Of a DNA stretch of 64,000 nucleotides, positions 1 to 64,000 are shown one piece after another (the stretch's first letter is position 1; each line of letters begins with the position of its first letter). Below the pieces are notes generated by a model, which did not search any database, was not told the origin of the DNA, and saw only the letters and a list, made by a program, of their open reading frames with translations. Origin of the DNA: an uncultured Candidatus Saccharibacteria bacterium (GTDB lineage: Bacteria > Patescibacteriota > Saccharimonadia > Saccharimonadales > AWTP1-31). The position numbers and the translations under genes were made by a program. The stretch covers positions 64,451 to 128,450 of the forward strand of contig CALCZR010000056.1 of NCBI GenBank assembly GCA_937903325.1. Direction: 5' to 3'.

Positions 1-1951
1 CAGTAAGCACACCGTCCTCTAGAATTTGGAGGAGCATATTAAAGACCTCAGGGTGAGCTTTCTCGATTTCATCAAAGAGTACTAAGCTATATGGTTGCCG
101 ACGGATCTTGTCTGTTAACTGACCTCCTTCGTCATAGCCGACATATCCAGCGGGAGCACCTACAAGACGCGATACGTTATGTCGTTCGCTAAATTCACTC
201 ATGTCGATCTTTACCAAGGCGTCACGACTACCAAAGAACTGGTCAGCCAGTACGCGGGCAAGTTCGGTTTTACCAACTCCGGTTGGGCCAAGGAACACGA
301 ATGACCCAATAGGTCGTCGGGCACTGCCGACACCAGAGCGACTGCGGCGAATAGCTTTAGCTACCGCTTCAACAGCTTCAGATTGGCCAATAACATGCTT
401 ACCAAGAGTTTTCTCTAGAGCAAGCAGGTGCTTAGCCTCGGTTCGGATAACTCGTTGTACGGGCACACCAGTCATGCGAGCTACGACATCAGCAACATCG
501 TCACTCGTGACGACAAGTTGAGAACTAGTCTTTGTGGTTTTCTGTAGTTCCTTGAGTTCTTCGTCGATCTGGCTGGCACGAGTCTTAGAGCGTGCAGCCT
601 TCTCGTAGTCTTCTGCTTCTACTGCTTCGTCAATACGGGTATTAACCAGCTTGAGTTCCTTTTGGAGTTTACGTACTTCAGGCGGTGTCTTGCCGCGATC
701 GACGCGGAGGTGGGCTGACGTTTCGTCTAGTAGGTCAATAGCTTTATCAGGCATGAAGCGGTCGTTGATGTAGCGTTCGGCAAAGCTGACAATGTCTGTC
801 AGGACTTCGTCATCGACTGTTACGTTATGAAATGCTTCGTAGTGCTTGCGTAAACCCTTTAGTATGGCCAATGTCTCAGGCACGGTTGTCTCAGGAACCT
901 GTACGGGCTGGAAGCGCCGCTCGAGAGCAGCATCTTTCTCAATGTGTTTGGTGTATTCGTCGGTTGTAGTAGCCCCGATCATCTGCATCTTGCCGCGGGC
1001 TAGAGCGGGCTTTAAGATATTACCAGCATCCATGGCGCCTTCAGCAGAACCAGCACCGACAATAAGGTGTAGCTCGTCAATGAAGACAATGGTCTTCTTG
1101 TCGTCTTCAAGTTCAGCCATGACTTTCTTGAGTCGTTCTTCGAACTCACCACGGTACTTCGTACCGGCGATCATGGCAGCAAGATCGAGCATAATAATAC
1201 GCTTGTCGATCAAACTGTCAGGCACATCCTCAGCGATAATGCGTTGGGCCAGGCCTTCAACGATAGCCGTCTTACCAACACCTGGTTCACCAATAAGAAC
1301 CGGATTGTTCTTAGTACGACGGTTAAGAATCGTAATAACGCGCCGGATTTGCTTCTCACGGCCGACTACCGGATCCAGCTTCTGCTCACGGGCTTGAGCG
1401 GTGAGGTCAGTACCAAAGAAATCAAGAGCAGTCTTACGTGCCTTTTTGCCACGCTTACGGGTGGCGGTATCGCCACCTTCTTCGCTCTGCTGCCGGCTCA
1501 GGAATTGTTCTAGTTCACCGGTAAGGCCGTCGACGTTAATGTTCATATCCTTAAGTAGTAAAGTTGCCCGAGCGTTCTTCTGAGAAAGGATGCTGTACAG
1601 GATGTGCTCCGTCCCGCAGTACTCCTGGGTGAAGTCCTGGGCGACGTCATAGGCCATCTTGAGGGTCAACTTAGCGGTTTCGCTGAGCCCCTTTGCCTGG
1701 GTGGTATTCATAACGATGGTCTTAGGGGTGAGGTTGAGTGCTAGGCGGGCGCGGTCAAGGGTAACGCCTGCACCTTCAAGTAACTTGGCGCCCATGCTGC
1801 TGTCTTGAGCAAGGACACCCAGTAGCAAATGCTCAGTGCCGATATAGGCACTACCAAAGCTGCGCGCAATTGCATCGGCGTGCTTCAGGCTCTGCAGCGC
1901 ATTGTCTGTGAGATGATTTAAAAAGTCTTGGAAGTCAGGTGTGTTTTGCAT
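1..1951 (-). CDS. clpC: ATP-dependent Clp protease ATP-binding subunit ClpC (N-terminal ~650 aa; C-terminus runs off the window edge)
   Basis: Absent from the ORF track because it is open at position 1. My minus-strand translation from the ATG at 1951 gives [45 protein letters not shown] (Clp_N repeats), Walker [16 protein letters not shown], a short EDYEKAA UVR-like linker (ClpC-type, far shorter than the ClpB coiled coil) and a second Walker [13 protein letters not shown]. Confidence 0.9.
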
Positions 1952-1993
1952 GTGTTTGTACCCATGTTTCTAGCGGTTAGGATCGCTAAGTCC

Positions 1994-2022
1994 ATAATAC
2001 TAAATTAGCACTCCGCGTGCAA
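1994..2022 (-). promoter_or_regulatory. sigma70-like clpC promoter TTGCAC-N17-TATTAT
   Basis: Minus strand TTGCAC (2022..2017) and TATTAT (1999..1994) with a 17-nt spacer, ~42 nt upstream of the clpC ATG. The -35 lies inside the CIRCE spacer. Confidence 0.5.
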
Positions 2023-2031
2023 GAGTGCTAA
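2005..2031. promoter_or_regulatory. CIRCE inverted repeat (HrcA operator)
   Basis: TTAGCACTC (2005-2013), 9 nt CGCGTGCAA, GAGTGCTAA (2023-2031): an exact match to the canonical TTAGCACTC-N9-GAGTGCTAA. Confidence 0.8.
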
Positions 2032-2035
2032 TTAT

Positions 2036-2587
2036 CTAGTGGAATTGACGTTGTAGAAGAGCAATTCGTTCACTATCCCCATTAGTAAATCCGTGCGCAA
2101 CGCGCCTCCCCGCTATGTCTGCTCGATCAAATGAGTATGTTGTGCCAGGGCGATGCGTAAATACGTAGTCTCCGACGGTTGCCTCAACTGTACCACTCAG
2201 CCCAGTTACATACGATCGGTCGTGGTAAGGATCAGCATGTATTGGTAGGTCAACTCCAGCCGGTGATACGCCAATAAGAAATCCTAATGGACGATCATTT
2301 ACTCTCATTTTATCTTCCACAATAGCTATAACTTCGCACAGTGCGGTGTAGCCAAATTCTGCCGTGTTCTCAGATATTGCGGCGCGATCAGGCTGTCGAG
2401 GTGAACTCCTGGCTAGGACCGCGTAATACATTGAGCCAGCTATTTCCCATGCACCTGCATTAGAAATAAACGGTTCTTCGTATCGTCTGTCAACCATATC
2501 TAGCACATCCTGTCGAGCAGCCTGGACTAATCCTTTGTCTAGAAGTGCAGGATATATGGTGAGGTTGGGATTGAGGCTTTCAGCCAT
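2036..2587 (-). CDS. hypothetical protein, possible double-stranded beta-helix / 2OG-Fe(II) oxygenase-like
   Basis: 183-aa ORF starting 18 nt after the nusA stop. Contains IHADP (HxD), later VAHGF, and an Arg 9 residues after that His (SERIAL), the order expected for an HxD...H...R facial triad. Fold assignment is inference only. Confidence 0.6.
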   Translation of the reverse strand: MAESLNPNLTIYPALLDKGLVQAARQDVLDMVDRRYEEPFISNAGAWEIAGSMYYAVLARSSPRQPDRAAISENTAEFGYTALCEVIAIVEDKMRVNDRPLGFLIGVSPAGVDLPIHADPYHDRSYVTGLSGTVEATVGDYVFTHRPGTTYSFDRADIAGRRVAHGFTNGDSERIALLQRQFH

Positions 2588-2605
2588 ACTGGGCCTTAGC
2601 GAGAA

Positions 2606-3772
2606 CTATTCGCCGTGCTCTTCGATCGCTTCAAGTAGGCTGCTCTCAAGCTGTTCTTTTCGCTTGAGCCGTGGCATTGGCTTTGGTCCTGCAGGTTGAG
2701 CTGGCTTTGCTTCTGCTTTTGGTTCTGGCTTTGGCTCTTCTCCGGAGATATCGAGGTCGTAACCAGTAAGCTTGCTAGCAAGTCGGACGTTCTGGCCGCT
2801 CTTACCAATAGCGATGCTTAGTTGATCTTCAGGTACGATAACAGTTGCCTTCTTCTCAGCTTCGTTAATCTCTACCTTGGTAACCTTGGTTGGACTCAGG
2901 GCGTTTACAATGTAGGTCTTTGGGTCTTCGTCGAATACTACGATGTCAATCTTCTCTTGTTCACCGATCTCGCTCATTACGGCATTCACGCGAGTACCAT
3001 GGCCACCAACAAAGGTACCGACTGGATCTACACCTTGCGTGCTGCTTGCAACAGCAATCTTACTGCGTACACCAGCTTCACGGGCGATATTCTTAATCTC
3101 TACCATGCCACTTTCCATTTCAGGTACTTCGTTCTGAAATAGGTCACGGATAAATTCTGAGCTACCACGACTAACAACAAGTTGTGGGCCACGGAAACCG
3201 CGCTCGACGTCCTTCAAGAATACCTTGAGGCGTTGGCCTGGGTAGTAGCGCTCGCCCTGGATCTGTTCGCTCTTTGGCATAATACCTTGGGCTTTACCAA
3301 GGTCGATACGGACGATCATACCTTCAACACGAGATACGAGACCATTAATAATGGTACCGATCTTGTCGTCGTATTCAGCCATTACTATCTCTCGTTCTGC
3401 TTCACGAAGACGTTGCAAGATAACTTGCTTGGCAGTCTGGGCAGCAACACGACCAAAGTTTTCTACTTTTTCGTGGATCTCTACGGTTTCACCAATAGCT
3501 GCATTCTTTCGCATAACTTGGGCATCGCTAAGACTAATCTCAAAGCGGTCATCACCAACACGCTCTACAATTTCCTTACTAATGTAGGCATCTACTTCAC
3601 CGTTGTTGAGGTTCATGGTAATACGAACCTCTTGTTCGCGGTCACCGTAATCACGACGGTAAGCAGCAGCAAGTGCTTGCTCTACAATTTCTTGTACTGA
3701 TTCTTCTGGTAGGTTCTTCTCTTCGGCAATGGTCTTTACGGCTAATGCCAGACCTTTCATATCTAGTTCCAT
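2606..3772 (-). CDS. nusA: transcription termination/antitermination factor NusA
   Basis: MELDMKGLALAVKTIAEEKNLPEESVQEIVEQALAAAYRR N-terminus, S1/KH-like middle, Lys/Pro/Glu-rich tail. Start moved to the ATG at 3772, preceded by AAAAGGAGA; the ORF-track start at 3793 is an upstream extension. Confidence 0.9.
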   Translation of the reverse strand: MELDMKGLALAVKTIAEEKNLPEESVQEIVEQALAAAYRRDYGDREQEVRITMNLNNGEVDAYISKEIVERVGDDRFEISLSDAQVMRKNAAIGETVEIHEKVENFGRVAAQTAKQVILQRLREAEREIVMAEYDDKIGTIINGLVSRVEGMIVRIDLGKAQGIMPKSEQIQGERYYPGQRLKVFLKDVERGFRGPQLVVSRGSSEFIRDLFQNEVPEMESGMVEIKNIAREAGVRSKIAVASSTQGVDPVGTFVGGHGTRVNAVMSEIGEQEKIDIVVFDEDPKTYIVNALSPTKVTKVEINEAEKKATVIVPEDQLSIAIGKSGQNVRLASKLTGYDLDISGEEPKPEPKAEAKPAQPAGPKPMPRLKRKEQLESSLLEAIEEHGE

Positions 3773-3800
3773 ATCAATTCTCCTTTTTATCATTTATATG

Positions 3801-3825
3801 AAAAAATCCGACCAGGTGGCCGGAT
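3801..3825 (-). terminator. rho-independent terminator after lipoprotein gene
   Basis: Minus strand: TCCGGCC-ACCT-GGTCGGA hairpin (one mismatch) followed by TTTTTT. Confidence 0.6.
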
Positions 3826-3867
3826 GAACTAAGACATATTATAGCGATTACGCAGAAATATTCAAGC

Positions 3868-4257
3868 CTACTCTTTTACGCCGAAGTCTTTGGGATCAAG
3901 TCTGCGATCATCACATGCCGGATGATTGGGGGAGCGCTCTTCGGTCGAGCCATTAGATACGTCTGTCATTTCGACTAAGTCGTTTAGTTCGCACCATCCA
4001 ATAGTCGTCGCACCGTTCACGTCCAGGCTACCATCATTGGCAGTTGTTCTTCTAGCCATACGACCATCTACAAATTCGTAATCAATGCTAAAGAGTCGAT
4101 TACGCTCTGCTTTTTCTGCAGCAGCTACGGGTCGGTCACTTACTACTGTTGTGGGTTCATTTGAGTCGCTACAGCCAGTTAACATCATTACCCCTAGCGC
4201 TACAGGAGCTACACGTCGCCAAAATAAGCTGGGGTCACCGTTTGCTCGATTAATCAT
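3868..4257 (-). CDS. putative lipoprotein, unknown function
   Basis: 129 aa with an N-terminal hydrophobic segment ending in the lipobox-like LTGC (VALGVMMLTGCSDS). Confidence 0.65.
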   Translation of the reverse strand: MINRANGDPSLFWRRVAPVALGVMMLTGCSDSNEPTTVVSDRPVAAAEKAERNRLFSIDYEFVDGRMARRTTANDGSLDVNGATTIGWCELNDLVEMTDVSNGSTEERSPNHPACDDRRLDPKDFGVKE

Positions 4258-4345
4258 GACATGAATTTTCTACTTAAAAACGCTACTTTGCAAGCAGTAG
4301 CATTATTACTTATTGCAAGTCTGTAATATCTTTAAGACTAAATGC

Positions 4346-4351
4346 TACACT
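4346..4351 (+). promoter_or_regulatory. -10-like TACACT, 7 nt before pepN ATG (leaderless candidate)
   Basis: TACACT-agagaga-ATG. Confidence 0.35.
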
Positions 4352-4358
4352 AGAGAGA

Positions 4359-6968
4359 ATGAAAAAAGTAACCCGACTCTACGACCAATTCAAACCAACG
4401 CACTACATTCTCGACCTTATTCCGGATCGAGAAGCCATGACCTTCACCGGTTCCGTTATTATTTCCGGCCAGAAGACTGGCCGTCCCAGTCAGCGCCTGA
4501 CCTTCCACCAGAAAGATCTCAAGATTACTAAAGCGCACGCGGTGTTTCACGACAAACAAGGTGACAAAGAAGTAGACATTGACCGTATTAACCATCACGG
4601 TACGTTCGACGAAGTACGTCTACACTCAGAAAAACTGCTCTACCCAGGCAAGTACACCGTAACCTTAGAGTTCGAAGGTACCATCACCCGGGCCATGAAC
4701 GGAGTATATCCATGCTTCTTCAAGCACGATGGCCAGGACAAAAAACTCATTGCTACTCAATTCGAAAGTCACCACGCCCGTGAAGTCTTCCCTAGTATTG
4801 ACGAACCAGAAGCCAAAGCTACCTTTGACCTCAGTCTGACCACGCCAAAGGGCGAGACCGTCATAGCCAACACACCGGTAAAGAAGCAGGTAGAGCAAGG
4901 TGACATGGTACACACTACCTTTGAGACGACACCACACATGAGCACCTATCTACTCGCTTTTGTGTTTGGCGAGATGGGATACCTCGAAGCTAAGACCAAG
5001 AAAGGCGTTACGGTACGCACCTACGCTACTCCTGACAACGTAACCTTCACTGAGTTCGCCCTAGAAACTGCAGTAAAGTGTTTGGATTTCTACAGTGAAT
5101 ACTTTGACATTGACTACCCACTTGAGAAATGTGACATGATCGCCCTGCCCGACTTTGCTAGTGGCGCCATGGAGAACTGGGGTTGTATTACCTACCGCGA
5201 ACAAACCTTACTTGTTGATCCTGAGAACACCAGCCTTGGTATGAAGCAGTACGTGGCCATGGTAGTCGCCCATGAGCTAACCCACCAATGGTTCGGTAAC
5301 CTGGTCACCATGCAGTGGTGGACCGACCTATGGCTTAACGAAGGCTTTGCTTCTTGGTTCGAGTACTTGGCGGTAGATCACCTATATCCAAACTGGAAGA
5401 TGTGGACCCAGTTCATCGTGGACGAGCAACAGCAGGCTCTTAAGCTAGATGCCCTGGAACACACCCACCCTATTGAAGTAGCTATCAACCACCCTGACGA
5501 AATCCGCACTATCTTTGACGCCATTAGCTACAGCAAGGGATCCAGTGTTATTCATATGCTATACAACTACCTTGGTCCTGAATCCTTCCAATCAGGCTTG
5601 CAATACTACCTCAAAAAGCACTCATATAAGAACACCGTAACCAGTGACCTATGGGAGGCATTGGAAGAAGTATCTAAGAAGCCCGTTAGTGATTTCATGC
5701 ATGCCTGGACTAGTCAAACCGGCTACCCGATTGTGCACGCAGATGTAGACGAAAACGGCCTGCACCTTACTCAGCAACGCTTTGTTGTTAATCCGAAGTC
5801 TAAGGCCCAAGGCGACGCCCAGCTGTGGCCAATACCTTTACTTGCCTCACAAAAGGGTCTACCAGATCGTTTCGAGACCAAAGAGCAGCAAATCCCCGCA
5901 GACGATCTATCTAAACTAAAGCTTAACACTGGTGGTAGTGGCTTCTACCGCACCGTATATAATGCTAGTCATCTGCAGGCACTTGCCAGTCGCATCAAGA
6001 CTGGTCACTTCGAACCGCTAGATCGACTTGGTATCCTGGCCGACGTAACTGAAGCCGCTAAAGCCGGTAAGCTAGACGCTGCAGAAGCACTGAACCTACT
6101 GAGCGCTTACCAGAACGAGGAAGATAATGCTGTGTGGGACGTCATGGCCGGTACACTCGGTAGTATCCGTATGGTTATGGATGACGACGAAGTCCGCGAG
6201 GCCATGAAGCCATATGTACGTAAACTAACTGCTAAACAAGTGAAACGCCTCGGTTGGACCATTGAGTCGCATGAATCACACTTTGACCGCTTACTCCGCC
6301 CTACCATACTAGGTATGGCTTCTTCTGCCGAAGACCCTGAAATTGTAGCCTACGCTAAAGAGCGCTTTGCTGATATGCACGACCCAACTGAACTGACGGT
6401 TGAAATGCGTGTACCCGGTCGTCGACCAAGTCTACGCAATGCAGCGCTGGACCCTGACCTGCGTGGTGTGGTGTACGGTACGGTTGCTCGCACTGGTGGC
6501 GAAGCAGAGTTTAATAAACTGCTAGCCATGCATAACAGTACTCACTCCAACGAAGAAAAGCTCAATCTCTGCGCAGCCCTGACTGGCTTTAAACAACCAG
6601 AACTCGTGGAACGTGCACTTGGTCTGATTAACAGTGAACATGTGCGTCTGCAAGACGTTGCCTATTGGCTGGCATATAGCTTTACTAATCGCTTTGCCCG
6701 AGACGCTGCATGGAAGTGGCTCAAAGAGAACTGGAAATGGCTCGATGACAACCTCGGCAACGACCTAGCTTTCTACCGTATCCCTATATATGTAGCCCGT
6801 GGCTTTGGTGATGAGAATTTCATTGAAGAGTACCGCGAATTCTTTACCGGAGTTCTGTCGCCGTCCTTCGAGCGATCTTACAACCAAGGCCTGGAGATGA
6901 TCGAGTGGCAGTCTGCTTGGAAGAAACGAGATCTGAAGCTTGTTAAGGCATTCTTTAAGCAAGCCTAG
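4359..6968 (+). CDS. pepN: aminopeptidase N (M1 family zinc metallopeptidase)
   Basis: 869 aa with the GAMENWG exopeptidase motif and HELTHQWFGNLVT...WLNEGFA zinc site. Confidence 0.9.
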   Translation: MKKVTRLYDQFKPTHYILDLIPDREAMTFTGSVIISGQKTGRPSQRLTFHQKDLKITKAHAVFHDKQGDKEVDIDRINHHGTFDEVRLHSEKLLYPGKYTVTLEFEGTITRAMNGVYPCFFKHDGQDKKLIATQFESHHAREVFPSIDEPEAKATFDLSLTTPKGETVIANTPVKKQVEQGDMVHTTFETTPHMSTYLLAFVFGEMGYLEAKTKKGVTVRTYATPDNVTFTEFALETAVKCLDFYSEYFDIDYPLEKCDMIALPDFASGAMENWGCITYREQTLLVDPENTSLGMKQYVAMVVAHELTHQWFGNLVTMQWWTDLWLNEGFASWFEYLAVDHLYPNWKMWTQFIVDEQQQALKLDALEHTHPIEVAINHPDEIRTIFDAISYSKGSSVIHMLYNYLGPESFQSGLQYYLKKHSYKNTVTSDLWEALEEVSKKPVSDFMHAWTSQTGYPIVHADVDENGLHLTQQRFVVNPKSKAQGDAQLWPIPLLASQKGLPDRFETKEQQIPADDLSKLKLNTGGSGFYRTVYNASHLQALASRIKTGHFEPLDRLGILADVTEAAKAGKLDAAEALNLLSAYQNEEDNAVWDVMAGTLGSIRMVMDDDEVREAMKPYVRKLTAKQVKRLGWTIESHESHFDRLLRPTILGMASSAEDPEIVAYAKERFADMHDPTELTVEMRVPGRRPSLRNAALDPDLRGVVYGTVARTGGEAEFNKLLAMHNSTHSNEEKLNLCAALTGFKQPELVERALGLINSEHVRLQDVAYWLAYSFTNRFARDAAWKWLKENWKWLDDNLGNDLAFYRIPIYVARGFGDENFIEEYREFFTGVLSPSFERSYNQGLEMIEWQSAWKKRDLKLVKAFFKQA

Positions 6969-6971
6969 AGG

Positions 6972-7283
6972 CTAGTTGATCGGACTATTACCGGCGAGGG
7001 CAGTACGTTCCAGTCCTCGACTTACGCACTGTTTAAGAGCTTCTGGACTGAGCGGACATTGGTCATCCAACGCGCATGTTACCACTACCCCTATTGGAAG
7101 TATATCCGTGCCGGCCACTTCGGTTCGTTCGGTTGCCGCGGGAGGATGGATTTGTGCCTCTACCTGTTCAAGTTCGCAGTCTTCATCGGGCATCGGGCAG
7201 GTTGCTCCAATTTCACGAGTAACAAACTGTGCTGCTACAGTCGCATACTTTTCTGCACTCCAGGGTCCTGACGTATAATCCAT
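6972..7283 (-). CDS. hypothetical small acidic Cys-containing protein
   Basis: 103 aa. The minus-frame product is more protein-like than the Ser/Ala/Arg-rich plus-strand alternative (6976..7278). TATAAT lies 10 nt upstream of the ATG. Contains CPMPDEDC and CALDDQCPLSPEALKQC. Confidence 0.4.
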   Translation of the reverse strand: MDYTSGPWSAEKYATVAAQFVTREIGATCPMPDEDCELEQVEAQIHPPAATERTEVAGTDILPIGVVVTCALDDQCPLSPEALKQCVSRGLERTALAGNSPIN

Positions 7284-7335
7284 GATGACGTATATTATAT
7301 AACAAAAATATATAATGTGCCATACTTAAGTCCAT

Positions 7336-7914
7336 CTAGCTATATCTCTGTATCGGTTTATAACTCCTTCGGTGATGCATGGTAATCCCAAATTCTGCAA
7401 GCGCTTGCTGGTGCAGCTTTGTCCCGTATCCAGCATGCTTCTCGAACCCGTACTCCGGATGCTCTTGAGCAAGCTCCGCCATGTAATTATCTCGAGCAAC
7501 CTTGGCGATAATGCTGGCTGCACTTACAGACGGGATAAGGCTATCTGCCTTAACAAGTGTACTGGCCAGTGGGTGGTCATGCAGGAAGTTATAGTCACCA
7601 TCTATAATGATCTGCTCATAGATATGTTTGATCTGCATAACCGCTCGTTGCATAGCCAGTCGTACGGCTTGCGTAAGGCCCAGTTTGTCCACTTCCTCTG
7701 GGCTGACCCAACCAAGTCCATACGCCAGGGCTTCATCGCGAATGTGCGTATCAGCTAGCTCACGTTGTTTCTTACTTAGTTTCTTAGAGTCACCTAATTT
7801 CCAGAGACGGTGCGAGTCGTCTGTAACAAAGTCAGGGTGTAGTAATACGGCACCGGCTACCAGTGGTCCTGCCCAGCAGCCTCTGCCTACCTCATCTATG
7901 CCGACTATATTCAC
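7336..7914 (-). CDS. rnhB: ribonuclease HII
   Basis: NIVGIDEVGRGCWAGPLVAGAVLL catalytic N-terminus. I prefer the GTG at 7914, 2 nt after the upstream gene's TAA, over the track ATG at 7959, which would overlap that gene by 43 nt. Confidence 0.85.
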   Translation of the reverse strand: MNIVGIDEVGRGCWAGPLVAGAVLLHPDFVTDDSHRLWKLGDSKKLSKKQRELADTHIRDEALAYGLGWVSPEEVDKLGLTQAVRLAMQRAVMQIKHIYEQIIIDGDYNFLHDHPLASTLVKADSLIPSVSAASIIAKVARDNYMAELAQEHPEYGFEKHAGYGTKLHQQALAEFGITMHHRRSYKPIQRYS

Positions 7915-7916
7915 GA

Positions 7917-8450
7917 TTACCTGCCCGTTTCTAGCGTAGGTGCTTGTTCCTCTAGCCACTGGTAGGCAGCTTTGCGGGTTGTGAAGGTTATAACCTCTAG
8001 GTTGTCATGTTTGTATTTTTCAATTCCAGCGATTACATCTTTCCTCGACTTTATTCTAAAGAGTACAACGAACTTAAAGAAAATGGGATCTATTTTCTCA
8101 ACCCAATCATCTGGCATCTCTGTTCGTCTTTTATCCCTATACTGAAAACGTCTTTTCAGGACACTCCATATCGACAGCCAGCTGGGCATATCCATAAAGA
8201 TTAGTGTGTCCGACTTAGGTATTCGTTGCTTATAAGATGAACCGTAATTACCTTCAATAATCCATGAGTCACCAGATGTAATCTCTGCCAATGTATCGAG
8301 CCAGTCCTGCTTGTTGTTCTCGTAGTCGCAGCCCTTCTGGTGGTAGTAGAAATCAAGATGCTGTACCGGAATCTTTGTCTTTTCAGATAACGCACGGGCG
8401 AATGTTGATTTTCCGGCACCAGGGCACCCGACGATTGTTACTCGTTTCAT
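7917..8450 (-). CDS. P-loop NTPase / adenylate-kinase-like (topology-modulation-type) protein
   Basis: MKRVTIVGCPGAGKSTFARAL Walker A, ~177 aa. The ATG at 8450 is preferred over the GTG at 8456. Confidence 0.75.
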   Translation of the reverse strand: MKRVTIVGCPGAGKSTFARALSEKTKIPVQHLDFYYHQKGCDYENNKQDWLDTLAEITSGDSWIIEGNYGSSYKQRIPKSDTLIFMDMPSWLSIWSVLKRRFQYRDKRRTEMPDDWVEKIDPIFFKFVVLFRIKSRKDVIAGIEKYKHDNLEVITFTTRKAAYQWLEEQAPTLETGR

Positions 8451-8463
8451 TAGCACATCATAA

Positions 8464-8487
8464 CAAAAAACCGCCCCGGAGGGCGGC
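8464..8487 (-). terminator. rho-independent terminator after rplS
   Basis: Minus strand: CCGCCC-TCCG-GGGCGG followed by TTTTTT. Confidence 0.75.
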
Positions 8488-8510
8488 TTAGTAATCTTAA
8501 GTTCGAGCTA

Positions 8511-9038
8511 CTACTTTGCTTCCGCTTCTTCGTGAGCAGCTTTCGCAGCTTCTACTTTAGCCTCAGCGTCAGCTTCTTCGGCAGCCTTGGCGGCTTCTGC
8601 TGCGGCATGTTCTTTTGCAGCTTCTTCCTTGGCAATGCGTTCTGCTTCTAGAATTGCTGGGTCTTCAGGAATGTCGTTAACTTCCTTGTCGAAAGCAACG
8701 CCAGTTAGACGAGCAGCTTTACCAGTTCGAGCACGCATGTAGGTGAGGTAGTTACGTCGAACTTTACTTCGCTTAGTAACTTCTACCTTAACAACGAGTG
8801 GTGAGTGTAGGAGATAGGTCTTCTCAACACCGATACCACTGGCTACACGCCGTACGGCAATTGTTGAGGTAAGGCTACCCTTACGGCCAACACGAATGAC
8901 AAGACCTTCGAAGATCTGCACACGCTCTTTGTTGCCTTCTTTAATCTTCTGGTGCACGCGAACAGTGTCGCCAGGGCGAACATCTACCACGGCGTGCTTT
9001 TTATAACGATTCTCGATTTGTTTTAGTACTGATTCCAT
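8511..9038 (-). CDS. rplS: 50S ribosomal protein L19 with Ala/Glu/Lys-rich C-terminal extension
   Basis: VDVRPGDTVRVHQKIKEGNKERVQIFEGLVI...RRNYLTYMR core, plus a ~55-aa EAAKEHAAAEAAKAAEEADAEAK tail. Confidence 0.9.
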   Translation of the reverse strand: MESVLKQIENRYKKHAVVDVRPGDTVRVHQKIKEGNKERVQIFEGLVIRVGRKGSLTSTIAVRRVASGIGVEKTYLLHSPLVVKVEVTKRSKVRRNYLTYMRARTGKAARLTGVAFDKEVNDIPEDPAILEAERIAKEEAAKEHAAAEAAKAAEEADAEAKVEAAKAAHEEAEAK

Positions 9039-9147
9039 AACAAAATAACCTGAATTTATCCTATTAACCTTACACTATTTTTGTCGTTCCCACAAGTATA
9101 GCATATCTGTTGTTATATTGAAACTGGTTTCTGAGCCCCAGTCTCCG

Positions 9148-9153
9148 TATAGT
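9148..9153 (+). promoter_or_regulatory. -10-like TATAGT, 7 nt before malic enzyme ATG (leaderless candidate)
   Basis: gTATAGTAGTaagcATG. The same GTATAGTAGT 10-mer occurs upstream of trmH. Confidence 0.45.
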
Positions 9154-9160
9154 AGTAAGC

Positions 9161-10294
9161 ATGAATTTTAGCGAAGAAGCACTCAAGAAACACAAAGAAC
9201 TCAAAGGTAAGATAGCCGTAAGTCTGAAAGACAAGCTAGATAGCCAAGGTAAACTAAGTACCTATTACACTCCCGGTGTGGCTGCGGTGAGTAGCCATGT
9301 TGCTGAGCATCCGGAAGAAGCCCGAGACTACACCTGGCTGAATAATAACGTGGCAGTTATCAGTGATGGATCTGCCGTACTCGGCCTCGGAGATATTGGG
9401 CCATATGGCGCCCTCCCCGTTATGGAAGGCAAAGCTATGTTGTTTAAGCACTTTGCTGACATCGATGCCGTGCCTATTATCTTAGACGTGCATAGCGCGG
9501 ACGAGATTGTAGCAGCCGTGAAAGCGATTGCTCCAAGTTTTGGTGGTATTAACTTAGAGGATATTGCTGCCCCTATTTGCTTTGAAGTAGAGGAGCGTCT
9601 CAAAGCAGAACTGAGTATCCCGGTCTTTCACGATGACCAACACGGAACAGCTATTGTTGTACTGGCAGGCCTCATTAATGCAATGAAGATCACCGGACGC
9701 AACCTTGTCGACTGTCGTATCGTCTGCGTGGGAGCTGGTGCTGCTGGTACAGCCATCATAAAGCTTCTCTACTTATACACCCAACCAGAAATTCTGGCGG
9801 TAGACAGTAAGGGCATTGTTAGTAGCGATCGCAGTGACCTCAACGACGAAAAGAAGAAACTGCTCGAAGTAACCAACAAGAATAATGTATCTGGCAGCCT
9901 CGAAGACGCACTGAAGGGTGCGGACATCTTTATCGGTGTCTCTAAGGCTGGACTACTCACCGCAGATATGGTCAAGACTATGGCCAAGGACCCTATTGTC
10001 TTTGCTATGGCTAACCCAACACCTGAGATTATGCCCGACGAGGCAAAGGCTGCTGGGGTAGCCATTATGGCTACTGGTCGTAGTGACTTCCCTAATCAAG
10101 TTAATAACTCACTGGCCTTCCCGGGGATATTCCGTGGCGCCCTCGACAACCGAGTAAGTAAAATTACTGACGAACATAAGATCGCTGCAGCTGAGGTTAT
10201 TGCCGGACTAGTTGAGAATCCTACTGTGGATCAGATTATCCCAAGCAACTTGGACGATCGTCTGGTGCCTGAAATAGCTAAAGTTATCGTATAA
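9161..10294 (+). CDS. NAD(P)-dependent malic enzyme (short form)
   Basis: 377 aa with YTPGVA, VISDGSAVLGLGDIG and VCVGAGAAG dinucleotide-binding motifs. Confidence 0.85.
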   Translation: MNFSEEALKKHKELKGKIAVSLKDKLDSQGKLSTYYTPGVAAVSSHVAEHPEEARDYTWLNNNVAVISDGSAVLGLGDIGPYGALPVMEGKAMLFKHFADIDAVPIILDVHSADEIVAAVKAIAPSFGGINLEDIAAPICFEVEERLKAELSIPVFHDDQHGTAIVVLAGLINAMKITGRNLVDCRIVCVGAGAAGTAIIKLLYLYTQPEILAVDSKGIVSSDRSDLNDEKKKLLEVTNKNNVSGSLEDALKGADIFIGVSKAGLLTADMVKTMAKDPIVFAMANPTPEIMPDEAKAAGVAIMATGRSDFPNQVNNSLAFPGIFRGALDNRVSKITDEHKIAAAEVIAGLVENPTVDQIIPSNLDDRLVPEIAKVIV

Positions 10295-10295
10295 T

Positions 10296-11084
10296 CTACA
10301 GGCCTGCGGGTTTCTCAGGACGTAATACGTATAGACGCTGATATGCCATGGCATGACCAAGTATCGAGCTAGCGGTTCTGGAACCTTGAAATGCGTCATA
10401 CAGTTGCGCTAATCTGGCTTGACGGCTTGTGCCCTCGTTGGAGATGGCCGCCGGCAGTATGTCTGCGCCTTTAACACGTCGTGCGCCATTAGTGTGCGCA
10501 ACAGTATCGTATGCGGCAGTTGTTTCATAGCCAGCACCCCTGAAGAGCCATGAGTGGAGTAGTGGCCCGGCTAATATTCGGTGAGTGCGATCAAACAATC
10601 CGGTCTCTGGCCGCTGACCTTCTTTTACGGAGCGTAACCCCTCAACCCACGTCATTACCCGTGTCGGACTAATGATGGGCATGGACACTATGAGCCGATG
10701 ATCTGGAGTACCAACCCGTTGTACTTCGGCCAACGCCTGACGAGCTTCTTTTACTGTAAGATGTTCAATAATGTCGAGCGCTAAGATACGTGAGAAACTA
10801 CGATCTCGAAATGGTAGCTGCAGGGCGTTGCCTTGAATCGGAAGTTCAGTCTCATTATGCTCGGTTGCGGCACTGGTTATATCCAGGCCCACAACAGAAC
10901 CAGACTCAGTTAGTCGCTCGGCAAAATTGGCTACTCCATCGCTCGCACCAATATCCAGTATCTTCCCTGGCTCTGAGTCTCTCAAAATAGCTGCAACAGT
11001 GTTATATACCGAGTTATCTCCCCTCTGCCCTATAGGGATTGCTGTGTAGACGCTTTCACCAGTTGAAGTAAGATTCGCACTCAT
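10296..11084 (-). CDS. class I SAM-dependent methyltransferase
   Basis: ILDIGASDG motif I and LPFRDRSFSRILALDIIEHL, typical of Methyltransf_11-type enzymes. Confidence 0.7.
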   Translation of the reverse strand: MSANLTSTGESVYTAIPIGQRGDNSVYNTVAAILRDSEPGKILDIGASDGVANFAERLTESGSVVGLDITSAATEHNETELPIQGNALQLPFRDRSFSRILALDIIEHLTVKEARQALAEVQRVGTPDHRLIVSMPIISPTRVMTWVEGLRSVKEGQRPETGLFDRTHRILAGPLLHSWLFRGAGYETTAAYDTVAHTNGARRVKGADILPAAISNEGTSRQARLAQLYDAFQGSRTASSILGHAMAYQRLYVLRPEKPAGL

Positions 11085-11131
11085 AAAGGCGATAGTATAG
11101 TACAGATACTGTTGATGCGCTAGCGGAAGTT

Positions 11132-12742
11132 TTAGCCAAGTACACGGAACACTTCTTCGAGTGTTGTTTCGCCCTTGAGTAGACGCAGCACTGCATTGTG
11201 CAGCATGGTTAGCATTCCACCCTCGATGGCGGCTGATTCAAGCTGCTGGGTAGTTATTTCGGCTGTTGGCCTCGTGAGTAATTCGCGAAGTGGATCGGTC
11301 ATTACTAGTTGTTCACGGAGAGCTATCTGGCCCTTAAAGCCAAACGGATTCTCTGGTGAAGTGCCAGCTTTATACAATGTTACGTTACTAAGATCTGGCT
11401 TTTGCACGTTCTCTGGAAAGGTATCAACAATAGCCTGCAGTCGCTTCTTAGTCGCTTCGTCAGGTTGGTAAGCAACCTTACTGGCATCGTCCAGTTTTCT
11501 AACCAGACGCTGAGCCATGATCAACCGGATAGCAGAAGTAAACAGTGGGTTCTGGCCAATAATATCTACCATACGAGTCATAGCGGCCGCTGCTGAACTG
11601 GCGTGAAAGGTAGAAAGTACAAGGTGTCCGGTGAGCGATGCCTGCAGTGCGGTTTTGGCGGTATCGTTATCTCGAATCTCACCAACCATGACGACGTCTG
11701 GGTCAAGACGTAGCACGGCACGGAGTTTCTCGGCAAACGACGTCTCCTGGCTACTCTGTGTAGTGATAGACACCTGAGTGATACCAGCGAACTGGTATTC
11801 TACTGGGTCTTCGATGGTAATAATCTTCCGGGTATCACTGTTAAGGGTATTAAGCATGGAATACAGTGTTGTAGTCTTACCGGAGCCAGTAGGACCAACG
11901 GCTAGTACCAGGCCACTTGGCTTACGGATAATGGCATCTACGACGGCACGTTCATACGGTTCCAGACCGAGTCGGTCCAGGTTGTACATATCTGCCTTCA
12001 TGTTGAACAGGCGCATAACGATGTCCATACCATTAATAGCGGGTACGGTCTCAACACGGAGGTTTACATCTACCGTAGACTTGTCAGCCATGGTGACGCG
12101 CTGAGTGATGTGACCTTGCTGTGCTTCGTTGGCAGAAGTCGAGACGTTGGCGCTGCTGGCAATGGCGGACGTGAGCATACGACTACGTTCGTGACTGATA
12201 CGGGCAATTGGATGCAGTACGCCGTCGATACGGAAACGGATGCGTACAATGTCAGGCTGGTTCTCAATGTGAATGTCAGAAGCTTCAAGCTTGTGGGCCT
12301 GGTCGGTGAGATAGGCCAGCATGTCATCTGCCCGCACCTGATCTAAGGTTGCAGACACCTGCTCGATAAGAGAGTCTTGCGTACCAGCTGTGCCATTAAT
12401 AGAGATGTCTTGGTAGACCACTTGTTTTGGTGGGTCGTAGAGCTTCATGTAATCTCGGAAGCCAGTATCAGAGATAAGAACATAACTAACACGCTGGTCC
12501 ATGAAACGTTGGGTGAGGGCGTTCATGGTCTGTTGTGAAGTAGTCGTTGTAATACCAAAGACAACTTTATTCTGACTGACTTCCAGCGGAATGATCTTTA
12601 GAGAGTAGAGTTCTTCATTGGGCATGAAGTCCTTGAAGATAGGTTTAGGCCCGGGTTGAGAAGTATCAATATAATTAAGCCCCAGTAAACGGGCGCGGCG
12701 CAGTGTGGACTGCTCTTCAGTGAGTCGAATATCTTCAGACAT
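11132..12742 (-). CDS. pilB: type IV pilus / type II secretion assembly ATPase (GspE/PilB family)
   Basis: 536 aa with Walker A GPTGSGKTTTLYSML, Asp box and His box TGHLVLSTFH. Confidence 0.85.
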   Translation of the reverse strand: MSEDIRLTEEQSTLRRARLLGLNYIDTSQPGPKPIFKDFMPNEELYSLKIIPLEVSQNKVVFGITTTTSQQTMNALTQRFMDQRVSYVLISDTGFRDYMKLYDPPKQVVYQDISINGTAGTQDSLIEQVSATLDQVRADDMLAYLTDQAHKLEASDIHIENQPDIVRIRFRIDGVLHPIARISHERSRMLTSAIASSANVSTSANEAQQGHITQRVTMADKSTVDVNLRVETVPAINGMDIVMRLFNMKADMYNLDRLGLEPYERAVVDAIIRKPSGLVLAVGPTGSGKTTTLYSMLNTLNSDTRKIITIEDPVEYQFAGITQVSITTQSSQETSFAEKLRAVLRLDPDVVMVGEIRDNDTAKTALQASLTGHLVLSTFHASSAAAAMTRMVDIIGQNPLFTSAIRLIMAQRLVRKLDDASKVAYQPDEATKKRLQAIVDTFPENVQKPDLSNVTLYKAGTSPENPFGFKGQIALREQLVMTDPLRELLTRPTAEITTQQLESAAIEGGMLTMLHNAVLRLLKGETTLEEVFRVLG

Positions 12743-12749
12743 TACTACT

Positions 12750-12755
12750 ATTATA
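12750..12755 (-). promoter_or_regulatory. -10 TATAAT, 7 nt before pilB ATG (leaderless candidate)
   Basis: Minus strand: TATAAT-agtagta-ATG. Confidence 0.45.
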
Positions 12756-12814
12756 TAGGCATAAGCAGGATATATACAGTCAAACTAATGCTATTACTCC
12801 TAGCCCACCTCTTG

Positions 12815-12820
12815 TATAGT
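12815..12820 (+). promoter_or_regulatory. -10-like TATAGT, 7 nt before trmH-like ATG (leaderless candidate)
   Basis: gTATAGTAGTggccATG. Confidence 0.45.
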
Positions 12821-12827
12821 AGTGGCC

Positions 12828-13340
12828 ATGCGACAAATTATCGTCATTGCTCACAATATGCGTAGCACCCACAATGTTGGCTCCTTGTTGCGCACAGCGG
12901 AGGGTCTGGCAATAGCCAAAGTTTACCTAAGTGGATACACACCATATCCAGTCACTAAGCACGATACCCGCTTGCCGCATATGTCTGCCAAGCTTACCAA
13001 ACAGATTAGTAAAACCGCCCTTGGTGCAGAAGATCTTGTGCCGTGGGAGCACACTGAATCTTTGCCTGGTGTCATTGCAGAGCTCAAGAAGCAAGGCTTC
13101 ATCGTCTACGCGCTCGAACAGACACCCGATTCAGTGAGACTAAAGACTCTCAAGACGCCAGAAAAAGTTGCCATTATCTTAGGCCGTGAGGTTGAGGGAT
13201 TGGAACAAGAAATCATAGACCTGTGTGATGGTGCATTAGAAATCCCCATGCTTGGTCACAAGGAGTCATATAACGTGGTCCAAGCCGCTGCCATGGCCAT
13301 GTATCACTGTCGTTTCCAGGACTTTACTTGGCGAGCGTAA
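12828..13340 (+). CDS. SpoU/TrmH-family RNA 2'-O-methyltransferase
   Basis: NMRSTHNVGSLLRTAEGL and ILGREVEGL...IPMLGHKESYNV motifs. The ATG at 12828 is preferred over the GTG at 12822. Confidence 0.8.
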   Translation: MRQIIVIAHNMRSTHNVGSLLRTAEGLAIAKVYLSGYTPYPVTKHDTRLPHMSAKLTKQISKTALGAEDLVPWEHTESLPGVIAELKKQGFIVYALEQTPDSVRLKTLKTPEKVAIILGREVEGLEQEIIDLCDGALEIPMLGHKESYNVVQAAAMAMYHCRFQDFTWRA

Positions 13341-13366
13341 GCGCGTTGGGGTACAATTAAAGGAAT

Positions 13367-14671
13367 ATGCCTGGCAGTACCAGAAATCATTCGGCGCACC
13401 GTAAGCGCCACGGTCATCACCAAAAACGCACTACACATTTCCTGAAAGTGTATAAGCCGTTTTTGCCGTTACTGCTTCTCGTCGTTATCACGCTGGGTTT
13501 TGTGTCGACTTCAACACTGAGAATTGGTCAGAAAAGCTCAGGAACAGTAAGTAGTAACAATACTCCAGTAAATACAGAGCAGGTCCTATCCTATGCTACC
13601 AATATTGATCCAGGTGGCCTTCTGGCTGCTACGAATCAACGACGCTCTGCCGCCGGATTGGGCGGCCTCAGTAACAATGGTAAATTGGCCCAAGCGGCTC
13701 AAGCCAAAGCTAATGACATGGCTGCCCGAAACTATTGGGCACACAATACTCCAGACGGTTCCCCACCATGGGTCTTTATTAACAACGCCGGGTACAGTTA
13801 TAACCGAGCTGGTGAAAACCTGGCATGTGGTTTTAACGACAGTACGGCTGTCATAACCGGCTGGTACAACAGCCCTTCTCACCGAGACAACCTTCTGGGT
13901 GACTACCAAGATGTAGGCTTTGGAATCGCCAACGCCGCAGGCTATAACTGTGGGGACTTCCCAGCAACCGAGCAAACCATTGTGGTCGCTATGTACGGCA
14001 CTCCGTACAGTCCGCCAGCAAGTCAACCCCAAGCGCAAACACCAGCTCCGAGTGGCGGTGGTCCGGTAGCTACTAGACCTGCGGTCAACTCACAAGCAAC
14101 TGGCAGTGCTGCTCCTACGGCTGAATCATCACAAAAACACACCGTGACACTTACCATTACCGACAAGAATAATAAGGCGTCTGCAAATACTAAAGTAACC
14201 CTTCACTCAGACCCACAGACAGCAATAACAAACAAGCAGGGACAAGTCACCTTTAAGGATGTCGAGACGGGTAAGCACACCGTTATTGTTGAGATTAGTG
14301 GCGCTAAGTCAGAGACCCCTATTGACCTCACTGGTCAGGCGGCTGACTTCAAGATGACGATAGTTAAGCCAGAACTGTCTAGTAATCAGACCACGCGTGA
14401 CTCATCAGTAATCTACAGTCCAGCAAAGCCCAAGAAAGTTAGTCGAATAGATCTGCTTATCAACAACTTCAGTCTAGAGCTCACCTGGCTACTTGTTCTT
14501 CTAGTATTAGGTGGCGGATCATACGTACTTGTTAAGCACAGTATTGCCGCACACAAATTCTTCGTCAAAGGCGAGCGCTACATGCACAAGCACAAGTTGG
14601 TAGACATTGCCGTAATACTTCTTATTATCGCCCTGTATATCCTCACCCGCAACGTTGGTGTGATCCTATAG
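13367..14671 (+). CDS. membrane-anchored CAP/SCP (YkwD-like) domain protein
   Basis: N-terminal TM, CAP-like core (AQAKANDMAARNYWAH...GENLA...SPSHRDNLL), Pro/Gln linker, an Ig/carboxypeptidase-regulatory-like beta segment (VTLHSDPQTAITNKQGQVTFKDVETGKHTV) and two C-terminal TM helices. Confidence 0.7.
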   Translation: MPGSTRNHSAHRKRHGHHQKRTTHFLKVYKPFLPLLLLVVITLGFVSTSTLRIGQKSSGTVSSNNTPVNTEQVLSYATNIDPGGLLAATNQRRSAAGLGGLSNNGKLAQAAQAKANDMAARNYWAHNTPDGSPPWVFINNAGYSYNRAGENLACGFNDSTAVITGWYNSPSHRDNLLGDYQDVGFGIANAAGYNCGDFPATEQTIVVAMYGTPYSPPASQPQAQTPAPSGGGPVATRPAVNSQATGSAAPTAESSQKHTVTLTITDKNNKASANTKVTLHSDPQTAITNKQGQVTFKDVETGKHTVIVEISGAKSETPIDLTGQAADFKMTIVKPELSSNQTTRDSSVIYSPAKPKKVSRIDLLINNFSLELTWLLVLLVLGGGSYVLVKHSIAAHKFFVKGERYMHKHKLVDIAVILLIIALYILTRNVGVIL

Positions 14672-14726
14672 CAACATAACAAGTAAGCAAGTAATAATCT
14701 GTAGCAACTAACGCATTGATAGGCTA

Positions 14727-17700
14727 TTAGCTAAGCTTTATATTAGCTTCCCCAACCAAAGCTGCCAGAGATTTATGTACTTCGTCAGTATGACCAATTT
14801 GCATAGGGAGTTTAATGACTTGGCGGTTGTCGCTATCTCCGAGCACCAGGACTACTTCCGTAGACCCACTGTGTTGGTCAATAACAGACTTAAGTTGCAT
14901 AAGAGTTTGCTGGTCGTTGCTGTTAGCTAACTTTATATAGAGCCGCGGCTCACCACCAGATCCCGTGCTATCCACACTCTTACCAGAAACCTTCTCCGTC
15001 TTTTTCTTTGCTCCGGGCTTCTTGGGTACTTTCTGCTTCTTCATATTCGGTATGTAATTCTTAGCTTCGGCATGGGTAATTTCTCGAGCCGAGTCTACCA
15101 GAATCTTTACCTCGTTCGACACTTTGCCATCTCGGTCTTCTCCGGATATTTTCCCTGTTACCAGCACGACGGTGTCTCGTTGCCACAGGTCCACACTTTC
15201 ACCGTATACTCTTGGGAATAGAATAAGCTCTAGCTCGCCATGCTCGTCAGCAATCTGCACGAAGGCCATCTTCTGGCCGTTCTTGGTAGTAATTTCACGA
15301 GAATCCAGGATAACACCACCCACTGTTGCTGCCTTGTTGTGAAGCTCGGGAGTCAGCAGATTCGTTGGTATGGTCTGTTCACGAAGCCAGATTTTGTAAT
15401 CTTCCAGTGGATGCTGTGAAAGGTAGAGGCCAAGTAGTTCTCGCTCCCATTGTAGCTGCTCGCGCATGACAGGTTCGCCAGCAAGTTCAGTCAGCTTAAG
15501 TTTGGGGCGTACTTCGTCACTGGCTTCAATAGCATCTCCGAACAGATCAATTTGTCCACTAGCCTTCTCTTTCTGGATGCGGCTACCGTAGGCTAGAAGA
15601 ACATCTAGGTTATCCAACAGTTGGGCTCGTACTCCGAAGCGATCCAGTCCCCCAGTCTTTATAAGACTTTCCAGAGCTTTGCGGTTCACGATTCGCACAC
15701 TGACGCGTTCGAAGAAATCTTCGAGGCCGGCAAATGGGCTTTCGGCACGAGCTCGCAGGATCTCTTCTACTGCTGCCGTACCGACATTCTTAATGGCGGC
15801 CATGCCAAAGCGGATTTGGTGACTGTCAGGTACGACTGCGAACTCCACGAACGATTCGTTAACATCTGGTGCTAGCACGGTAATACCCATGTTGTTACAC
15901 TCGGTGATCTCAATAGCCAAGCGGTCAATATCGTCGTAGTCACTGGTCATGAGGGCAGCCATGAAAGACTCTGGGTAATGTGCCTTGAGATAGGCTGTCT
16001 GGTAGGCGATAAGGCCATAACAAGCGGAGTGGCTCTTATTGAAACAGTAGTCAGCGAATGCTTCCAGTTGGGCCCAGAACTTTTCCGCAAAGCTCTTTGG
16101 TACTTTGCTGTTTTCGATCATACCGTCGATAAAGGCCACCTTCATCTTGGCCATAGTCTCACGCTGTTTTTTCCCAATGGCCTTACGGAGGGTATCTGCT
16201 TGGCCCCCAGTAAAGCCACACATATCCTTACTGATCTGCATGAACTGTTCTTGGTAGACAAGAATACCATAGGTTTCAGATAGTGCGGCACGTAGCCCTT
16301 CGTGTTCGTAGGTAACTTCCATAAGCCCGTGCTTACGAGCAATAAAGTCGTCAATAAATTGCATTGGTCCGGGGCGGTATAAGGCTACCATGGCAATAAT
16401 GTCAGCGAACTCACTGGGCTTAAGCTCACGAAGGTAGCGCTTCATACCGGCAGATTCTAGCTGGAATACTCCGGTAGTATCTCCTCGCTGCAAGAGCTCA
16501 AAGGTCTTCTTGTCATCCAGCGGAATAGTCGATATGTCTATGTCTACATCGTTAACACGCTTAATAATACGCAGAGCGTTCTTAATAATGGTCAAGTTAG
16601 ATAACCCTAAGAAGTCCATCTTAAGCAGTCCGAGCTCTTCTACGGGACCCATTGAGTACTGCGTAGATACCACGCCTTTCTGTGCCATTTCGAGCGGAGC
16701 AAATTTGACGATCTCATCTGGCGCGATCACGACACCAGCGGCGTGGATGCCGTGACTCCGAATGGTGCCTTCCATTTGCACAGCTAAGTCAAAGATGCGC
16801 TTACTCTGCTCACTCGATTCATACTCGGCTTTGAGGTCCTGGTCTTTGACCAAAGACGTAGCCAGTGGAATGTGTCTTCCCTGTACTGGCGGTGGGATCA
16901 TCTTAGATAAGCGGTCAGCTTCAGCATAGGGAATTTGTAGTACACGGGAAACATCTCGTACGGCGTTACGGGCGGCCATACGACCGAATGTTACAATATT
17001 AGCCACCCGTTCCTTGCCGTACTTCTGGACACAGTACTGGATAACTTCATCCCGCCGGGTATCCTGGATATCGATATCCACATCCGGCATGCTAATACGG
17101 TCAGGGTTCAAGAAGCGCTCAAACAGCAGGTCGTACTCGATCGGGTCAAGCTCAGTAATACGCATAGCGTAGGCAATAATTGACCCAGCAGCCGAACCCC
17201 GACCCGGGCCAAAGACAATACCTTCTCGTTTACCCCAGTTAATAAAGTCAGCAACAATCAGGAAGTAGCCATTGAAACCCATTTCTTTAATAACAGATAG
17301 TTCATATTCCGCCCGCTCGAGGATAGCCTTAGGAAGGGTTTTTTTGCACAGCGGGATTGTTAGCTTTGCTGCGTCCTCCTGACTGACGCCACCGTATCGC
17401 CACGCCAACCCTTGGTATACCCACTTGTGCAAGTGTGAACTCTCGGTTTCTCCTTCTGGTACGGGAAATTTAGGGATAAGGATCTGCCCCAGTGTAATGT
17501 CTACCTTACAGCGGTCGGCAATGGCTTTAGTGTTGGTTATGACCTCGGGATGTTCTTCGCTCCAGCGGGCTATGATCTCATTCGGATCTGTTACATGCAA
17601 TTCAAATTCTTTGAGGCTCATACGCTTTTCGTCGCTCAAGAACGAGCCAGTCTGTACGCATAACAGTAACTCATGCGCTTCCTGGTCGGCATGCGTGAGG

Positions 17701-18368
17701 TAGTGGGCATCACAGGTTAGTGCGCATTCGATACCTAGTTCCTTGGCCAGTTTAAAGCTCTGTTCGGTTACCGCTACCTGTTCATCCCACCTGCTCTGGT
17801 GCTTGGGGTGACCATGGTCCTGGATCTCTATGTAATAGCGGTCCCCAAAGACTGACTTGTACCACTCGGCGGTCTTCTTAGCTTGCTCGTACTGGTCGTT
17901 ACGGAGCGCATCTCCGATTTCACCACCAATACAGCCACTGAGCACGATGAGTCCTTCATTGTATTTCTCTAGAAGATCATGGTCGACACGAGGTTTGTAG
18001 TAGAACCCATCCAGATTAGCAATACTGCTTAGTCGCATAAGGTTCTCGTACCCCTGGTTGTTCATGGCTAGCAAGATAAGGTGAAATGGTGTTTTATCTT
18101 TAGAAGGATCTCGGTCATTATGTTTTCTAGGAGCGACGTATGTTTCCATACCAATAACCGGCCGCACGCCACTAGCATGAGCGGTCTTGTAGAATTCAAT
18201 AGCGCCAGACATAGTACCGTGGTCAGTAATAGCTACGGCTTCCATACCGACTTTTTTGACGTAGTCCATGAGGGCAGGCACCTTGGTAAGACCATCCAGC
18301 AAACTATACTGTGTGTGGTTGTGCAGGTGTACGTAATCGGCTGGTGTTAGTGTTGTCTTGGTCGCCAC
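14727..18368 (-). CDS. dnaE: DNA polymerase III alpha subunit
   Basis: 1213 aa with a PHP domain (HLHNHTQYSLLDG) and polymerase core. GTG start, with TATAAT at 18440..18435 upstream. Confidence 0.95.
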   Translation of the reverse strand: MATKTTLTPADYVHLHNHTQYSLLDGLTKVPALMDYVKKVGMEAVAITDHGTMSGAIEFYKTAHASGVRPVIGMETYVAPRKHNDRDPSKDKTPFHLILLAMNNQGYENLMRLSSIANLDGFYYKPRVDHDLLEKYNEGLIVLSGCIGGEIGDALRNDQYEQAKKTAEWYKSVFGDRYYIEIQDHGHPKHQSRWDEQVAVTEQSFKLAKELGIECALTCDAHYLTHADQEAHELLLCVQTGSFLSDEKRMSLKEFELHVTDPNEIIARWSEEHPEVITNTKAIADRCKVDITLGQILIPKFPVPEGETESSHLHKWVYQGLAWRYGGVSQEDAAKLTIPLCKKTLPKAILERAEYELSVIKEMGFNGYFLIVADFINWGKREGIVFGPGRGSAAGSIIAYAMRITELDPIEYDLLFERFLNPDRISMPDVDIDIQDTRRDEVIQYCVQKYGKERVANIVTFGRMAARNAVRDVSRVLQIPYAEADRLSKMIPPPVQGRHIPLATSLVKDQDLKAEYESSEQSKRIFDLAVQMEGTIRSHGIHAAGVVIAPDEIVKFAPLEMAQKGVVSTQYSMGPVEELGLLKMDFLGLSNLTIIKNALRIIKRVNDVDIDISTIPLDDKKTFELLQRGDTTGVFQLESAGMKRYLRELKPSEFADIIAMVALYRPGPMQFIDDFIARKHGLMEVTYEHEGLRAALSETYGILVYQEQFMQISKDMCGFTGGQADTLRKAIGKKQRETMAKMKVAFIDGMIENSKVPKSFAEKFWAQLEAFADYCFNKSHSACYGLIAYQTAYLKAHYPESFMAALMTSDYDDIDRLAIEITECNNMGITVLAPDVNESFVEFAVVPDSHQIRFGMAAIKNVGTAAVEEILRARAESPFAGLEDFFERVSVRIVNRKALESLIKTGGLDRFGVRAQLLDNLDVLLAYGSRIQKEKASGQIDLFGDAIEASDEVRPKLKLTELAGEPVMREQLQWERELLGLYLSQHPLEDYKIWLREQTIPTNLLTPELHNKAATVGGVILDSREITTKNGQKMAFVQIADEHGELELILFPRVYGESVDLWQRDTVVLVTGKISGEDRDGKVSNEVKILVDSAREITHAEAKNYIPNMKKQKVPKKPGAKKKTEKVSGKSVDSTGSGGEPRLYIKLANSNDQQTLMQLKSVIDQHSGSTEVVLVLGDSDNRQVIKLPMQIGHTDEVHKSLAALVGEANIKLS

Positions 18369-18442
18369 TGGCTCGAGCTCTCCTACCTGTCTCTTAAGTC
18401 TCTCAGTGCTCGTAGTAACGAGCTTATCCCTTCTATTATATA

Positions 18443-18471
18443 GAAAAAGTCCCCGGTTTTATGCCGGGGAC
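18443..18471 (-). terminator. rho-independent terminator after ORF 18506..19375
   Basis: Minus strand: GTCCCCGG-CATAAAA-CCGGGGAC followed by TTTTT. Confidence 0.7.
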
Positions 18472-18505
18472 CACGTAATTACAACGAACTTATAGCTTGT
18501 TATTC

Positions 18506-19375
18506 TTATGACGCTGGACTCACGTCAGTAGGCAATCCTCTTCGCATACGAGCTGTCCTAAGCAATGGCGCTAATTGAGTTGCACGTTCCAGGAGTCTAC
18601 TAGTTTTAGCTGCAAAAAAGTCATAGTATGATATTCGACCGCCCGCTGCGAGTCGAGTACTAATACCTAGCCACCGGGCAACTGCTACGTAGCGGTCATC
18701 CAAAGGCATCCTTGTGTGTTCGGTATCTGGCGTAACTTGGTGTAGATCCAAATGCTCTAGGCTGAGAGCTACATCCATTGTTCCCCTGTCAATGAGGCCA
18801 GTTAGTTCTTCGTCGGATAAGCCACTAGTGCGTATATCAAATATCATATTTCCCCAAAACCCCTTAGGGGCACCCCAGAGTGCCGGTAAGTGTGCCTTCC
18901 CACGATCGTGGTAGAAGAAGTCGCCTGCCCCGTCCGAATCGTAAGAGATTTCTGTTGCCAGCGGCCAGTGCATAGCTTCGTATGTGTTCGTAAATTGTGA
19001 GGGCGGAGTTTTAGCGCCAGGTACGTATACGGCAAGTGGTACGTCTACACCCGGTGTACCGCCTAGTTCAGTACTGAGCTGGTTTATTGCGCCGGCAGAA
19101 GGATGTGTCTGCAGATATATCTTTTGAGTATCACCGCCATGAGCAGAACCGTCAAGAACAGCGGAACCTCGCTGGTATAAGTTACCTACTATATTTGTTA
19201 TATCTCTCGTCTCATAACCTTGTAAGGGTGCGTGAGAATGTGAGACGTTCTGCACTACTAGATCTACATCAGGACCCAGAACTAGTGTTTGCTCACCAGG
19301 TAGGGGGACGATGTTTGGATATGCTTCAATAAAGCCTGCAGGATTGCCACTTAAGGGAAGACTAGTACGATACAT
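18506..19375 (-). CDS. hypothetical protein (289 aa)
   Basis: Long ORF bracketed by its own consensus-like promoter and terminator. I recognise no motif. Confidence 0.6.
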   Translation of the reverse strand: MYRTSLPLSGNPAGFIEAYPNIVPLPGEQTLVLGPDVDLVVQNVSHSHAPLQGYETRDITNIVGNLYQRGSAVLDGSAHGGDTQKIYLQTHPSAGAINQLSTELGGTPGVDVPLAVYVPGAKTPPSQFTNTYEAMHWPLATEISYDSDGAGDFFYHDRGKAHLPALWGAPKGFWGNMIFDIRTSGLSDEELTGLIDRGTMDVALSLEHLDLHQVTPDTEHTRMPLDDRYVAVARWLGISTRLAAGGRISYYDFFAAKTSRLLERATQLAPLLRTARMRRGLPTDVSPAS

Positions 19376-19381
19376 ATCAAT

Positions 19382-19410
19382 ATATTAACATAATATATAA
19401 ATACTGTCAA
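19382..19410 (-). promoter_or_regulatory. promoter TTGACA-N17-TAATAT, 6 nt before ATG (leaderless candidate)
   Basis: Minus strand: TTGACA (19410..19405), 17-nt spacer, TAATAT (19387..19382), attgat, ATG at 19375. Confidence 0.55.
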
Positions 19411-19436
19411 TAATAACTCTTGTTGGCTTGTTCTGT

Positions 19437-19841
19437 CTATTGCTTATCGAGGTAAGTCTTTAGGTGACTAACAGCGTCAGTCACATCCTTAATAGCGGTC
19501 TTAAGATCTTTGTCGTCAGCATCACCTTCATGGAGCGCGGTGAGCATCTCACGAGCCTTGTCCTTAGCGCTCACAGCCTTGGCAACAGCTTTGTCGAGTT
19601 CTGGCTTGTGCTCGTCTTTGAGTTTCTTGCCAACACCCTTGGCACGTTCAATCTGCTTAATGACTTCACTGTGAAGTTTCTTCAGATCTTTTTCAGCTTC
19701 CCGCTTCGCCTTTACGGCAGTGTTCTTTACGTCTTCACGAGTCTCTTTACCACTCTTTGGTGCGGTTAGGATACCAGCTAGATAGCCTACAGCCCCTGCA
19801 ATTGCGGCACCTACAGCAAAACGTTTAGTGTCTTTATTCAT
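19437..19841 (-). CDS. YtxH-like general stress protein
   Basis: N-terminal GAVGYLAGILTAPKSGKETREDVK followed by a Lys/Glu-rich helical region. Confidence 0.7.
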   Translation of the reverse strand: MNKDTKRFAVGAAIAGAVGYLAGILTAPKSGKETREDVKNTAVKAKREAEKDLKKLHSEVIKQIERAKGVGKKLKDEHKPELDKAVAKAVSAKDKAREMLTALHEGDADDKDLKTAIKDVTDAVSHLKTYLDKQ

Positions 19842-19849
19842 ATAACTCC

Positions 19850-20110
19850 TTATTTCCTCTTATTTTCACGAACTGAATGCACGATATTGGAAACAAGTTT
19901 AGCGATGGCAGCTGGTCCGGCACTCTGCTGGAAGAATTCGCTGACAGCCTCTGCCTTATCTGCAATCTGACCAGCTTTCTCGGTAATGTGCTTCACACTA
20001 CGGAGCACCTTGATGGTCAATACCCCGATGATAATACCGGTTAGTAAGAAGATTGCCAGGAACGAGGACAGAATAACGAGGAGAACTTGTTGAGTAGTGT
20101 TTAAATCCAT
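19850..20110 (-). CDS. small membrane protein (DUF948-like)
   Basis: 86 aa: one N-terminal TM, then a helical region. It pairs with the YtxH gene as in Firmicutes (recollection). Confidence 0.6.
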   Translation of the reverse strand: MDLNTTQQVLLVILSSFLAIFLLTGIIIGVLTIKVLRSVKHITEKAGQIADKAEAVSEFFQQSAGPAAIAKLVSNIVHSVRENKRK

Positions 20111-20116
20111 ATCTCT

Positions 20117-20122
20117 ATTATA
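20117..20122 (-). promoter_or_regulatory. -10 TATAAT, 6 nt before ATG (leaderless candidate)
   Basis: Minus strand: TATAAT-agagat-ATG. Confidence 0.4.
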
Positions 20123-20133
20123 CCTCTGTCATG

Positions 20134-21024
20134 TCAAGCGACAATACTTTTGAGGTATTCACGGAAGTCATCCTTGAGGCCATCGTGCATAAGTGCGAAG
20201 TCTACGACGGTCTTTAAGTACTCCAGTTTATTGCCAGTATCGTAGTACTTACCGCCCTTAACCTTGTAGGCGAGTATTTCCTTACCCGACTCGATGAGCC
20301 TTTGCATAGCGGGCTGAATATAAAACTCGACACCTTCTTGTAGATTGCCTACCTCCGTGTGCAGATGTTGGAAAATGTCCGGCGTGAGCAAGTAGCCACT
20401 GACGCTGGCAAGATTACTCGGTGCGTTCTCTTTCCCCGGCTTCTCAATAATGGTGGACATACGAAGTAGTCCTGGTTCTATCTCTTCACCAGCTACGATA
20501 CCATAGCGTTTGTAGTCGATATCTTTCTCAACTTCAATACAGGTAAGTACACTGCTGCCAGTTTGCTCGTAGACGTCGATCATCTGCTTAAATCGTGAAG
20601 GCTCAGCCACGATAAAGTCATCGGCAAAGGTGTAGATAAAGGGTTCGTCACCAATGAGGTGTTCGGCATTCATGACCGGTGTGCCGCTTCCATACGGACC
20701 CTTCTGTCGAATGTAGGCAAAGTTAGCAAGCTCAGAAATCTTCTTGGTTTCCTCAAGCAGCTCCAACTTGTTACCTTGGCGGAGGTTAGCTCGCAGATCC
20801 GCGCTCATATGGTCAAAGTGATCTTCGATAGACCGCTTGTGATACCCCGTTACAATAACAATATCTTCTATCCCGGCTTCAACGAGTTCTTCTACTATGT
20901 ACTGGATAATTGGCTTATCTACCAACGGGAGCATTTCTTTGGGGAGAGCCTTGGTTTGCGGCAAAAAGCGAGTACCGAACCCGGCGGCGGCAATAACAGC
21001 TTTGCGTACTGGTTTACCTTGCAT
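20134..21024 (-). CDS. galU: UTP--glucose-1-phosphate uridylyltransferase
   Basis: AAGFGTRFLPQTKALPKEMLPLVDKPIIQYIVEE N-terminus. Confidence 0.9.
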   Translation of the reverse strand: MQGKPVRKAVIAAAGFGTRFLPQTKALPKEMLPLVDKPIIQYIVEELVEAGIEDIVIVTGYHKRSIEDHFDHMSADLRANLRQGNKLELLEETKKISELANFAYIRQKGPYGSGTPVMNAEHLIGDEPFIYTFADDFIVAEPSRFKQMIDVYEQTGSSVLTCIEVEKDIDYKRYGIVAGEEIEPGLLRMSTIIEKPGKENAPSNLASVSGYLLTPDIFQHLHTEVGNLQEGVEFYIQPAMQRLIESGKEILAYKVKGGKYYDTGNKLEYLKTVVDFALMHDGLKDDFREYLKSIVA

Positions 21025-21030
21025 GCCTAT

Positions 21031-21036
21031 AGTGTA
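21031..21036 (-). promoter_or_regulatory. -10-like TACACT, 6 nt before galU ATG (leaderless candidate)
   Basis: Minus strand: TACACT-ataggc-ATG, with no SD. Confidence 0.4.
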
Positions 21037-21077
21037 GCATGTTGACCATTGTCTACTTACAGTAAGATATTGGATTG

Positions 21078-21188
21078 AGTGTATGGCGGAATAATGATAT
21101 TATGTTGTTCGATAACAGATGTCATTTTGTTATCTCCGCATCAAACCTTCGGCACGTAGTTTCTAGGCTACACAGCGGAGGGTTTTTT
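21078..21188 (+). ncRNA. candidate small RNA / attenuator-like element ending in an orphan plus-strand terminator
   Basis: Possible promoter TTGACC (21042) -N18- GATATT. A 7-bp hairpin pairs 21111-21117 with 21128-21134. CTCCGC (21134-39) pairs with GCGGAG (21175-80) and is followed by GGTTTTTT. GCGGA (21086-90) can alternatively pair with TCCGC (21135-39). No plus-strand CDS lies upstream or downstream. Confidence 0.25.
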
Positions 21189-21190
21189 GT

Positions 21191-21598
21191 TTAGGGAAGT
21201 TTTTTCGGAAAGACAGACATGAAGTCTAGCCGGCCAGATCTTTTATCTTGCTTTACTTGCACACAATATTCTTCACCGTCCCTCGTCTTTCCATAAAACC
21301 TATGCAGGTAATCTCCGTGCTTGATTACGGTATGTGGATGAGAATGTGTATTTCGCATAAGGTCTATCGCGGCAGTGTATAACTTGAGTCGCTTAGTTCT
21401 TTTCTCTATATGCTTCTGAAGTAGATGTGGCCAGAATAAATCAAGAAAAATTTTTGCGTTATTAAAGTATTTTGATCGAACATAGGCATGCCGTTTGGTT
21501 AGGCTTTCGACTTTCTTGTGTTCTTTACGAGCGTGTACGTACACTTCGTCATAGGAAGTACCTGCGAGCAATGTGGCTTTAGACTTGAATATCTCCAT
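21191..21598 (-). CDS. hypothetical basic protein (135 aa), lower-GC islet
   Basis: ORF with ~40% GC by hand count, versus roughly 43-47% in the two adjacent gatB lines I counted. Lys/Arg/His-rich, with no TM. The C-terminal half (YLHRFYGKTRDGEEYCVQVKQDKRSGRLDFMSVFP) looks like a small beta-sheet nuclease/toxin-type fold, but that is only an impression. Confidence 0.55.
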   Translation of the reverse strand: MEIFKSKATLLAGTSYDEVYVHARKEHKKVESLTKRHAYVRSKYFNNAKIFLDLFWPHLLQKHIEKRTKRLKLYTAAIDLMRNTHSHPHTVIKHGDYLHRFYGKTRDGEEYCVQVKQDKRSGRLDFMSVFPKKLP

Positions 21599-21659
21599 CG
21601 CTACATTATCTCAGCCAAATCTTAAATCGACCGGATGTCAAATCTACATTGTTCGCTAT

Positions 21660-23132
21660 TTATTGAAGATGCTTACGTAGTAGTTCTTGTGCTAGACCCG
21701 GGTTAGCTTTACCAAGACTGGCCTTCATAACCTGCCCTACTAAGAATCCAATAGCCTTCATCTCGCCATTGCGTACATCTTCTGCTGCTTGCGGGTTAGC
21801 AGTAATAACGTCAATGACGACTTTCTCGATCTCACCAGTGTCAGACACCTGGATAAAGCCTTGTTCGTCGGCGTACTTCTCGATACTCTCAGGCAATGTT
21901 TCGTGAGTCAGGAGCTCGGTAATAAGGAGCTTCGCATTGCTTGAGCTGAGCTTGCTATCGCCGACAAGTGCAGCGGTCTGTGCGTACACGGTAGCCCGAC
22001 CTTCGTTAGACAATGACACGGTGTTGTTCTCGTCTGCTCGGAATGGGATCTCGATGTTCACAAACCAGTTAGCTAACTGCTTGGCAAAAGCCTTGTCAGT
22101 GAGATTCTTCTCTAGGATCTCAAGGTAGTCTACGGTGCTGTCCGCAACTTCTGCATCAAGCAAGATATCTGTCTGGCTAACATCTAACCCTAGACCACTG
22201 AGCTTAGTGCGCCATTCACCAGGCATGACCGGCATGCTGTCCTTAATCCGAGATATATAGTCGCTATCTAGTTGTACAGGCGGAATATCCGGTTCGGGCA
22301 TGTAGCGGTAGTCATGTGCTTGTTCTTTACCGCGCTGGCTAAAGGTCTTTTGCTTAGCGTCGTCCCAGCCTCGAGTCTCTTGGGTAATACTCTGCCCTTT
22401 TTCAAGTAACTCTATCTGTCTGTTAACCTCAAACTCAGCAGCTTTCTCGACACTGCGGAAGGAGTTTAGGTTCTTGGTCTCAGTTCGAGTGCCAAGTTCG
22501 TCTGTCTTACTGACACTGACATTGACGTCAAAACGCATGTTGCCATGGAACAGATCGGCATCTGACACATCTGCATACTTCATGAGTAGATACAGCTCGT
22601 GAGCATAGGCTCGAGCTTCTGCAGGGCTATTAATGTCTGGTTCGGACACGATCTCGAGCAGCGGCGTGCCGGCTCGGTTAAGATCTACTAATGAATAATC
22701 TGCTCCAGCTGGGTGAGAACTTTTACCGGCGTCTGCTTCTAAGTGGGCACGGGTAATGTTCACGGTCTTTGGCTTACCATCTACAAAAATATCCACCGAT
22801 CCACCGAGCACAACGGGCTGGTAGAACTGCGTAATCTGGTAGCCAAGCGGAAGGTCTGGGTAGAAGTAGTGCTTACGGTCGAAGGTACTAAACGGAGATG
22901 GTACTGAATTTAGCGCAAAGGCAGCTTTGCTCGCCAGGGCTACGGCTTGTTCGTTGAGAACGGGTAGTGCCCCGGGCATGCCTAAGCAGATGTGACTAAT
23001 AAGGGTATTGGGCTCAGCATCTCGGGCGTCATTTCCAACGGCTGCAAACAACTTGGTATTTGTCTTGAGCTGTACGTGGCACTCGATACCAATGGTTACT
23101 TTGTACTGGTCGCGAACTTCTTTAGTTACCAT
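21660..23132 (-). CDS. gatB: Asp/Glu-tRNA amidotransferase subunit B
   Basis: 490 aa with IGIECHVQLKTNTKLF and a C-terminal GatB/YqeY region. Confidence 0.95.
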   Translation of the reverse strand: MVTKEVRDQYKVTIGIECHVQLKTNTKLFAAVGNDARDAEPNTLISHICLGMPGALPVLNEQAVALASKAAFALNSVPSPFSTFDRKHYFYPDLPLGYQITQFYQPVVLGGSVDIFVDGKPKTVNITRAHLEADAGKSSHPAGADYSLVDLNRAGTPLLEIVSEPDINSPAEARAYAHELYLLMKYADVSDADLFHGNMRFDVNVSVSKTDELGTRTETKNLNSFRSVEKAAEFEVNRQIELLEKGQSITQETRGWDDAKQKTFSQRGKEQAHDYRYMPEPDIPPVQLDSDYISRIKDSMPVMPGEWRTKLSGLGLDVSQTDILLDAEVADSTVDYLEILEKNLTDKAFAKQLANWFVNIEIPFRADENNTVSLSNEGRATVYAQTAALVGDSKLSSSNAKLLITELLTHETLPESIEKYADEQGFIQVSDTGEIEKVVIDVITANPQAAEDVRNGEMKAIGFLVGQVMKASLGKANPGLAQELLRKHLQ

Positions 23133-23139
23133 TACTGAC

Positions 23140-23490
23140 CTACTCCAGTGCCCCTAAGTCACGCAGTGCCTGCCTGACTCCCACCAAAGATTTCTTAACG
23201 TCACTTTCCTTGAGCCGGCCGTATGAATCATCCAGGAGCTTCTTAGCCATGTTATGTGCAAACCATACACTGTCATTGTCGGTGAGAGACTTCTGGGCGT
23301 CTACTAGGCGTTCACCCATGCTCTTGCCTTTGAGGTGCTTCTTCTTGAGGGCTTCGTCGAGAAGCTTGTCGGCATTAATAACAGCGAGTGCCCAGGTGTC
23401 TTTACTCTTGCAGAACTTTTGCAGCTCAGTCCACTGCTCTTTGAACTTGGCAGGTTTGATCTTGCGGCGTGGAATGAGTTTTAGTTTCAT
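23140..23490 (-). CDS. small helical hypothetical protein embedded between gatA and gatB
   Basis: The ATG at 23490 is 4 nt after the gatA TAA, and the stop is 7 nt before the gatB ATG. The sequence MKLKLIPRRKIK...INADKLLDEALKKKHLKGKSMGERLVDAQKSL...VWFAHNMAKKLLDD looks all-helical. Confidence 0.55.
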   Translation of the reverse strand: MKLKLIPRRKIKPAKFKEQWTELQKFCKSKDTWALAVINADKLLDEALKKKHLKGKSMGERLVDAQKSLTDNDSVWFAHNMAKKLLDDSYGRLKESDVKKSLVGVRQALRDLGALE

Positions 23491-23494
23491 GGGG

Positions 23495-24964
23495 TTACTT
23501 TTGTTCCTTTGAGAGTTTTTCTTGAGCAGTCGCTCCAACGCTTAGTAGTATTCTATCAGCTTTTTGGGGAGCCATGAGCTGTAATCCAACCGGCATACCA
23601 TCTACCTTACCTGCAGGAATAACCAATGACGGAATACCAACCAGGCTTGGGCCTACGGTCATAACGTCGGCCAGGTACATTTGTAGTGGATCGCTGGCGT
23701 TCTCGCCAATCTTAAAGGCGACGGTTGGGGCTGTTGGTCCAGCCAAGAAGTCCACATCCTTAAAGGCTTCATTGAATTCGTTGATCAGCTTGGTACGCAC
23801 AGTCTGAGCCTTGTTGTAATAGGCATCGTAGTAACCGCTGCTAAGTACATATGCCCCAATCATGATGCGACGCTTAGCTTCAGCACCAAAGCCTTTGGTT
23901 CGGCTTTGTACGTAACTTGCTTCAAGATCTTTCGCAGACTTATCGCTAAAGCCGAAGCGCTGGCCGTCATAGCGGCTCAGGTTGCTGCTAATTTCGGCAG
24001 GAACGACAATGTAGTACACACCGAGCGAGTATTCGAGACTTGGCAAACTAACTTCTACGATCTCTGCTCCAGCTTCCTTCAGAGATTCAAGAGACGTCTC
24101 GATCTGTTTCTTAACCCCAGCGTCGAGGCCTTCGCCCATGTATTCTTTAATAACGCCGATCTTCTTGCCAGCAAGGCTTTCAGGACTTGTAATGTCATAC
24201 CCAGCGGCATCTCGGTCGATAGTAGTACTGTCTAACGAATCCTTCCCAGCCATGATATCTATTACATACGCCGCATCTTCCACCGTTCGAGCTAGCGGTC
24301 CAATGGTATCAGTACTACTCGCCATAGCGATAACACCAGAACGAGACACCAAACCGTAGCTTGGCTTGTAACCAACAATACCAGTAAAGGATGCAGGTTG
24401 ACGAATAGAGCCACCGGTATCGGTACCCAGGGCAAATGGTGCCATATCAAGTAGTACTGCGGCTGCTGACCCACCAGAAGAACCGCCGGGCACACGGGTA
24501 GTGTCGTGAGGGTTCTTGGTTGTAAAGAAGTCACTGTTCTCGGTACTACCCCCGTGGGCAAAGGCATCTAGGTTAGCTTTAGCTACGCAGATAGCGCCTT
24601 CTGCCTCAAGTCGTTCAATAGCCGTAGATTGGTACGGCGCATCAAAGCCTTTGAGGATATTACTCGCAGCAGTCGTATCGGCACCGAACACCAGGAAGTT
24701 ATCTTTGGCAATGAATGGTACACCAGCTAGCCGGCCAACATGTGAGCCATCTGCAATAAGTTTGTCGATCTCAACTGCCCGAGCTCGTGCTCGCTCTGCT
24801 ATGGTCGCGATAATGGCCTGGTAGTCTTGCTTCTCGCCAATAGTCTTTAGGGCTCGTTCTACAAGTTCGACAGCAGTAACTTTGCCGGACTGTACTTGAC
24901 TAGTAAGATCTTTGAGGCTTGGCCACTGAGAAGTGGTAGGAATGGCTGCAGTAGTATCACTCAC
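23495..24964 (-). CDS. gatA: Glu-tRNA(Gln) amidotransferase subunit A
   Basis: Amidase signature GGSSGGSAAAV, 489 aa. Confidence 0.95.
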   Translation of the reverse strand: MSDTTAAIPTTSQWPSLKDLTSQVQSGKVTAVELVERALKTIGEKQDYQAIIATIAERARARAVEIDKLIADGSHVGRLAGVPFIAKDNFLVFGADTTAASNILKGFDAPYQSTAIERLEAEGAICVAKANLDAFAHGGSTENSDFFTTKNPHDTTRVPGGSSGGSAAAVLLDMAPFALGTDTGGSIRQPASFTGIVGYKPSYGLVSRSGVIAMASSTDTIGPLARTVEDAAYVIDIMAGKDSLDSTTIDRDAAGYDITSPESLAGKKIGVIKEYMGEGLDAGVKKQIETSLESLKEAGAEIVEVSLPSLEYSLGVYYIVVPAEISSNLSRYDGQRFGFSDKSAKDLEASYVQSRTKGFGAEAKRRIMIGAYVLSSGYYDAYYNKAQTVRTKLINEFNEAFKDVDFLAGPTAPTVAFKIGENASDPLQMYLADVMTVGPSLVGIPSLVIPAGKVDGMPVGLQLMAPQKADRILLSVGATAQEKLSKEQK

Positions 24965-25251
24965 AGGACACGCCTAACTTTAATGTTATTGCCCTGACGG
25001 TCTGGCAAATTCTTAAGTAGAGCCTGTTGGTCGGCCTGGTAGGGCTTGATCTCATCATTACGCATAACGTTCACGAGGCCGGTAACCTGTGTGGTTGGTT
25101 TGAGCCCTTTGACGTCTACTTCAGATAGTTTTTCGACGTATCCTAAAATATCTCCTAGTTCATTCTGGAACTTCTTGATTTCTTCATCAGTTAGCTCGAG
25201 CTTAGCAAGTCGGGCCAATTGTAATATATCTTCGCGCGTGAGGTCTGCCAT
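24961..25251 (-). CDS. gatC: Asp/Glu-tRNA amidotransferase subunit C
   Basis: 96 aa (ILQLARLAKLELTDEEIKKFQNELGDILGYVEKL). 4-nt overlap with gatA. Confidence 0.9.
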   Translation of the reverse strand: MADLTREDILQLARLAKLELTDEEIKKFQNELGDILGYVEKLSEVDVKGLKPTTQVTGLVNVMRNDEIKPYQADQQALLKNLPDRQGNNIKVRRVL

Positions 25252-25391
25252 TTAAGAATAAGTTTACACGGTTACGCTGTTAATATCCAGCGGACACAAT
25301 CAGCAAACAATACAGGAGAGGTCTGTAAAATACTTTACAAAGCTTACGGTTACGATTACGATGAAGGTAACCTAGCTCAAGGAATACAAAA

Positions 25392-26477
25392 ATGGCATTG
25401 GCGGAAGTACCTGTTCTAACCGAACATATGGAAATGCAGCCAGGAGGAGATCCTGGAGCGCAAACAGCTAATCAATTCGCCGATACAGTCCCCTTGCCCA
25501 TCGCAAGGGGATTTTTTGATCCCGACACATTATCTCCAACGTCTGACTTTGAGAAACGAGTGGGTAGTCTCTTTGCGCCGCATGCCGGACATCTACTTGT
25601 AGAGCGAGTAAAGAAGCTCCCCGGTGGTAGTGTGGCGGTTGGAACATATGGCACTGAGCTTGCAGAGCATCGGAGTGGCGTCTATACACCGGCTGGTGCC
25701 GACGAGTCTGACGTACTACCAGTAGTACTTATGCAAACACCGCTCGGAACTGGCACACGACACGGCTCGCACAATGATATGGTCGCCCGCGAGTTCATGA
25801 CTCTTGGCATGCGGGTAATCCTCAAAGGGCCACCGCGCTACTACGAAGCTACCAGAGACGCAATTTCTATGGGTCAAGATGCTAACGAAGCACTTGGATT
25901 GGTGCATGCAGTAGTAAACGCAGGAGTGATACGTAGGATCCTAGACCTATCTGCTTATGGAGAATCACAGGGCGGTGGTAAGACTCTTTCTGCAGCTGCT
26001 GTGGCCGAAGGCTACTGTGGAGAGTCACTTGATGATCTACTCTCAGTTGCACCTTGCTTTATCAATGAAATTGTTTGGGCCAAGGCACTCAAAGAAGCAC
26101 ATAAACTTGGCAAAGAGGGTGTAGGCTTGCTTGCCCATATGAAGCAGATTGGCCTCGCAGGATCGCTTGCACTTGCTCGATCTGTCGCGCTTAAGGACGC
26201 ACATCATCATGGAATAGTACTACCCAAGCTATGGAACGGCGACTCAGGTCGAGCACTTAGTGCAACACCAGAGGGACAGAGGGGTCGCGTTGAGATCTTT
26301 GGGGATGATCCATTCACGGATCCGGTAAGAGATATTGAGCAGGTTAGTCTAACAAGTCTTGACGGCCGACTAACACCTGGGCTTGGACACCTGCCGGGCA
26401 TATTGAGTCTATACACAAGAATGCAACGCCAGACGCTTGCTCAGAATGCACATCAAAGAGTTGCCCCGCGAATCTAA
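25392..26477 (+). CDS. hypothetical protein, possible alpha/beta hydrolase
   Basis: 361 aa with a GxSxG-like nucleophile elbow (YGESQGG), later FGDDPF and GLGHLPG in Ser-Asp-His order. AAGGAA SD 8 nt upstream. Confidence 0.55.
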
Positions 26478-28438
26478 GACTTAGACTTTATATCTTCAAT
26501 AATGTCCCGCAGCTCGGCGGCTTTTTCGAACTCCAGGTTAGCGGCTGCTAGATCCATCTGCGCAGAAAGATCCTTAATAAGGTGACCGTATTCATCTTTC
26601 GGTATCTTCTTGAGATTGAGTTTAGCTTTCCTAGCCTCTTCGGGTAACTCGACGTTCATACTACCGGTAATTTCAGAAGATACCCCGCGTGGTGTAATGT
26701 TATGTTCCGCGTTGTAGGCTTCCTGGATCTTTCGCCGCCTGGTAGTTTCGTCAATGGTGCGCTGCATACTACCGGTTACACGGTCGGCATACATAATAAC
26801 GTGACCCTGACTATGTCTGGCGGCGCGTCCTACGGTCTGCGTTAGAGCTTGCTCACTACGTAGGAACCCTTCTTTGTCTGCATCCAGGATTGCCACAAGG
26901 CTTACTTCTGGAAGGTCCAAACCTTCTCGCAGCAGGTTAATACCAACGAGTACGTCGTATACTCCAAGCCTTAGATCTCGCAAGATATCTGTTCGGTCAA
27001 GAGTGTCTACATCGCTGTGTAGGTAAGCTACCTTGATGTTGAGTTCTTTCAGGTATTCAGTAAGGTCTTCGCTCATACGTTTAGTAAGAGTGGTCACCAG
27101 TACTCGCTGTTGCTTAGCAACCGTATCCCGAATTTCAGCAATAAGGTCATCTACCTGTCCAGCGGTAGGACGGACTTCAATAGGTGGATCCAGGAGACCA
27201 GTTGGGCGAATAACCTGCTGGGCAGGCGCAGGGCTACGACTAAGTTCATATTCCGCTGGCGTGGCACTGACATATATCGCCTGGTTTACGTGACGTTCGA
27301 ACTCGGTGAAGGTTAAGGGACGGTTATCTAGGGCGCTCGGCAACCTAAAGCCATGTTCTACCAACACTTCCTTACGAGCCCGGTCACCGTTATACATACC
27401 CCGAATTTGGGGCATGGTCATGTGTGACTCATCGACGAACATGAGGAAGTCATCGGGATAGTAATCAAGTAAGGTTGCAGGCTGTTCGCCAGGTTCACGG
27501 TTAGTGAGATATCGGCTGTAGTTCTCGATGCCCTTTACAAAGCCGGTCTCCTCCAACATCTCGATATCGAAATTAGTACGTTGCTGGATACGCTGCGCTT
27601 CAAGAAGCAGATTGTTCTTCTTAAAGAATGTTGTTCGGTCATCTAGTTCGCTCTTTATACTTCCCAGAGCCACTTTGAGTTTGTCATGTGGGGTAACATA
27701 GTGGGAACTTGGGAAAACTTTCAAACCGGTCTTTTCTTTGAGTACTTCACCAGTGAGCGGATCGACTTGGGTAATACGCTCAATCTCGTCACCAAAGAAT
27801 TCTACGCGGTAGGCTACTTCTTCACCGGCTGGGAAAATGTCTACCACGTCTCCACGAACTCGGAACGTGCCACGGTGAAAGTCAATGTCGTTACGTTGGT
27901 ACTGGATGTCGGTTAACTGCCGCAGGAATTTATCTCGTACTCGTCGCTCACCCGTGGCGATGCTGACGGCCATGCCATCATAGTCATCTACTGATCCAAT
28001 GCCGTAAATACAGCTCACACTAGCTACGATGATCACATCCTTGCGCGACAACAGAGCATCCGTGGCAGCGTGCCGTAGTCGGTCAATCTCTTCATTTATC
28101 TGACTATCTTTCTCTATATAGGTATCACTACGGGCAATATAGGCTTCAGGCTGGTAGTAGTCGAAGTAACTTACAAAGTAATGGACGGCGTTGTTTGGGA
28201 AGAACTTCTTGAATTCCCCATATAGCTGTGCGGCTAGCGTCTTGTTGTGACTGAGGATAAGTGTAGGTCGCTGGACGTTCTGGATAATATTAGCCATGGC
28301 AAAAGTCTTACCGGAACCAGTTACGCCGAGGAGTGTTTGTTCCTTGACACCGTCTTCTAGTCCTTTGGTAAGTTGAGCAATAGCCGTGGGCTGGTCGCCT
28401 TTGGGTGTGTAGTTGCTAACGAGTTCAAATTTAGCCAT
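26474..28438 (-). CDS. uvrB: excinuclease ABC subunit B
   Basis: [20 protein letters not shown], Walker [10 protein letters not shown] and a C-terminal UVR motif. The ATG at 28438 is preferred over the TTG at 28453. Confidence 0.95.
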
Positions 28439-28444
28439 CTCTAT

Positions 28445-28450
28445 ATTGTA
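28445..28450 (-). promoter_or_regulatory. -10-like TACAAT, 6 nt before uvrB ATG (leaderless candidate)
   Basis: Minus strand: TACAAT-atagag-ATG. Confidence 0.4.
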
Positions 28451-28471
28451 CAACGCATTAGCACATATGGC

Positions 28472-29089
28472 TTAGCTATTGCTTCCCCGCTGGGCATAGG
28501 CTCTGAGACGCATGAACACCTTGCTAGCTCTATCTCTACCTGCATGTGGCTGCCGTTCAGTTGGTGATTTCTTGTTGTTCAAGAATATCCCTTCACCTGT
28601 GACGTACCTGATAGTTGAAGATTCTAGTGCTTGCGGTTGGTTTGCACCTGGAAATCTTTCAGTCCACACCCATCTATCCGCTACTTCCAGCTCAATAGGG
28701 AGTGTCCCCAGATTAACAAGCAGTCGATAATCATTGCCATCAATGTGCCAAACCCCAAAACCTGGCGTACCCACAAAGTAATCGCCACTAAAGGCCAGCG
28801 ACAGTACGTCCTCACCTTGTTCAGCTAGGAGCTCTTTAAACGTCGATTCAGCTGCTCTCCCGAGACCGATTTCATCTAGCAGATCAAACCGCCCCAGAGA
28901 TTCGCCCAATAGCCCGCGACATATTTGTGGTGAGTAGCTCCGTGAGGTGCCTATCGGCTCACCTTCTCGGCGCATGACCTGAGCATGGTGACCTAAAATA
29001 GCTTGACCGAATGCCTGGGCTATCAAGGGGTTGAGTATTTGTCCAGCATGGGTAATGTCGCCCCGAGAATGCATGACTTCCATGAACAT
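28472..29089 (-). CDS. hypothetical protein, possible 2OG-Fe(II) dioxygenase-like (DSBH)
   Basis: 205 aa with WHIDGNDYRLLVNLG (an HxDG..D(Y/F) pattern) and a distal QPHAGRDR. Start codon uncertain. Confidence 0.5.
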   Translation of the reverse strand: MFMEVMHSRGDITHAGQILNPLIAQAFGQAILGHHAQVMRREGEPIGTSRSYSPQICRGLLGESLGRFDLLDEIGLGRAAESTFKELLAEQGEDVLSLAFSGDYFVGTPGFGVWHIDGNDYRLLVNLGTLPIELEVADRWVWTERFPGANQPQALESSTIRYVTGEGIFLNNKKSPTERQPHAGRDRASKVFMRLRAYAQRGSNS

Positions 29090-29141
29090 ATTAAATCACA
29101 AAACTAACAAATAAGCTAGATTCTCACGCATCGCTAAGGAA

Positions 29142-29705
29142 TTATTTATAGAGGTGAGCGTACTTCTTATTCCTCTTGTTGAGCAACTTGACGAGGCCTT
29201 CTAACACTTCTTCTGCTGTATCGCCAAATATGACATCTTCATCTGCTCGCATACCAGCAGCATGCATAATGTCCACAATCTCAGTGCTAATGCCCCCTGC
29301 CCCTTGGATAAAGCCAATAGGCTTATCTGTCTCCAGTGCTATGGTGAATTCGTGCAGTGTACCAATACGCCCCCCAATGCTAATCACGGCGTCGGAAGAG
29401 GTGATTAGCAGTGCGTCTCGGCCAACATAGTTCAGGCCGGTATATAGAATTACGTCATATGCTTCAGTTGGTAGGCGGTACTTGAGGACGTGTTCTACTT
29501 TACTGGATGCAGGGCTGATACCCAGACTCATTTGTCCATTGTGTTTCTTGTAACTCTCGGCCGCTACGTTAGGCAGTCCGACTGTTGCTCCGGTCATAAG
29601 AGCATGCCCAGCATCTGCAATAGCCTTACCCGCTGCTTCCGCCAACTCATGGCCGTCACTGACGCTTTTACCTTTAGCGGCAGCCGACACACATATTTGG
29701 TACAT
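29142..29705 (-). CDS. LOG/SLOG-superfamily Rossmann protein (TIGR00725-like)
   Basis: 187 aa with VISIGGRIGTLHEF (close to the LOG PGGxGTxxE motif) and an N-terminal ICVSAAAKG...GHALMTGAT pattern. The ATG shares 1 nt with the upstream stop (TAATG). Confidence 0.7.
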   Translation of the reverse strand: MYQICVSAAAKGKSVSDGHELAEAAGKAIADAGHALMTGATVGLPNVAAESYKKHNGQMSLGISPASSKVEHVLKYRLPTEAYDVILYTGLNYVGRDALLITSSDAVISIGGRIGTLHEFTIALETDKPIGFIQGAGGISTEIVDIMHAAGMRADEDVIFGDTAEEVLEGLVKLLNKRNKKYAHLYK

Positions 29706-30946
29706 TAGACGCTCTCCATTAAATCTGGTGCAAGAATCTCGTCGTTTAACTGTGCTAGTATTTGGCTCTCGAAGTTTTCTTGCCCGATATACTCAGCATA
29801 TATCTCGTTCCACAGGCTCGAACGGAAGTGCCCGACTGACTGTTGGCCATATTCCAGGCCGTTACAATAACTGACGGCGTTATCCATGAGGCTAAGCGGC
29901 ACGATACTGTCTGGATACAGTGCAGCAATGTAATCCAGGTCTTCCCAGAATTTCAGAGCGGGTTCAAGCCAGTAAATAACAGACTCAGCCTTACGCCAGT
30001 GTAGATCCTCGGGCTGGACGTGCGGCTCAAAGAGTTCAGGATGAGTTTTTGGATTCTGGTTCCCAAAGTGGCGCTGCACGATTCGCCAGTGTATATTCTG
30101 CTTACCAATCTTTGCTGCCTTGTGTGGATCATTTAAGATGGTGTCCACGAGTACCGTTCCAAAATCAGGACGTACCTGCTGCATCTTAAAGAACGCAGAG
30201 TAGGAGCGGATTTCGTTTAGGTAATGTAGTACAAACGGCAGAATGGTAATAGTAGCTCCCGGCATGCGGTCTATGGGGAGCGGCAGAATTAAGATGACGC
30301 CCATTTCTTTCAGGTGTGTAATGTTATGTTTCTGCTGTAGGATAAAGGGTTCGGCAGAATCACCGAAGCGCTTCTTATCTAAAACTATGAGTTCTATTGG
30401 GCGAATCTCGAAGTCACTGGGCCCAAGCTTATGGTATGACTTTACAAACTTGTTCTGCCAGGTCTTAGCCTCGAGGAATCTGGTGGCAGCCAGGATTTCG
30501 CTGACGTTCTCACGCTTCAAAAGTGAGTCAATCGACTTGTAGCCAAGTTGCTTCATGACTTTCTTGGGCGGCTGAGCCTTTAATAGCTTCTTGGCGACAC
30601 TATGCTTAATAACCCATGCCTTGTTCGGGAGCGGCAGGTTGTCCACCGTTTGTTTAATATGCAGCAGTTGTTCGTGCAGTGACGCGCTTGGGTCGGTGCC
30701 AATGGCGGTCGCTAGGTATTGGTCATGTAACTTCACTAATGCCTGCAGCGCGTGATATAACTCTTTGCCGGTTGTGTCGTCAGGATCCAGTGCGAGCTCC
30801 CTCACCTTCTGGTGTACTCGAGCTGTGATAGTAGCTACCAGGCGTACATCAACAGATGGGTTTCCACTTTTATCTTCCAACTCAGCAATAGCCTGCGAAA
30901 ACAGCGGCTCCTTGGCATTTAGTAATTGTGATAACACTCCCGACAT
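29705..30946 (-). CDS. hypothetical protein (413 aa), translationally coupled to LOG-like gene
   Basis: Long ORF with no motif I recognise. Mixed helical N-terminus, with Trp/His-rich C-terminal half. Confidence 0.65.
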   Translation of the reverse strand: MSGVLSQLLNAKEPLFSQAIAELEDKSGNPSVDVRLVATITARVHQKVRELALDPDDTTGKELYHALQALVKLHDQYLATAIGTDPSASLHEQLLHIKQTVDNLPLPNKAWVIKHSVAKKLLKAQPPKKVMKQLGYKSIDSLLKRENVSEILAATRFLEAKTWQNKFVKSYHKLGPSDFEIRPIELIVLDKKRFGDSAEPFILQQKHNITHLKEMGVILILPLPIDRMPGATITILPFVLHYLNEIRSYSAFFKMQQVRPDFGTVLVDTILNDPHKAAKIGKQNIHWRIVQRHFGNQNPKTHPELFEPHVQPEDLHWRKAESVIYWLEPALKFWEDLDYIAALYPDSIVPLSLMDNAVSYCNGLEYGQQSVGHFRSSLWNEIYAEYIGQENFESQILAQLNDEILAPDLMESV

Positions 30947-30989
30947 ATTTTGCGCACTCTACCTTACTGACAGTTAATTTACAGAAAAA

Positions 30990-31991
30990 CTATTTGAGCG
31001 GTGTCGCTCGGTACCATTTTGGTGAGTTCTGGAGCAGCTTGCTCAGCTGTCCTTCGGTAAGCAGACCTTTTTGTGCCCCCACGTGTTGCACTACGCTCAT
31101 AGAGTTAATGGGTCCCCACTGCAAGGCACCTTCTATGTCTGCACCGTGAATAAGGGCAGCCACAAAGGTAGAGGTGAAGGCATCTCCAGCACCGGTTCGT
31201 TCGAACGGTGGAGATGGATCGGGGTAAATAGGCATCTTGAGTCGTTGTGTGCCGTCGGAAGCGTAGGCTCCGTCTGGTCCATCACTGATTACGACAATCT
31301 TTGGACCAAGTGCGTGTAATCGGTCGAACAGGTCGTTAAGATCTTTGTGGTCACCGCCGGTTATAAGGACTGCTTCCTCGCGGTTCACGGCAAGTACATC
31401 GGATTGCTTATATAGCGAGGCTAATCGCTTAGCGCCCATTTCGATCTGGAATGTGCCAGGTTGGAAAGCAAGTTTGACGTCTGCATGTCGCTCCAGCCAT
31501 TCGGCTAGCTCGTCATGGAACTTCTCGGTGCCTTCACCAATAGAACTGAAATAGATCCACTTTGGCATTTCGTCCGGACGGAGATGTGGCCAGTGGTAAG
31601 TATATTCTTCGTCATGCACTAAGATGGTGCGTTCTTCTTTATACCAGAGTACGTAGTGGTGGTTGCTAGCTTTACCAGGGTTGACCTTCATGAGTCGGGT
31701 ATCAACCTTGTTCTTCTCCAGGTACATGAGCATATCTCGACCAGCCTGGTCGTTACCAACATTGGCATGGAGGGCGCTCTTAAGGCCAAGACGAGCAAAG
31801 CTAACGCTGGCGTTTGCGGCGTTACCTACAGACTGAATATCCTCAGCATGCTCAAACGGAATCTTTACACCAAAGGGTATAGTAATCGTCTTGTTACCTT
31901 GGTCATCTTTTGTGACTTTACCTTGGTCATCTTCAAGTCGAATAAAGGTATCCGTTACGATGCCTCCTACAGATAACACGTCTATGCTCAT
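30990..31991 (-). CDS. PfkB-family sugar/nucleoside kinase
   Basis: 333 aa with the C-terminal signature TGAGDAFTSTFVAAL, an N-terminal GG dipeptide region, and an AGAGGGTGG SD. Confidence 0.8.
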   Translation of the reverse strand: MSIDVLSVGGIVTDTFIRLEDDQGKVTKDDQGNKTITIPFGVKIPFEHAEDIQSVGNAANASVSFARLGLKSALHANVGNDQAGRDMLMYLEKNKVDTRLMKVNPGKASNHHYVLWYKEERTILVHDEEYTYHWPHLRPDEMPKWIYFSSIGEGTEKFHDELAEWLERHADVKLAFQPGTFQIEMGAKRLASLYKQSDVLAVNREEAVLITGGDHKDLNDLFDRLHALGPKIVVISDGPDGAYASDGTQRLKMPIYPDPSPPFERTGAGDAFTSTFVAALIHGADIEGALQWGPINSMSVVQHVGAQKGLLTEGQLSKLLQNSPKWYRATPLK

Positions 31992-32073
31992 ACCACCCTC
32001 TAGTTACGTTTTGCTTATGCTTATTGTACGGTATCTGACCAGTACTTAAAAGAGTAAAGTTAGCCGTTCGGTC

Positions 32074-32985
32074 CTATAGCTGCGCCTTACCAGAAGCGTT
32101 AAAGGACTTAATCTTGCTCTCAACGACTTTCTGGACTTCTTCTATCACAGCATCCATGAGTTTAATGACAGCAAACTCAGTTTTGTTTTCTTTAAGCTGT
32201 TCTTCTAGTGTTGTGCGGTAGGCGACGCGCATATCGGAGTTAATATTAATCTTCGTAACCCCAATCTCTACGGCATCTTCAAAATAATGGAGTGGTGTAC
32301 CACTGCCGCCATGCAGACTAATATTGCATGGAACCGCTGCCCGAATTTCCTTAAGAAGATCAAGGTCCAGTCGTTTTGGCACCGGATATGATCCGTGCAG
32401 GTTGCCGACTGCTGCTGCAAAGGTATCTATGCCAGTTGCCTCTACAAAAGCCTTGGCTCCTTCTGGGGTACTAAAGGTCTTCTGGATCTCCTTGTAGTCA
32501 AAAGCCTTGGTAAAACGATTAGAGCCACCACCGAAGTAGTGTGGTTCACTCTCGACCAGTGCACCAGTTCTCTTGGCGTACTCGACGATTTCCTTCGTCT
32601 TGGCGATAATCTGCTCTTCAGTCGCGTTATGGTCTGCCTGAGAAATATCTATATGTATAAACTCAAATCCGGCGTCAATGCCAGCCTTAGCTGCTTCAAC
32701 CGATGGGGAGTGATCCAGGTTAACATAGATTTCTACGCCATATTCAGCTTTGTAGTTATCTACCATGTCACGGACATTTTCGAGCCCAAGTAGTTCAACT
32801 TCACCGTGACTAACTTCGACGAGTACCGGTGCTTGGGTGGCGACTGCTGCACGTACAACGGCGATGAGGGTTTCTTGGTTGTCGAGATTGAAGGCCCCGA
32901 GAGCATAGTGCCCATCTCGCGCACGCTGTATGCTCGCTCGCGCTGCCTTACAATTGGCTTTTGCTTGATCTAATGTAATTGGCAC
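32074..32985 (-). CDS. fba: class II fructose-bisphosphate aldolase
   Basis: ALGAFNLDN, NLDHS and HGGSGTP motifs. GTG start behind a GGGGAGGG SD. Confidence 0.9.
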   Translation of the reverse strand: MPITLDQAKANCKAARASIQRARDGHYALGAFNLDNQETLIAVVRAAVATQAPVLVEVSHGEVELLGLENVRDMVDNYKAEYGVEIYVNLDHSPSVEAAKAGIDAGFEFIHIDISQADHNATEEQIIAKTKEIVEYAKRTGALVESEPHYFGGGSNRFTKAFDYKEIQKTFSTPEGAKAFVEATGIDTFAAAVGNLHGSYPVPKRLDLDLLKEIRAAVPCNISLHGGSGTPLHYFEDAVEIGVTKININSDMRVAYRTTLEEQLKENKTEFAVIKLMDAVIEEVQKVVESKIKSFNASGKAQL

Positions 32986-33059
32986 GATTCCCTCCCCTAT
33001 TGTTCTTTCGCTTATCCTTAGAATAGCATATAATTATCCTCAAGGTTTTACTAATACAG

Positions 33060-33686
33060 ATGGATCCACACCACCAATCCAAAGCACGACTCATAGCCGC
33101 CTGGACGATGCCTACGGCAGTACAGGCTGTTGTCTATGTCATGGTTGTTGCGCTGACGGTCTTCCTGTCTAGTCAGGATTTTATCGACAAGATCCTGTTC
33201 GCTACTGGCGATTTCAACCCCATTCGCAGCGGTATTGGCTCAGTAGACTTTCTGCTTACTCGTCTTATTGGCGAGAAGCTCTCTGGCTCATTATCCCTTG
33301 CTGTGTTCTGGGGTGCGGTAGGGCTTATCGTCAACCTCCTATGGTGGCTTGGCTCGAACTTCTCATCTGAACTCAATAACAACTTGGTATATAGCAAATA
33401 TGTACATCCGAAGGACGTGAATGCTCAGGCACAACTCCAGGACTTTATTAAACGAACTGCTATTCGTACAAGCGTTGCTGTTATTGGTTTGATATACGGC
33501 AACTACGTTATTAGCTCCGGACTACCAGGTATCGCAGAGCGCTTCAGTGACATTACGGGTAATTGGGATATCGAAGCAAATTGGGCCTCGCTTGCCCTTA
33601 CTATTGCCTTAGAACTCCTGATGCTCCACATGGTTGTGGTGCTTACTCGAGTAGTACTACTCCGCAAAAAAGTTATAAACGACTAA
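33060..33686 (+). CDS. integral membrane protein, unknown function
   Basis: 208 aa with about four hydrophobic helices. Confidence 0.55.
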   Translation: MDPHHQSKARLIAAWTMPTAVQAVVYVMVVALTVFLSSQDFIDKILFATGDFNPIRSGIGSVDFLLTRLIGEKLSGSLSLAVFWGAVGLIVNLLWWLGSNFSSELNNNLVYSKYVHPKDVNAQAQLQDFIKRTAIRTSVAVIGLIYGNYVISSGLPGIAERFSDITGNWDIEANWASLALTIALELLMLHMVVVLTRVVLLRKKVIND

Positions 33687-33733
33687 ATACTATAAAATCT
33701 ACCTGAAATGAACTAACGGTAACGTTATGGCTA

Positions 33734-34711
33734 TTAATTCAGCAAGGCGTGCACATTGAGTGCAATGTGCTTAGCAGTCAGTCCGAAGTGCTCGAGTAGT
33801 TCCTCTGGCTTACCTGATTCACCAAACTGATCACGCATACCCATACGCTTCATATGTGTTGGTTCCTGTTCGCCGAGTAGCTCTGCAACAGCTCCACCCA
33901 GGCCCCCAGCAATCTGTGCTTCTTCGACAGTAAGTACATGCTTAGTCTTCTTAGCACTGTGCAAAATGGTAACGTTATCCAACGGCTTAATGGTTGGCAC
34001 GTGGATTACTTCTGCGTTAATCCCATCCTTGGCTAGCTTGTCTGCCGCTACGAGAGCTTGGTAGGTCATGGTGCCGGTAGCAATGATACTGACGTCAGTT
34101 CCTTCACGGTAGACATATGCTTTACCGAGGACAAACGGAGTCTTGTTGGTCGTGATAACAGGCGTAGCTTCTCGAGCTAGTCGTAGATATCCAGGACGCG
34201 AGTCTACGGCCATGGCCAGTGTTGCCCGCTCTGCTTCGAGGCTATCTCCAGGAACGACTACTACCATGTTAGGCAGCACTCGCATGAGGGCAATATCTTC
34301 CAGCATCTGGTGAGTAGCACCGTCTGGCCCAACTGACACACCGGCGTGTGAACCAACAATCTTTACCGGTTGGTCATTGAGACATACGGTAGTTCTAATC
34401 TGCTCCCAGTTTCGTCCGGGACTAAAGGCGGCGTATGAACTGACGAACGGGATCTTGCCCATGGCAGCCAGGCCAGACCCAACGGTGACGAGGTTTTGCT
34501 CAGCAACCCCAATTTCTATAAACCGTTCAGGAAATGCTTCCTTAAAGAGGCTCATTTGTGTTGAATCAGTCAGGTCGGCACAGGCGGCAACAACATACTT
34601 ATCCAGTTCTCCGGCCTTCTTGAGGCCACGGCCAAAGCCCTTACGAATAGGCTCGGAATCTAATTTACTATCTTGCCATTTGGTAGTCGCCAGGTTAAGG
34701 TCACTACTCAT
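33734..34711 (-). CDS. transketolase, C-terminal (pyrimidine-binding) subunit
   Basis: RFIEIGVAEQNLVTVGSGLA. The ATG at 34711 overlaps the upstream subunit's stop by 8 nt; the track start at 34822 is an extension. Confidence 0.9.
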   Translation of the reverse strand: MSSDLNLATTKWQDSKLDSEPIRKGFGRGLKKAGELDKYVVAACADLTDSTQMSLFKEAFPERFIEIGVAEQNLVTVGSGLAAMGKIPFVSSYAAFSPGRNWEQIRTTVCLNDQPVKIVGSHAGVSVGPDGATHQMLEDIALMRVLPNMVVVVPGDSLEAERATLAMAVDSRPGYLRLAREATPVITTNKTPFVLGKAYVYREGTDVSIIATGTMTYQALVAADKLAKDGINAEVIHVPTIKPLDNVTILHSAKKTKHVLTVEEAQIAGGLGGAVAELLGEQEPTHMKRMGMRDQFGESGKPEELLEHFGLTAKHIALNVHALLN

Positions 34712-35558
34712 GTTCACCTCGAATCTTGCCCTTAAGGGTTCGGAGGTCATGCAATGCTTCTTTAGCTTGCTCATGGTTTGGCGGTGCACCATGCCAATGG
34801 AAGTCATACTCCATAAAGTCAACGCCTTTACCAGGTATGGTGTGGGCTATGATCATAACTGGCTTCTCGACGACTGCTCGAGCCATAGCGCAAGCGTCAA
34901 TAATGGCTTCCATGTTGTTGCCATCTATTTCAATAACGTGCCAGCCAAAGCTTTCCCATTTACCGCGGAGATCTTCAAGAGGCATGACACTCTCTGTGGG
35001 TCCATCGATCTGTATGTTGTTGCGGTCAATGATACCAATGATATTGTTTAGCTTGTACTTGCCAGCCAACATGGCTGCTTCCCAGATGTTACCTTCGTCC
35101 AGCTCGCCGTCACCCATTACTACATAAACCCAGCGGTGGTGTTCGTCATCCATGCGCATAGCTAGCGCCATGCCAGCAGCTTGGCTTAGTCCACACCCAA
35201 GAGGACCACTGGTATTTTCCATACCCGGTAGCTTGGTACGTTCGGGATGACCTTGCAGCCTGGAGCCGAGCTGACGGAGTGTGAATAGTTCTTTACGGTC
35301 AAAGTACCCAGCATGGGCCATGGTGGCATACCGGACGGGCACACAGTGCCCATTACTAAGTAGCAATATGTCACGCTCTTTCCAGTCGGGTTTTTTAGGA
35401 TCGTGCTTGAGGACGTCAAAGTACAGCGCGGTGAAGATATCTGCTAATCCTAACGGGCCAGCGCTGTGACCGCTGCCAGCGTGCTCCAGCATCCGGATAA
35501 TATCTTCCCGAATATCTATTGCTTTCTTTTCTAAATCTTCCAGTGACAGAGTGGCCAT
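34704..35558 (-). CDS. transketolase, N-terminal (TPP-binding) subunit
   Basis: HSAGPLGLADIF, GDGELDEGNIWEA. Confidence 0.9.
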   Translation of the reverse strand: MATLSLEDLEKKAIDIREDIIRMLEHAGSGHSAGPLGLADIFTALYFDVLKHDPKKPDWKERDILLLSNGHCVPVRYATMAHAGYFDRKELFTLRQLGSRLQGHPERTKLPGMENTSGPLGCGLSQAAGMALAMRMDDEHHRWVYVVMGDGELDEGNIWEAAMLAGKYKLNNIIGIIDRNNIQIDGPTESVMPLEDLRGKWESFGWHVIEIDGNNMEAIIDACAMARAVVEKPVMIIAHTIPGKGVDFMEYDFHWHGAPPNHEQAKEALHDLRTLKGKIRGEHE

Positions 35559-35559
35559 A

Positions 35560-36192
35560 TTACTTCCCGCTTATGCTACTTAGTTTAGCATAGGCCACTT
35601 CAGGATCTTTAGCTCGCTGTATGGCTCCACCGACGTTTAGAACGTCGATCCCCCCGGCAACTAACTGGGCTGCGTTGGAGGTATTAATACCGCCGTCCCA
35701 TCCAATCTCAACATCTGCCTTGAGCTTACGAATCTCGTCTACTTTCTTGAGGAGATCTAGATTGACCGTGCCACCAAAGTGTCCAAGGTCCCCGCTAAAG
35801 ATAAGCACATGATCAATATCCTTAATAGCCGGCTTAATCTTCTCGACAGGTGTATTCGCTAATAGCGCAACACCAACCTTAATCTTGTGCTTCTTGAGTT
35901 CACGAGCAACATCATAGAAATTTCCTGTTGCTTCGGCCTGTACGATGACCATCGACGGCTTGTGTTCGGCAAGCTGTGCCAAGAATGGCCGGACAGCCTC
36001 ATACATTAAGTGTATGTCTACCTGCACGCCCACTGGCCACCAGATACGCTCTAACTCAATAAGTTTATTCGGGGTAAACACCCCGTCAGCAAGGTCTATG
36101 TGTATACGCATAGCAAAGGGAGCAATACGCTCCATCTGTTCCCGGTATTCATGGGGTTCAGCAGCTGTAACGGTAGGACAGATAATGGCCAT
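35560..36192 (-). CDS. rpe: ribulose-phosphate 3-epimerase-like protein
   Basis: 210 aa TIM-barrel pattern (RIHIDLADGVF, GWDGGIN). Divergent from classical Rpe. Confidence 0.75.
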   Translation of the reverse strand: MAIICPTVTAAEPHEYREQMERIAPFAMRIHIDLADGVFTPNKLIELERIWWPVGVQVDIHLMYEAVRPFLAQLAEHKPSMVIVQAEATGNFYDVARELKKHKIKVGVALLANTPVEKIKPAIKDIDHVLIFSGDLGHFGGTVNLDLLKKVDEIRKLKADVEIGWDGGINTSNAAQLVAGGIDVLNVGGAIQRAKDPEVAYAKLSSISGK

Positions 36193-37109
36193 TACTTAGT
36201 GACATATTCTTTAACTGCGTCAGCGACACTGCCTTTGTCTGGGTCACCATATAGCTTGGGATCTTCTTTAATGTAGGTGGCAAAGAACGGACAGGTGCCT
36301 GCCGGGCCACTAACTTCTTTTTGCCCGACCTTCTTACCGGACTTGGCTTCGTAGATTGTGAGGCTGTATACCACATTGAATTGCTCAATCTGGAAGGCTT
36401 TGTTGTCGCTGTCCAGTAGCTCACACTTACGTCCTGTCCCCGTAGATGACTTCTTGGTGAAGCAGCCGACCAGTTGTGTCTTATTAAATTCACCCGTCTT
36501 GGACATCCAGCCTGCACCACTTAAGTACACACTAGATGTTACGAAGCTATTACTACCAAGTACACCAGCTTCAAAGAAAGATATAGGGTGTGGTGCGGTA
36601 CCGCTATAACTTGCAGCAGAGGTGATTATATTACCACTACAAACCTTAGCGTAATCGCTCTGGCTAGTTGCCGACACCTGGCTACCAGTAGTCTGCTCCC
36701 CGCTCGAGTCCTGGTTGTTCTTGCTGCCGCCAGAAAATGCTATTACGGCACCTACTACGAGGATAAGCAGCGCAATAACAATACCTATTACAAGCTTCAT
36801 ATTCTTGTTCTTTGCAGGCGGTGGTGTGCTAGACATGGATGCTAATGGATTTGGTGGAAATAACTCTGTACCAGGCTGTGGTGCCGGCATCTGATCGGCT
36901 TGCGGAATGGTCGCACCAGCCGCGCCAAACGGTTGTCCCACGGGCGATTGCCCAGGGCTAGGCTGTGTCGAGAGCGGTTGATTCGTTTGTCGTGGATACA
37001 GCGGCTGCTGAGGAGCTTGAGGAAATGGTGCCTGGGCATTTTGCGCGTTAGGATCATTGGGAAACGGAGAATGTGGTTGTTCTGGTTGTGGGTAGCTATT
37101 AGGGTCCAT
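36192..37109 (-). CDS. Pro/Gln-rich single-pass membrane protein, unknown function
   Basis: ~100-aa P/Q-rich N-terminus, TM (LVIGIVIALLILVVGAVIAF), then a ~180-aa ectodomain with 4 Cys. The stop overlaps the rpe ATG (TAATG). Confidence 0.6.
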   Translation of the reverse strand: MDPNSYPQPEQPHSPFPNDPNAQNAQAPFPQAPQQPLYPRQTNQPLSTQPSPGQSPVGQPFGAAGATIPQADQMPAPQPGTELFPPNPLASMSSTPPPAKNKNMKLVIGIVIALLILVVGAVIAFSGGSKNNQDSSGEQTTGSQVSATSQSDYAKVCSGNIITSAASYSGTAPHPISFFEAGVLGSNSFVTSSVYLSGAGWMSKTGEFNKTQLVGCFTKKSSTGTGRKCELLDSDNKAFQIEQFNVVYSLTIYEAKSGKKVGQKEVSGPAGTCPFFATYIKEDPKLYGDPDKGSVADAVKEYVTK

Positions 37110-37117
37110 GTGCTCTC

Positions 37118-37564
37118 CTAGTTCTGTTCGTCCATCTCTTTAATACGGCGAGTGTAGCGTTCGTTAGCTTCGAACGGAGTGTTTAGAAAGGCTTCTACAA
37201 TAACATTAACTTCCTCGCCTTGGACTACATTGGCGGGTAGTGCTAATACATTACAGTCATCGTCAGTGCGGGCAGCCCGCACTGACTCGACGTTATACCC
37301 AAGGCAGGCACGAACTCCCTTATGTCGGTTAGCCGCGATCATGATGCCTTGGCCACTGCCGCAGATAAGAATACCGCGGGCAGTCTCGTCGTTACTGGAC
37401 TGCATGTCACGTACTACTCTTGCAGCAAACACCGGATAGTCATCCGCTGGGTCAAGTTTCTCATTACCATCGTCATGGACGGTGTAGCCGGATTGCTGGA
37501 GGTAACTGATAAGCTTAGTGCGTAGTTCAAAGCCGTTGTGGTCAGCCCCAATGTAGATGTTCAT
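37118..37564 (-). CDS. rpiB: ribose-5-phosphate isomerase B
   Basis: MNIYIGADHNGFELR, ILICGSGQGIMIAANR. Confidence 0.9.
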   Translation of the reverse strand: MNIYIGADHNGFELRTKLISYLQQSGYTVHDDGNEKLDPADDYPVFAARVVRDMQSSNDETARGILICGSGQGIMIAANRHKGVRACLGYNVESVRAARTDDDCNVLALPANVVQGEEVNVIVEAFLNTPFEANERYTRRIKEMDEQN

Positions 37565-38604
37565 CAGTCGTGGTGTCCTTTATGGTCAGTCTTAGTGTGG
37601 AGTAATTTACCAGTATCAGATACAACTTCAACGAGTCGGTTGCTGTAGCCCCATTCATTGTCGTACCAAGCAACTACTTTAAGCATGTTGTCGCCAATAA
37701 CAGCTGTCAGCTTAAGGTCAACGGTTGCTGAGTGACTGTTACCAATGTAATCACTACTTACTAGTTCTTCTTCGCTGACGGCCAGAATACCTTGGTAGAA
37801 CGGCTCTTTAGCAGCTTTCTTGAAGACTTCGTTAACTGATTCAACAGTTACTGGCTTCTTGGTAATGATCACAAAGTCGCTGAGTGACACAACTGGGGTT
37901 GGAACACGCACACTCATACCACCAAAGATTCCCTTGAGGGCTGGTAGCGCCAGAGCGGCAGCCTTAGAGGCGCCGGTCGTGGTTGGCACAATGTTCTCAG
38001 CGGCATTACGGGCTTCACGGAGATCCTTAGCGGGAGCGTCCTGGAGCTTCTGGCTGGCAGTGTAGCTGTGGACAGTGGTCATCATAGCCTTGTCGATACC
38101 AAAGTGTTGCTCAATAACGGCAGCTACCGGAGTGATGCAGTTGGTCGTACATGAGGCGTTGCTAATAATGTCTTCAGCAGTTTCGAGCTTGTCCTCATTG
38201 ACGCCTAGCACGATGGTGGTGGCGCCCTCTCCCTTAACGGGACCAGAGATAACTACTTTATGTGCACCAGCATCAACATGGGCTTTAGCGAGGGCTGGGT
38301 CGGTGAAGAAACCAGTTGACTCAATAACGACATCAATTTTGAGTTCTTTCCACGGCAGTGCTGCTGGATCTTTCTCAGCCAGTACCTTAATCTTCTGCTT
38401 ATTGACGATGATGTTGGTGTCATCATACGTGACATCATGCTGGTAGGTACCATAGTTACTGTCGTACTTAAGTAGATGCGCCAAAGTCTTAGTGTCTGTT
38501 AGGTCATTAATAGCAACCAGCTCAATGTCAGATCGCTCAAAAGCTACTTTAAATGCATTGCGGCCAATGCGTCCGAATCCGTTAATTGCCACCCGTGTTT
38601 TCAT
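37564..38604 (-). CDS. gap: glyceraldehyde-3-phosphate dehydrogenase
   Basis: INGFGRIGR and the SCTTNC active site. Confidence 0.95.
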   Translation of the reverse strand: MKTRVAINGFGRIGRNAFKVAFERSDIELVAINDLTDTKTLAHLLKYDSNYGTYQHDVTYDDTNIIVNKQKIKVLAEKDPAALPWKELKIDVVIESTGFFTDPALAKAHVDAGAHKVVISGPVKGEGATTIVLGVNEDKLETAEDIISNASCTTNCITPVAAVIEQHFGIDKAMMTTVHSYTASQKLQDAPAKDLREARNAAENIVPTTTGASKAAALALPALKGIFGGMSVRVPTPVVSLSDFVIITKKPVTVESVNEVFKKAAKEPFYQGILAVSEEELVSSDYIGNSHSATVDLKLTAVIGDNMLKVVAWYDNEWGYSNRLVEVVSDTGKLLHTKTDHKGHHD

Positions 38605-38696
38605 TATGTTACCCTCTTAGAAATTACTGTCTACCTCAAGCATAACCGATTCCTGGTATCTCCGCAACGCACCTCTGTGCTAAGCTTGAAGTAACT

Positions 38697-39869
38697 ATGA
38701 AAAAACAGCTAGAACGGAACATCCGTTTGTATGGTGTTCTTAAGATATTTACTAAACGTGTCTTCTTGCCGCTCACTACTATATATCTTGCTGAAGTAGC
38801 GGGCCTGACGCTTAAACAAATAGGTCTTCTGGCTAGTCTGAGCGCTGTTATTTCGTTCCTTGCAGACGTGCCAACTGGATACTTTGCTGACCGAGCTGGT
38901 AGACGTGCTTCATTAATAGCGGCAGCAAGTCTGGCTATGCTTGCTGCTTTAACCTATGCCGTTTTCCCAAGTGTTACTGGGGTTATTGTAGCTGTTGTGC
39001 TTGAATCGCTAGCATACTCGTTCTTAAGCGGATCTAGTGAAGCCCTTATGCACGATACTCTCCGTGAACTAAATAGAATAGATGACTATCCTAAAATTGT
39101 CGGAAGATCACAATCTATTGGGCTAATTGGTAATACGCTTCTTGTATTGCTGGTGCCATTGACCTATCCGATTAACCCCAGACTCCCGTTCCTTATAGGA
39201 GCACTTTGTTACTTTTTGCTCTTATTAGTTGTGCTGAGCATGCATGAACCTGTTCGCCCAAAGGCTGGCAAGCATACGCTTATCAAAGACCTGTCTAGTA
39301 GTCTTAGGCTATTCGTAAGTAGATATACACTCCTTGTCTTCTTGGCTATTGGGGTTATTGGCGGCCTGAATGGTGCTACGGATTTCCTTAATCTTTCATT
39401 AAAGGACATGGGACTTAATCCAAGTCATATGGGTGTGGCATATGTTGGCGGTAGTATCCTAGGAATTATTGGAGGCTACTTTATTCATTTGTTCCGACGT
39501 ACCAGCCTCAGAACTTTTATACTCATTGACCTGTTGACGTCTGTGGCTCAAATGGGTGTAATAGGCGTAACTAGGAATCTCTGGTTGTCTATACTGTTCT
39601 TTTGGATTAACTTAGGCTTCTTTAGACTTAGAGACATTATGTACCAGTATCACCTACTCAATGTCTTTAAAGGGAGCGAGTATAAGGCGACACTTATATC
39701 TGTTTTGTCTGTATTCAAGCGTGCTAACGAGATCTGGATACCGCTAGTTTTCACTGTGGTCATTAGTGGTCTTGGATACTACCAAGGCTTTACGGTATTA
39801 GCAGTAGCTCTCGTAGTAGTAGTCTCACCTATGATTACTATAGGGAGCAAGATTCTAGAAAAACGTTAA
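38697..39869 (+). CDS. MFS transporter
   Basis: 390 aa, multi-TM, with the GYFADRAGRR loop motif between TM2 and TM3. Confidence 0.75.
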   Translation: MKKQLERNIRLYGVLKIFTKRVFLPLTTIYLAEVAGLTLKQIGLLASLSAVISFLADVPTGYFADRAGRRASLIAAASLAMLAALTYAVFPSVTGVIVAVVLESLAYSFLSGSSEALMHDTLRELNRIDDYPKIVGRSQSIGLIGNTLLVLLVPLTYPINPRLPFLIGALCYFLLLLVVLSMHEPVRPKAGKHTLIKDLSSSLRLFVSRYTLLVFLAIGVIGGLNGATDFLNLSLKDMGLNPSHMGVAYVGGSILGIIGGYFIHLFRRTSLRTFILIDLLTSVAQMGVIGVTRNLWLSILFFWINLGFFRLRDIMYQYHLLNVFKGSEYKATLISVLSVFKRANEIWIPLVFTVVISGLGYYQGFTVLAVALVVVVSPMITIGSKILEKR

Positions 39870-39895
39870 AGGTGGAGTATTAAATAGGGAGCAGC

Positions 39896-40822
39896 TTAGT
39901 TGGCTTTCTCTTGGTCGGCTTTGATAATTTCTTTGCGTAACCACATTCTATCTGCCTGGGCCACGTCACCACTGAATTCTACGCCCAGAAGGTTGCTGAC
40001 CCACTCTTGCACAAGCTTGTCGTCAGACAGCAAATAGCTAGCACCATCTTTAAGGCTGATTAGATTCATACACCACTGTGGCTTTAGAGCTTTGAGCGCA
40101 TCACGCATGACCATACTCTCGCGATCAATAAACTCTTGACCATCCCACAGCACAAGTTGACCGAGGCTTACGGGATGTTCGAAAGTCTGGAACGGCACAA
40201 TCTTGGTATCACCAGCGATTGCCCCAGTCACGTCCTGTTCAATGGTTTGCTGACATTCCTTAAAGTAGGCCTCAATCCACGACTCATCTATGCTTGCGAC
40301 TTTGGATAATTCTCTGAATGCCTCGTGATCACGTTCAGTTGTTATCTTGGCCCCAAAGTTTAGTGTATTGTCCAAGATACCTGCTACTAGCAGTTCTGCA
40401 CTACCCTTGCTCATCTCTGCAAGTTTTCCGCTTTGCTGCCATAGTTCGTATACGAGGGTACAGGCTGCACCGACAAACTCAATATGCGCCTCTTCGCCAA
40501 TCTGGTCTTCCCAACGTTGTTCAAATCCTACATGGTGATCAATAATTGTTGCTACTCGTCCAACGTCTACGAAAGTATCAAAATATCCTTCGTCGGACAC
40601 ATCCACCAATGTAAAACGATCATCCGGTCTTGGATCATATTCACGCGTAAATTGTGACGCAGCATCAAAGAGATGTGGGGTGATGCTCTCATTGATTGGC
40701 GCCGTGCTAACGGCTAAGGCATCTTGTCCCTGTGCTCTTAGCAGTTCCGCATATGCAACGGCACCGCCGAATGCATCAACATCAACATACGGCGCACCGG
40801 CCGTAACAATAACTCTACTCAC
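39896..40822 (-). CDS. DHH/DHHA2-family phosphoesterase
   Basis: YVDVDAFGG (DxD) and IIDHHVG (DHH). The GTG start overlaps the ppa TAG by 1 nt. Confidence 0.75.
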   Translation of the reverse strand: MSRVIVTAGAPYVDVDAFGGAVAYAELLRAQGQDALAVSTAPINESITPHLFDAASQFTREYDPRPDDRFTLVDVSDEGYFDTFVDVGRVATIIDHHVGFEQRWEDQIGEEAHIEFVGAACTLVYELWQQSGKLAEMSKGSAELLVAGILDNTLNFGAKITTERDHEAFRELSKVASIDESWIEAYFKECQQTIEQDVTGAIAGDTKIVPFQTFEHPVSLGQLVLWDGQEFIDRESMVMRDALKALKPQWCMNLISLKDGASYLLSDDKLVQEWVSNLLGVEFSGDVAQADRMWLRKEIIKADQEKAN

Positions 40823-41355
40823 TATGCTTCTTTAGTCCAACGTTCCTGACACTCTTTAATAGTAGCTTTGGCGTCATCTATGCTGCCAAAACCAAGAACC
40901 TTAGTACTACCAGGCTTTTTGAGATCTTTGTAGTGAGTGAAGTGGTGTTCAATTTGCTTGAGCCACTGTTCTGGAAGGTCCTTCAGAGTCTTGATAGCGT
41001 CGCCCGTGTGGCGGTTGTCTGCTGGTACAACGATCACCTTGTGATCCATCTCTGCGTCATCTTCGAAGTTCATAATGCCGATAACACGTGCTTCGAGCGC
41101 AACACCTGTTGGAATTGGTTCGTCACATACGAGCAAAATGTCTAGTTCGTCACCATCTTCGTCCAGCGTCTGCGGGATAAAACCGTAGTTGCATGGCTTT
41201 GCAAAGATAGCCGGTTCGACACGGTCTAGTTCAAAAATAGCCTTCTTGCGGTTCCACTCAATCTTGAGGGTAGAGCCCATAGGAATCTCAGTAACTACAT
41301 TAATAATGCCAGCGTCTACGTCACCAGCGTCTAGAATTTGATTGAAGTCTGCCAT
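40822..41355 (-). CDS. ppa: inorganic pyrophosphatase (family I)
   Basis: YGFIPQTLDEDGDELDILLV. The ATG at 41355 is preceded by AAAGGAGAG. Confidence 0.9.
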   Translation of the reverse strand: MADFNQILDAGDVDAGIINVVTEIPMGSTLKIEWNRKKAIFELDRVEPAIFAKPCNYGFIPQTLDEDGDELDILLVCDEPIPTGVALEARVIGIMNFEDDAEMDHKVIVVPADNRHTGDAIKTLKDLPEQWLKQIEHHFTHYKDLKKPGSTKVLGFGSIDDAKATIKECQERWTKEA

Positions 41356-41410
41356 TATCTCTCCTTTGTTGGTCATTCTAATCAGTTATATTGTACACTA
41401 CTAGATAAGT

Positions 41411-42109
41411 ATGAGGATTATAGCTCACCGCGGCGCCAAAGGATTGGCTCCAGAAAACACCATCGCCAGTATAAAAGCTGGTGCTAAAACCAAAGCAGAT
41501 GCTATTGAGTTTGACGTCCGCGTCTCTTCTGACGGCAAGTTGGTACTGTCTCACGACGCATCCTTGAAGCGCACACACGGAGTCAAAAAGAAGGTCCATG
41601 ACATGAAGGCTTCTGAGATAAAGAAGATCCAATCTGCTGAGGGACATGGAGTACCTACCTTAGAGGAAGCCATGCAAGCTGCAGGCAACAAAGCGCTGTT
41701 TATTGAAGGTAAGCGTGAGACATGGGCAGAACCACTGGCTAAGGCGCTCAAGAAGCATCCAAACCGCAAAAACCTAACTGTTATCTCTTTTGACCACCAA
41801 GCCCTGGACCGCTTTTCAGACCTGTGTCCGGATATCCCGGTATATGTGCTTGAGCACCGCAATGCCCTGGATGCTATTAACGCCGCACGGCTATACGGCT
41901 TTAACGGTATAGACGTGAATTTCTGGACCCTCAACCCCCTTGCCTACTGGCTGGCTAAACGCCACAAGCTCGAGATTATCGTCTACACCGTCAACAAGCC
42001 GTGGCAAGCGCGTCTGCTCCGCAAGTTGTATCCAGATGTTGACATCACTACTGACCATCCGCACCAGATGGAATTCCTGAAAACCCCCAAAGTGTCCAAA
42101 GCCGTATGA
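41411..42109 (+). CDS. glycerophosphodiester phosphodiesterase
   Basis: MRIIAHRGAKGLAPENT...IEFDVRVSSDGKLVLSHD. Confidence 0.85.
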   Translation: MRIIAHRGAKGLAPENTIASIKAGAKTKADAIEFDVRVSSDGKLVLSHDASLKRTHGVKKKVHDMKASEIKKIQSAEGHGVPTLEEAMQAAGNKALFIEGKRETWAEPLAKALKKHPNRKNLTVISFDHQALDRFSDLCPDIPVYVLEHRNALDAINAARLYGFNGIDVNFWTLNPLAYWLAKRHKLEIIVYTVNKPWQARLLRKLYPDVDITTDHPHQMEFLKTPKVSKAV

Positions 42110-42780
42110 TCGCCACCCTGCACCACGTAGTGGATGAAACACCTGTTATCCGCACCTTCTTCTTTAAATCCGAAAGGCCTTTGCGCTACGTTGCTGGACA
42201 ATTCATCGAGTTAACGCTGCCACACGCTGACCCAGACGACCGTGGTACACGACGCTGGTTCACGCTATCTTCCGCACCAAGCCACGAACTTATTAGTATA
42301 ACTACCAAACACGCCGAGAAACCTAGTACCTTTAAACAGAAGCTGTGGTCACTTGAGCCTGGAGATACGGTAGACATTAGCGAGCCCATGGGTGACTTTG
42401 TGTTACCCAAGGACTCAACCCAGCCGCTGGTCTGGATCGCTGGCGGTCTTGGTATTACTCCATTCCACTCCATTGTGCAGTGGCTGCAAGACACAAAGCA
42501 GACCAGAAAGATCCAGTTCCTGTACAGCGTGCATAGCGAAGAAGAGTTTGCATTCAAGACTAGCTGGGAGCAGTCGTATATAGATGCGCAGTATTTTATT
42601 GGTAAGCCCAATCTCACAGCTAATGAGATAGTAGAACTTGTTAGTGGGATAGACGGCAAACAGGTCTTTATATCTGGGCCGGAACCTATGACCGAAGCTA
42701 TTGTGGAGCAATTCAAGAAAGAATACGGGATGACTCAAGATCAGTTGATTACTGACTACTTCCCTGGCTACGCATCATAG
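42106..42780 (+). CDS. FNR-like FAD/NAD(P)-binding oxidoreductase
   Basis: RRWFTLSS (RxYS-type FAD motif) and GGLGITPF. ATGA overlap with glpQ. Confidence 0.75.
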   Translation: MIATLHHVVDETPVIRTFFFKSERPLRYVAGQFIELTLPHADPDDRGTRRWFTLSSAPSHELISITTKHAEKPSTFKQKLWSLEPGDTVDISEPMGDFVLPKDSTQPLVWIAGGLGITPFHSIVQWLQDTKQTRKIQFLYSVHSEEEFAFKTSWEQSYIDAQYFIGKPNLTANEIVELVSGIDGKQVFISGPEPMTEAIVEQFKKEYGMTQDQLITDYFPGYAS

Positions 42781-42808
42781 TCTCAATACATAATTTTGTA
42801 AAACAAGC

Positions 42809-42814
42809 TATAAT
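42809..42814 (+). promoter_or_regulatory. -10 TATAAT, 8 nt before ATG (leaderless candidate)
   Basis: TATAAT-gttacatt-ATG. Confidence 0.4.
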
Positions 42815-42822
42815 GTTACATT

Positions 42823-43656
42823 ATGTATCGTATTGAATCGGCATATTGGGCCGCAGATGCAAGTCGCGCCCTTGTGACTAGACGAAGTAGATTGTGGTAT
42901 GCTCGAGTATTCGGCGTCCCCAAAGATGCTGTTACTCTGGATATTGGTGCCGGTCTGACTAGAAATCGTCCGGATAACTTCGTTAGTTTTGACTATTTGT
43001 ATGCACGTGCTCGAATTCCAGCTCCTGATTCTCCACTAATTCGAACACTCCTGTCACGCGCGCCCGTGCACAAAGGTCAACTAATAGAAGGTCAAGAAAT
43101 ACCTGGATCACGAAATATTGGCGGTCTAGCTCAGGCTTTGCCATTTCGGAGTGAGTCGTTCGACCGGACCATTGCTAGTTATTCTTTACTGCATGTCGAC
43201 GATGGGCTCGAAGTTTCCTTAGCCGAGATAATGAGAGTGACCAAAACAGGGGGATATATCCAAATCGCACCTGGACATAAACGTCTGAAGGCACGGAAGG
43301 AGGCAAAAATGCTTGAAAGTCAGCAGCGAGCATTCAAGAGACGTCCCTTGCCTGGCATTACTACGATTAGCCTTGTTGCTTCAAGTGTTAACGAAATTGC
43401 AGAAAGCGTGTCCGCTAATCTACTAGACCATGATATTACTATGCCAGGCGTGTTAAAGGTAGTCGGGACGACGGCACTCATGGGTGCTCTCACAACCGGT
43501 ATCCGTTTCTTTACCGACCCTTCTGTACTAGTGATAAGTCGTGGACCTGAACTCTCTGAACCAGCTACAAGAGAGCAATTTGCACAAGAGTTGGTGTCTG
43601 CCTACAACATCAATCTAGCTGCTGCTTCATGTGATCAAGATGCTCTCGGATCATAA
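42823..43656 (+). CDS. putative class I SAM-dependent methyltransferase
   Basis: LDIGAGLT, ALPFRSESFDRTIASYSLLHV, MRVTKTGGYIQIAP. Confidence 0.55.
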   Translation: MYRIESAYWAADASRALVTRRSRLWYARVFGVPKDAVTLDIGAGLTRNRPDNFVSFDYLYARARIPAPDSPLIRTLLSRAPVHKGQLIEGQEIPGSRNIGGLAQALPFRSESFDRTIASYSLLHVDDGLEVSLAEIMRVTKTGGYIQIAPGHKRLKARKEAKMLESQQRAFKRRPLPGITTISLVASSVNEIAESVSANLLDHDITMPGVLKVVGTTALMGALTTGIRFFTDPSVLVISRGPELSEPATREQFAQELVSAYNINLAAASCDQDALGS

Positions 43657-44587
43657 GTGCTGCCGTTGCACCTTCACCAGTAGCACTGGCGATCTGCATG
43701 GTTGCTCCGCTGCGGACATCACCAGCGGCGTAGACACCCTTCATGGTGGTCTGGAGCTCTTTGTTGGTCTTGATAAGACCAATGCTATCGAGCTCTACTT
43801 TACTATCTTGTAGGAACTTGGTGTTAGGGTCTAGTCCTACAAAGATAAAGACACCGTCAGTATCGAACTTCACTTTCTTGCCTGTCGTGGTGTGCGTGCT
43901 GTCTACATGCGTAACCATACCGGTATCGTTACCAACAATAGCGTCAGTCGTGTGATTGAGATGTACAGAGATCTTGTCCTTGTGTCTGCCAAGTTCTTTG
44001 ACCAGAACTTCACTTGCTCGGAACGTGTCTCCTCGGACAAGCAGGTCAATGTGAGAGGCAAAACGAGTTAGGAAGATAGCTTCTTGTACGGCTGAGTTTC
44101 CGCCACCAACAACCACGAGTCTCTTATCACGGTAGAAGGCGCCGTCGCAGGTCGCACAATAGTGGACACCACGAGCGTAATATTCTTGCTCGCCCGGCAC
44201 GCCAATTTTCTTGTAGTCACTGCCAGTAGCAATAAGAATAGCCTTTGCCTTGATTTCCCCGCTCGTGGTATCCAGTACCTTGTACTTGCCCTCAGACTTA
44301 ATGCTCAGGACCTCGCCTAGTTCAATAACAGCCCCAAAGCGTTCTGCTTGCAAGCGCAGCTTATCTGCAAGCTCTAGTCCGGCTACGCCTTCTGGAAAGC
44401 CGGGATAGTTATCTACCCAGTCGGTAATAGCCGCCAGGCCGCCAATAACGCCTTTTTCGAATAGCAAGGTCGTTATGTCCTCACGAGTGGTATAGACGGC
44501 TGCACTGAGGGCTGCAGGACCGGCCCCGATCATAACTACATCCCAAACCTTATGTGCACCTGCATCTAATACTTTCTCTTCAGCCAT
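43610..44587 (-). CDS. trxB: thioredoxin-disulfide reductase
   Basis: IGAGPAALSAAVY, redox CATCDG, GGGNSAVQEA. Confidence 0.9.
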   Translation of the reverse strand: MAEEKVLDAGAHKVWDVVMIGAGPAALSAAVYTTREDITTLLFEKGVIGGLAAITDWVDNYPGFPEGVAGLELADKLRLQAERFGAVIELGEVLSIKSEGKYKVLDTTSGEIKAKAILIATGSDYKKIGVPGEQEYYARGVHYCATCDGAFYRDKRLVVVGGGNSAVQEAIFLTRFASHIDLLVRGDTFRASEVLVKELGRHKDKISVHLNHTTDAIVGNDTGMVTHVDSTHTTTGKKVKFDTDGVFIFVGLDPNTKFLQDSKVELDSIGLIKTNKELQTTMKGVYAAGDVRSGATMQIASATGEGATAALMIREHLDHMKQQLD

Positions 44588-44720
44588 AATGTCCCTTACT
44601 TCTTTACTATATCTATCTTAGTGTACACATAGTCCTGATACAAGAAAGAGGCTCTTTAGTAAATAAGGAACCTCTTTTGTTAATCGAATGCTATGTTGCT
44701 ATTTAACGCTTGTATTGCTC

Positions 44721-44990
44721 TTACGAAACAGCAGGAGCGAGTTTAGCCAAGTTGTATCCAACCACTATCTCTCGTGAATCATCTTCTTTAGTGATGACCG
44801 TTACTGGCACGGCCAGTTGGCCACTCATTTCAAAAGCATCTTTTTGGCGCTCTGGATGTTCATCAAGATTCACTTCGTTATAGCTATGACCTTTAGCGCC
44901 CAACCACTTCTTTACCATGACGCAATATGCGCACGTGTTGGTCGTGAAAATTGTAATATCCTTTGCCACTTTGATGCTCCCTTCGGTCAT
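44721..44990 (-). CDS. glutaredoxin/NrdH-like small redoxin
   Basis: 89 aa with ITIFTTNTCAYCVMVKKWL (CxxC). Confidence 0.8.
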   Translation of the reverse strand: MTEGSIKVAKDITIFTTNTCAYCVMVKKWLGAKGHSYNEVNLDEHPERQKDAFEMSGQLAVPVTVITKEDDSREIVVGYNLAKLAPAVS

Positions 44991-45101
44991 TTGACCGTTA
45001 TTGTTTAGTTTTTGTTTGTGAGGTTACTTCATTATAGCTAGCGTAAGCAGTATGAGTCAAGACACCATATATTGTGTTTTTGACAGCTTTTTGGGCCTTA
45101 T

Positions 45102-45668
45102 CTACTTGTTAATGCTAACGAGCTCTACGTCGAAAACGAGGTCTGAGTTTGCTGGAATGCCCGACTGCGCTTGGTCTTTGTATGCCTTAGCTGCAGGAAT
45201 AACAAGACGACGCTTTCCACCGGCTTTCATACCTGGAATGCCTTCGATCCAACCGTCGATAAGCTGACCTTGGCTTAGTTGTGCGGTGAACGGCTGACCA
45301 GAATCGTGTGAACTCTGGAAGATAACGCCGGTAGCAACTAATGCACCAGTATAGTGCGCAGTGAAGTTGTCACCTACTTTAATTTCGTCTCCGGTGCCTT
45401 CTACAAGATCAGTCTTCTGTATGTCATTGACTTTTTCACCTGGTGTGAAATCTGCTAATTTAGTTCCTTCCAATTTACCCTCCGTGCTCTCTTTTTCACT
45501 TGTATCATTACTATTCGTTTTATTTAACGCTGTCTCAGCTGCTTTGTTGCGCCGGTTCTCTTGGTGCATTTCCCATATTACCAAGCCGCTGAATCCTAAT
45601 GATGTGACGAGAAACAGTAGTGCTAAGGCAATCGCAGCAATACGGTGACTCATTTTGGTATCAGACAT
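45102..45668 (-). CDS. FKBP-type peptidyl-prolyl cis-trans isomerase, membrane-anchored/secreted
   Basis: N-terminal TM, then HYTGALVATGVIFQSS...GWIEGIPGMKAGGKRRLVIP...LVFDVELV. Confidence 0.85.
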   Translation of the reverse strand: MSDTKMSHRIAAIALALLFLVTSLGFSGLVIWEMHQENRRNKAAETALNKTNSNDTSEKESTEGKLEGTKLADFTPGEKVNDIQKTDLVEGTGDEIKVGDNFTAHYTGALVATGVIFQSSHDSGQPFTAQLSQGQLIDGWIEGIPGMKAGGKRRLVIPAAKAYKDQAQSGIPANSDLVFDVELVSINK

Positions 45669-45743
45669 ACTTCCCCTCTATCAATTACAAAACCAGTATA
45701 TCAGAGCTACGTCTAAGCATCCGTTGTATATTTATGCTCGTTA

Positions 45744-46193
45744 CTAGACGTCGGCTTTAAACTTCTGAAGTTCTTCTGGGAATCCATCTCGTACGTGCTT
45801 CAAGATCTTGGTGCGCAGCTTCGCTGGTACAAACGGCACGTCATCCAGCTTATCGAGCGGCAACCACATGGGGGTGTAGATGTTCTGGCCACCCTGGTTA
45901 ATCTTGCGCTCATCAGCATCCGGATGGAGCATAGGGACACCGGAGATGTATTCACAGAGATATATATACTGCGTGCCATATGGTTCTACGGCGTCTTCTA
46001 TATACACTAGTCGGGGATTGGCGATACGAACCATGGTTTCTTCGTGTACTTCACGCAGTAGGGCCTTCTCGAAGCCCTCACCAAGTTCTACATGACCTCC
46101 AATAAGGGTGTAGTACTGCTTACCAAACTTGTCCCGCTTCATGACCAGCAGATTGTCGTCTTCGATAATAATGGCGCGTACAGCAGTCTTCAT
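45744..46193 (-). CDS. NUDIX hydrolase
   Basis: Nudix box GGHVELGEGFEKALLREVHEETMV. Confidence 0.85.
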   Translation of the reverse strand: MKTAVRAIIIEDDNLLVMKRDKFGKQYYTLIGGHVELGEGFEKALLREVHEETMVRIANPRLVYIEDAVEPYGTQYIYLCEYISGVPMLHPDADERKINQGGQNIYTPMWLPLDKLDDVPFVPAKLRTKILKHVRDGFPEELQKFKADV

Positions 46194-46199
46194 ATCTCT

Positions 46200-46205
46200 A
46201 GTATA
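46200..46205 (-). promoter_or_regulatory. -10 TATACT, 6 nt before nudix ATG (leaderless candidate)
   Basis: Minus strand: TATACTAGAGATATG, identical to the 15-mer at rmuC. Confidence 0.45.
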
Positions 46206-46246
46206 GAACGAACTTGAATGAAAGTCGCAAATATTACATTAAGGTG

Positions 46247-46252
46247 TATTAT
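46247..46252 (+). promoter_or_regulatory. -10-like TATTAT, 6 nt before ATG 46259
   Basis: TATTAT-attttt-ATG. Confidence 0.35.
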
Positions 46253-46258
46253 ATTTTT

Positions 46259-46588
46259 ATGTCTTCACCAGAATCTTCATCAGAGAAAGTAGTCCGAGCA
46301 TCAGAGGATGCACGTCGACCAGGTGTTCTTAAGCTTGGTCTTACAGGCCTCGCCCTAGCCAATGCTCTTATATATGGAAGGTCCGCATCCGTGCATCATC
46401 AGGTGTCTCAGGATGAACGCGTTCCACAACTAGTGCGTGACGGGCATGCTCGAGCAGAGAGGTCTGATTTAGTTACCGCTGGGATTACTGGCGGCCTCGG
46501 GCTGGTAGGGTTGGTCGTCAATACCGTACCAGTATTCCTAGGTCGAAGAGAAGAAGAGATTGCTACCCCGCCAACTCAAACTCCTTAA
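46259..46588 (+). CDS. hypothetical small membrane protein
   Basis: 109 aa from the ATG at 46259, with two hydrophobic segments (LKLGLTGLALANALIYG, ITGGLGLVGLVVNTVPVFL). The 3' end overlaps the convergent ABC gene by 26 nt. Confidence 0.35.
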   Translation: MSSPESSSEKVVRASEDARRPGVLKLGLTGLALANALIYGRSASVHHQVSQDERVPQLVRDGHARAERSDLVTAGITGGLGLVGLVVNTVPVFLGRREEEIATPPTQTP

Positions 46589-48332
46589 GTTTCTTCTTAC
46601 TCTTCTCGGTCTTGCCTTGTTGCAAACTCAGTAGCTGCGCATATATACCACCACTTTGAGCCAATTCTGTTGGTGAACCAACTTCACCGACCTTACCATT
46701 CTGTAGAGTAATAATTTGGTCGACATTCTGGATGGTGCTGAGTCGGTGGGCAATGATCAGTGTCGTACGGCCCTTCATAAGGCGCTCTAGGGCTTCTTGC
46801 ACCATAGCTTCACTCTTACTATCCAAACTGCTGGTTGCTTCATCTAAGATTAAGATCGGAGCATCCTTGAGAAGCGCGCGGGCAATAGCAATACGTTGCT
46901 TTTGCCCACCGCTGAGTTTCAGGCCTCGCTCACCAATCTCGGTGTTATACCCCTTCTCCAGTTTCTCAATAAACTCATGAGCGTTGGCAGCCTTAGTAGC
47001 TGCCATGACCTGCTTCTCGGTCGCTTTGTTATTACCGTAGGAAATGTTCTCCCGGATAGTTCCACTAAATAGGGCTGGATCCTGGAAGACTACGCCGATA
47101 CTAGCGCGCAGGCTCTGCTGAGTAACATTTTGGATATCTGTCCCGTCTATAGATATAACACCTTCCTGCGGTTCGTATAGGCGAAGCAGTAGGTTGGTAA
47201 GGGTCGTCTTGCCTTCGCCACTTTCACCAACTAATGCCACTTTTGTATCTGGCTTAATGTCTAGCGAAATATTCTTAAGAACTTGCTGCTTGTCATAGCC
47301 AAAGACAACGCCATCGAAGGAGATGGCACCTTTAGTTACCCGCAGGGCCTTAGCACCCTCGTGGTCGGCAATGTCTGGTTGCAAGTTCAGAACTTCAAAG
47401 TAATCTTTACTGTCTGCTACGGCACGCTGGGTATTCTCTACCAAGAAACTAATCGTAAAGATTGGAATACGGATCTGGGCTGCGAGTAGAATCAATGACA
47501 CTGCGACACCAGGAGTGTAATGTCCATGAGCAGCCTGGATGAAGATAAATAGGTAAACAGCTAAAAAGATAGCGTTCAGAACTAAACGGCGCCTAACATC
47601 TCGTTCGTGCCAGTAGCGAGACTGTGGCTTGTTGGTATTTACAACTGTCTGAAATTCTTTGTTAAAGAAACTAAGCTCGTTCTTCTGCTGCACAAAACTC
47701 TTTACCACTTTAATCTGCCCAATAGCTTCAGCAAACCGACCGGTGGCGATATCGACGTGTAGGTTTTTCTTAGCTTGGTATTCTTGCCACGTATTGCTGG
47801 TTCGTACGGTCAGCCATATATAGATGGGGTACAGGAGGAACAGCAGTAACGCTACTTGCCAGCTGTAGTAGGCAATGACGGCAAGTGAGAAGACGGTTGA
47901 GAAGATGAACTGCAAGAAGTTGTTGCTCATCATTTGCATAAAGTTCGTTATCTGTACAATAGACCGATTCAGACGGTTAATGATCTTTCCGGTAAGCTCG
48001 GTGTCAAAGTACTGCTGCGGCAACTTTAGAAGGTGTTCATAGTAGTGGCTACTCAGAGCCTTATTAAGTTTAGTAGTCATCTGGTCGCCCAGGTACCCAT
48101 TAATGTTGTTAATGAAGTTACTGGCAACATCTAGGGCAAAGATTAGTAGCGCAACAATTACGAGCAAGCGTATGTTGGCGCCACTACCCTTACGAATCTC
48201 GTCAATAGCCCAACCACTAAAGATTGGGTTAAGGAGGGTCATCAGGGCTACCAGCACAGACAGCGCACTAACTGCTATATAGTAGCCACGCAGCTCACGG
48301 GTAAAACGAAGAACTCGAAGGATGTGTTTCAT
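46563..48332 (-). CDS. ABC transporter, fused permease/ATPase (exporter type)
   Basis: 589 aa: six-TM N-terminal half, Walker A GESGEGKTT, signature LSGGQKQRIAIARAL. Confidence 0.9.
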   Translation of the reverse strand: MKHILRVLRFTRELRGYYIAVSALSVLVALMTLLNPIFSGWAIDEIRKGSGANIRLLVIVALLIFALDVASNFINNINGYLGDQMTTKLNKALSSHYYEHLLKLPQQYFDTELTGKIINRLNRSIVQITNFMQMMSNNFLQFIFSTVFSLAVIAYYSWQVALLLFLLYPIYIWLTVRTSNTWQEYQAKKNLHVDIATGRFAEAIGQIKVVKSFVQQKNELSFFNKEFQTVVNTNKPQSRYWHERDVRRRLVLNAIFLAVYLFIFIQAAHGHYTPGVAVSLILLAAQIRIPIFTISFLVENTQRAVADSKDYFEVLNLQPDIADHEGAKALRVTKGAISFDGVVFGYDKQQVLKNISLDIKPDTKVALVGESGEGKTTLTNLLLRLYEPQEGVISIDGTDIQNVTQQSLRASIGVVFQDPALFSGTIRENISYGNNKATEKQVMAATKAANAHEFIEKLEKGYNTEIGERGLKLSGGQKQRIAIARALLKDAPILILDEATSSLDSKSEAMVQEALERLMKGRTTLIIAHRLSTIQNVDQIITLQNGKVGEVGSPTELAQSGGIYAQLLSLQQGKTEKSKKKLKEFELAG

Positions 48333-48334
48333 GA

Positions 48335-50860
48335 TTAATCTCGCTTGACGTCAAGCTTTTGCTCAACGGCCGTCACGATAGCATCTACAAACTTAGTCAC
48401 TTCATCCGTTGTTAGGGTACGGTCAGGGTGATGGACATCGAGTCGCAACGTTACGTGTTTCTGAGGACTATGTTCTTTGTGGTAGATATCTCGTGATTCT
48501 ACGGTTGCAACGTAACCACGACCCTCTGCTAGCTGCTGCGCAATCTCGATTACTACCTCAAACAGATCACCAAACTGCTGTTCCTTGGCTGTCTTGAAGG
48601 TTATGTCCTGCACAATGTGCGGGAATCGAGCAAGTGGCTTGTAGGCACGCTTGGTTCCAGTTATTGACTCAAGGATTGGAGACAGCATAAGTTCAAAGCC
48701 GGCACTATGCGTTGGTAGTTTTAGTTTCTTGCGTACAGAGTTCTTAAACTCACCGACAATTCCAATGTAGTTACCGGTACTGCGGTCGGTTACAAGTGCA
48801 GAACGCTCAATGTCATACGGCTTAGTGATTTCATATGCAGGATCTTTGTCGATGGGGTCAAAGTCGAGTGTCAGGCCGAGAGATCGCGCCACGAAATCGA
48901 GGTACTGCTTCGCGTCAAAATAGGCAGCACCAGTGCCATTAACGACCTTCTTGTCGTTTGCAGCGTAGACCAGGCTAAAGACTTCATTCTCAATAGGTAG
49001 ACCTTCGTCGTTAACTCCCTGCCCCTTTATGTGGGTTTTGCCAATCTCAAACAGTGCGAACTGGTCGTATCCAGCACGTATGTTTTGGTAGACCTTAGAT
49101 GCAAGACTTGGCGTAAGAGTTAGACGGTAGTACTGCAGTTCAGGACTAAGAGCGTTACCGAGCTGGTAGGCCTCGCTAGTGTTCTGCGATGCATCTTCAA
49201 GTAACTTGCCCGACACAAAACTGTAGGTAACTATTTCATTGGCTCCAGCTCGTGCTAAGGTGCTACGAAGTGCAGACTTCAGCTCTAACATTGGGTTCTT
49301 GGCTGCTGGTGCTGTAGTGCGCATTGGTAGAACTATCGGGAGCTTGTCATAGCCATGTAGACGACCAATTTCTTCGACAATATCTTCCACGATCTCAATA
49401 TCCTTGCGCCAGAATGGTGGCGTAACAACTAGATTGCCTTCGCTAACTTCCACTAGAAACTCAACGTTAGTCAGCAGTGTCTGCATGTCTTCCGCAGTAA
49501 GACTGCTACCGAGTCGTGCGTTAACAAAATCAACACTGACAGCTACTGGCTCGAGGACAAAACTACTTTCCTCAGGTGCAGAATCATACTGCACACCGGC
49601 CTTGGCGTTTGTCTGCTCACAGATATCCGCAACCAGCTTCTGGAGAACAATAGCATTTTGTAGCGGAGATTGGCCCTTGTTGAACCGCGTAACGGCGTCA
49701 GTAAACAAGCCGTGGCGCATACTCGTGCGGCGAATGGTGTACATGTCGAAGTTAGCACACTCCACGATAATGTTCTTAGTGTTGGCGTCTACTTCTGTGG
49801 CTGCGCCGCCCATAACGCCGCCAAGCGCAATAGCTTGCTTGTCGGTAGCTATAACAATATCTTCTGCCGTGAGTGTGATGGTCTTACCGTTAAGTAGGTC
49901 TATCTTTTCGCCCTCTACAGCCATTCGAGGGAAGATAACAACGTTTTCTGGATCTTCGCATAACGCTTTAACCTTGTCATAGTCAAAGGCATGAGTAGGC
50001 TGTGCGGTGAGGTGCATATAAAAGTTAGTAGCATCCACAATGTTGTTAATAGGCCGACTGCCTAGCCGAGATAACCACGACTGAATCTGCGTTGAACTTG
50101 GGCCCATAGTGACACCTTCTACCACCTGGACCATGAAACGAGGTACTTTATGAGTAATATCATTCTTTCCAGTGAGGGTTAAAGTACCTCCAGGCGAGAC
50201 TGTAGAGACAGCAGATTGGCTGTACCAATCAGGACTAACAAAGGCTTGTCCAGTGATACCAGCGAGTTCTCGGGCAACACCAAGCACACCGAAACAGTCG
50301 GGTCGGTGGGTAAACATTTTGTTTTCACAGTCAATAATCACGTCATTAAGGCCAAACAGATTGAGTAGTGATGAGCCAGGAGTTGCCCCGGGATCTGAGA
50401 TCACGAGGATACCGTCATGGTCTTCGCTAATACCAAGCTCCATAGCACTAGCAAGCATTCCGTTACTGACAATACCACGTAGTTCCCGGGCACCAAGAAC
50501 AAACGGATCTTTGTCGACTGAACTCGGAACCGTGCTGCCAGGAGGTAACCACGCCACAGTGATCCCAGCTCGTACATTAGGTGCACCACAAACCACTTGA
50601 ACAAGTCCGTCTGCATTACGGTCTACACCTTGCGCGACACCACCGTCATCTACGAGGCAAACGCTCAGCTTGTCTGCGTCAGGGTGTTTTTCGCATTGCA
50701 CTACCTTGGCAATAACAACACCCTTGAAACGAGAGGCATAGTCGATAACTTCCTCTACAGCACCGAGTTGGGCGCCAATACGACGCAAGATCTCATCTAC
50801 ACTTACTGCCGTGAAATCAACATTGCTGTATTGGTTTGCTAACTTTAGGGATACTTTCAT
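48335..50860 (-). CDS. pheT: phenylalanine--tRNA ligase beta subunit
   Basis: 841 aa with an N-terminal tRNA-binding domain (KHPDADKLSVCLVD) and B3/4, B5 and FDX-ACB-like regions. 4-nt overlap with pheS. Confidence 0.95.
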   Translation of the reverse strand: MKVSLKLANQYSNVDFTAVSVDEILRRIGAQLGAVEEVIDYASRFKGVVIAKVVQCEKHPDADKLSVCLVDDGGVAQGVDRNADGLVQVVCGAPNVRAGITVAWLPPGSTVPSSVDKDPFVLGARELRGIVSNGMLASAMELGISEDHDGILVISDPGATPGSSLLNLFGLNDVIIDCENKMFTHRPDCFGVLGVARELAGITGQAFVSPDWYSQSAVSTVSPGGTLTLTGKNDITHKVPRFMVQVVEGVTMGPSSTQIQSWLSRLGSRPINNIVDATNFYMHLTAQPTHAFDYDKVKALCEDPENVVIFPRMAVEGEKIDLLNGKTITLTAEDIVIATDKQAIALGGVMGGAATEVDANTKNIIVECANFDMYTIRRTSMRHGLFTDAVTRFNKGQSPLQNAIVLQKLVADICEQTNAKAGVQYDSAPEESSFVLEPVAVSVDFVNARLGSSLTAEDMQTLLTNVEFLVEVSEGNLVVTPPFWRKDIEIVEDIVEEIGRLHGYDKLPIVLPMRTTAPAAKNPMLELKSALRSTLARAGANEIVTYSFVSGKLLEDASQNTSEAYQLGNALSPELQYYRLTLTPSLASKVYQNIRAGYDQFALFEIGKTHIKGQGVNDEGLPIENEVFSLVYAANDKKVVNGTGAAYFDAKQYLDFVARSLGLTLDFDPIDKDPAYEITKPYDIERSALVTDRSTGNYIGIVGEFKNSVRKKLKLPTHSAGFELMLSPILESITGTKRAYKPLARFPHIVQDITFKTAKEQQFGDLFEVVIEIAQQLAEGRGYVATVESRDIYHKEHSPQKHVTLRLDVHHPDRTLTTDEVTKFVDAIVTAVEQKLDVKRD

Positions 50861-51888
50861 GAGAACTGCCTTAGGAAATCTAATTTACCTGATTCAAAAT
50901 GTCGGATGTCTTCAATACCGTACTTCATCATAACGAGTCGTTCGATCCCACCACCCCAAGCAAAGCCCGAGTACTTCACTGGATCAATGCCTGCGGCAGA
51001 CAAAACGTTTGGGTGAATCATGCCACAGCCAAGAAGCTCCAGCCACATATCTGCTTCAGTGTCACCCTTACGAAGTGCGGCAGGTCGTTCAATGGCAAAT
51101 TCGAAGCTTGGTTCAGTGAACGGGAAATAGAATGGCTGTAGCTTGGCCTTAAGGTCTTGCCCGAAGTATTCACTCAGAAGAGTGCGTAGTGTAGCGATAA
51201 GATTGCCAACGGTAATACCTTCGCCCACAAACACCCCTTCATACTGATAGAACGTATGCTCGTGGGTTACGTCGAGATCTTCGTTGCGGAAGACACGGTC
51301 AGGAACAAGAACAGCAATGGGTTCACCTTTTTCGAGGTTACCAGCGTACTTCTTGAGTACTCGGTTCTGCATAGTACTGGTATGTGCCGGAGCAATAAGA
51401 CCTTCAGTGGTCATAAATGTGTCGTAGTCATCTCGTGCGGGGTGACCCTCGGGGAAGTTGAGTGACTCGAACATATGGTAGTCATCGTCGATTAAACGAC
51501 TTTGTTCAATAGCAAAGCCCATACGGTAGGCAATGTCGCTCATGTACTCGAGTTCGGTCATAAGAGGGTGTTTGGTGCCAGTTTCTCCTGGAAGCAGTTG
51601 TGGCGCTGCAGCGTTTATATCTTGAGGTGCCGTTACATCAATAGGTGCTTGTTTTTCGGCAGATTCATCGGCATCATTCAACCAGCTGTTAATATCGCTC
51701 TTTAGAGCATTCAGTTCTTTACCAAACGTAGCTTTTTCTTCGTTTGGCAGGGTGCGTAGTTCTGCATACAGCGCCTCTAGATTCTTGCTGCGCAAGATTG
51801 CGCGCTTGTCAGCAAGCTTAGCGAACTCTTTAGTTAGTTGCTCTGACGCACGAACAATAGACGGAATGGTATACGAAGTACTCGACAT
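50857..51888 (-). CDS. pheS: phenylalanine--tRNA ligase alpha subunit
   Basis: Class II core: HPARD, FRNE, FYFPFTEPS, GFAWGGGIERL. Confidence 0.95.
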   Translation of the reverse strand: MSSTSYTIPSIVRASEQLTKEFAKLADKRAILRSKNLEALYAELRTLPNEEKATFGKELNALKSDINSWLNDADESAEKQAPIDVTAPQDINAAAPQLLPGETGTKHPLMTELEYMSDIAYRMGFAIEQSRLIDDDYHMFESLNFPEGHPARDDYDTFMTTEGLIAPAHTSTMQNRVLKKYAGNLEKGEPIAVLVPDRVFRNEDLDVTHEHTFYQYEGVFVGEGITVGNLIATLRTLLSEYFGQDLKAKLQPFYFPFTEPSFEFAIERPAALRKGDTEADMWLELLGCGMIHPNVLSAAGIDPVKYSGFAWGGGIERLVMMKYGIEDIRHFESGKLDFLRQFS

Positions 51889-51927
51889 AATTAGTCATAA
51901 TTATAACAGATATAGCACCAGAAATTG

Positions 51928-51933
51928 TATACT
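51928..51933 (+). promoter_or_regulatory. -10 TATACT, 6 nt before yajQ ATG (leaderless candidate)
   Basis: TATACT-gtgtat-ATG. Confidence 0.45.
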
Positions 51934-51939
51934 GTGTAT

Positions 51940-52437
51940 ATGGCTAACTATTCATTCGACATTGTCAGCGATTATGACAAAGCAGAGATCAACAACGTAT
52001 TCGAACAAACTAAGCGTGAACTAGACGCTCGCTACGACTTTAAGGGCACCTCAGCAGCTATTGACTGGCTCAACAGTGACAAGACTGGGCTGAAGCTCAC
52101 TGGTGACAGCCAATATCAATTAGATGCGATCATAGAGATCATCCGCAAGAAGCTGGCTACTCGTAACCAGAGTCAGAAATTACTAGACACCAGCAAGGAA
52201 CCAGTAACCTCCAACCTCAAAACAACCTGGGAAGTTCCGTTCAAGCAAGGTCTTGACCAAGACAAAGCAAAGAAAGTCACCAGCAAGATACGCGACGACT
52301 ACCCTAAGGCCAAAACTCAAATCCAAGGCCAAGAAGTCAGAATTACTAGTAGCAGCAAAGACGAACTCCAGGCTGTCATGCAACTTCTGCGAGATGCGGA
52401 CTTTGACTTCCCACTAAGTTTTACAAACTTTAGGTAA
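51940..52437 (+). CDS. yajQ: YajQ-family nucleotide-binding protein
   Basis: MANYSFDIVSDYDKAEINNVFEQTKRELDARYDFKG. The ATG at 51940 is preferred over the TTG at 51925. Confidence 0.85.
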   Translation: MANYSFDIVSDYDKAEINNVFEQTKRELDARYDFKGTSAAIDWLNSDKTGLKLTGDSQYQLDAIIEIIRKKLATRNQSQKLLDTSKEPVTSNLKTTWEVPFKQGLDQDKAKKVTSKIRDDYPKAKTQIQGQEVRITSSSKDELQAVMQLLRDADFDFPLSFTNFR

Positions 52438-52448
52438 GGTAATACATC

Positions 52449-52982
52449 GTGAAAATAACATTCTTTGCCCATAGCACTACAACAGATAACGAACTACATA
52501 AAGCAACCGGCTGGCTACAAGGTGAGTTATCTGAAAAGGGTATCGAGCAAGCCAAAGCTCTTCCTGGACTCATCTCTGACGACAGCTTCGTCGTAGTCTT
52601 TAGCTCAGACCTGAAACGGGCCATCGACTCCGCAACCCTTGGTTTTGGCAAGACTCACAAGCTACGTACAGACGAGCGGCTCCGCGAAGCTAACTACGGC
52701 GACCTCGATGGCACCGACAAAAGCTTTAAGAACGACATGACTCAGTTCATCGACACGCCATATCCCAATGGTGAAAGCTACAAAGACACCGAAGCCCGAC
52801 TCCACTCCTTCTTAGAAGACGTCAAGAAAGAGTTTGGTGACCAGCATATAGCTATCATTGGACACGAGGCCACCCAGTTAGCCATTGAGGTTATTTGCAA
52901 TAACAAAACGTGGCAACAGGTTATTGCAGAGAACTGGCGACCACAAGGAAAGTGGCAGCCAGGCTGGACCTATAGTTTTTAG
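52449..52982 (+). CDS. histidine phosphatase family protein (divergent RHG motif)
   Basis: ITFFAHSTTTDN...LSEKGIEQAKAL and IIGHEAT. GTG start. AHS sits where RHG is expected. Confidence 0.7.
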   Translation: MKITFFAHSTTTDNELHKATGWLQGELSEKGIEQAKALPGLISDDSFVVVFSSDLKRAIDSATLGFGKTHKLRTDERLREANYGDLDGTDKSFKNDMTQFIDTPYPNGESYKDTEARLHSFLEDVKKEFGDQHIAIIGHEATQLAIEVICNNKTWQQVIAENWRPQGKWQPGWTYSF

Positions 52983-53037
52983 GCTACTAAGGCCTTGTTT
53001 ATACCATTTCGGTGAACCACCTCAAGCATAAGCACGC

Positions 53038-53043
53038 TATACT
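53038..53043 (+). promoter_or_regulatory. -10 TATACT, 6 nt before ATG (leaderless candidate)
   Basis: TATACT-atatac-ATG. Confidence 0.45.
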
Positions 53044-53049
53044 ATATAC

Positions 53050-54369
53050 ATGCAGACCAACAGTGATGTGACTCAAGAAGTAATTGAGGTACTGAAACAA
53101 AACGATAAAACCCTCTTTACCCTTCCAGCTGATGGCCTGTACCCCCATCAATGGCTCTGGGATAGTTGTTTTGTAGCTATTGGGCTCAGGCACTTAGACA
53201 TAGACCGGGCTCAGACAGAACTCAAGAGCTTGCTTCGTGGGCAATGGAGTAATGGCATGCTCCCCCATATGATATTCAATAACTCAATGTTGTATGCTCA
53301 GGATCGTAACATCTGGCGCAGCCAGTTATCTCCGTACGCACCTGATACCGTTAGTACTTCTGGTATAACGCAACCTCCAGTGCTTGCAGAAGCTGTGATC
53401 CAAGTGGGCAAGAAGTTAAAAAAACCAGAACGCCGTACGTGGTACCTAACAATGCTACCTGCCCTGATCGCCTACCACCAATGGCTGTATACCGAACGAG
53501 ACCCGAGGGACTCAGGGCTTGTCCTGCAGGTGCATCCCCACGAAACAGGCTTGGATAGTACACCGCCCTGGATAGATCAGCTGCACCGTCACCACAAACC
53601 GTGGTGGGCCAGTTTCCTTGAAAGCACTAAGCTTATTAATACCGTCAGCCTGTTCCGCCGTGATACTCGTCACGTACCACCAGGTCAACGAATGAGTAAC
53701 CTCGACGCACTACTCTATTACGACGTTATCCGGAAGCTCCGAAACAAACATTATGACATCCACAAGATTCTCCGTAAGTCATCTTTTGCGATTCAAGACC
53801 TGACCTACAACAGTATCTTCATACGAGCCAATGGGTGTTTGGTGGAAATGGCTGAACTCGTAAATGCTGAGCTACCAGAAGAGCTGGTAAGCAATATGCA
53901 GAAAACCCGACAAGTATTCGAACAGCTCTGGGATGGGTATAGTAGTCAATACTACTCACGTAACCAACGTACCAACAAGTTAATTCGAGAACCAAGTATC
54001 GCTACCCTTATGCCCCTCTATGCCGGACACATTACCAAAGAACGAGCAGAACAGTTAGTTAGTCTACTCCACGACCAGGAGGTCTTTGGTACGAACTATC
54101 CTGTCGCTAGTGTGCCACTAACATCTAAGTACTTTAAACCCATGAGCTACTGGCAAGGCCCGACCTGGATTAATACCAATTGGCTCATTGTCCAGGGCCT
54201 AGAGCGGTATGGATATAAAAAAGAGGCGGAGATTATCCGCCTCAAGTCTATCGAACTTGTTCGCCAGCATGGTAGCTATGAATATTTCTCGCCCATAGAT
54301 GGCTCACCGGCAGGAGCCAAGAACTTTAGCTGGACGGCTGCTCTCGTGCTCGACTTTATTAAGAAATAG
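53050..54369 (+). CDS. GH63-like (alpha/alpha)6 glycoside hydrolase (glucosyl-/mannosylglycerate hydrolase-like)
   Basis: LYPHQWLWDSCFVAIGL, HPHETGLDSTPPW, YWQGPTWINTNWL. Confidence 0.7.
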   Translation: MQTNSDVTQEVIEVLKQNDKTLFTLPADGLYPHQWLWDSCFVAIGLRHLDIDRAQTELKSLLRGQWSNGMLPHMIFNNSMLYAQDRNIWRSQLSPYAPDTVSTSGITQPPVLAEAVIQVGKKLKKPERRTWYLTMLPALIAYHQWLYTERDPRDSGLVLQVHPHETGLDSTPPWIDQLHRHHKPWWASFLESTKLINTVSLFRRDTRHVPPGQRMSNLDALLYYDVIRKLRNKHYDIHKILRKSSFAIQDLTYNSIFIRANGCLVEMAELVNAELPEELVSNMQKTRQVFEQLWDGYSSQYYSRNQRTNKLIREPSIATLMPLYAGHITKERAEQLVSLLHDQEVFGTNYPVASVPLTSKYFKPMSYWQGPTWINTNWLIVQGLERYGYKKEAEIIRLKSIELVRQHGSYEYFSPIDGSPAGAKNFSWTAALVLDFIKK

Positions 54370-54383
54370 GATTAAAAGTCGTC

Positions 54384-55199
54384 TTAGCTAGCAACATTGT
54401 CGTAGACAAAGTCCACCGCTGCTTGCATGATTTCGGTTGGATTACGTCGTAGCTGTTCTTCCCAAAATTGGTAAGCCTTACCCTTGGGTAGGTGAGAACA
54501 ATATACATTAACAAAACGTTCACGGTACTTAAATAACATGCCAGCACGGTAATGTGCTAGTTCTGGATCACTAGCATGCAAAGCAGATACCTCTTCAAGT
54601 GCTTTTTTAGTTAGGTGGCGACTACCACCAACACGAATATTAGTATCAACAAGCAGTAAGCTTTTGAGCGAGCGGTCTTTGTCTGCTTCATCCAATTGTT
54701 CAAAGTATTCAGTTGGATTAAACACCGTCGGTACTTCTACGATACCTGCAGTCCGTAGAATATGTTTAGCTATTGGTGAGTAGTCAGCGTTGTCATTCTC
54801 GACACTCCGTACTATATAGCTGTCTCGTACATCCATTCGGATAAGCTCAGGCCCATCAACGAGCCATTCCTGCCATATCTCTTCTGCCCGTTCTTCAGTC
54901 TCGGGATGATCTTTGTCACCTTCAATTTGTATCTTGAATACAGCACCATATTTAGCTAAATCAACAGCACGTTCATCAAAAGTAGGGTCGTGTTGGTGCA
55001 GGCGCTTAGCATCCGCTTCCGCCATATCCCATACTCGTGGATCCTGAGAATCATTATCTCCGATTAAAGAAGCAGTCTCAAGGCGCAGCAAATCAATGCG
55101 AGCTTGTTCTAGGTGATCAAGCTCAGCGCGTGTTTCAGCTTCGAGCCACCAGGATGAGCCGTTTTCAGGTGGTTGATATGGGCGAAAACTATCAGACAT
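54384..55199 (-). CDS. hypothetical acidic protein
   Basis: 271 aa from the ATG at 55199 (the track GTG is at 55217). Downstream of and co-directional with rmuC. No motif recognised. Confidence 0.55.
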   Translation of the reverse strand: MSDSFRPYQPPENGSSWWLEAETRAELDHLEQARIDLLRLETASLIGDNDSQDPRVWDMAEADAKRLHQHDPTFDERAVDLAKYGAVFKIQIEGDKDHPETEERAEEIWQEWLVDGPELIRMDVRDSYIVRSVENDNADYSPIAKHILRTAGIVEVPTVFNPTEYFEQLDEADKDRSLKSLLLVDTNIRVGGSRHLTKKALEEVSALHASDPELAHYRAGMLFKYRERFVNVYCSHLPKGKAYQFWEEQLRRNPTEIMQAAVDFVYDNVAS

Positions 55200-55260
55200 A
55201 AGCACATATTTTAACACGCTTATGAATAAGAGTCAATACACTTCACCTCAGTTGCGACTA

Positions 55261-56469
55261 TTAGTCTATGAGGCTAACTTGTGTCTCTTCAGCCGTCGCT
55301 TCTACTTTGTCCGCTAGTTGCTGAACTTTACCAAGCTTACGCTCAATAGTCCGGCTCTTGGTACTGGCACTGTCTATGGTCTTTGTAGCCTGTACCAACT
55401 TCTCTCTTGTTTTATCTAACAGATCCCCAAACTTACCAAACTCACCCTTAATGCCTGTTAGTAACTCCCATACCTGGCCGGTCTGCTCGGCAATAGCTAG
55501 TGTCCTAAAGCCTAATTGGTAGCTGTTTAAGATAGCAGCGATAGTGGTTGGACCCGCAATGGTTACTCGGTAGTTAGTCTGCAGCATCTCAAATAGGCCT
55601 GGCTCCCTAAGGATCTCAGCAAACATACCTTCTGTTGGGACGTAGAGTACGGCAAAGTCAGTAGTACGAGGGGGGACAATATACTTAGTCTTAATTGACT
55701 TAGCTTCTATCTTAACCCTGTTAACCATGGCTTTCTGGGCGCTCGCAGCTACATCTAGTTCGCCCTTCTCCTGCGCTACCACTAATCGTTGGTAATCTTC
55801 CAATGGGAACTTAGCGTCTATAGGGAGGTATATAAAGCCTTTATCCGAGCTCTTATCTGGTAGCTTGATAGCAAAGTCGACGACGTCAGCAGTTTTTGGA
55901 TTAACTCGAACCTGTTTGTCGTAGTGGTCCTTAATAAAGACTTGTTCAAGCAAGCTCTCCAGCTGTACTTCACCCCATGTACCCCTGGTCTTTACATTGG
56001 TTAGCACTCGCTTGAAGTCACTAACATCACTAGCCAGGTTTTGCATTTCACCCAGTCCTTTATGTACTAGTTCTAGTCGTTCACTAACCATCTTAAAGCT
56101 TTGGCTGAGACGCTTTTCTAGCGTACTCTGGAGCTTTTCATCTACGGTGTGGCGCATCTTCTCCAGCTTCTCAGCATTGTCTTTCTGGAGGCTTTCCAGA
56201 CGTGTCTCTACGGTTTTCCGTATAGCTTCGAGCTTCTCGTCGTTTTTGTCCCGTAGTTGCTCCAGACGTTTCTCTAAGCCGTCTCTACTTTGTGTCAGGC
56301 CACTGGTCAGTTCCTGACGGAGATCTTTGTTAGCTGCAGCAAACTCTTTACGGTTTCGCATAAACTCGTCTCGCATAGCTCCGTCCAGACCGCCACCTTG
56401 TTTACGCACAATAAGATAGCCAAGAAGACCGGCATTAATAAGTCCCAAAATAACCGCAAGTATTACCAT
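55261..56469 (-). CDS. rmuC: DNA recombination protein RmuC
   Basis: N-terminal TM, long coiled coil, and a C-terminal nuclease-like region (DFAVLYVPTEGMFAE). Confidence 0.85.
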   Translation of the reverse strand: MVILAVILGLINAGLLGYLIVRKQGGGLDGAMRDEFMRNRKEFAAANKDLRQELTSGLTQSRDGLEKRLEQLRDKNDEKLEAIRKTVETRLESLQKDNAEKLEKMRHTVDEKLQSTLEKRLSQSFKMVSERLELVHKGLGEMQNLASDVSDFKRVLTNVKTRGTWGEVQLESLLEQVFIKDHYDKQVRVNPKTADVVDFAIKLPDKSSDKGFIYLPIDAKFPLEDYQRLVVAQEKGELDVAASAQKAMVNRVKIEAKSIKTKYIVPPRTTDFAVLYVPTEGMFAEILREPGLFEMLQTNYRVTIAGPTTIAAILNSYQLGFRTLAIAEQTGQVWELLTGIKGEFGKFGDLLDKTREKLVQATKTIDSASTKSRTIERKLGKVQQLADKVEATAEETQVSLID

Positions 56470-56475
56470 ATCTCT

Positions 56476-56481
56476 AGTATA
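56476..56481 (-). promoter_or_regulatory. -10 TATACT, 6 nt before rmuC ATG (leaderless candidate)
   Basis: Minus strand: TATACTAGAGATATG. Confidence 0.45.
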
Positions 56482-56495
56482 CCTTGTTACTGGAA

Positions 56496-57401
56496 CTAGT
56501 GTGCATGTGTGTGGTCTGCTTCTGAGTGCTGTGCATCTTCTTGCAACATGGAGTTGTGATCATGTCCGGCTTGACCGTGCGGGATGCCATTGGCATCTAT
56601 GTGAATATATGTGTCAGAAGTAGTTGGAGCAGTATCTTCGTGCCCGTGGTCTAAGTAGTTATGAGCCAGCTGGATGGAAATAGCTACTAGAGCTGCGCCA
56701 AGCAGCATGAGCAGTGGCTGTAGCTCAAACAAACGCTTGTTGTTAGCCTTCTCATGAATCGTCGGGATAATGTCGCTCATGGCGATGTACAGCAAGAATC
56801 CAGCGCTAATACCAAGCAGCACACCGACTGGGAGGTCACTTGTTTTGCCGAGGGCAAAGGTACCGACTGCAACGGCAGTAGTCGCAAGAGAACTAATAAC
56901 ATTTACGAGCAACACTTTACGTCGGCGCATGCCTTTACTAAGCAGCAGTCCAAAATCACCAATTTCTTGGGGTATTTCGTGAGCCGCAATAGCAATGGTA
57001 GTAACAATACCAGTCGGCACACTAATTAAGAACGCTGCAGCAATAGCAATACCATCTAATGCGTTGTGAACCGTATCACCGATAACTACTAAAGCCGTAG
57101 AAGGGTCGTGCTTTTCGTGCTGATGATGGTGGTGAAACCAGTGTAGGAATCGTTCTGCAAAGAAAAACAGGAGTACTCCAATAAGTGTGGAGGCGAGCAC
57201 GCGGTCCGCAGTTGACTCCTCTAACCCGTCTTTAAGGAGATCTAGGAATACCGCAGCAAGCAGTGCCCCAGCTGCAAACGGCATACCATAGTCTGCCAGG
57301 GTTTTAGCGAGCTTTTTGTTACTGAGCATGAGAATGCCCCCAATAAGTGAGAACAGTCCACCGATGAGTGAATAGAATATAACGATTGAATAATTAGCCA
57401 T
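56496..57401 (-). CDS. ZIP-family divalent metal transporter with His-rich C-terminal tail
   Basis: HNALDGIAIAAAF and HEIPQEIGDFGLL. HHHHQHEKH loop and a tail (GHDHNSMLQEDAQHSEADHTHAH). Confidence 0.85.
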   Translation of the reverse strand: MANYSIVIFYSLIGGLFSLIGGILMLSNKKLAKTLADYGMPFAAGALLAAVFLDLLKDGLEESTADRVLASTLIGVLLFFFAERFLHWFHHHHQHEKHDPSTALVVIGDTVHNALDGIAIAAAFLISVPTGIVTTIAIAAHEIPQEIGDFGLLLSKGMRRRKVLLVNVISSLATTAVAVGTFALGKTSDLPVGVLLGISAGFLLYIAMSDIIPTIHEKANNKRLFELQPLLMLLGAALVAISIQLAHNYLDHGHEDTAPTTSDTYIHIDANGIPHGQAGHDHNSMLQEDAQHSEADHTHAH

Positions 57402-57520
57402 ATCTAAAGCCTAGTGACATCTGATTATTATTACAACTTTGTCGCAGTTTATTAATATTTATGCAACATTTGAATTCTTAGTTAAATAAATATACTTATG
57501 GTTATCAGATAATTCTCTTC

Positions 57521-57526
57521 TATACT
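57521..57526 (+). promoter_or_regulatory. -10 TATACT, 8 nt before ATG (leaderless candidate)
   Basis: TATACT-taccttct-ATG. A second TATACTTA lies at 57491. Confidence 0.35.
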
Positions 57527-57534
57527 TACCTTCT

Positions 57535-58719
57535 ATGAAGGAAATTCAGCTTGTCGGTGTCAATCACGGGGTAAGTGTTAGGTCGATGTTTGGTACTGAA
57601 ACGCTTCATGAAGTCCATCCTCCTGAAGATCTTGTTGAAACACTTGAACTCGGCAGAGGTACTAGCGTGGCCGTTGAAGCCGTACCCGGGCACGAACTTG
57701 TAACAGGCATTCCTCAGGAGCGAGACGATATGTCGGGTGATGAATATAGCCAAGCTTTTGTCGTGGCACAAGGACAACACTTCTTTGGTGCAGTATCGCG
57801 AATGCTAACTGCTGCTGGCTGTAATGTTCAAGGTATAGACGATCAGAATCTGCGACTTAATGTATATCCAAAACACCTTGCGCTAATAGACAGCGCTTCA
57901 GTACTAGCGTACATGCATGGTGACATGATGTTTGCACCTCGTATTGAGCATAGATTGGCCTTTTCGCGCGCATTCATAGGACATATGGACTCTTCTATTC
58001 GTGAGGATAGGATGTTCGGATTCCTAAGTAAGGGTAATTTCGATACTGCAGTAGTAAGCCAAGCGCATGCAGATACACTTGCAGCCAGCCCAGAACTTCA
58101 GGCGCGCCTTGGACTAAGAGTGGCTGAGTATTTGCGAGTGGAACCACTGCATAACGGCTATCCCATTACGGATGACAATGCACCCACAAGCATTACGAGT
58201 CAGAAGCTTCCTAGTCAACTCTACGCACCCGATCCCTATGAAGTAGCTATGGATGCACATGGACACGCCATAACACGCGAGCGTTACCGACGAAGATATA
58301 ATGCGTTTAGCATTGGTCGTGTACTTGGTAGGAGAGAAATGTCTCCTGACTACCTGGGTAGGTTCTATATCACAGGACCAGCTGAGAAAAGTTTATTTGA
58401 GCTTCATGTAGAGGATCGTGCAGGCTCTGAGTTTACAGGCACTATCTACGACATCTTAGGAACGGCAACGGCTGAGGGCGAAATAACCCCTGACGGACTA
58501 GAATTTAGAAAAGTATATGATAAAACTACCGTGCTAGAGAGGAATATCGTTCCGCTCAATTACCGAGGGACTATCAATCCAGATACCGGAACGGTCCTAG
58601 GTAGATATGCAGGGGATCGAGACAAGATTGAATGGGGGATGTGCTTTGTTATGAGGCCATATGACAGGCATGCAATTCACCAACTCAACAGGCAAGCCGT
58701 AATCTACGACCGAGAATAG
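57535..58719 (+). CDS. hypothetical protein (394 aa); N-terminal half weakly TraB/GumN-like
   Basis: IQLVGVNHGVS...VAVEAVPG and VVSQAHADTL are reminiscent of the TraB/PrgY/GumN LxGTxHV...VxVE...GxxH pattern. The C-terminal ~150 aa are Gly/Tyr/Asp-rich and look beta-rich. Weak inference. Confidence 0.6.
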   Translation: MKEIQLVGVNHGVSVRSMFGTETLHEVHPPEDLVETLELGRGTSVAVEAVPGHELVTGIPQERDDMSGDEYSQAFVVAQGQHFFGAVSRMLTAAGCNVQGIDDQNLRLNVYPKHLALIDSASVLAYMHGDMMFAPRIEHRLAFSRAFIGHMDSSIREDRMFGFLSKGNFDTAVVSQAHADTLAASPELQARLGLRVAEYLRVEPLHNGYPITDDNAPTSITSQKLPSQLYAPDPYEVAMDAHGHAITRERYRRRYNAFSIGRVLGRREMSPDYLGRFYITGPAEKSLFELHVEDRAGSEFTGTIYDILGTATAEGEITPDGLEFRKVYDKTTVLERNIVPLNYRGTINPDTGTVLGRYAGDRDKIEWGMCFVMRPYDRHAIHQLNRQAVIYDRE

Positions 58720-58822
58720 TAACTTGAATTAAAGGAACCCCGCACTCGGTACAGGGTTCGCGGGAAGCCTCACACTTCCTCATTTAGCTTAAGCCTATGC
58801 GCTTATGTTTGCAAGCATAATT

Positions 58823-59935
58823 TTAGGCAATTTTCTCCCAAGGAAGGTCCTTCTTACCGAAGTGACCATAGGCACTGGTTGCTTGGTATATAGGGCGTCG
58901 TAGGTCTAACTTTTCGATGATGCCACCGACACTAGTATCGATTAATTCATCCGCAAACTTTTCGAGCTCCTCTTGGCTTACGGTAGCCGTTCCAAATGCG
59001 TCAATAGTCTTCATAAGTGGCTTAGGTTGCCCAATAACGTAGGCAAGACCTACTTCACACTTTGTAGCCAGACCTTTGGCAACGATATTCTTGGCAATGT
59101 AGCGGGCTGCGTAAGCGCCAGAACGGTCTACCTTGCTTGGATCCTTACCACTAAAGGCACCACCTCCCACGCGGGCGTATCCACCATACGTGTCTACTAC
59201 GATTTTTCGGCCAGTAAGACCAGCGTCACTCTCGGGACCAGGAATATGCCATGTACCGGTACCATTTACGATCAACTGACTTTGTTCAATCTTGTAGCTA
59301 TAACTATCTAGCACTGGGCTTACAACTTGTTCAAATATGGCTTGGGCAACTGTCTGGTCGTCCACGTCTTCGTTGTGCGCAGTAGCGATAACAACTGTTT
59401 CAATACCTACTGGCTTGTCGTCTTCGTACTGTACCGTAACTTGGCTTTTGCCATCCGGGCGGATATAGTCAAGAATCTTCTTTTCCCTAACTTCATCCAG
59501 TCGTCGAGTTAGTGAGTGAGCAATAGCGACTGGGAGTGGCATAAGTTCAGGCGTTTCATTAATAGCAAAGCCAAACATCATGCCCTGGTCACCAGCACCG
59601 GTATCATCATTAGTGCCTTGTGCAATCTCTGGAGACTGCTGGTGAATGTTGTTTTCGAATTCAGACTCACCAGAGAATCCCCATGCAGGATTGGTGTAGC
59701 CAAGTTCGGCGATAGTCTCACGAACAATCTTCTCAAAGTCTACTTTGGCTGTGGTATTAATTTCACCAAACAGAGCTACTCGGTTAGCACCAGCTACCGT
59801 TTCAATACCAGTTCGAGCATGTGGATCTTGTGCCAATATGGCGTCCAGTAGCGCATCGCTAATGCGGTCAGCTATTTTGTCGGGGTGTCCAGCACAGACC
59901 GACTCGCTGGTGAATAATGTTTTGTTTGCGGGCAT
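58823..59935 (-). CDS. metK: S-adenosylmethionine synthetase
   Basis: GHPDKIADRISDA, GAGDQGMMFGFA, GGGAFSGKDPSKVDRS. Confidence 0.95.
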   Translation of the reverse strand: MPANKTLFTSESVCAGHPDKIADRISDALLDAILAQDPHARTGIETVAGANRVALFGEINTTAKVDFEKIVRETIAELGYTNPAWGFSGESEFENNIHQQSPEIAQGTNDDTGAGDQGMMFGFAINETPELMPLPVAIAHSLTRRLDEVREKKILDYIRPDGKSQVTVQYEDDKPVGIETVVIATAHNEDVDDQTVAQAIFEQVVSPVLDSYSYKIEQSQLIVNGTGTWHIPGPESDAGLTGRKIVVDTYGGYARVGGGAFSGKDPSKVDRSGAYAARYIAKNIVAKGLATKCEVGLAYVIGQPKPLMKTIDAFGTATVSQEELEKFADELIDTSVGGIIEKLDLRRPIYQATSAYGHFGKKDLPWEKIA

Positions 59936-60066
59936 AAAAATATCCTTCTCCGGTTCTAGAAAAGGATGTATGTTAACCTACATATCTTTCCCGGAACGGG
60001 GCTAGTTGGAGCACTTTATCTGCTGACAAGTTGCTAACGGGTCAGTGAGCTAGGTCTCTCGCCGTT
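59936..60066 (-). promoter_or_regulatory. structured metK 5' leader, putative SAM-responsive riboswitch with SD-sequestering helix
   Basis: Minus-strand RNA: AACGG (60066..60062) pairs with CCGUU (59999..59995). An internal 26-nt hairpin, AGCAACUUGUC-AGCA-GAUAAAGUGCU (60035..60010), carries GCAAC/GUGCU like SAM-I P3. UUCCGG (59996..59991) is complementary to CCGGAG (59953..59948), which overlaps the GGAGAAGGA SD. Confidence 0.45.
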
Positions 60067-60152
60067 TCTATATATTGGTAAATTGTTAACGCTTCCTAGC
60101 GTACCATGGCTTATTGTCTGGAAGCAAATGGGAACAATATCGTACTTAGCCT

Positions 60153-61238
60153 CTAAGGATTTTTCAGCTTGTCAGGTGCGCCGGGTAGCCAGTAACCGAG
60201 ATTCATCTGCACATTCTTATTAGTATCCGTGTAGACGCTCACTGGACAGTTTGTTGTCTCGTATCCGTTATTCGGATGCTTGGAAGTGTTAAGGGAGTTA
60301 GTGAACGCACTGAAACTATATGGCTGCACTGCACCATTGTTCGCACGAACATTAATGGTGGCCATGCTAGATTTTTGGAAATCGGAACAATTGTACTTGG
60401 TATTGCCGCTCAGTGAACGCCACCAATGTAAGTCTTCACCGAAAGCACCTGTATGTGTGTCGAGGAAGGAGGCGTCTTTGCCATTGATCACTGTCTGGAT
60501 ACGTTCCTCGCCAATAAACGTCTGTGCGTTTGTCGTCAGGTCAGTTACCCAAAGACCCCACCATTTACCAGATGCATCTACCTCACTTGGGCCTGGCTTA
60601 AGTTCAAATTTGTATTTGTGTCCAACCGTCCAGTTATATGGGTACATGACCTGGAAGCCACTGCTTTCTTCATTGCCATCATTCAGTAGCCCTGGGCTAG
60701 ATGTTTTACCTCCATTACTCCGCCAGAATGAGAAGTTAACGACCTTCCCTCGAAAGATCCCTTTAAACAGTCCATTTGTCTGAAAGCCCGCATAGCCGTA
60801 TCCCACCTCATCCGTATGGTTAGTCACTCCAAAGGTATAGGCGTAGTAGTGGAGCAGGTTGTCGGCGGCTAGGCTTGAGGCTGGATCTTGTACCGGAACC
60901 TGTGTCCACTCAAGGCTCGTGAGCCCTGTACCTGGATAGTACCAGTCTGCGTAAGTGCCTCCTGGACTGGCGCCACCGAACGATATGCCTTTCCCAAACC
61001 TTGTGTAGGTAGCATTAGCCGCCGTGTTGCTATTAGCAGTCAATGCTTTCCCCGTAAGCGCACCATTTTCAGTCTCAAACTGGGCAGAAGAAGTGGCAGC
61101 CTTCGTCAGTAAAACCAAACAAGCTCCTACAAGTGTTAAAGCTATCATGACCACAATGTAGAACAAATATTTTTTGAGATACTTCGGTCGACGTTTGTGT
61201 TTCATGGCTGCCTTTGTATTTAAGTGTAGCACGGGCAT
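60153..61238 (-). CDS. secreted/membrane-anchored hypothetical protein, probably beta-sandwich (lectin/glucanase-like)
   Basis: N-terminal basic + TM signal anchor, QFETENGALTGKA (typical start of CBM/jelly-roll modules), and a Trp/Tyr/Gly/Asn-rich body. Confidence 0.6.
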   Translation of the reverse strand: MPVLHLNTKAAMKHKRRPKYLKKYLFYIVVMIALTLVGACLVLLTKAATSSAQFETENGALTGKALTANSNTAANATYTRFGKGISFGGASPGGTYADWYYPGTGLTSLEWTQVPVQDPASSLAADNLLHYYAYTFGVTNHTDEVGYGYAGFQTNGLFKGIFRGKVVNFSFWRSNGGKTSSPGLLNDGNEESSGFQVMYPYNWTVGHKYKFELKPGPSEVDASGKWWGLWVTDLTTNAQTFIGEERIQTVINGKDASFLDTHTGAFGEDLHWWRSLSGNTKYNCSDFQKSSMATINVRANNGAVQPYSFSAFTNSLNTSKHPNNGYETTNCPVSVYTDTNKNVQMNLGYWLPGAPDKLKNP

Positions 61239-61282
61239 AAGCGTATTGCTGGCCGGTAGACAAGTGTATTGTCTGCTACCAT

Positions 61283-62083
61283 ATGAACATGATTATCTTG
61301 CTGCACTCCTCTAAAACTATGCGTCAGCCCACTGCTGGATCAGAAAGGGCCAAGCAGCAGACAGCGTCACCCGTTCTTCTTGAGAATGCAACGGAGATAG
61401 CGAACTATCTAAAGACCCTCAACACTACCCAGATCGCTCAGCACATGCAGGTGTCACCTGCCCTGGCCACAAAAACTCACACAGTACTACAGAATTGGAC
61501 GGCCGACTCAGACAAGCAAACACCAGCTATAGATTGTTTCTTAGGAGATATTTACAGTGGTTTCCAGGTAGCCATGCTAAGCAAACAAGACCGTGAGTAC
61601 GCCCATAAGCACTTGCGGATACTTTCCGGGCTATACGGGGTCCTCGGAGCATTAGACGGAATATACCCCTACCGGCTTGAAATGGCCTACCGATTCCCCA
61701 AAGAACCATTCAACAACTTGTATGACTTCTGGGGTGATAGTATTGCCAAGTCGCTGCAAGATGAGAAGTTCGTCATTAACCTATCTAGCGTTGAATACAG
61801 CAAGGCCGTTCTACCTTACATGAAGGATACTACAGTAGTAGCTCCCAAGTTCATGACCATTGACCCAAAAACCAAGGAACCTAAGTTTGTCGTAGTGCAC
61901 GCTAAGATAGCGCGCGGAGCATTTGCTCGGTGGCTCATACAAAATCGTGTACAGAGCCTAGAGGGTATGCAGAAATTTAATGACCTTAACTACCAATTCA
62001 ATGCGATACTTAGTACTCCAGGGGAACCTGTCTTTGTAGCTCAAGAGTTTGGTGGGCTTGGACTCAGTGTTAGGCTTTCGTAA
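61283..62083 (+). CDS. yaaA: peroxide stress protein YaaA (UPF0246)
   Basis: MIILLHSSKTM..., HLRILSGLYGVLGALDGIYPYRLEM, AKIARGAFARWL. The start may be the ATG at 61289. Confidence 0.85.
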   Translation: MNMIILLHSSKTMRQPTAGSERAKQQTASPVLLENATEIANYLKTLNTTQIAQHMQVSPALATKTHTVLQNWTADSDKQTPAIDCFLGDIYSGFQVAMLSKQDREYAHKHLRILSGLYGVLGALDGIYPYRLEMAYRFPKEPFNNLYDFWGDSIAKSLQDEKFVINLSSVEYSKAVLPYMKDTTVVAPKFMTIDPKTKEPKFVVVHAKIARGAFARWLIQNRVQSLEGMQKFNDLNYQFNAILSTPGEPVFVAQEFGGLGLSVRLS

Positions 62084-63782
62084 CGTTATCGGAGCCCAAC
62101 TCGTCTAGCTTTCTGATTCGCTTTACAAATCCTCCCAATGTACCGAATTTGTCGGATAGTTCATCAAGGAACGGTGTCAGACCAATCTTGTTTAAGGTTG
62201 TGAGGACTTTTGTCTTTTCCATTACTGTTTCACCGACGCCGATGGCGGCTTGGCCGAAGTAGACAAAGTCATCCAGATCCCAACCAATCGTGCTTCGAGA
62301 GCGCGAGAAACTATCGATTAATCGAGACATGTTTCTCCCATTTTTATAGTAAAGTTGTTTGATAGCTTTCATGTCGTTCTGTACGTGTCGCGCAAAGCGT
62401 TCACCGGGTCTAAAGTCACGTAGGACAAAGTGTGCAATCTTGACATCAACCCTACTGCCATCTTCACCACAAAGCTCAGTAAATAATGCGTCGTATTCCT
62501 TGTATGTTGCTTGGATGCACTCCTGATAGTTATAGTATGCACCTTTTGCTTGGGCTGTTTGCGCCTGAGAAGGACCTTTGCCCTGTTCGGCTAACTCTCG
62601 AATTTGTTCAGGAGTTGGTGGTTCGCCTTCGTGGTCTCGTGCCCAACGCACTCCGTACGCTACAACATCAGCAATTGACCATGCTGAATAGTCTACGATC
62701 CCTAGTCGACTGAGTGACTTTTCTCGTCCACCCAACAACTCAACGACTGTATTCGCATCCGGATCTGAAGTCATGTACCGATTGAATCCATTCAAACCTT
62801 CTTGCTGGACAATGTCAGTTATGTGTTGAAGGAGCTCAGGTTTGGACCACTCTGCCAGTGGAATCTCTCCATTGAGTGCTCGATTGACTCTACGCTGGTA
62901 TTCTGGTAATCCACCCAGGAAGCGAGCCTCTATTTGTAGTATTGTCGGCGAAATATGCAAATCACGTCCTTGTGCAATAATTTCATCAGTTAATTTCTTG
63001 GTGTCTGGGTTAGCGCTTGTTACCAGCCAGACGCCGTTATCTATCCAGTCTTGCTCTGACCAACGCTCTAATGTGGTACTTGTGACGAAACCGAGCTTAT
63101 CCTGGTAATTTTCAAACGAACGACCATGGCGCTTTACTATGGCTTTTGGAGGAGGACAAAGTCCAAGATTACTGGCCTTGCGAAGTTCCGGAAGTGTAGG
63201 CATTACGGGGCTGTCACTAGACCCTAATAGTTGACTCATCCAGCGTCCATTTTCAATGTACTGCTCCTGTGTCCAGCTTTCGTAGTCGAGTGGATGCTCA
63301 TATGGTTCGAACCCAAGTGCACGTTGATACTCAAGTAGATTCTTAAATCTATCATAGATAAGCCCAACAGGAGGGGCAATATCTACGCGTGACGCTTCCT
63401 GTAAATCCTCTTGTCGTGGCATGACCGGCTCTTCTGGCGAGCCAAGCATATGACTTAACCAGACGCCGTTATCTATCCAATCTTGCTCTGACCAGGATCT
63501 TAATAACTCTGTATTAACAAATCCTAGTCTAATTTGTAACGCGGAAATTCCGATTATTCTTGCAACCATTGCATAGTGCGGGCCAAGTCCGGCATCATAA
63601 GCTTCCTTAAGTATGGTCCTTGTTGGCATTACTATATCCACATCTTGAGGTGCTAGCTGCTGTCCAACAAATCGGGCATACGCAATCATTTGTTCAGGAG
63701 TACTACTTACGTCCAAGCATGAAAAGTCAGGAGATTTTGCTACCTCCGTTAACTCACCACCCGATGTTGTAACGTCTGACAT
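62070..63782 (-). CDS. repeat protein (570 aa) of ~65-aa helical repeats, homing-endonuclease-associated-repeat-like
   Basis: Six to seven units such as WSEQDWIDNGVWLSHMLGSPEEPVMPRQEDLQEASRVDIAPPVGLIYDRFKNLLEYQRALGF and WTQEQYIENGRWMSQLLGSSDSPVMPTLPELRKASNLGLCPPPKAIVKRHGRSFENYQDKLGF. No catalytic motif seen. Confidence 0.65.
   Translation of the reverse strand: MSDVTTSGGELTEVAKSPDFSCLDVSSTPEQMIAYARFVGQQLAPQDVDIVMPTRTILKEAYDAGLGPHYAMVARIIGISALQIRLGFVNTELLRSWSEQDWIDNGVWLSHMLGSPEEPVMPRQEDLQEASRVDIAPPVGLIYDRFKNLLEYQRALGFEPYEHPLDYESWTQEQYIENGRWMSQLLGSSDSPVMPTLPELRKASNLGLCPPPKAIVKRHGRSFENYQDKLGFVTSTTLERWSEQDWIDNGVWLVTSANPDTKKLTDEIIAQGRDLHISPTILQIEARFLGGLPEYQRRVNRALNGEIPLAEWSKPELLQHITDIVQQEGLNGFNRYMTSDPDANTVVELLGGREKSLSRLGIVDYSAWSIADVVAYGVRWARDHEGEPPTPEQIRELAEQGKGPSQAQTAQAKGAYYNYQECIQATYKEYDALFTELCGEDGSRVDVKIAHFVLRDFRPGERFARHVQNDMKAIKQLYYKNGRNMSRLIDSFSRSRSTIGWDLDDFVYFGQAAIGVGETVMEKTKVLTTLNKIGLTPFLDELSDKFGTLGGFVKRIRKLDELGSDNVTKA
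63027..63062. repeat. 36-nt intragenic direct repeat, copy 1
   Basis: ccagacgccgttatctatccagtcttgctctgacca. Confidence 0.9.
63459..63494. repeat. 36-nt intragenic direct repeat, copy 2 (35/36 identical)
   Basis: ccagacgccgttatctatccaatcttgctctgacca, 432 nt from copy 1. Confidence 0.9.
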
Positions 63783-63855
63783 AGAGATAGCATATTATAA
63801 CATATTTATAACTAATGACATACTTACTGTTATGGGTTATAATTATCATTCGTAT

Positions 63856-63929
63856 TGGGGATTGGCCAAGTGGTAAGGCAGCGGATTCTGGTTCCGCGAT
63901 CGGGGGTTCGAATCCCTCATCCCCAGCCA
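63856..63929 (+). tRNA. tRNA-Gln (anticodon CUG), CCA encoded
   Basis: Hand-folded cloverleaf: acceptor TGGGGAT/ATCCCCA (U1-A72), G73 discriminator, anticodon stem GCGGA/TCCGC with loop TTCTGGT, T arm GGGGG-TTCGAAT-CCCTC, 3' CCA. Confidence 0.9.
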
Positions 63930-63944
63930 AGTATGCATTGAGTG

Positions 63945-63973
63945 AAAGACTTCTTCGGAAGTCTTTTTGTTTT
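63945..63973 (+). terminator. rho-independent terminator after tRNA-Gln
   Basis: AAAGACTTC-TTCG-GAAGTCTTT (UUCG tetraloop) running into TTTTTGTTTT. Confidence 0.7.
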
Positions 63974-64000
63974 GGTAGAATAATGATATGAAACACGATT

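What the first reader, a model, noticed from the sequence alone, without database searches (positions are those of the whole stretch)
59936..60066. Structured metK leader: SAM-riboswitch-like but not canonical SAM-I, with an SD-sequestering helix
The 217-nt gap upstream of metK encodes several elements on the minus strand. (1) A closing helix AACGG/CCGUU. (2) An AGAGA junction. (3) A 26-nt hairpin AGCAACUUGUC-AGCA-GAUAAAGUGCU, whose GCAAC / GUGCU arms with an A.G mismatch mimic the conserved P3 of SAM-I (GGCAACC...GGUGCC). (4) Immediately after the 3' arm of the closing helix, UUCCGG, complementary to CCGGAG and overlapping the GGAGAAGGA Shine-Dalgarno. This encloses a long hairpin (GGAAAGAUAUGUAGGUUAACAUACAUCCUUUUC), an arrangement recalling SAM-III/SMK-type translational control. 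The putative aptamer is only ~72 nt. I cannot find a kink-turn P2 or a P4, so it may be a SAM-I/IV-like variant or a new class.
Basis: partly seen in the sequence, partly recalled or inferred. Interest (0 to 1): 0.55.

Follow-up and report, generated by a model that had tools for sequence, protein, structure and literature searches.

The report
Ordinary SAM-I riboswitch before metK
The leader of the S-adenosylmethionine synthetase gene in this Saccharibacteria-like genome holds a standard SAM-I riboswitch that most likely shuts the gene off when SAM is plentiful, so it is a known kind of element, not a new class.

Summary
A local Rfam scan matches the whole SAM-I model (RF00162, positions 1-108) at window 59977-60078 (-). 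The score is 43.4 bits, E 7.2e-9, 1.0 bit under the gathering score, which is why the whole-window scan was silent.

MetK's closest relatives are Candidatus Saccharibacteria MAGs. Eight of 11 related loci carry SAM-I above threshold, as do 72 of 151 genomes sampled from that order. Across 42 aligned leaders, 90.2% of cells pair (78.3% when shuffled) and 23 of 31 pairs show compensatory changes. The pseudoknot pairs in 158 of 158 cells.

Downstream, a 10-bp hairpin holds the Shine-Dalgarno sequence in its 3' strand. It is followed by AUUUUU and the AUG. This matches the "dual transcription and translation attenuation" platform of Barrick and Breaker 2007. SAM binding and termination are inferred, not tested.

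The parts
60098..60106 (-). Extended -10-like promoter element TGGTACGCT (TGnTAnnnT), 19 nt upstream of the aptamer.
   Evidence: the motif lies 15-20 nt before the aptamer in nearly all of the 33 of 42 related leaders that carry it. It occurs in 37 of 840 random 45-nt control windows. The stricter two-hexamer scan found no promoter in 59700-60400. The promoter role is inferred.
60082..60089 (-). Conserved TTAACAAT box just 5' of P1, at about the predicted transcript start. Its function is unexplained.
   Evidence: TTAA[C/T/A]AA is present in 34 of 42 leaders; exact GTTAACAAT occurs once in the window; no consistent RNA partner was found (mean duplex -3.25 against -3.85 kcal/mol for shuffled boxes, 33 leaders).
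59977..60078 (-). SAM-I (S-box, RF00162) aptamer of 102 nt.
- P1: 60078-60071 with 59984-59977.
- J1/2 (UAGA): 60070-60067.
- P2 with kink-turn: 60066-60036.
- P3: 60035-60010.
- J3/4: 60009-60001.
- P4: 60000-59990.
- J4/1: 59989-59985.
   Evidence: 43.4 bits, E 7.2e-9, model positions 1-108 of 108; 86.8 bits with my own model; covariation.
60050..60053 (-). 5' half of the pseudoknot (CUAG in the P2 loop). It pairs with CUAG of J3/4 at 60005-60002.
   Evidence: in 42 leaders, 158 of 158 cells are paired. All 4 pairs show changes on both sides (CUAG/CUAG, CUGA/UCAG, CUGG/CCAG, CUCG/CGAG, seen). The pseudoknot was not part of the model that made the alignment.
59958..59992 (-). GGGAAAG..AUGUA (3' strand of P4, J4/1 and 3' strand of P1) pairs with UACAU.CCUUUUC (linker plus anti-SD strand).
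   Evidence: -8.5 kcal/mol, 12 pairs; it is the MFE at transcript length 127 nt (pair probabilities 0.83-0.95); an analogous pairing is possible in 34 of 35 related leaders.
59942..59967 (-). SD-sequestering, terminator-like hairpin: AUCCUUUUCU - AGAACC - GGAGAAGGAU. The SD is in the 3' strand.
   Evidence: terminator-like hit with 10 pairs, 3 G-C pairs and tail ATTTTTATGC.: -11.4 kcal/mol; the same layout occurs in 36 of 42 leaders.
59936..59941 (-). AUUUUU tract between the hairpin and the AUG. It serves as SD-start spacer and as a possible terminator U-tail.
   Evidence: among 26 SD-preceded candidate starts in the window, only metK has a T-run of 4 or more in the spacer. U4-U8 is present in 36 of 42 leaders.
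58823..59935 (-). metK (S-adenosylmethionine synthetase), 370 aa. This is the regulated gene.
   Evidence: PF00438, PF02772 and PF02773 are all present.
58735..58759 (-). Terminator-like hairpin 64 nt after the metK stop, the likely end of the transcription unit.
   Evidence: 11 pairs, 6 G-C pairs, tail CTTTAATTCA.

Best explanation
The metK leader is a canonical SAM-I (S-box) riboswitch with OFF logic. It has its own extended -10 promoter and belongs to a Saccharibacteria-like genome (Patescibacteria/CPR).

Shown in the sequence: a 102-nt four-way-junction aptamer (P1-P4, a kink-turn in P2, and a pseudoknot between the P2 loop and J3/4). It is followed by two mutually exclusive pairings.

Inferred mechanism without SAM: the 3' strand of P4, J4/1 and the 3' strand of P1 pair with the anti-SD strand. 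This anti-sequestor/antiterminator leaves the Shine-Dalgarno sequence free.

Inferred mechanism with SAM: P1 is locked. The anti-SD strand AUCCUUUUCU then pairs with GGAGAAGGAU. That hairpin buries the SD, is followed directly by AUUUUU and the AUG, and therefore also looks like an intrinsic terminator.

The platform is of the 'dual transcription and translation attenuation' type. Termination at the start codon is the first layer, and SD sequestration catches read-through transcripts. Predicted energies point to a kinetic, co-transcriptional decision. Ligand binding, termination and translational block were not tested.
For: Aptamer:
- RF00162 aligns over model positions 1-108 at 59977-60078 (-), 43.4 bits, E 7.2e-9.
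- At Rfam's highly conserved positions the window has AGA in J1/2, GA and UGA of the kink-turn, GCAAC and GUGC in P3, and GAUA at J4/1-P1.

Orthology:
- The best MetK relatives are Candidatus Saccharibacteria/Saccharimonadales MAGs, 88% to 65% identity.
- Of 11 related loci, 8 have SAM-I above the gathering score, 7 of them directly before metK.
- Each of 5 relatives' genomes has exactly 1 hit.
- Of 151 genomes sampled from the order, 83 have a hit at E<=0.001 and 72 are above the gathering score. One of the 83 is the unpublished G038.

Covariation:
- RNAalifold on 10 leaders recovers P2a, P2b, P3 and P4, with 9 pairs changed on both sides.
- On 42 leaders, 90.2% of cells pair against 78.3% shuffled (0 of 500 shuffles reach it) and 38-46% when the partner is slid. 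23 of 31 pairs have double changes.
- The pseudoknot pairs in 158 of 158 cells, and 4 of 4 pairs have double changes.

Platform:
- The terminator-like scan hits 59967..59942 with tail ATTTTTATGC.
- The SD lies inside the hairpin's 3' strand, followed by U4-8 and a start, in 36 of 42 leaders.
- The hairpin's 5' strand can pair with the last 18 nt of the aptamer in 34 of 35 leaders, and P4's 3' strand changes together with it.
- A T-run of 4 or more in the SD-start spacer occurs at 1 of 26 candidate starts in the window, and that one is metK.
- The window also holds clear hairpin-plus-T-run sites elsewhere, for example 54243..54223, 25487-25513 and 18472..18448.

Folding path:
- The MFE is the closed aptamer at 102-111 nt.
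- It is the anti-sequestor at 127 nt (pair probabilities 0.83-0.95).
- It is aptamer plus sequestor from 137 nt on.
- Before the SD strand exists, the aptamer (-18.4) and P2+P3+anti-sequestor (-19.9 kcal/mol) are nearly balanced.

Literature: passages of Barrick and Breaker 2007 (PMC2258182) describe terminators whose 3' side holds the RBS as dual platforms. Their criterion is 10 nt or less from hairpin to start. Here the distance is 6 nt.
Against: - The score is 1.0 bit below Rfam's gathering score, and the whole-window gathering scan reports nothing here.
- P1 is weak and AU-rich. RNAalifold did not predict it.
- In the 42-leader alignment the three outer P1 pairs are unpaired in 14-22 sequences. 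The top pair is C-G in 20 and a non-standard pair (A.G in the window) in 22.
- The window's P1 register is ambiguous: 7 pairs in the Rfam register against 4 in its relatives' register.
- P4 has only 4 pairs and a 3-nt loop.
- The hairpin is a weak terminator: 3 G-C pairs of 10, A-U pairs at its base, -11.4 kcal/mol.
- At equilibrium the full leader is predicted to sit in the sequestered state even without ligand (probability about 0.97; -29.8 against -19.9 kcal/mol). The ON state therefore rests on an assumed kinetic trap.
- The 42-leader alignment was fitted to my own model. 28 of its sources are among the 30 best-scoring loci, so it leans towards canonical examples.
- There are no binding, termination or expression data.
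Confidence: 0.88

Rival explanations
1. Purely translational, reversible switch. The aptamer is SAM-I, but the hairpin only hides the SD. The U-run is just an A/U-rich spacer, and RNA polymerase does not stop there.
For: - The SD lies in the 3' strand of the hairpin in 36 of 42 leaders.
- The window's hairpin is a weak terminator, with 3 G-C pairs and A-U pairs next to the U-run.
- A translational SAM-I riboswitch is reported in Xanthomonas (PMC7270179; only the start of the abstract was seen).
Against: - The predicted equilibrium without ligand is already about 97% sequestered. A purely thermodynamic switch would then be nearly always OFF.
- The U4-8 run is kept in 36 of 42 leaders but occurs at only 1 of 26 SD-preceded starts in the window.
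- More distant relatives (L014, L015) have a separate classical terminator before the SD. Termination control therefore exists in related lineages.
Confidence: 0.15
2. A new SAM-binding class or a SAM-I/IV-like variant with a ~72-nt aptamer that lacks the kink-turn P2 and P4.
For: - The score is below Rfam's gathering score.
- P3 and P4 are short.
- A more distant relative, L009 (Levyibacteriota), matches SAM-I/IV best, at 38.2 bits, under its threshold of 41.1.
Against: - The whole SAM-I model aligns, including the kink-turn positions and P4.
- All 4 P4 pairs have changes on both sides and 93.9% of their cells pair.
- Orthologues pass the SAM-I threshold.
- SAM-I was the best match of its clan at this site, and no SAM family outside that clan matched at E<=10.
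Confidence: 0.03
3. A decaying, non-functional relic. The aptamer has drifted below the threshold in a reduced genome, and metK is expressed constitutively.
For: - The score is sub-threshold.
- There is a mismatch in P1 and a minimal P4.
- 68 of 151 sampled genomes of the order gave no hit at E<=0.001. Incomplete genomes and stricter filters may account for some of these.
Against: - Every substitution relative to the Rfam consensus in P2a and P3 is compensated: AACGG/CCGUU and U-A in P3.
- The pseudoknot halves stay complementary.
- The promoter element, the box, the anti-sequestor and the sequestor are all intact and match L001 closely.
Confidence: 0.05

Closest known systems
SAM-I riboswitch / S-box leader (Rfam RF00162)
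   Same: - Full-length match to the model.
- Four-way junction P1-P4, kink-turn in P2, and the P2-loop/J3-4 pseudoknot.
- Conserved J1/2 AGA, GCAAC...GUGC in P3, and GAUA at J4/1-P1.
- Location before a SAM/methionine gene.
- OFF logic through competition for the 3' strand of P1.
   Different: - Scores 43.4 bits against a gathering score of 44.4.
- P2a is A-U-rich (AACGG/CCGUU).
- The pseudoknot is CUAG/CUAG rather than the consensus with GG/CC.
- P3 and P4 are short.
- The top of P1 is A.G rather than C-G, as in 22 of the 42 aligned leaders.
Dual transcription and translation attenuation platform (Barrick and Breaker 2007, PMC2258182; passages read)
   Same: The RBS sits in the 3' side of a terminator-like hairpin. 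The hairpin ends 6 nt before the start codon, within their limit of 10 nt. An anti-terminator competes for the hairpin's 5' strand.
   Different: Their classification used the Rnall program with a U-tail weight. I used a simple pattern scan and RNAfold. Neither termination nor translational block has been tested for this lineage.
SAM-I riboswitch of Xanthomonas campestris (PMC7270179; only the search listing and the start of the abstract were seen)
   Same: A SAM-I aptamer reported to act mainly at the level of translation.
   Different: It controls the met operon and is reported also to sense uncharged initiator tRNA. Nothing of that kind was examined here.
SAM-IV and SAM-I/IV variant riboswitches (same Rfam clan, CL00012)
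   Same: They share a clan with SAM-I. From recall, they have a related SAM-binding core. One more distant relative (L009) matches SAM-I/IV best.
   Different: Here P4 lies inside the junction and covaries. SAM-I was the best-scoring member of the clan at this site.
SMK box / SAM-III
   Same: It also controls metK, and SAM leads to SD occlusion.
   Different: In the SMK box the SD is part of the ligand-binding aptamer itself (passage in PMC10907184). Here the SD is in a separate hairpin 40-50 nt downstream of the aptamer. No SMK match appeared at E<=10.

Membership tests
SAM-I riboswitch (RF00162) | Four helices P1-P4 around a four-way junction | tested here: met
   - The alignment covers model positions 1-108.
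- RNAalifold recovers P2a, P2b, P3 and P4.
- On 42 leaders, 90.2% of cells pair and 23 of 31 pairs have double changes.
- P1 is the weakest helix, with 75% of cells paired.
SAM-I riboswitch (RF00162) | Kink-turn in P2 (G.A/A.G signature between P2a and P2b) | tested here: met
   Sequence level only. The window's CGA aligns with the consensus gGA and ACUGAC with uaUGAA. G36 and A37 are invariant in 10 leaders. The three-dimensional kink itself cannot be tested with these tools.
SAM-I riboswitch (RF00162) | Pseudoknot between the P2 loop and J3/4 | tested here: met
   CUAG (60053-60050) pairs with CUAG (60005-60002). In 42 leaders 158 of 158 cells pair and 4 of 4 pairs have double changes. Slid controls give 4-57%.
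SAM-I riboswitch (RF00162) | Conserved core nucleotides at the junction and in P3 | tested here: met
   AGA (J1/2), GCAAC and GUGC (P3), A-U/U-A pairs in P1 and GAUA are present at the consensus positions. They are invariant in 10 related leaders. That these are the ligand-contacting nucleotides is recalled, not shown by any search.
SAM-I riboswitch (RF00162) | Operational criterion, not a structural feature: score at or above Rfam's gathering score of 44.4 bits | tested here: not met
   The score is 43.4 bits, so the site is absent from the gathering scan. Orthologues score 49.5-57.2 bits. The closest one, L001 (88% MetK identity), scores 54.2.
SAM-I riboswitch (RF00162) | Binds SAM and discriminates against SAH | not testable with these tools
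   This needs in-line probing, ITC or equilibrium dialysis.
SAM-I riboswitch (RF00162) | Lies in the 5' leader of a methionine/SAM gene | tested here: met
   It lies directly before metK. In relatives it also lies before a Cys/Met PLP-enzyme ORF (E 3.4e-17) and before an ORF with a weak MetE-like match (E 0.00099, under the cut-off).
Dual transcription/translation attenuation platform | A predicted intrinsic terminator in the platform, its hairpin 10 nt or less from the start codon, with the RBS in its 3' side | tested here: met
   Pattern-scan hit at 59967..59942 with tail ATTTTTATGC. The distance from stem to AUG is 6 nt and the SD is in the 3' strand. Actual termination was not tested.
SMK box (SAM-III) | The SD is part of the SAM-binding aptamer | tested here: not met
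   No match at E<=10 in 59880-60200. The SD (59951-59942) lies outside the aptamer (59977-60078).
SAM-I/IV variant and SAM-IV | A SAM-I-like core without a P4 inside the junction (recalled definition) | tested here: not met
   P4 (60000-59990) is present, and all 4 of its pairs covary. SAM-I was the match kept for the clan. The scores of the other clan members at this site were not displayed.

The most novel reading that the evidence does not exclude
The Saccharimonadales SAM-I leaders may form a lineage-specific subtype. Its features would be an extended -10 promoter, a conserved TTAACAA box at the transcript start that has no detectable RNA partner, an A.G pair at the top of P1, and a terminator fused with the SD sequestor. 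In that reading the box would carry a second input, such as a protein or a start-site effect, on top of SAM sensing. This is usually the only SAM-I hit in these roughly 1-Mb genomes.
Probability: 0.1. Interest if true: 0.45.

Novelty: new member of a known kind. Interest (0 to 1): 0.17.

Why it matters
The finding corrects a possible false lead: this is not a new SAM riboswitch class.

Three modest points remain.
- Annotation that relies on Rfam's gathering score misses this copy by 1 bit. Eleven further hits also fell between E 0.001 and the threshold (83 hits against 72 above it, of 151 genomes).
- Saccharibacteria and their relatives have very small genomes and few known regulators. In each of the 5 relatives' genomes checked there was a single SAM-I hit, at or close upstream of metK. 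SAM feedback on metK therefore seems to be retained despite genome reduction.
- A review of Patescibacteria (PMC11665869, passage read) names riboswitches as promising tools for inducible expression in this group. A native, compact promoter-plus-riboswitch cassette of about 170 nt (60106-59936) could be a starting part for that.

Tried and rejected
- Whole-window Rfam gathering scan: only a tRNA at 63856-63926. The riboswitch appears only with the E-value threshold.
- Plain MFE fold of the 233-nt gap: z-score -1.17, 27 of 200 shuffles fold at least as well. Single-sequence folding therefore does not single the region out.
- Own genome: none is held. Counts of riboswitches per genome come from relatives only.
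It would cover part of the SD in the state that should be ON, it uses P4 nucleotides, and by eye it is not kept in L001. Rejected.
- RNAalifold's extra helix, columns 77-80 with 103-106 (AUCU/AGAU): it has no changes on both sides and is broken in the window (A.A). Treated as spurious.
- My first anti-sequestor test (12 of 42 passed) cut the region too short and let P4 compete. It was replaced by the test.
- First energy evaluations: I mis-indexed P2 and P3. Those energies are discarded, and one search is the corrected run.
- TTAACAA box as an RNA pairing partner: mean best duplex is -3.25 against -3.85 kcal/mol for shuffled boxes, and partner positions scatter. No support.
- Strict two-hexamer promoter scan: 0 sites in 59700-60400.
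- RNA evidence: no RNA holder is listed. The five runs are small-share contigs labelled 'probably DNA'. Laying four of them gave 7 short low-depth contig pieces from close variants. They carry no information on starts, ends or expression.
- Literature:
  - 'riboswitch' + 'Saccharibacteria' returned 15 papers holding both terms, 12 listed.
  - 'riboswitch' + 'candidate phyla radiation' + 'SAM' returned 10 papers, 8 listed.
  - No listed title or abstract start concerned native riboswitches.
  - In the three papers I opened with 'find', the passages mentioning riboswitches concern synthetic or theophylline riboswitches only.
  - I did not read the others, so I do not claim that native SAM-I in this group is unpublished.
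  - Supplementary files (for example the alignments of PMC2258182) were closed and could bear on this.
No protein search, structure prediction or complex prediction was needed.
Full report
**What is at the site.** On the minus strand, metK runs from 59935 to 58823. It encodes 370 aa with all three S-adenosylmethionine synthetase domains.

A gathering-threshold Rfam scan of the whole window reports only a tRNA at 63856-63926. An E-value scan of 59880-60200 gives a full-length match (model positions 1-108 of 108) to the SAM-I riboswitch RF00162 at 59977-60078 (-). The score is 43.4 bits against a gathering score of 44.4, with E 7.2e-9. The only other match at E<=10 is a chance lncRNA match at E 0.49.

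- P1 is CCAAUAUA (60078-60071) with UAUGUAGG (59984-59977), 7 of 8 positions paired.
- 'AGAGA' is the kink-turn bulge CGA plus P2b (GAG/CUC). ACUGAC is the other kink-turn strand.
- The 26-nt hairpin is P3 itself, not a mimic.
- CUAG in the P2 loop (60053-60050) is complementary to CUAG in J3/4 (60005-60002). This is the SAM-I pseudoknot.
- UUCCGG belongs to a short P4, CCCG-UUC-CGGG (60000-59990).
- The aptamer is therefore 102 nt, not about 72 nt.

**Where it comes from, and orthologous leaders.** No genome is held for the window. The closest MetK relatives among one genome per species are MAGs labelled Candidatus Saccharibacteria or Saccharimonadales: L001 at 88% identity, and L002-L010 at 76-65%.
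- An E-value Rfam scan of L001-L011 finds SAM-I above the gathering score in 8 of 11 loci (49.5-57.2 bits). In seven of them it lies directly before metK.
- In L003 the hit lies before another ORF.
- L007 scores 36.8 bits, below the threshold.
- L009 (Levyibacteriota) matches SAM-I/IV at 38.2 bits, below its threshold of 41.1.
- L011 has nothing.

Each of five relatives' genomes (0.8-1.2 Mb) has exactly one RF00162 hit. In 151 genomes sampled from the order of G001, 83 have a hit at E<=0.001 and 72 are above the gathering score, mostly one per genome. One of these genomes, G038, is unpublished. Its locus L114 was not used further.

**Covariation.**
- RNAalifold on 10 leaders recovers P2a, P2b, P3 and P4, with 9 pairs changed on both sides. 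For example, AACGG/CCGUU in the window and L001 stands against GCAG/CUGC in the others. It does not predict the AU-rich P1.
- I built a covariance model from these 10 with the SAM-I structure and searched 45 sources.
  - The sources were the window, L001-L015, L077 and L086-L113.
  - 41 sources had a hit. L003 had two, so there were 42 hits in all.
  - None was found in L009, L011, L013 or L077.
- On that alignment 90.2% of 1281 cells form standard pairs. This compares with 78.3% in shuffles (0 of 500 reach it) and 38-46% when partners are slid by 1-3 columns. 23 of 31 pairs have changes on both sides.
- P1 is the weakest helix, with 75% of cells paired. Its top pair is C-G in 20 leaders and non-standard in 22 (A.G in the window).
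- The pseudoknot was not part of the model. It pairs in 158 of 158 cells, and all four pairs change on both sides. The variants are visible.
- Caveats: the alignment is fitted to the model, L086-L113 are among the 30 best-scoring loci, and related sequences inflate cell counts.

**Expression platform.** After P1 come these elements:
- a 9-nt linker;
- AUCCUUUUCU (59967-59958);
- a 6-nt loop;
- GGAGAAGGAU (59951-59942), which contains the SD;
- AUUUUU (59941-59936);
- AUG.

The hairpin has 10 pairs at -11.4 kcal/mol and is picked up by the terminator-like scan. Its 5' strand, together with the linker, can instead pair with GGGAAAG..AUGUA. That segment is the 3' strand of P4, J4/1 and the 3' strand of P1.

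The same design recurs in relatives.
- In 36 of 42 leaders the SD is paired inside a hairpin that is followed by U4-U8 and a start codon.
- The six that failed the test are L094, L103, L105, L107, L014 and L015. L014 and L015 instead have a separate classical terminator before the SD.
- In 34 of 35 leaders tested, at least five nucleotides of the hairpin's 5' strand can pair with the last 18 nt of the aptamer. L093 was skipped for its 200-nt leader, and L090 failed.
- The inner part of the hairpin changes together with the 3' strand of P4, for example GCGGG with CCGC and UCGGGG with CUCGA.

**Transcription, translation or both.**
- By a rough start-calling rule, only 1 of 26 SD-preceded candidate starts in the window has a T-run of 4 or more in the spacer. 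That one is metK. The U-run is therefore not the usual spacer composition of this 47.7% G+C window.
- The window contains convincing hairpin-plus-T-run sites elsewhere, including one 64 nt after the metK stop. Overall enrichment over shuffles is modest: 26 against 16.2 (sd 3.8), 22 against 15.1 (sd 4.9), and 17 against 15.8 (sd 3.8).
- The predicted folding path runs as follows.
  - At 102-111 nt the MFE is the closed aptamer.
  - At 127 nt it is the anti-sequestor (pair probabilities 0.83-0.95), with P1 and P4 open.
  - From 137 nt on it is aptamer plus sequestor.
  - In the full leader the sequestor has pair probabilities of 0.81-0.97 even without ligand.
- Before the SD strand is made, the aptamer (-18.4) and P2+P3+anti-sequestor (-19.9 kcal/mol) are nearly balanced. 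Afterwards OFF (-29.8) beats ON (-19.9).
- This pattern fits a kinetic, co-transcriptional decision. A freely equilibrating translational switch would not show it.
- The hairpin is a weak terminator, however, with 3 G-C pairs and A-U pairs at its base.
- I therefore favour the dual reading described by Barrick and Breaker 2007. [quoted passage not shown] Here the distance is 6 nt. Which layer dominates remains open.

**Promoter and an unexplained box.**
- 33 of 42 leaders have TGnTAnnnT upstream of the aptamer, 15-20 nt before it in nearly all, against 37 of 840 random 45-nt control windows.
- In the window this is TGGTACGCT at 60106-60098.
- 34 of 42 leaders have TTAA[C/T/A]AA just 5' of P1. 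In the window this is TTAACAAT at 60089-60082.
- The exact 9-mer GTTAACAAT occurs once in the window.
- I found no consistent RNA partner for the box. Its role is unexplained.

**Comparison with known systems and verdict.** All structural features that define SAM-I were met at the sequence and covariation level. The only criterion missed is the curated score cut-off, by 1 bit, and the orthologues pass it. The SMK-box analogy fails because the SD is not in the aptamer. The SAM-I/IV and SAM-IV reading fails because P4 is present and covaries.

This is a new member of a known kind with a known type of platform. SAM binding, termination and translational control are inferred. Interest is low. The residual novelty lies in the conserved box, the A.G top of P1 and the lineage context.

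Noticed in passing
window 60082-60089 (-), and the same position in 34 of 42 related leaders: A conserved TTAA[C/T/A]AA box lies between the extended -10 element and P1, at about the predicted transcript start. It is unique in the window as an exact 9-mer and has no consistent RNA pairing partner.
   Followed up: partly
L003:37-140 and L003:2269-2436: There are two SAM-I matches in one locus. The first precedes a 304-aa ORF with a weak match to cobalamin-independent methionine synthase (PF08267, E 0.00099, under the cut-off). The second, with long insertions, lies directly before metK.
   Followed up: partly
L098:314-1447 (-): In this relative the SAM-I riboswitch precedes a Cys/Met-metabolism PLP-dependent enzyme (PF01053, E 3.4e-17) rather than metK.
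   Followed up: partly
L095 and L096, just after the U-run of the metK leader: Where other leaders have AUG UCA AA..., these two related genomes read AUU UCA AAC. No ATG with an SD was found by my rule, so metK may start with AUU there.
   Followed up: no
L004:341-425 (-): A match to the c-di-GMP-II riboswitch (RF01786) at 52.1 bits, just under its gathering score of 53.5, E 1.3e-8.
   Followed up: no
L009:4182-4555 (-): Bacterial RNase P class A matches over its full length at only 60.6 bits (gathering score 100), E 4.9e-16, in a Levyibacteriota MAG.
   Followed up: no
L009:2403-2515: In this Levyibacteriota MAG the metK leader matches SAM-I/IV (RF01725) rather than SAM-I, at 38.2 bits (threshold 41.1). 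The match reaches into the start of metK.
   Followed up: no
L014:2311-2421 and L015:128-272 with their downstream leaders: These more distant relatives carry a SAM-I aptamer followed by a separate G+C-rich terminator with a U7 run, and only then the SD and start. Termination and SD are not fused there.
   Followed up: partly
window 58735-58759 (-): A terminator-like hairpin (11 pairs, 6 G-C) lies 64 nt after the metK stop, the likely end of the metK transcription unit.
   Followed up: no
window 60070-60078: Low-depth contigs from two coded runs of one study show variant letters at 60070, 60075, 60077 and 60078, in the 5' strand of P1 and in J1/2. By my reading, three of them would turn C-G or A-U pairs into G.U wobbles in the Rfam P1 register. 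Depth is about 2, so this is weak.
   Followed up: no
window 60153-61238 (-): The upstream gene has only a borderline DUF3472 match (24.4 bits, cut-off 24.8). Two neighbouring ORFs, 57535-58719 (+) and 62070-63782 (-), have no Pfam match.
   Followed up: no
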